Program-made: the position numbers and the translations under genes
DNA from: Candidatus Hermodarchaeota archaeon
GTDB taxonomy: Archaea; Asgardarchaeota; Heimdallarchaeia; Hodarchaeales; Hodarchaeaceae
Direction of reading: 5' to 3'
Assembly (NCBI GenBank): GCA_048886185.1
Contig: JBHLKY010000046.1
Span: 1-11,726 of the forward strand
DNA length: 11,726 nt
The notes under the pieces: model-generated
Database searches by the model: none
Told to the model about the DNA's origin: nothing
What the model saw: the letters and a program-made list of their open reading frames with translations, nothing else
In this document: positions 1 to 11,726 of the stretch, one piece after another
Layout of the letters: each line of letters begins with the position of its first letter
Position numbering within the stretch: the stretch's first letter is position 1

Positions 1-45
1 AGCAAGAAGAAAGAGGAGGAGAAGAGAGGTGAAAAAATCCTATAA
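1..45 (+). CDS. Possible 3' end of an upstream gene (charged tail SKKKEEEKRGEKIL*)
   Basis: Frame 1 is open from base 1 to TAA at 43-45 and encodes a Lys/Glu-rich tail. It is too short to confirm. Confidence 0.3.
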   Translation, partial: SKKKEEEKRGEKIL

Positions 46-79
46 AGGATGAAAAACTGAGTTCATTATTGAATGGTGA

Positions 80-2281
80 GTGTGTGAGGGTTCCTTTTTG
101 AAACAGATGAAATGTCAAATTCTTCTCCTCCTCACTGTGCTACATTTTGTCTTAATCCCAAACACGAGCTTGATGAGGAAGACACAAGGACAAATTATAG
201 ATAGGCAAACAGCTGAAGCACCCAACCATTCCATCCTACAAGATAAATCATCAAATAATTCTCTTTATGAACCGCACTCACCCATAAGTATTACAAGTAA
301 TAGCGATTTTCTCAATCAAGCGGCAGCTGAGAACTGGCCTGGGAACGGGAGCGCGACGAACCCATATATTATCAAGGGACTAACAATAAGCTCCGATGAA
401 GAAATGAGAATTTTGATATATATTGGAGGGACAGATGTACACTTTCGAATAGAGAACTGTCTCTTAAGTCAGGGACGGAATGGAATCCAATTAACAGGGA
501 CAAAGAATGGACAACTCTTTAACAACATAATCACCAATAACAGTGCGGATGGAATTTTCCTGCAAAACGCAGAGTACAATATGCTGTCAAATAATATAGT
601 CACCAACAACCAGGAAGCAGGAATTGCATTGCAAGACTCAGAGGAGAATATCCTGTCAAATAACACCATCACCAAGAATCGTCTTCGAGGAATTGGACTG
701 AGCAACTCAGAGAACAATATCCTGTCAAATAACAAGGTCATCAGCAATGGAGATTCAGGAATAATACTTGGTGGGTCTCAAAATAACTTTCTTTGGGGGA
801 ATATACTCACCAATAATAATCACAATGGCATCCGGGTTACATACTCAGATAACTGTTATGTGTTAAACAATACTGTCACTAAGAACAGTGGTAATGGGGT
901 TAATCTCTACGAATCTTCGACGTGTCAGATGATTGGGAATACACTTGCCAACAATAGTAACTATGGATTGCGTCTAAGTACGAGTGGGAACAACTCAATC
1001 CAATTTAATAACTTCCAAGAAAATACGGTAGAAGATAGAGGGTGGAATAACAGTTTTAAGCAGAATTATTGGAGTGACTGGACAAATCCAGATAGTAACG
1101 GAGATGGGATTGTCGACCAGCCCTATCCAGTCGATGAAGGGAATTTCGACCTCTATCCGTTGGTAGATCCCTTCCCACATGAACCAATTCTATTAGATCA
1201 ACATCTAGTAAACATTTTTATCAATCCTAGCAGAGGTGAGCTTCTGTTCCGCACCGTTACCATCAGATGGGGGATCTTGGATTTAGGCGGCCATGAAATC
1301 TCTTATACTGTCTCCTACTCTGCAAATGGGGGGATGGACTGGACAATAATAACGACTGGGTTAACGACCCCTTATTACATCTGGAAAATCCCGTTAAATC
1401 TGAATGGTACGCAGTATCTAGCGAAAGTTAATGCTAGCTGTATAAACGGTGCATCCTGCGAAATCATTTCAGAAATGTTATCCATCAGTAATACTCATAT
1501 GCAGCCATTCAGAATACTTCTACCCATGGGAGGAGAGATATACTCTAGACGCATCATAATTCAATGGACGTCTGTAGTAGACGTCTTCAATCATGAAGTG
1601 AGCTATACGGTCTCATTTTCAGCAGATAATGGCACTTCATGGAACATCCTTGCATTAAACGTAGTTTCCACAATCCTAAGTTGGGATAGTACAACTGTGA
1701 TAGATGGCTCCCAGTATCTGATACAGGTCAATGCTAGCTGTACCGAAGGAGTAAGGCGTGTACGCAGATCAAATTCAACCTTTACAATTAATAACCCTCA
1801 TAATATTCAACCATTCACAGTTCTTGCCCCCATGGGAGGGGAAACATATTCTGGCATCGTCACAATACAATGGACACAAGCAACAGACCCCTTTGACCAT
1901 GTTGTGTGTTACACAATCTCATATTCCATTGATAATGGCACTCAGCCTTTCTCCTCTCTATCTTGGGACACATTAACATCAAACCTACTCCTTACAACCT
2001 TTGAATGGAACAGTACAACCGTGGTAGATGGTTCCCAGTATCTGATACAGGTTAATGCCAGCTGTGAGGGAGGGATGTGGCGCGTAGCCACCTCAACCAC
2101 TTTTACAATTAAAAATAACCCCCAAAGGTCTAACTATCCCATGACACAGATGTCTACCCCTCTTATGGGCACCAAGGGCTCTCTAAATCTCCAATCTATC
2201 CTCCAAATTCTCAGTCCAATCGTTGTCTTGTCCTTCCTTGTGACCATGGTAATCATAATTCGTCGTCAACAACTAGGATGA
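80..2281 (+). CDS. Secreted, membrane-anchored surface protein: parallel beta-helix (NosD/CASH-like) domain, three Ig-like (Kre9/FN3-type) repeats and a C-terminal TM anchor
   Basis: Hydrophobic signal after a likely true start at ATG 107 (MKCQILLLL). Repeats of N-ILSNN-IT-N---GI-L with a 23-aa period, then NYWSDW...NGDGIVD-PY. Three ~100-108 aa units (P-GGE-YS---IQWT...YT-S-S-DNG..W...YL-QVNASC). A Thr/Ser-rich linker leads to a TM helix (ILSPIVVLSFLVTMVIII) and an RRQQ tail. Confidence 0.9.
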   Translation: MCEGSFLKQMKCQILLLLTVLHFVLIPNTSLMRKTQGQIIDRQTAEAPNHSILQDKSSNNSLYEPHSPISITSNSDFLNQAAAENWPGNGSATNPYIIKGLTISSDEEMRILIYIGGTDVHFRIENCLLSQGRNGIQLTGTKNGQLFNNIITNNSADGIFLQNAEYNMLSNNIVTNNQEAGIALQDSEENILSNNTITKNRLRGIGLSNSENNILSNNKVISNGDSGIILGGSQNNFLWGNILTNNNHNGIRVTYSDNCYVLNNTVTKNSGNGVNLYESSTCQMIGNTLANNSNYGLRLSTSGNNSIQFNNFQENTVEDRGWNNSFKQNYWSDWTNPDSNGDGIVDQPYPVDEGNFDLYPLVDPFPHEPILLDQHLVNIFINPSRGELLFRTVTIRWGILDLGGHEISYTVSYSANGGMDWTIITTGLTTPYYIWKIPLNLNGTQYLAKVNASCINGASCEIISEMLSISNTHMQPFRILLPMGGEIYSRRIIIQWTSVVDVFNHEVSYTVSFSADNGTSWNILALNVVSTILSWDSTTVIDGSQYLIQVNASCTEGVRRVRRSNSTFTINNPHNIQPFTVLAPMGGETYSGIVTIQWTQATDPFDHVVCYTISYSIDNGTQPFSSLSWDTLTSNLLLTTFEWNSTTVVDGSQYLIQVNASCEGGMWRVATSTTFTIKNNPQRSNYPMTQMSTPLMGTKGSLNLQSILQILSPIVVLSFLVTMVIIIRRQQLG
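584..760 (+). repeat. Intragenic 69-nt-period tandem repeat (beta-helix rungs)
   Basis: CTGTCAAATAA occurs at 584, 653 and 722. Confidence 0.85.
1250..2110 (+). repeat. Intragenic triplicated Ig-like domain
   Basis: CAGTATCT anchors at 1412, 1712 and 2036. Segments 1697-1741 and 2021-2065 match at 41 of 45 nt. Outer boundaries are approximate. Confidence 0.85.
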
Positions 2282-2351
2282 GTCAGAGCAGCAGTAGTAG
2301 CTTCCATTAAGCAACTCTGAAAGAAAGTACAGGGAAAGTATAAGAAATTTA

Positions 2352-2460
2352 CATCCCCCGAAAATAGATAAAAAGCGTACAGAGATTGGACCGATACCCC
2401 CTCAGAAAAGCTGACGACTCCTGAAGCGACCTGACGATAGGCCCGCTGAATTTCCGCACA
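2352..2460 (+). repeat. Intergenic repeat R1 (5' and central modules; lacks the GCCCTTGTGCGATTAG module)
   Basis: CATCCCCCGAAAATA..AGCGTACAGAGATTGGACCGA..GACTCCTGAAGCGACCTGACGATAGGCCCGCTGAATTTCCGCAC. Confidence 0.9.
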
Positions 2461-2498
2461 ATCAACTTGATTTTAGGGCAATGACTTTGTGTAAGACA

Positions 2499-2535
2499 TG
2501 ACGAAAGATTTTGTGAAAAATCCAAATTTCCACAC
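2499..2535 (+). repeat. Partial second repeat copy R1b (type II central module)
   Basis: TGACGAAAGATTTTGTGAAAAATCCAAATTTCCACAC resembles R8 TGACGAGAGATTGTGGAAAAATCTTAATTTCCACA. Confidence 0.7.
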
Positions 2536-2565
2536 TCTTAACCTTTTTTAAGTCTCCTTAAAGAA

Positions 2566-2868
2566 TCATTTCCTTGGATTGGCTCTTGAGAGCACCATTC
2601 CGACCATGCCAGCCCCGAAAGCTCCAACTCCAATGAGGAAAATCCCGAAATTGCAGATACCAAATGGAAGGAATGGGGGATTAATCACTGATTGAATACC
2701 AACGGTGAACCACAATAAGGCGAAACCTAGAATCATAAATCGTCCCCACCTATCTCTGATCTCACAACTCAAAGAGCAATAACACCTAGATATAAGAACA
2801 TCATCTCCTAGGATCGTTCTCGTCCGTGTTGTTTGTTTTCCACAATAAAGACATTCAGGAATGGTTAC
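2566..2868 (-). CDS. Small membrane protein with an N-terminal TRASH-like Zn finger and two TM helices; the ORF track call 2566-2772 is N-truncated
   Basis: The reading frame stays open upstream of TTG 2772 as far as TGA 2896-2898. It encodes VTIPECLYCGKQTTRTRTILGDDVLISRCYCSLSCE (C-x2-C-x21-C-S-x2-C), then two hydrophobic helices. No ATG, GTG or TTG precedes the finger in frame, so the start is uncertain and it may be a pseudogene. Confidence 0.65.
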   Translation of the reverse strand, partial: VTIPECLYCGKQTTRTRTILGDDVLISRCYCSLSCEIRDRWGRFMILGFALLWFTVGIQSVINPPFLPFGICNFGIFLIGVGAFGAGMVGMVLSRANPRK

Positions 2869-3034
2869 AACCTTCTCTTTAAATGGGGGATTACGTCAGA
2901 TCAGAATAGATGCAGAAATAAAACATCTAGTGATGACCAGAAACATAGTTTTAAGCTGTCCCATGGGATTGACATCGTGAGGATTGTTTCTTCTCGTCAA
3001 AAAATTTCATCCATGATAAAAACGAACAGGCACA

Positions 3035-3152
3035 AGACCGAAAGCGCTCTATAAGAATCTCCTGACTCCTGAAGCCACTTGACGATAGCTCTTGTTAAAA
3101 ATCTTAATTTCCACACGGTTAGCCCTAGAGCGTACAGATTTCAGAGCGATTA
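3035..3152 (+). repeat. Intergenic repeat R2 (type II-like centre, short linker, nested 5' motif inside the 3' module)
   Basis: AGACCGAAAGCGCTCTATAAGAATCTCCTGACTCCTGAAGCCACTTGACGATAG...AAAAATCTTAATTTCCACACGGTTAGCCCT-AG-AGCGTACAGATTTCAGA-GCGATTA. Confidence 0.9.
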
Positions 3153-3174
3153 ACACATTCTTTATAAATAGGGT

Positions 3175-3918
3175 TTAGTGGTCAGCTAAACCTCTCGACC
3201 GTGTTTTGATTGAATAATAGTGTTCTCGTTCATGCTCAATGAATCGCCGCAAAATCTTATTGGAGGTCCATTGTTCTTTAGGATAGGGCGTAAAAGCTTC
3301 TCGTGTGAATATTCTAGCTCCTTTTTGAATAATCAAATCTTTCAGCACATTAATACATCCTCTTCTTACAAGCTCAAGTCGTTCAAGAATTGGGGTCTCA
3401 TCAAGACGAGGAATAGACATTCCAATATATTTTTCATATAGAATATCTGCCTCTTTTCCTAATCTAGATTTATACCACTCTTCAGCATTACAGATATGTG
3501 TTAATACTTGAATTGTGGTTCGGTTACTATCAGACAACTGTTCAGATAGTTTTTCTAGAGGAATTTCTCCAATGAGTTCTAATAAAGACTGACGAGAAAA
3601 TTCCATTAACTTCAAATAATAAACCAATCTTTCTGACGTAATAGCTTGTTTATCAAATTCAAAAAGAGCTACAGTGCCTCCAGATTCCCCAAGACGAGTG
3701 ATATTAAAGAGTTCTTCTTTTATTATAATTCGTTCATGTGTAGAAATTGAAATCTCCTCATTATAATGCTTTAACCATAAGATATGCTCATTTACTTCTG
3801 ATTCGAGATTTTGTAACAAATCTTCTCTAGAATTAGCCTTTGTAATTGTACCTGGTAAGTCAATTATTCTACCATACCATTTATCAGAAGTTCCCTTTTC
3901 TATAGCTGAATATAACAT
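3175..3918 (-). CDS. HicB-like antitoxin domain fused to a DinB-like (four-helix, His-metal) domain
   Basis: The N-terminus WYGRIIDLPGTITKANSREDLLQNL fits the HicB partial RNase H fold motif. The C-terminus (SRQSLLELI...RTTIQVLTHICNAEEWY...WTSNKILRRFIEHEREH) fits the DinB family pattern. A GAGGT RBS-like site lies upstream of the ATG. Confidence 0.75.
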   Translation of the reverse strand: MLYSAIEKGTSDKWYGRIIDLPGTITKANSREDLLQNLESEVNEHILWLKHYNEEISISTHERIIIKEELFNITRLGESGGTVALFEFDKQAITSERLVYYLKLMEFSRQSLLELIGEIPLEKLSEQLSDSNRTTIQVLTHICNAEEWYKSRLGKEADILYEKYIGMSIPRLDETPILERLELVRRGCINVLKDLIIQKGARIFTREAFTPYPKEQWTSNKILRRFIEHEREHYYSIKTRSRGLADH

Positions 3919-3937
3919 GGTTAAAACCTCTAACCAT
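3917..3937. promoter_or_regulatory. 7-bp inverted repeat spanning the RBS and start codon of the HicB-DinB gene
   Basis: ATGGTTA-AAACCTC-TAACCAT. On the minus strand GAGGT falls in the loop and the AT of ATG in the stem. Confidence 0.4.
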
Positions 3938-3949
3938 TACTCATCTTTG

Positions 3950-3992
3950 TTCCACAATTTTTCCTAAAACAAGCCCTTGTGCGATTAGTGGC
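3950..3992 (+). repeat. Intergenic repeat R3 (3' modules only)
   Basis: TTCCACAATTTTTCCTAAAACAAGCCCTTGTGCGATTAGTGGC. Confidence 0.85.
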
Positions 3993-4003
3993 AGCTGACT
4001 TAA

Positions 4004-4681
4004 TTAGTCGTTATTCAACCTTTTGGTTTTAGATATTCCTATTAATAATTTCCATTCATTCTTAGGTTTCGCGGTAACAATGGTTTTATTATGCCATGCC
4101 TCAGGTCGATAAATCAACTCAAAAGCAAAGTTCAAAAGATCAGATCTCTCGATTTCTGTTGTTTCCAAGAGATTTGTTGGGCCAACACCATGTAGCTTCA
4201 GGTCAGGCTCGGTAAACTCAAATAATAATATTATACTAATATCTGCTGCTTGATGTGCCCCTCTCTTTTGACCTAAAAGTAAAAAGTAGTGATCAGGGAC
4301 AACGGGCTTATCATCTCTTGTTACTCTTTTGAGACCTAAGACCCAAGAATACTCTGTTGCGAATAAGGTGTCAAATAAGTCATGGGTGAAAACAGGATAC
4401 CTCCGAATCGGCAAAATTCCAACATTTTTGGTTTGGATTCCTTTCACATCAAATGTTACCCCTCTAAACGTATGTAAGGGGGATTCAAGTTTCCTAAGCC
4501 TGTCTCTAAGCTCAATAACCTCCTGTTTAAGGCGATCTCTCTCTGATTCGAGTTTATTTCGCTGGGTTTCCAGTAATTGGCGTTCAGTTTCCAGCGCGCG
4601 GATTCGACGTTCCATCGTTCGCGTATAGGAGTCAGCAAAATCATCATGTGAAGCTTTCTTTTCATCCACAGGTTCTGGCAT
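4004..4681 (-). CDS. Hypothetical protein: PAN (proteasome-activating nucleotidase)-like N-terminal coiled coil fused to an unknown domain; no AAA+ motifs
   Basis: YTRTMERRIRALETERQLLETQRNKLESERDRLKQEVIELRDRLRKLESP resembles archaeal PAN N-termini (Y-L-RRIR-LE...L---P). No Walker A or B follows. Confidence 0.75.
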   Translation of the reverse strand: MPEPVDEKKASHDDFADSYTRTMERRIRALETERQLLETQRNKLESERDRLKQEVIELRDRLRKLESPLHTFRGVTFDVKGIQTKNVGILPIRRYPVFTHDLFDTLFATEYSWVLGLKRVTRDDKPVVPDHYFLLLGQKRGAHQAADISIILLFEFTEPDLKLHGVGPTNLLETTEIERSDLLNFAFELIYRPEAWHNKTIVTAKPKNEWKLLIGISKTKRLNND

Positions 4682-4770
4682 ATCAAGTTGTTTCTATAAT
4701 TATTCATACAAATTAATTTTGTTGATTTAATGAAAGATTACTCGAGAGGGGGATAGCATAGATTCTCAAG

Positions 4771-4837
4771 ATCTGACGATAGGTTCACTGAAGGTCCACA
4801 AAATTTTATAAAAATTAGCCCTGGTGCGATTAGTGGC
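4771..4837 (+). repeat. Intergenic repeat R4 (central and 3' modules, long AT linker)
   Basis: ATCTGACGATAGGTTCACTGAAGGTCCACAAAATTTTATAAAAATTAGCCCTGGTGCGATTAGTGGC. Confidence 0.88.
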
Positions 4838-4916
4838 AACATGATTTTCCATCGATGAAAATTTGTCCTGCCCAGTGACAGGTTCGATTTTATTACTGAT
4901 TTAGATTACCATTAGA

Positions 4917-4967
4917 TTGAAACCTTTAAATACCAAGAGAGGTATTCTGAGACCACATTAGGTGGGG
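4917..4967 (+). promoter_or_regulatory. Candidate archaeal BRE/TATA promoter and RBS for 4975-6216
   Basis: TTGAAACC-TTTAAATA (TATA-like at 4925-4932), about 43 nt upstream of the ATG; GGTGGGG at 4961-4967. Confidence 0.45.
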
Positions 4968-4974
4968 CTTTCCA

Positions 4975-6216
4975 ATGAAGGACTTCACAAAGAGTAGGAT
5001 ATATCCATTATTTATTTCTTTAGTGATATTCATAGGAGTTTTTGTCATAGCTAATTTGGTTTGGATACTAGAGATTGCAAATCAAGTATTACTATCAACT
5101 AGGTTACCATATGGTAATATTTTACGAGTAATAAGCATCAATGTCTTTTTCTGGTTAGGATTCACAACTTTCATTACCTTCAAAAACTATAGAGATTCAA
5201 AGATAAAGGAATATTCCGTTTTTACCCTCTTATTATTGGCATTACTCATGCAAGGAGTGATTAATCTCCTCGTGGAGGTTCTCCCTGTGCTAGTCCAAGG
5301 GGGAGATTTGTTTCAAAAATTTAATGCATATACGAGTTTTGATTTTCTCACCCCTTATTCGATTCAGGAAGATCTCAATGGTTTTTCTGATGATCCTTTC
5401 ATTCAAGTGATAAATCTGATTAATCGATACAGCATACTGATCCTAATCAATGATTATTTCATTCATGTGATTTTCGCATTGTATTTTATGAGAGGAGTAT
5501 GGGTAACTTCCCCAAACAAAGTAAAATATACGTTTATTGGATTAGTAATTGGTTCCCTAAGTTTTAAATGTTTAACCTTTTTGATTTATCCAATCTATAG
5601 TAGTTTTACCCCTAATTTCGTTGAAGATTTGATTCTCATACTAGGAATGTTTCTCTTCACACTTCTCCTTATTTATACATACCTTTATCTTGGGGGAAAA
5701 GCATTTCGGTCAATTGATCCCCCAAATCCCACCCCGAGAATTCAGAAAGCAACAGTCTTATGGCGGATAAATCTCCTAGTTCTAATCTTATGGGCCTGCA
5801 TATTGACACTAAATTACACAGGTAAAGTGATTGAATATTCAATATTCGTCTTGAATAGAGACCTATTTCATTTTTCAGACACAGGGTACTTTTTTGGATT
5901 TATCAATGTCTTTGATCTGCATGCGGAATTTCGAGGAGGAATATATGATGTACTATGGTATCTAGGGAATGTGATGTTCATTTTAGTGCCTATTCTTCTA
6001 TTTACTAGTGTTTTGATATTACAGGGAAGTATCGGATTTCTGTACCCAGAAGGCCAGCTCATCTTTGAGAGCCAAATTTTCCGAGTGAAAAAAGCTTATG
6101 ATGGTTTAAGAGCAGACATTAAGTTTCAACAGAGTCAGCTCGTCCACTCCCCGACTTTCAACGCCATAGCAAACTATTTGAAGCAAATTCCAGTGGATTT
6201 CTTCTCTGCTGATTAA
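4975..6216 (+). CDS. Polytopic integral membrane protein of unknown function
   Basis: 413-aa ORF with roughly 9-10 hydrophobic segments by eye. It has an ATG start with an RBS-like site and no recognisable family motif. Confidence 0.85.
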   Translation: MKDFTKSRIYPLFISLVIFIGVFVIANLVWILEIANQVLLSTRLPYGNILRVISINVFFWLGFTTFITFKNYRDSKIKEYSVFTLLLLALLMQGVINLLVEVLPVLVQGGDLFQKFNAYTSFDFLTPYSIQEDLNGFSDDPFIQVINLINRYSILILINDYFIHVIFALYFMRGVWVTSPNKVKYTFIGLVIGSLSFKCLTFLIYPIYSSFTPNFVEDLILILGMFLFTLLLIYTYLYLGGKAFRSIDPPNPTPRIQKATVLWRINLLVLILWACILTLNYTGKVIEYSIFVLNRDLFHFSDTGYFFGFINVFDLHAEFRGGIYDVLWYLGNVMFILVPILLFTSVLILQGSIGFLYPEGQLIFESQIFRVKKAYDGLRADIKFQQSQLVHSPTFNAIANYLKQIPVDFFSAD

Positions 6217-6279
6217 ATAATCCACACATCTCTCAAACAACATCCACTAAAGGTTAAAGAGCTTTCAATCTTTCCCCTT

Positions 6280-6420
6280 CATTCCCCGAAAATAAAACAC
6301 TAGCGTACAGCTATTAGACCGAACCCGCTCTCCGAGAAGCTCCTAACTCCTGAAGCCATCTGACGATAGATACGCTGAATTTCCACAGATTTTTAAGAAA
6401 GTTAGCCCTTATGCGATTAG
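6280..6420 (+). repeat. Intergenic repeat R5 (full length, ~140 bp)
   Basis: CATTCCCCGAAAATA..AGCGTACAGCTATTAGACCGAACCCGCTCTCCGAGAAGCTCCTAACTCCTGAAGCCATCTGACGATAGATACGCTGAATTTCCACAGATTTTTAAGAAAGTTAGCCCTTATGCGATTAG. Confidence 0.93.
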
Positions 6421-6428
6421 AAATACGA

Positions 6429-6740
6429 TCATTGATTTCCATTTCTCATTCCTCCTTTATCAGAGTCAACTACCTCACGGTTAACCGTGGAAGGAGTTTT
6501 AAACCTTCTATTTAGGAATATTTGGACGACTATGCCAACGAAAAAAAGAAGGTATGCAAAGATTAACAAAAAGAAAAGACCCACCATAATTTGGATGGAA
6601 GCCCAAAAGGAATCATCGGGGAGGAGAGAAAAGATCAAAAGATCCCCAAGAAAAATACCAATGGCAAGGAGCATTAAGAAATAGCCAAAAAACTTCTTGA
6701 GAGGATGAGGGGCCATCAGGTAAACAACCATCCTATACAA
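6429..6740 (-). CDS. Small two-TM membrane protein
   Basis: Two clear hydrophobic helices followed by a basic tail (NRRFK). The track start is TTG; ATG 6731 or 6716 is more likely. The stop codon lies 8 nt past the end of R5. Confidence 0.75.
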   Translation of the reverse strand: MYRMVVYLMAPHPLKKFFGYFLMLLAIGIFLGDLLIFSLLPDDSFWASIQIMVGLFFLLIFAYLLFFVGIVVQIFLNRRFKTPSTVNREVVDSDKGGMRNGNQ

Positions 6741-6793
6741 AATAAGGTAGTTTTTTTATTTTATGAATCATAGAAGATATGGAAGTGGAAACT

Positions 6794-6950
6794 TCAAGGA
6801 TTGTTAGAACAGATCACAATGCATGCTGGGAAAAAAGAGGACATTAAGTAGCCAAATACATCACCAATATCAGGCACAATACCCCCAACAAGAGCTTCAA
6901 TATCGACAAAAGTTGTATATACAATAATCACGCCAAAGATTTTATAAAAT
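6794..6950 (-). pseudogene. Possible short hydrophobic ORF or gene remnant abutting R6
   Basis: Stop-free frame KIFGVIIVYTTFVDIEALVGGIVPDIGDVFGYLMSSFFPACIVICSNNP* ending at TGA 6794-6796. GTG 6931 is the first plausible start. Confidence 0.3.
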
Positions 6951-7034
6951 CTCGAAAATACGAAAAAGCGTACAGAAATTAGACCGATCCCGCTCTATGA
7001 GAAGCTAACGACTCCTAAAGCCATCTGATGAGAG
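6951..7034 (+). repeat. Intergenic repeat R6 (5' module only, truncated after CTGATGAGAG)
   Basis: CTCGAAAATACGAAAAAGCGTACAGAAATTAGACCGATCCCGCTCTATGAGAAGCTAACGACTCCTAAAGCCATCTGATGAGAG. Confidence 0.9.
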
Positions 7035-7190
7035 TATTTTCTCAGAAGAACGCATATTTATTTCCTGAAATTCCCAGAGAGGGATCTATTACTCATAAAA
7101 CTCATATGGGTAGGGATCTTGATGGTATTCATCCCACAGGGGAAGGAGATACAAATGTATACTGGGTGAAGACAGTTAAGGGGTTCCACC

Positions 7191-8027
7191 TCATTTGGAG
7201 AGTTTAGAACCACAGATTGAACAAAACTCTTGATTTATAGAAACTTCTCCCCCACAACTATCACAGAGAGACTGAACTCTTGAATTATAAATATCTTGCT
7301 TTGCTTGGGGAAGTAGTGGAGATGAAGGGCCACTAGGAGGTGCTTTATGGGAAGAGGTGAATTGACTTGAGGAGAACTGACCAATTTGATAAAGGGCTTC
7401 AGTCTGTTTCCGAGAACGAAATCTCAGAATAAAGATCGCCACGACGACTCCTCCTACCCCAAGAATAACCGCTACTATGATAATAGGTGACAAGGGCCTG
7501 TTAGTAAAAGTAGTATTATTCACCTCCTCACGAAATTCGTTAAATCCTTGTGTGTCAGTCATAAACACAGAAACTTTATTTGAAGCTACCACGGAAACAC
7601 TAGCAAAAGAGTAACCTCCAAGGAGAATACTTGAAGACAAATTTAACCAAAGATATTCTTGAGAGTCTAATGATAATTCATAAGAAACGGGCACATCAGG
7701 AAAAAGACTGCCCCCTTCTCGAAGAAAAACAGTATATTCAACTGCAGCTGTTGGACGATTGCGATAGTATTCACCTGCTGAATAACCTGTGTTTTCAATA
7801 ACCAGAATATGAAACCCTTCAGCTAGCGTGAGATTAAATGAACATTGTTTGGTCTCAAGAACCAAAGTGCCTTCACAATACCTGAAGGAAGTACCTGGGA
7901 AAATTACAAGAAAATTTGTTAACACCTGGAAGGTTAAAAGGAAAAAAACGAAACCGACACGGGGAGAGTGCATCAAGAAACACATCCAGAAAAACCTGAT
8001 TCTCATAACTAAAAAACTTATCTCCAA
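7191..8027 (-). CDS. Membrane-anchored protein: N-terminal signal/TM, extracellular domain, TM, Pro/Ser linker and C-terminal double-CxxC zinc ribbon
   Basis: VGFVFFLLTFQVL signal; IIIVAVILGVGGVVVAIFIL TM followed by RFRSRK; terminal CDSCGGEVSINQEFCSICGSKL. The track start is TTG; the true start is probably ATG 8006, 7985 or 7973. Confidence 0.85.
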   Translation of the reverse strand: MEISFLVMRIRFFWMCFLMHSPRVGFVFFLLTFQVLTNFLVIFPGTSFRYCEGTLVLETKQCSFNLTLAEGFHILVIENTGYSAGEYYRNRPTAAVEYTVFLREGGSLFPDVPVSYELSLDSQEYLWLNLSSSILLGGYSFASVSVVASNKVSVFMTDTQGFNEFREEVNNTTFTNRPLSPIIIVAVILGVGGVVVAIFILRFRSRKQTEALYQIGQFSSSQFTSSHKAPPSGPSSPLLPQAKQDIYNSRVQSLCDSCGGEVSINQEFCSICGSKLSK

Positions 8028-8308
8028 AGTTGAACAATTAACACGGATTGGCAGAAGGATTGACTTTTATAGGCTGAATAAAATCGTCAAATACGAGATT
8101 ATGTTAAATTACCCTCGCGATATTTGTATTACTGTTAGTCGTTGTCGCTATTATATTGGGATGGTTACAAATACAAACTTCTTTCTCACTCAATATGCCA
8201 CTCAAAATGCAGACAACCTAGTGTTTTGCGATTATGTAAAGAGACAAAAAGAGAATACCATGTGCGGTTCTGGTTAAATCCTCTTTCAATTAGAAATAAT
8301 AGTACAAA

Positions 8309-8419
8309 AGCGGATAAGTACTAAACTGATACCGCTCTAGGAGAAACACCTGACTCCTGAAGCCACCTGACGATAGGTCCGCTGAATTTCCCCACGGGGA
8401 GCCCTTGTGCGATTAGTGG
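8309..8419 (+). repeat. Intergenic repeat R7 (near full length, short linker)
   Basis: AGCGGATAAGTACTAAACTGATACCGCTCTAGGAGAAACACCTGACTCCTGAAGCCACCTGACGATAGGTCCGCTGAATTTCCCCACGGGGAGCCCTTGTGCGATTAGTGG. Confidence 0.93.
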
Positions 8420-8722
8420 TAAGAGGGTTTTACATTGTATATAACCATTCAGACAGAACATAATTCACTAGATGTGTGTGATTTGAAGACTCATCAGAAA
8501 ATAAGAACCCGAATGGATTTCCAATAGAATAACTTAAGAGTTCCGACAAAAAAATCGAAATGAGTGGATTTTTTCCCAAATCCGAGGAAAGTTCACACGA
8601 CACCGGGAGAGATTCTCGAGATAACCTTTTATTTATTCACTCTGCTTCATTCGTGGTGTTGGGTTCATTCATTGAAAAATTTGGAATTTGTGCATTCAGA
8701 ATTAAGAAGATATGAGAAAATA

Positions 8723-8839
8723 ATGACTGAGAAAAAAGAACCTATTCTCTGTTGTATTTTCTGCCATTCAGAGTTTTATTCTGTTAAAGAATCTGAAAAT
8801 CATACATGTGCAAAAAAATCACAGAGGAAAGGGAACTAA
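8723..8839 (+). CDS. 38-aa mini zinc-finger protein (C-x2-C-x3-F-x8-H-x-C)
   Basis: This is the C-terminal part of track ORF 8564-8839, starting at ATG 8723: MTEKKEPILCCIFCHSEFYSVKESENHTCAKKSQRKGN. Confidence 0.5.
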   Translation: MTEKKEPILCCIFCHSEFYSVKESENHTCAKKSQRKGN

Positions 8840-8949
8840 CGATTGACACACTGATTATGGAAAAAACTAAACAACCAGATGTTACCATTAGGTTTCAGTT
8901 GCTTGTTTAAGGAATGATGAGTAAAGGATTTTAACCTAGAGAAAAGGAA

Positions 8950-9933
8950 ATGGCAGGGCTGGGTAATAAATCCATTACAAAAAATAAAATCACGAATCTT
9001 ATAGATCAGGGGAAATTAGAAGAGGCTCTTCGTGAACTAAATAATGTAGAAGAGAAAGAAAAAACCCTCTTAATGTTTAAACTCCTTAGAATTAGCATCT
9101 TGACAAAAACTGGGAGATATCATATTGCATTAAGGGAAGCTCTAGAACTGTATTTTACATACATAAAAAATATGCACCTTGACATCATCCTTTCGTTAGC
9201 TGATATTTATTGGCGAATTGGTAAAATACGGGAGGGTTCTGAGATTATAAAAGAAGGAGAAGGGCTTATACCAGAAACAATTCCAACAGAATCTTTACAT
9301 TTACTGAAAAAGCAGTTTTATCTTTTAAATCTCAAAAGTATTTATGCAAGTTCCCAAGGGAAGACACTCCTTGCAATTCGATGCTTAAAACAAAATGTAA
9401 TCCTGTCGAAGAAAATTAATGATCGAAAAGTCACCGCTGATTTATTTGATAAATTAGGAATCTTTTATTTAGATATTAAGCAGCTGAATCTAGCTTTGCG
9501 ATTTTTTCGATCTAGTTTATTCATCTATCGAGAAATTAACTCCAGACATAACATTAGTTGGTTATTATACAGGATGGGGTGGGCTTATCTAATTGATGAA
9601 ACCAATTTAGATCTTGCACTGTGTTATTTTGATCTGAGTCAAAAAATCTCTACAATCATAGATGATAAATACAGTTTAGCTTCAAGCCTATTCTGGTCAG
9701 CAGACATTTTAAAGACAAGGAACGACATTGTTCAAGCATTAAAACTATTTCAAAGAAGCCTGACTCTTTATGAACAAATCCAAAACATGAAAGGGATGGG
9801 ATTGTGCCTTGAAAAGATTAGTCAGATCTATGAGACGAAAAATAATTCAGAAATGGCTAATCAATATTTCCAGAAGAGTCTAGCCGCATGGAGAATAGCT
9901 TACCAATTATATGGGATTCATATACGGTTATAA
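8950..9933 (+). CDS. Tetratricopeptide-repeat (TPR) protein
   Basis: Repeated helical units (A-L--LG--Y------LAL--F--SL-I--E); ATG with AAGGA upstream. Confidence 0.9.
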   Translation: MAGLGNKSITKNKITNLIDQGKLEEALRELNNVEEKEKTLLMFKLLRISILTKTGRYHIALREALELYFTYIKNMHLDIILSLADIYWRIGKIREGSEIIKEGEGLIPETIPTESLHLLKKQFYLLNLKSIYASSQGKTLLAIRCLKQNVILSKKINDRKVTADLFDKLGIFYLDIKQLNLALRFFRSSLFIYREINSRHNISWLLYRMGWAYLIDETNLDLALCYFDLSQKISTIIDDKYSLASSLFWSADILKTRNDIVQALKLFQRSLTLYEQIQNMKGMGLCLEKISQIYETKNNSEMANQYFQKSLAAWRIAYQLYGIHIRL

Positions 9934-10099
9934 AAAGATACGTGAAACTATATTGGAAACAGATTGATGAGAAATGGGTATATTGAAAAATATAGATAAG
10001 ACAGGTAATACTAATGGATGAGAGGACTACAATCTCATAACATCAGAAATTATGAGTATAAAAGAGGTTGGACAGGATTAGAAATGAGAAAGCAGACAC

Positions 10100-10238
10100 A
10101 CCCGAAGGATCAACAGCGGACAAATTTCAGACCGAATCCGCTCTAGGAGAAACCACTGACGCCATCTGACGAGAGATTGTGGAAAAATCTTAATTTCCAC
10201 AATTTTTGAGAAAAATTGGCCCTGGTGCGATTAGTGAC
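10100..10238 (+). repeat. Intergenic repeat R8 (type II centre, 7-nt deletion, long linker)
   Basis: ACCCGAAGGATCAACAGCGGACAAATTTCAGACCGAATCCGCTCTAGGAGAAACCACTGAC[-TCCTGAA]GCCATCTGACGAGAGATTGTGGAAAAATCTTAATTTCCACAATTTTTGAGAAAAATTGGCCCTGGTGCGATTAGTGAC. It contains perfect inverted repeats ATTGTGGAAA/TTTCCACAAT (10176-10203) and AATTTTT/AAAAATT (10201-10217). Confidence 0.93.
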
Positions 10239-10244
10239 AGGAAT

Positions 10245-10811
10245 TCAAGATTCCTTTTTTAACACTTTTAGAATTAAATCATGAAAAATCCTTTCAATCA
10301 CTTCAGTGTCCATAGGGGTGGCTTCATAATAATCCACCCCCAGCACCGCTGCAGAATCCTGCCCATTAACTGAGGGTAAATCGTCAGAACCGGTAATAAT
10401 TCCCACTAACGCAATTGGAGGGGAAGACAGAGGAAAATGGGCTTTAAACTCGTTGTACCAAAATTCGACCGCATCTAACGAACTTTGGTCATTTTTATCA
10501 AAGATAATTATGGCAGCAGAAGCACCACAATAATAACTCGGTCTTAACTTCTTAAAAAATTGTTTACCAGCAGTATTCACAAGAATGAGTTTTATAGATT
10601 GATTGTTGATAGTAATATTCTTAACATACCTCTCTAGCCCTAATGTGGGTAAATGACTTAAAGTGCGCCTCTTGGTATAGTTCGTAATAAATTGAGTCTG
10701 TAACTGAGTGTGATTGCCAATTATGCAAATTTTTAGGGGATATGGGATTTCATTCATGAAATAGCTCCCTTCTTGTGTCATGAAAGATTCGTCTGTTAAG
10801 AATGTATTCAT
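10245..10811 (-). CDS. Rab/Ras-like small GTPase-fold protein with degenerate nucleotide-binding motifs (pseudo-GTPase)
   Basis: It is collinear with Rab: LKICIIG, PTLG, IKLILVNTAG, SYYCGA--AIIIFD---SL--V--W, IALVG, LG-DYYE. G1 is GNHTQLQT, G3 is NTAGK and G4 is GIITG. The likely start is ATG 10757. Confidence 0.85.
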   Translation of the reverse strand: MNTFLTDESFMTQEGSYFMNEIPYPLKICIIGNHTQLQTQFITNYTKRRTLSHLPTLGLERYVKNITINNQSIKLILVNTAGKQFFKKLRPSYYCGASAAIIIFDKNDQSSLDAVEFWYNEFKAHFPLSSPPIALVGIITGSDDLPSVNGQDSAAVLGVDYYEATPMDTEVIERIFHDLILKVLKKES

Positions 10812-10854
10812 TTGATTACTCCAATTACTCCCGACCTTAGCAAGAGATACTCTT

Positions 10855-11346
10855 CTAGTTGTAAATGGTTATGCGAATTAAGAGAGAAATTTCATACAGA
10901 GAAGCTTCAAAGAAGATATACCAAGGAGAACCTGATTCTTCCTTTCGAGGTAATTCAAGGAGAGAAAACAGCAGAGAAATTTGATCCATTTCCTCCTCAG
11001 TAAGTTCAAATTCTTTTGACTCATTAACCGCAAAAGTGGCTGATTCGTTTAATGCTGAGAGGAGAATAGGAATTGTGGAGGCGTGACTTCGAGTTAAATT
11101 TCCAATCGGGAAGGAATAAGAAGAATCAACTTTAGTAATAATTAAAAAATGTGTAGTTTCTTCTCCACCACGAAAAAAACAACCCGAGGAGAAAAAGACC
11201 AGAAGAAGACTTAAAGGCAAGAAGACCTGTCTACGATTGAGAGGAGTCAGCAGAATTTTCAGCTGCATAGATGCTTCCATCCTGTGAACATATAGTGTAA
11301 TCTGAGAATTCGCATTCTTAAAACTATTCATTTCTGAAAAATACAA
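10855..11346 (-). CDS. Probable lipoprotein or secreted protein
   Basis: From ATG 11268: basic residues (NRR), a hydrophobic stretch and a lipobox-like FSSG-C. The track TTG start at 11346 falls inside the 5' extension of R9, so it is unlikely. Confidence 0.7.
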   Translation of the reverse strand: MYFSEMNSFKNANSQITLYVHRMEASMQLKILLTPLNRRQVFLPLSLLLVFFSSGCFFRGGEETTHFLIITKVDSSYSFPIGNLTRSHASTIPILLSALNESATFAVNESKEFELTEEEMDQISLLFSLLELPRKEESGSPWYIFFEASLYEISLLIRITIYN

Positions 11347-11458
11347 ACACAGCGGACAGACATCAGACCGAAGACGCTCTCCGAGACGCTCCTAACTCCT
11401 GAAACCACCTGACAATAGGTCCGCTGAATTTCCACACGGTTAGCCCTTGTGCGATTAG
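11331..11458 (+). repeat. Intergenic repeat R9 (full length, short linker)
   Basis: TTTCTGAAAAATACAAACACAGCGGACAGACATCAGACCGAAGACGCTCTCCGAGACGCTCCTAACTCCTGAAACCACCTGACAATAGGTCCGCTGAATTTCCACACGGTTAGCCCTTGTGCGATTAG. Confidence 0.93.
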
Positions 11459-11726
11459 TAGCTGTCCGTTTAGGAGCAGATGTTCACTCAATAATCTGGC
11501 TTCTTCACTAAAAGCTACCATGAAGCATGTATTCAGGCCGCTTCTACCTGTTTTCCACACAGTAAATAAGAGAAGGAATTTGTTAAGCAAGTTGAACAAC
11601 ATAGAAGAAGTAAAGGATTAAATCAAAGGAAGGGAAAGGCATTAGTAATTGCTAGACATACTGATCAACAAAAATATTAGGAATTCCAGTCGGCCCTTAA
11701 ATCATTCATTTCACTTAATTAACATT

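Follow-up and report, generated by a model that had tools for sequence, protein, structure and literature searches.

Orphan copies of the 23S rRNA 3′ end and trailer divide arrays of small accessory-gene units in a Hodarchaeales genus

The window analyzed here, the whole stretch of 11,726 nt, belongs to contig C46 of the 4.84-Mb source genome, designated G000; G005, G008, G010, and G017 denote congeners. Small gene units alternate in it with copies of one approximately 135-nt repeat family, here termed tails (Table 1). The units hold one to three genes each, with seven genes on the minus strand and three to four on the plus strand, and their contents are unrelated and mostly singletons, a paralogue in the genome being absent for most of the cassette genes. 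Two products have counterparts in G010, i.e., the NosD-type protein, with a 57% identical homologue within the array of that genome, and the 163-residue product of the rightmost unit, which is 62% identical to that of a tail-flanked gene. The cargo of the arrays includes Ras-like GTPases, surface β-helix proteins, and toxin-antitoxin pairs (MNT-HEPN and PIN).

Table 1. Genes and tails of the window. Strands of tails refer to the rRNA sense.
Feature	Position	Strand	Basis or remark
NosD/right-handed β-helix surface-type protein, 733 aa	80–2281	+	Pfam; far left end of contig
Orphan 23S tail lacking the 23S-end box	2352–2482	-	nhmmer E 3.5e-23; alignment
Partial tail, 23S-proximal third only	2496–2543	-	14 nt from the 2352–2482 copy; repeat finding, sequence
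Cassette gene, 68 aa, no family	2566–2772	-	
Orphan 23S tail, variant with short AT-rich insert	3005–3155	-	nhmmer E 4.7e-25; R1 85 bits
Cassette gene, DinB_2-family protein, 247 aa	3175–3918	-	
Tail remnant, 23S 3′-end box plus ~20 nt of trailer	3950–3996	-	repeat finding
Cassette gene, coiled-coil protein, 225 aa	4004–4681	-	
Partial tail, 23S-proximal (3′) two-thirds	4736–4838	-	nhmmer E 5.7e-11; between divergent genes
Cassette gene, 413 aa, no family	4975–6216	+	no paralogue in genome
Full orphan 23S tail	6278–6425	-	nhmmer E 1.5e-31; 74% identity to genuine G008 tail
Cassette gene, 103 aa, no family	6429–6740	-	
Orphan tail lacking the 23S-end box	6945–7074	-	nhmmer E 1.8e-19
Cassette gene, 278 aa, C-terminal zinc ribbon	7191–8027	-	weak matches below Pfam cut-offs
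Full orphan 23S tail	8285–8421	-	nhmmer E 3.8e-30
Two-gene unit, 91-aa ORF and TPR protein (327 aa)	8564–9933	+	
Orphan 23S tail, GTGGAAA/TTTCCAC local hairpin insert	10095–10239	-	nhmmer E 2.1e-20; fold
Two-gene unit, Ras-family small GTPase (188 aa) and 163-aa ORF	10245–11346	-	
Full orphan 23S tail, best copy	11327–11463	-	nhmmer E 1.1e-31; 79% identity to genuine G008 tail

Repeat finding, MAFFT alignment, and an iterated nhmmer profile recovered ten copies of the repeat in the window, six near full length and four partial, all of them co-oriented and intergenic, the sole gene overlap being that of a TTG-started ORF (10855 to 11346) running approximately 20 nt into one copy. Every copy reads on the plus strand in the orientation in which the repeat was first described, with nhmmer E values of 1e-10 to 1e-31, the rRNA sense corresponding to the minus strand. 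These searches show the co-oriented intergenic family of the original prediction to be real and its consensus to be essentially right. The minus-strand stop codons at 2566, 3175, 4004, 6429, and 10245 lie 22, 19, 7, 3, and 5 nt past the end of a repeat; the adjacency reported earlier holds, and the gap values given there differ by a few nucleotides only because the repeat end was set differently. Conservation over 78 copies from six genomes is block-wise, some blocks reaching 95 to 99% and others 35 to 45%, and the best-kept blocks are CAGACATCAGACCGA, GAAGCT, GACTCCTKAAGCCA.CTGACGATAG, AATTTCCAC, and TTAGCCCTTGT. Tails of one genome share approximately 57 to 81% identity with one another (median, 69%) over about 130 nt, and truncation, with differing end points, affects many copies.

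In reverse complement, the repeat comprises the terminal ~25 nt of the 23S rRNA gene and the following ~110 nt of 3′ trailer, present as an orphan copy. In G008, the Rfam model LSU_rRNA_archaea aligned to positions 27745 to 28068 of contig C8 (minus strand) up to the model end; the final CCACTAATCGCACAAGAGCT of this alignment is the reverse complement of the 3′ box of the repeat, and the next ~110 nt past the model end correspond to its remainder. The right end of the same contig (53937 to 54756, minus strand) is a genuine 23S gene, matching model positions 2545 to 2987 and cut by the contig end, which reads directly into a 51-kb array with approximately 29 tails, and contig C9 begins with the other 23S half and the 3′ end of the 16S gene. 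On contig C44 of G005, the 3′ half of a genuine 23S gene (405 to 2075) is followed by its own tail, a 3.6-kb unit, and an orphan tail, the last showing 86% identity over 184 nt. The array is thus contiguous with a genuine 23S gene in both G008 and G005, and this adjacency is known only from relatives because the G000 assembly does not include its own 23S gene. Within the window, the remnant at 3950 to 3996 is 89% identical over 47 nt to the 23S end and trailer of G008 according to BLAST.

The trailer contained in the repeat holds the 3′ strand of the leader-trailer helix for pre-23S rRNA processing. Specifically, leader-trailer complementarity in G008 amounts to a ΔΔG of -28.7 kcal/mol, compared with -13.1 ± 4.5 kcal/mol for shuffles, and the pairing spans the core boxes of the repeat. 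These boxes equal the trailer strand of the archaeal pre-rRNA processing helix, from which the present case differs by its dozens of orphan trailer-strand copies with no 23S gene attached. Nearly all orphan tails start at one 23S position, and about half of them have CT[C/G]CCACTAATCGC in common where the genuine G008 gene has GCGGCCACTAATCGC. Tails of a second, "long" class, represented in seven species, begin at LSU model position 2721 and carry positions 2721 to 2987. Of the anonymous, noncanonical site proposed before, the non-attC nature stands; its identity as an rRNA tail, which ties the array to the rRNA operon, had been missed.

With the profile applied to the whole genome at E values up to 1e-3, 25 copies were found in G000, in three places only (C46, C3:220215-253395, and C7:118041-119404) and co-oriented within each contig with no exception; BLAST revealed an extra 40-nt scrap on C71. 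On C7, the two tails are embedded in an ordinary contig of 227 kb and are not near an array end. Whether copies are clustered or scattered had been posed as a check, and the answer is clear: they form co-oriented arrays, clustered far beyond chance, not dispersed. Of the 21 other genomes of the genus, 19 gave model matches, always as arrays, and none of 19 genomes of other genera did. A MITE/REP-like mobile repeat inserting at gene ends, the alternative named in the original prediction, would explain short intergenic copies abutting stop codons. Such an element is refuted by the clustered distribution, and the constant co-orientation in only three places of 4.84 Mb, the lack of terminal inverted repeats or a hairpin, the homology to the 23S tail, and a genome in which neither HUH (Y1) nor TnpB-type genes were found all make it extremely improbable.

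The copies were also evaluated as possible attC sites. RNAalifold returned no consensus structure on the plus strand and only a five-pair local stem on the minus strand, single-stranded DNA fold z-scores for three full copies were -0.6, -2.2, +0.6, 0.0, -1.0, and -1.2, and local folding was seen only in the insert-bearing copy. Conserved boxes that lack an intrinsic fold are explained by the repeat being a 23S end plus the trailer strand of a processing helix. No RYYYAAC/GTTRRRY pair is present within any copy, as had been noticed earlier, and the best TIGR02249 (IntI) match scored 97 bits against a cut-off of 265. Integrons and CALINs (attC clusters lacking an integrase) have been reported in Asgard archaea (Ghaly et al. 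2022, PMC9668308), and the tail arrays resemble sedentary chromosomal integrons and CALINs in their long series of co-oriented, genome-specific sites of ~130 nt between small, unrelated cassettes, mostly of unknown function and including toxin-antitoxin pairs such as MNT-HEPN and PIN, and in a content that turns over between species. They differ from them in the missing attC hairpin, R/L (R″/R′) boxes, and IntI, in genes on both strands, and in a site derived from the rRNA flank. These differences refute a canonical integron, and although a missing IntI alone does not exclude a CALIN, since CALINs lack IntI by definition, either form is hardly credible here. The predicted layout of one gene plus one downstream folded site is not supported, the units holding one to three genes, on both strands, and being bordered by repeats with no fold.

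A further possibility is that the tails are retained because they serve some function themselves and only incidentally look like cassette borders, e.g., by terminating transcription or insulating against read-through from the rRNA operon, by binding the linked Lrp/AsnC-like protein, or by acting as small RNAs or as decoys of the pre-rRNA leader. Compatible with this are the block-wise conservation, T-tracts on the rRNA-sense strand at the distal end of the tail, and a family of 510-aa, Lrp/AsnC-like proteins with a putative tandem HTH-RAM architecture that adjoins or sits within arrays and, in 23 of 24 cases on the same contig, has the orientation of the tails. However, truncation points vary among the many incomplete copies, tail orientation tracks the array and not the adjoining genes, and the conserved blocks may derive from genuine tails under rRNA-processing constraint, so that we consider maintenance for such a function quite improbable. 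The 510-aa protein has no Pfam or NCBIfam match. Its AlphaFold2 model (pLDDT of 92) has as its top PDB match the siroheme decarboxylase NirDL, a tandem AsnC-like fold (Foldseek E value of 1e-4, TM scores of 0.30/0.45, and an rmsd of 14 Å); its structural neighbours in the Atlas carry HTH_24 or HTH_AsnC domains. No catalytic fold was recognized in the family, and the protein may be an architectural or site-binding partner.

Array content is almost wholly different between species, in line with the unit turnover in relatives that had been proposed as a check. The arrays of G000, G008, G010, and G017 have few blocks in common, and these occur in differing neighbourhoods; the shared blocks measure 0.3 to 2.9 kb, some are 91 to 97% identical, and most end 0 to 80 nt from a tail, with breakpoints of homology that do not fall at one fixed nucleotide within it. 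In G008, the similarity of copies to the genuine tail does not vary systematically with how far they lie from the 23S gene (rho, 0.16; P, 0.5); one located at 29 kb has 96% identity to it. Consequently, simple accretion at the gene-proximal tail is not supported. In G000, a PIN toxin-antitoxin unit (C3:244192-245236) sits inside a tail, directly after ACTCCTGAAG, and a 267-bp derivative (C3:253074-253340) is found at the same point of another; their interiors are 95 to 97% identical, compared with only ~70 to 80% for the surrounding tail halves. Instead of site-specific insertion, gene conversion between tails could account for the spread of this unit.

Homologous recombination alone is a serious rival explanation for these observations. 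According to it, the tails are passive relics of one or a few ancient 23S-tail duplications, the units having been shuffled by homologous recombination and gene conversion, also with DNA taken up from tail-carrying relatives, and no dedicated machinery being involved. The absence of an array-linked recombinase in 22 genomes, breakpoints scattered around the tails, the missing age gradient with its distal 96% identical copy, which suggests conversion, and the ~25-nt high-identity shoulders of the toxin-antitoxin insertion all fit this explanation. A precedent is HVR2 of the bacterium SAR11 (2007, PMC2217521). This large accessory island, variable between strains, occupies the interval from the 23S to the 5S gene, beside the sole 23S gene, and the rRNA genes were proposed as its flanks for homologous recombination. 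In contrast to the arrays described here, however, HVR2 is one block, reported to be exchanged through homologous recombination at its rRNA flanks, and PMC2217521 does not describe internal rRNA tails splitting it into cassettes. Moreover, tails with ~57 to 81% identity over ~130 nt are a poor substrate for homologous recombination, which by itself also leaves unexplained the entry of unrelated singleton genes between tails. The sharp joint on the 23S side, where about half of the orphans share a motif absent from the genuine gene, and two discrete tail classes with fixed starts in many species speak against it as well. On balance, we regard passive relics as unlikely.

The reading that we favour, with moderate confidence, is an accessory-gene island behind the 23S gene that is split by tails acting as att-like joints and serves integron-like capture and shuffling. 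The repeat identity, its clustering, the 23S adjacency in relatives, the turnover, the sharp tail boundaries, and the lack of attC and IntI are direct observations; in this Hodarchaeales genus, dozens of same-direction tails divide the island into units of one to three genes. DNA would enter at tails or in the intervals separating them, with every insertion adding a further tail, and recombination from tail to tail would remove or reorder units. No tyrosine recombinase was found on the listed array contigs of 22 genomes of the genus, nor any recombinase of the families searched for inside or beside the arrays examined; G000 has three PF00589 genes, none near an array, and no serine recombinase gene. 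From the original prediction of a capture or shuffling platform, the clustering, the unrelated units, the turnover, and the non-attC site were retained, whereas a recombinase at the array end was not found. We infer site-specific recombination, which would probably be carried out by a factor encoded elsewhere and acting in trans; the XerA-like recombinase of the host and a second tyrosine recombinase encoded on the chromosome are candidates, besides factors of other kinds.

Analyses of the Islander/TIGER type concern islands at tRNA and tmRNA genes, including tandem accretion and integrase-less derivatives. With such islands, which occupy the 3′ ends of these genes (Reiter et al. 1989, as cited in PMC2217521), the tail arrays share direct repeats copying the 3′ part of a structural RNA gene, a start at the intact gene (in G008 and G005), accessory or foreign units, and a sharp repeat boundary within the gene. 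Here, in contrast, the targeted region comprises the 3′ end of the 23S rRNA and its trailer, the units are tiny and number up to ~30 per genome, no integrase was found in the units examined, and there is no proximal-to-distal age order. A dedicated capture system with the 23S tail and its processing-helix strand as the recombination site is conceivable, though doubtful; it would depend on a recombinase whose layout differs from the known integron, tyrosine, serine, and HUH ones, or on a host enzyme recruited by the 510-aa protein, and would make the rDNA flank the main entry port of the genome for accessory genes.

In practical terms, tail arrays interrupt metagenome-assembled genomes at the rRNA operon, and what looks like a split rRNA gene may be an orphan 23S piece. 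We found no published description of such arrays in the literature. Should the tails be true recombination sites, the Hodarchaeales, which among archaea stand closest to eukaryotes, would possess a cassette platform with an origin separate from that of integrons and an anchor in the rRNA operon. Such a platform would explain how these large Asgard genomes with very few recognizable mobile-element enzymes gain and swap accessory genes, and would provide a concrete, testable site toward a new recombination activity.

The window makes up the entire 11,726-bp contig C46 of its source genome. A single family of approximately 135 nt, recovered from it with a repeat finder, sequence alignment and an iterative nhmmer profile, is present in 10 co-oriented intergenic copies, six of them near full length and four partial. 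Their coordinates match those of the original prediction, and the co-oriented array that it described is confirmed, far beyond chance. Five minus-strand genes of the window stop 3 to 22 nt past a repeat end. Across the source genome (G000; 4.84 Mb in 75 contigs, 35% G+C, completeness 96%), the profile detected 25 copies at E values up to 1e-3, all in the same orientation within each contig and clustered in three places only rather than scattered (see the table); BLAST added a 40-nt scrap on contig C71. The pair on C7 follows closely on a CitMHS transporter gene, midway along an ordinary contig of 227 kb, and brackets genes of 90 and 184 aa; the 184-aa gene shows 89% identity to one located about 5 kb from the repeats of the congeneric genome G010, beyond a scaffold gap. 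Together, the pair and its G010 relative indicate that repeat-bounded units occur outside the main island too. A 4,342-nt NCBI contig from another assembly (L046), 99.97% identical to positions 8287 to 11726 of the window, continues for about 900 nt past its right end with a methyltransferase-like gene absent from the G000 assembly; no 23S sequence was found in this extension. Paralogy of the 735-aa protein of C3 and the 733-aa protein of the window, sought as a means of joining the two contigs, was not found. The repeats inside the window's 733-aa NosD/beta-helix gene are ordinary coding repeats of its parallel beta-helix and C-terminal domains.

Coordinates of repeat copies ("tails") and associated features (C, contig; L, examined DNA piece with its own numbering; G, genome; LSU, position in the archaeal large-subunit rRNA model)
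Feature	Location	Remarks
Tail cluster	G000 C46	8 copies (nhmmer profile)
Tail cluster	G000 C3:220,215-253,395	15 copies (nhmmer profile)
Tail cluster	G000 C7:118,041-119,404 (L004:10041-11404)	2 copies (nhmmer profile)
RNase H/RVT_3-type gene	G000 C3:219486-219935 (L001:4486-4935)	distal edge of C3 array, between weak tail remnant (218063) and first clear tail (220216)
Two-gene PIN toxin-antitoxin unit	G000 C3:244192-245236 (L002:9192-10236)	inside orphan tail, after ACTCCTGAAG
267-bp internal-deletion derivative of PIN unit	G000 C3:253074-253340 (L002:18074-18340)	inside another tail, after ACTCCTGAAG
Gene of ~510-aa protein	G000 C3:204,389-205,918 (L028:9389-10921)	1-10 paralogues in each of 22 genomes of the genus
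Three tandem 69-nt repeats	window 521-727	inside 733-aa NosD/beta-helix gene
300/324-nt repeats	window 1404-2096	inside 733-aa NosD/beta-helix gene
Extension past right end of window	L046 1-902	
"Long" orphan tails	G008:C8:27759-28068 and 46367-46669; also G001, G002, G003, G011, G012, G013	start at LSU 2721
100-N gaps	G010:C1, L018:16539-16638; L020:4279-4378, 10603-10702, 15860-15959; L021:8589-8688, 13723-13822	directly flank tail arrays

The identity of the repeat emerged from related genomes. Specifically, the archaeal LSU model of Rfam aligns positions 27,745 to 28,068 (minus strand) of contig C8 of the congeneric genome G008 through to the model 3' end; the last ~25 nt of this alignment (CCACTAATCGCACAAGAGCT...) match the 3' box of the repeat in reverse complement, and the next ~110 nt constitute the remainder of the repeat. 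The right end of the same contig (53,937 to 54,756, minus strand) is a genuine 23S gene (model positions 2545 to 2987), cut by the contig end, which runs on into an array of about 29 tails over 51 kb, and contig C9 opens with 23S positions 16 to 1422, preceded by the 16S 3' end. In a second relative, G005, the 3' half of the genuine 23S gene is followed by its own tail, a 3.6-kb unit, and an orphan tail, i.e., a copy without the gene, with 86% identity over 184 nt. Leader and trailer of G008 are complementary (ddG of -28.7 versus -13.1 +/- 4.5 kcal/mol for shuffled controls), with the pairing passing through the core boxes of the repeat (…CCTTAAGC…GACG…ATAGG.CCGC). We regard it as nearly certain that the repeat combines the end of the 23S gene with the trailer strand of the helix at which pre-23S rRNA is processed, an identity that explains why its sequence is strongly conserved although it has no fold of its own. 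The G000 assembly contains no 23S sequence, so that adjacency to 23S comes from the relatives, and its tails retain just the last ~25 to 30 nt of the gene. The window copies are 62 to 81% identical to the genuine G008 tail and 57 to 81% (median, 69%) to one another, a divergence close to that seen when genuine tails are compared between two species (70% identity).

None of the window copies contains an RYYYAAC/GTTRRRY pair, in agreement with the original prediction. RNAalifold returned no consensus structure for the plus strand of the repeat and one local 5-pair stem for the minus strand; in single-stranded DNA folding, three full copies were on a par with shuffled sequences (z between -2.2 and +0.6), and a local hairpin formed only in the copy with an AT-rich insert. 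In the window, no tRNAs were found, and the sole Rfam match at E ≤ 1, to RgsA (19 bits versus a cut-off of 88), is at chance level. Searches with PF00589, TIGR02249, PF00239, PF01797, and PF07282 produced no array-linked match. G000 encodes three tyrosine recombinases, all of them away from the arrays and below the cut-off of the IntI model; one is XerA-like (C4:42986-43873), and the second (C27:43050-43943) is placed among ordinary genes. The genome lacks serine recombinases, HUH Y1 transposases, and TnpB; Pfam models detected no recombinase in the array flanks or in the 23S-proximal units of G005 and G008. These results rule out both an attC array and a MITE/REP family. The MITE/REP-like alternative originally offered was consequently not borne out, and the recombinase envisaged at the array end was not seen with Pfam and NCBIfam models. 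Several other readings of the repeat were discarded: a C/D-box sRNA suggested by CUGA/CUGACGA motifs (spacers too short, one box absent in insert variants), a reverse-strand open frame (indels not in multiples of three, stops in other copies), and a promoter-plus-sRNA interpretation of the CCGAAAATA box, dropped once the repeat had been identified as rRNA trailer. No RNA run is listed among the public sequencing runs carrying this DNA.

The 23S-side start lies at the same position in nearly every orphan tail, and the distal boundary is fixed to within a few nucleotides. CT[C/G]CCACTAATCGC is found in about half of the orphans, as against GCGGCCACTAATCGC in the genuine G008 gene; orphans of four species share this variant, which, on sequence comparison, is derived. 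A further class, the "long" tails, occurs in seven species and is absent from G000; these hold a 23S 3' module that looks intact, sarcin-ricin loop included, and could pass for a split rRNA gene. The PIN toxin-antitoxin unit and its shortened derivative, the only two copies in G000, share an identical insertion point and the right junction ACTCCTAGAG, and their interiors are 95 to 97% identical, versus ~70 to 80% for the flanking tail halves. To judge from these sequences, the pattern fits insertion at a preferred point of the tail; it could also stem from gene conversion between tails. A crossover at ACTCCTGAAG was rejected, as the truncation points of 83 copies are scattered, with a slight excess at profile positions 71 to 75 and 101 to 110. 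Breakpoints of common units neither fall at one nucleotide nor coincide at ACTCCTGAAG, and the G008 array displays no age gradient, a tail 29 kb from the 23S gene being still 96% identical. Scattered truncations, non-fixed breakpoints, and the missing gradient argue against a simple model.

Source names of homologous proteins indicate that the organism is an Asgard archaeon of the Hodarchaeales. A covariance model based on repeat sequence alone finds tails in 19 of the 21 further species-level genomes of the genus, always in co-oriented clusters, and in none of 19 genomes of other genera of the class; only two genomes of the order fall outside the genus, and neither has an assembled 23S gene. 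On viral contigs, the core pattern gave no matches, and the three matches of a looser pattern were dismissed, one of them (13 bits) being a mere ~25-nt resemblance. The arrays of G000 and three relatives (G008, G010, and G017) are nearly all different, with very few genes in common. The DNA blocks that they do have in common measure 0.3 to 2.9 kb, lie in differing neighbourhoods, and mostly end 0 to 80 nt from a tail; some are 91 to 97% identical, versus ~80 to 90% for orthologous flanks. As had been proposed, the genes between repeats are functionally unrelated: the cargo is heterogeneous and mostly singleton within a genome, comprising DinB, TPR, NosD/beta-helix proteins, Ras-like GTPases, MNT-HEPN and PIN toxin-antitoxin pairs, SnoaL, flavin reductase, nucleoside hydrolase, and many proteins without a family. 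Ras-family small GTPases of 165 to 200 aa recur in the arrays of all four genomes, with at least six, mutually diverged by 30 to 67%, on G008 contig C8. Three read sets of one study give the same order as the window, and a fourth, from another study, contains several cassette genes at 95 to 99% identity on contigs of 250 to 400 nt. The read "joints" are tail-to-tail cross-matches with short sides, uninformative on strain-level turnover. Nor can G010 be taken as closed, since its sequence is a scaffold whose arrays are flanked by gaps, one of them abutting the 23S end of a tail, so that it does not provide "three separate arrays". Given these gaps and the failure to find 23S in this "single-contig" genome, the rRNA operon has probably been left out of the assembly, and the order of the arrays is unreliable.

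A protein family of approximately 510 aa, restricted to the genus, is encoded upstream of or inside the arrays and has the orientation of the tails in 23 of the 24 cases in which both share a contig; these cases are non-independent owing to kinship and tandem paralogues. It has no Pfam or NCBIfam match, and the named ones among its only 29 relatives in a large protein collection all come from Hodarchaeales-type MAGs. In the confident AlphaFold2 model (pLDDT of 92), a helical N-domain precedes two modules, each an HTH plus alpha/beta. Its best PDB match, to NirDL, a tandem AsnC-like siroheme decarboxylase, is weak (Foldseek E value of 1e-4, TM of 0.30/0.45), and its structural neighbours in the Atlas bear HTH_AsnC or HTH_24. 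Assignment of the N-domain to a known fold was abandoned, since it is a generic helical bundle (best Z of 7.9, no Foldseek match); the invariant residues of the family form no known catalytic set. The protein may bind tails; equally, it may be an old rRNA-operon neighbour now marking the far end of the island.

The system resembles integrons and CALIN in outcome, and it fails the defining attC and IntI tests; archaeal integrons have been described with canonical attC folds and IntI (PMC9668308). What stands of the integron-like platform originally suggested is the non-attC site and the turnover of units, not the recombinase at the array end. Tandem tRNA/tmRNA-gene islands are alike in the origin of the site, the 3' part of an RNA gene, but differ from the present arrays, which use the 23S tail as target, have many very small units, and lack an integrase. 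No description of rRNA-tail-bounded cassettes was found in the literature searched. In the main rival, the tails are passive relics and homologous recombination does the shuffling, a mechanism proposed for SAR11 HVR2, a region located between the 23S and 5S genes (PMC2217521); however, identity between tails is low, and unrelated genes enter between them. That tails serve as cassette joints is very probable. Site-specific recombination by a factor acting in trans is favoured by the sharp common joints and by the occurrence, in many species, of two discrete classes of tail, although between site-specific and homologous recombination we hold the balance to be about even. Taken as a whole, the reading that we consider moderately likely is that of an rRNA-anchored accessory island in which tails would act as att-like joints: units would enter at or between tails, each leaving one extra tail, and tail-to-tail recombination, probably site-specific and in trans, would shuffle or remove them.

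Follow-up and report, generated by a model that had tools for sequence, protein, structure and literature searches.

The window analysed here is the whole of an 11.7-kb contig (C46) belonging to a 4.8-Mb, 96%-complete genome (G000) of an Asgard archaeon (Hodarchaeales). An open reading frame at 4004-4681 had been singled out in a preliminary description made from the letters alone, which named no strand. The reading frame is real and lies on the minus strand, where it runs from an ATG at 4681 to a stop codon at 4006-4004 and encodes 225 amino acids plus stop (P0001). The plus-strand reading of 4004-4681 is full of stops and was ruled out, and the ATG at 4681 is backed by homology with the start of PAN (MP..VD..KKAS). 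The encoded protein joins a PAN-derived coil to a second domain, for which we use the label X domain; the label denotes the part common to the chimera and a protein that we call X-TPR, and it has no database name. The chimera ends in ...KRLNND, about 10 residues after the end of the X domain. The features of the locus are as follows.

4004..4681, minus strand: chimeric gene P0001 (open reading frame and homology to the PAN start)
4475..4681, minus strand: PAN-derived module, residues 1-69, comprising N-terminal tail, leucine-zipper helix and S-P-L linker (PAN homology, AF2)
4544..4645, minus strand: invariant coil core, residues 13-46 (91% identical to the genome's own PAN)
4022..4468, minus strand: X domain, alpha/beta, residues about 72-220 (paralogy with the X-TPR N-terminus)
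3972..3991, plus strand: end module of the intergenic repeat, 12 nt past the chimera stop codon (repeat family)
4771..4836, plus strand: intergenic-repeat copy upstream of the chimera start, with an AT-rich TATA-like run (repeat family)
3175..3918, minus strand: DinB_2 protein, downstream co-oriented neighbour of the chimera (Pfam)
3972-3991, 4817-4836, 8400-8419, 10218-10237 and 11442-11461, co-oriented: 20-nt end modules (repeat family)
2352-2459, 3017-3124, 6278-6420, 6945-7037, 8285-8419 and 11327-11461, co-oriented: longer repeat copies (repeat family)

The chimeric gene stands alone between two co-oriented repeat copies, whose end modules occupy 3972-3991 and 4817-4836. The 20-nt end module occurs five times in the window against an expectation of zero. 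Across the window the intergenic repeats separate units of one or two genes and contain AT-rich TATA-like and T-run stretches; judged by these elements, the repeat may supply terminators and promoters. A search of the window against Rfam (E<=0.01) found no match. Such bracketing fits an accessory, shuffling-prone region. A repeat copy also lies between the chimera and its DinB_2 neighbour (E 1.5e-7), which carries a weak UPF0150/HicB-like stretch at its N-terminus (E 0.004). No proteasome genes neighbour the chimera.

Two other genes of the window deserve description. At 10245-10811 on the minus strand lies a Ras-family protein (Pfam E 6e-22) whose degenerate P-loop reads G-N-H-T-Q-L-Q-T against the GxxxxGK[ST] pattern, and which may be a pseudo-GTPase; its 50%-identical homolog adjoins a mosaic gene of a related genome, G008, that is taken up below. 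The gene at 80-2281 on the plus strand encodes a 733-aa protein of NosD/right-handed beta-helix type, which begins with a signal-like stretch, ends in a membrane anchor and is probably exposed at the cell surface. Its gene contains 69-nt tandem repeats (521-727) and a module repeated at a spacing of ~324 nt (1637-2096).

The N-terminal coil, its ancestry and its age

In a whole-genome six-frame search, residues 1-60 of the chimera proved 78% identical to the N-terminus of the genome's own PAN (E 2e-22), and across residues 13-46 the identity rises to 91%. This PAN is a 397-aa protein (G000:C3, L003:487-1680:-) with complete OB (PF16450), AAA and AAA-lid domains. It is the only OB-bearing PAN gene of this genome, a genome-wide search having given the C3 gene as the sole PF16450 match. 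The likeness between chimera and pan DNA begins exactly at the ATG, the regions upstream of which do not align, and extends through the Pro-Pro-Leu linker between the coil and the OB domain of PAN (PAN codons 1 to about 63).

In the AF2 model a single helix spans residues 7-65 (pLDDT about 90). The zipper register places Leu or Met at d positions 23, 30, 37, 44, 51, 58 and 65, whereas the a positions are I27, R34, R41, R48, V55 and L62; this unusual Arg-rich set is common to the own PAN and the chimera. The last core Leu is residue 65 in the chimera versus residue 58 in PAN, so that the coil is one heptad longer, with a net gain of six residues. At the helix end, E66-S67-P68-L69 of the chimera corresponds to PAN Q60-P61-P62-L63, and P-P-L stands at the linker in three of the four chimera orthologs. 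The coil end had been placed at L-E-S-P in the preliminary description, as the point where an OB domain would start, and this alignment bears that placement out.

The preliminary description had also read the N-terminus as a PAN-type coil and asked whether it resembles PAN any better than it resembles generic coiled coils. It does: the PAN match stands at E 2e-22, whereas the best Pfam match among generic coiled-coil families is TMF_TATA_bd at E 7e-6, below that family's cut-off, and the best PDB match has an E of 0.16. Solved PANs were not detected by the PDB sequence search with the chimera, so that the broader likeness to archaeal PAN coils does not show against solved structures; the likeness is to the PAN of this lineage. 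A bZIP transcription factor was considered and rejected, the PDB matches being non-significant (Pap1 E 0.55, C/EBP-beta E 1.6) and the bZIP-like zipper being explained by PAN homology. Judged by these comparisons, the N-terminal part is a true paralog of the own genome's PAN coil, far beyond generic coiled-coil similarity.

Substitutions indicate that this paralogy is old. Between chimera and pan, codons 1-60 give a pS of 0.69, a pN of 0.16 and a dN/dS of about 0.1, and the core codons 13-46 reach a saturated pS of 0.86 despite 91% protein identity (pN 0.09-0.16). Because the PAN orthologs of the genus are equally saturated when compared with each other (pS 0.54-0.97), the duplication must date back at least about as far as the divergence of the species within the genus. 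Synonymous saturation excludes a recent capture, and it excludes gene conversion as well, since conversion would homogenise the DNA. The combination of saturated pS and low dN/dS implies that the chimera lineage is itself constrained; by this measure the gene is an old duplicate maintained by protein-level selection. Throughout positions 17-46 the consensus of the chimera family equals that of the genus PANs, even at b, c and f, which face the solvent. In residues 47-66 the identity to PAN drops to 57%, and the X domain, whose stem branch is long (1.3 substitutions per site), shows 34-40% identity to its parent.

These results bear on the origin suggested earlier, namely that a new gene was made by capturing the 5' end of a host gene. 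The capture stands, in that PAN codons 1 to about 63 are joined to the start domain of X-TPR, with two points to correct. The dating against the own pan gene that had been recommended gives an old event with saturated synonymous sites, and the donor is the cell's own lineage and not the host of a virus; no viral contig encodes either the chimera protein or the PAN coil.

The X domain and its parent, X-TPR

Residues 96-215 of the chimera match the N-terminus of a 425-aa protein encoded on contig C8 (40% identity, E 1e-26). In this protein, X-TPR (G000:C8, L002:697-1974:-), the remainder after the X domain is a TPR array, of which the chimera has no match. The homology begins at about residue 9 of X-TPR, which is residue 72 of the chimera; from this start point and the PAN linker it follows that both junction partners were cut at domain boundaries. 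A profile of the X domain (A5) matches the chimera at E 4.9e-59, covering 152 of its 165 positions, and W113, G137-x-K139, LFEF, VGP and K-x-E-W, which the family conserves, are all kept. Modelled alone with AF2 from 23 homologs, the X domain adopts a mixed alpha/beta structure (pLDDT 85.7, pTM 0.83).

Residues ~72-220 gave no Pfam match at E<=1, none to OB (PF16450) or AAA, and no NCBIfam family. The earlier statement that the remaining ~155 aa show no OB or AAA+ motifs is thus confirmed, with X-domain homology found instead. The AAA+ Walker A/B motifs and the C-terminal HbYX tail are likewise missing from the chimera (Pfam; the C-terminal residues given above). The chimera is without everything needed for substrate unfolding or 20S docking.

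A Foldseek comparison of the C-terminal domain, which had been recommended at the outset, was run with the X domain against the PDB and gave no match at E<=0.001 (best 0.28), and in a VIA-align comparison with 48,161 chains Z did not exceed 3.1. The X domain is therefore without an assignable fold among solved structures, which does not by itself prove the fold to be new. A fold search with the full-length model was uninformative because the long helix dominates. A protein-atlas lead to TRAF/MATH scored 0.79, a range often reached by shuffled proteins; Pfam gave no MATH match and no MATH chain was among the Foldseek or VIA rows. When the X-TPR alignment profile was searched against PDB sequences, matches fell in the TPR columns only. 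We also rejected an RPN7 identity for X-TPR (PF10602, 35.5 bits), as the same match is made by many generic TPR/CHAT proteins and the TPR part matches the TPRs of LGN/Pins and kinesin light chain in the PDB. Most conserved positions of the X domain are hydrophobic or structural, and no group of them looks plainly catalytic; the domain may well serve for binding or as a scaffold.

X-TPR belongs to the core genome: each of the other 21 genomes of the genus has it, as do both genomes of a sister family. It lies downstream of an A/V-ATPase B-subunit-like gene and is convergent with a Roadblock/LC7 gene. In the present genome the cluster (G000:C8, L032:5133-10235) comprises the ATPase B-like gene, X-TPR, the convergent Roadblock/LC7 gene, a Ras/Arf/Gtr1-RagA-like GTPase and a second Roadblock gene, the last with a MAPKK1_Int (LAMTOR3-like) match. 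Of 15 related loci, 14 have both X-TPR and the convergent Roadblock gene, and the ATPase-B-like gene is present in 11 of these loci. The arrangement is reminiscent of a Ragulator/Rag-type module. Beyond the order, in a few other Asgard families, stand-alone proteins of 146-153 aa match the X profile weakly (E 7e-8 to 4e-4; L038:360-821, L039:363-806, L040:312-752); they belong to no Pfam family and have in common the motif W-K/V-V-x-F at the start and K-P-D-x-W at the end.

Distribution and relatives of the chimera

The fusion of coil and X domain is found in one of the 22 species-level genomes of the genus, the present one, which was also the only genome to give two matches in the X-domain profile search. 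Its absence from the other 21 implies that the gene is dispensable. The same protein was found on four contigs, and NCBI, JGI and ENA data yielded four full-length orthologs (224-225 aa, 78-85% identical, untruncated) together with a further relative that is 42% identical and partial, being cut by a contig end. Where the orthologs have named database records, these read hypothetical protein. Metagenome scans for ortholog DNA returned nothing or PAN genes only, and a scan of genome contigs returned one X-TPR only. A 259-aa 'PAN' of genome G015, examined as a possible chimera, reflects a scaffold gap instead. Such a coil-X protein is not described in the papers covered by a limited literature search.

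The near-invariant PAN coil recurs in other mosaics, several of them in metagenomes. It stands between DUF433 and the X domain in P0019, and whether the P0001 clade and P0019 trace back to one or two coil-X origins is not separated by the AU test (p 0.23). P0006, a 301-aa protein on an 83-kb contig, consists of DUF433, two tandem PAN coil tips and a fragment that matches the TPR part of X-TPR (residues about 320-386, E 2e-11); this is a second, different junction of the PAN coil with X-TPR. DUF433-coil-OB proteins are represented by P0016, P0023 and a 198-aa gene of G008, and coil-OB-short tail proteins by P0014 and P0015; P0017 and P0033 carry the coil with other tails. PF16450 is matched by P0014, P0015 and P0023. 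Among longer proteins, a search for a full coil-X-TPR fusion found only PANs, which is weak evidence. The G008 gene (G008:C8, L033:2820-3416, minus strand) adjoins a NosD-like beta-helix gene and two Ras-like genes; synteny with our window was considered and discarded, since the two regions have only paralogous gene families in common.

How the chimera relates to these proteins and to PAN itself can be stated domain by domain. Compared with the PAN coil (e.g. the M. jannaschii N-domain, PDB 3H43, cited in PMC8134078), the chimera keeps the register, the distal tip motif and the linker proline(s), but its coil is one heptad longer and it is without the OB ring, the AAA+ motor and the HbYX tail. 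Set against the PAN family as a whole (PF16450 + PF00004; TIGR01242-type), the N-terminal coil is present and the OB and AAA+ domains are missing; and whereas PAN is universal, the chimera gene is accessory. Its last 150 aa are paralogous to the domain at the start of X-TPR, from which protein the chimera differs in lacking the TPR half and a 4-residue 'DWDP' stretch, in its long branch, and in its front end, where the PAN coil replaces the first ~8 residues. The motor-less PAN-coil proteins of Asgard archaea (P0014, P0015, P0023), undescribed in the papers searched, have the same near-invariant coil, no ATPase and a sporadic occurrence. They keep the OB domain, and some mosaics include DUF433, whereas the chimera has the X domain instead and so cannot join an OB ring. 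On its domain content the chimera is best classified as a member of an unnamed X-domain family and a PAN-coil paralog, neither a PAN nor a coil-OB 'mini-PAN'.

Pup docks on the coil of Mpa. Together with the coil pairs of eukaryotic Rpt1-6, Mpa provides a precedent for coils as pairing or docking surfaces, although the homology of the chimera is to PAN only. Rpt coils pair with one another (PMC8134078), and PAN coils of neighbouring subunits pair by way of a cis/trans linker proline (PMC8134078). PAN coils regulate substrate processing (PMC8134078, PMC6006169), and little is understood so far of what the N-terminal coils of proteasomal ATPases do (PMC6006169).

A possible mimic of the PAN coil and the alternatives

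The gene at 4004-4681 is a selected chimera of a PAN coil and an X domain, with both parents in the same genome and a junction at the domain boundaries of both. We tentatively propose, at somewhat less than even confidence, that it encodes a functional, lineage-restricted accessory protein that arose by domain shuffling from a complete PAN coil, linker proline included, and an X domain. With the same reserve, as a reading that falls a little short of an even chance, we propose that the protein mimics the PAN coil, either pairing with PAN or competing for the partners of that coil. Its PAN-type leucine zipper would dimerise, with itself or with a PAN protomer; a helix 91% identical to that of PAN should be physically able to do both. 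The dimer would then display the distal-tip surface of the PAN coil on an X domain in place of an unfoldase ring, and could act as mimic, adaptor or competitor for a coil-tip binder, be this the PAN partner helix during ring assembly or a coil-docking ligand. Pairing with PAN might take place, for instance, while the OB ring is still open. By such contacts the function of the X domain might be linked to the PAN-proteasome pathway, or traffic might be diverted from that pathway.

Co-assembly with PAN had already been suggested in the preliminary description, and a complex prediction lends it weak support. The pair of PAN 1-125 and chimera 1-80 scored 0.59, in the weak band, against 0.00 for the best control, with at least 81% of contacts agreeing between runs and a partner pLDDT of at least 72. 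Among 80 solved complexes 58 reach the mark for this prediction, as do 2 of the 110 mismatched pairs; only 7 of the 80 pass with a score no higher than 0.60, and so do both of the passing mismatches. Because PAN coil structures have already been solved, the pass may be a matter of memory. It should also be considered that the OB ring holds partner helices together in the PAN hexamer, so that a free coil may not compete once assembly is complete.

The main rival to the mimic reading is that the PAN coil is a plain dimerisation handle, which would only dimerise the X domain and replace the TPR scaffold. The protein would then belong to X-domain biology of a non-proteasomal kind, possibly small-GTPase/Roadblock-type regulation. 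We regard this as possible, with the chances running against it. Coiled coils are common as dimerisation modules, and a coil at 91% identity could simply homodimerise. X-TPR clusters with two Roadblock/LC7 genes and a Ras/Arf/RagA-like GTPase, a neighbourhood that points to small-GTPase/Roadblock biology and not to the proteasome, and the window itself has a Ras-like gene and no proteasome genes near the chimera. Yet a zipper needs only its a and d positions (and e and g), and all surface positions from 17 to 46 stayed identical to PAN, held through saturating synonymous divergence while the remainder of the chimera drifted. Moreover, it is the same exact coil, not any coil, that is found in at least five other architectures. 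Constraint on the non-core positions of the coil is hard to explain by dimerisation alone, which suggests a need to present the PAN coil-tip surface.

It is also conceivable that the partner of that surface is X-TPR. Here the near-invariant distal tip of the PAN coil would be a dedicated docking site and X-TPR its physiological partner, in the role of an adaptor or lid-like factor for archaeal PAN. The coil is fused to two non-overlapping pieces of X-TPR, the X domain in P0001 and P0019 and a TPR fragment in P0006, and such fusions may be taken as Rosetta-stone records of an interaction; we nevertheless hold this proposal to be improbable. We consider it similarly unlikely that the gene is a component of an accessory cassette or conflict system, cargo shuffled between repeats with a toxin-antitoxin or defence-type role such as tuning the degradation of a labile partner. 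The two co-oriented repeat copies that bracket it, the five repeat modules where none are expected, the patchy distribution (1/22), the sister mosaics with DUF433 (an antitoxin-like HTH) and the weak HicB/UPF0150-like N-terminus of the neighbour would all suit such a role. However, no toxin partner (PIN/DUF5615 or other) adjoins either the chimera or the DUF433-coil-OB gene of G008, viral contigs are without the chimera, and P0001 itself is without DUF433. That the reading frame is non-functional debris, left to decay after illegitimate recombination in a repeat-rich accessory region, we consider very unlikely. A single representative in the genus, on a repeat-rich 11.7-kb contig and annotated nowhere, might suggest as much, but its orthologs are intact and full-length at 78-85% identity, every conserved X-domain residue is kept, the comparison with PAN gives a dN/dS of about 0.1 at a saturated dS, the fold model is confident, and the junctions fall exactly at domain boundaries.

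Importantly, this analysis defines an unannotated Asgard domain, the X domain, for which the model is confident and no known fold could be detected. The chimera is also a natural experiment, in which the coil has been detached from the motor and yet every surface residue of the tip has been preserved. That the tip surface is preserved without a motor argues for a specific binding role of the tip, and the chimera, or its coil alone, is a ready-made probe for the partner of the coil. Through this preserved surface the question of what binds the PAN/Rpt coil, long open, becomes directly testable, and accessory factors built on the coil could bear on the origin of the contacts between base and lid of the eukaryotic 19S particle.
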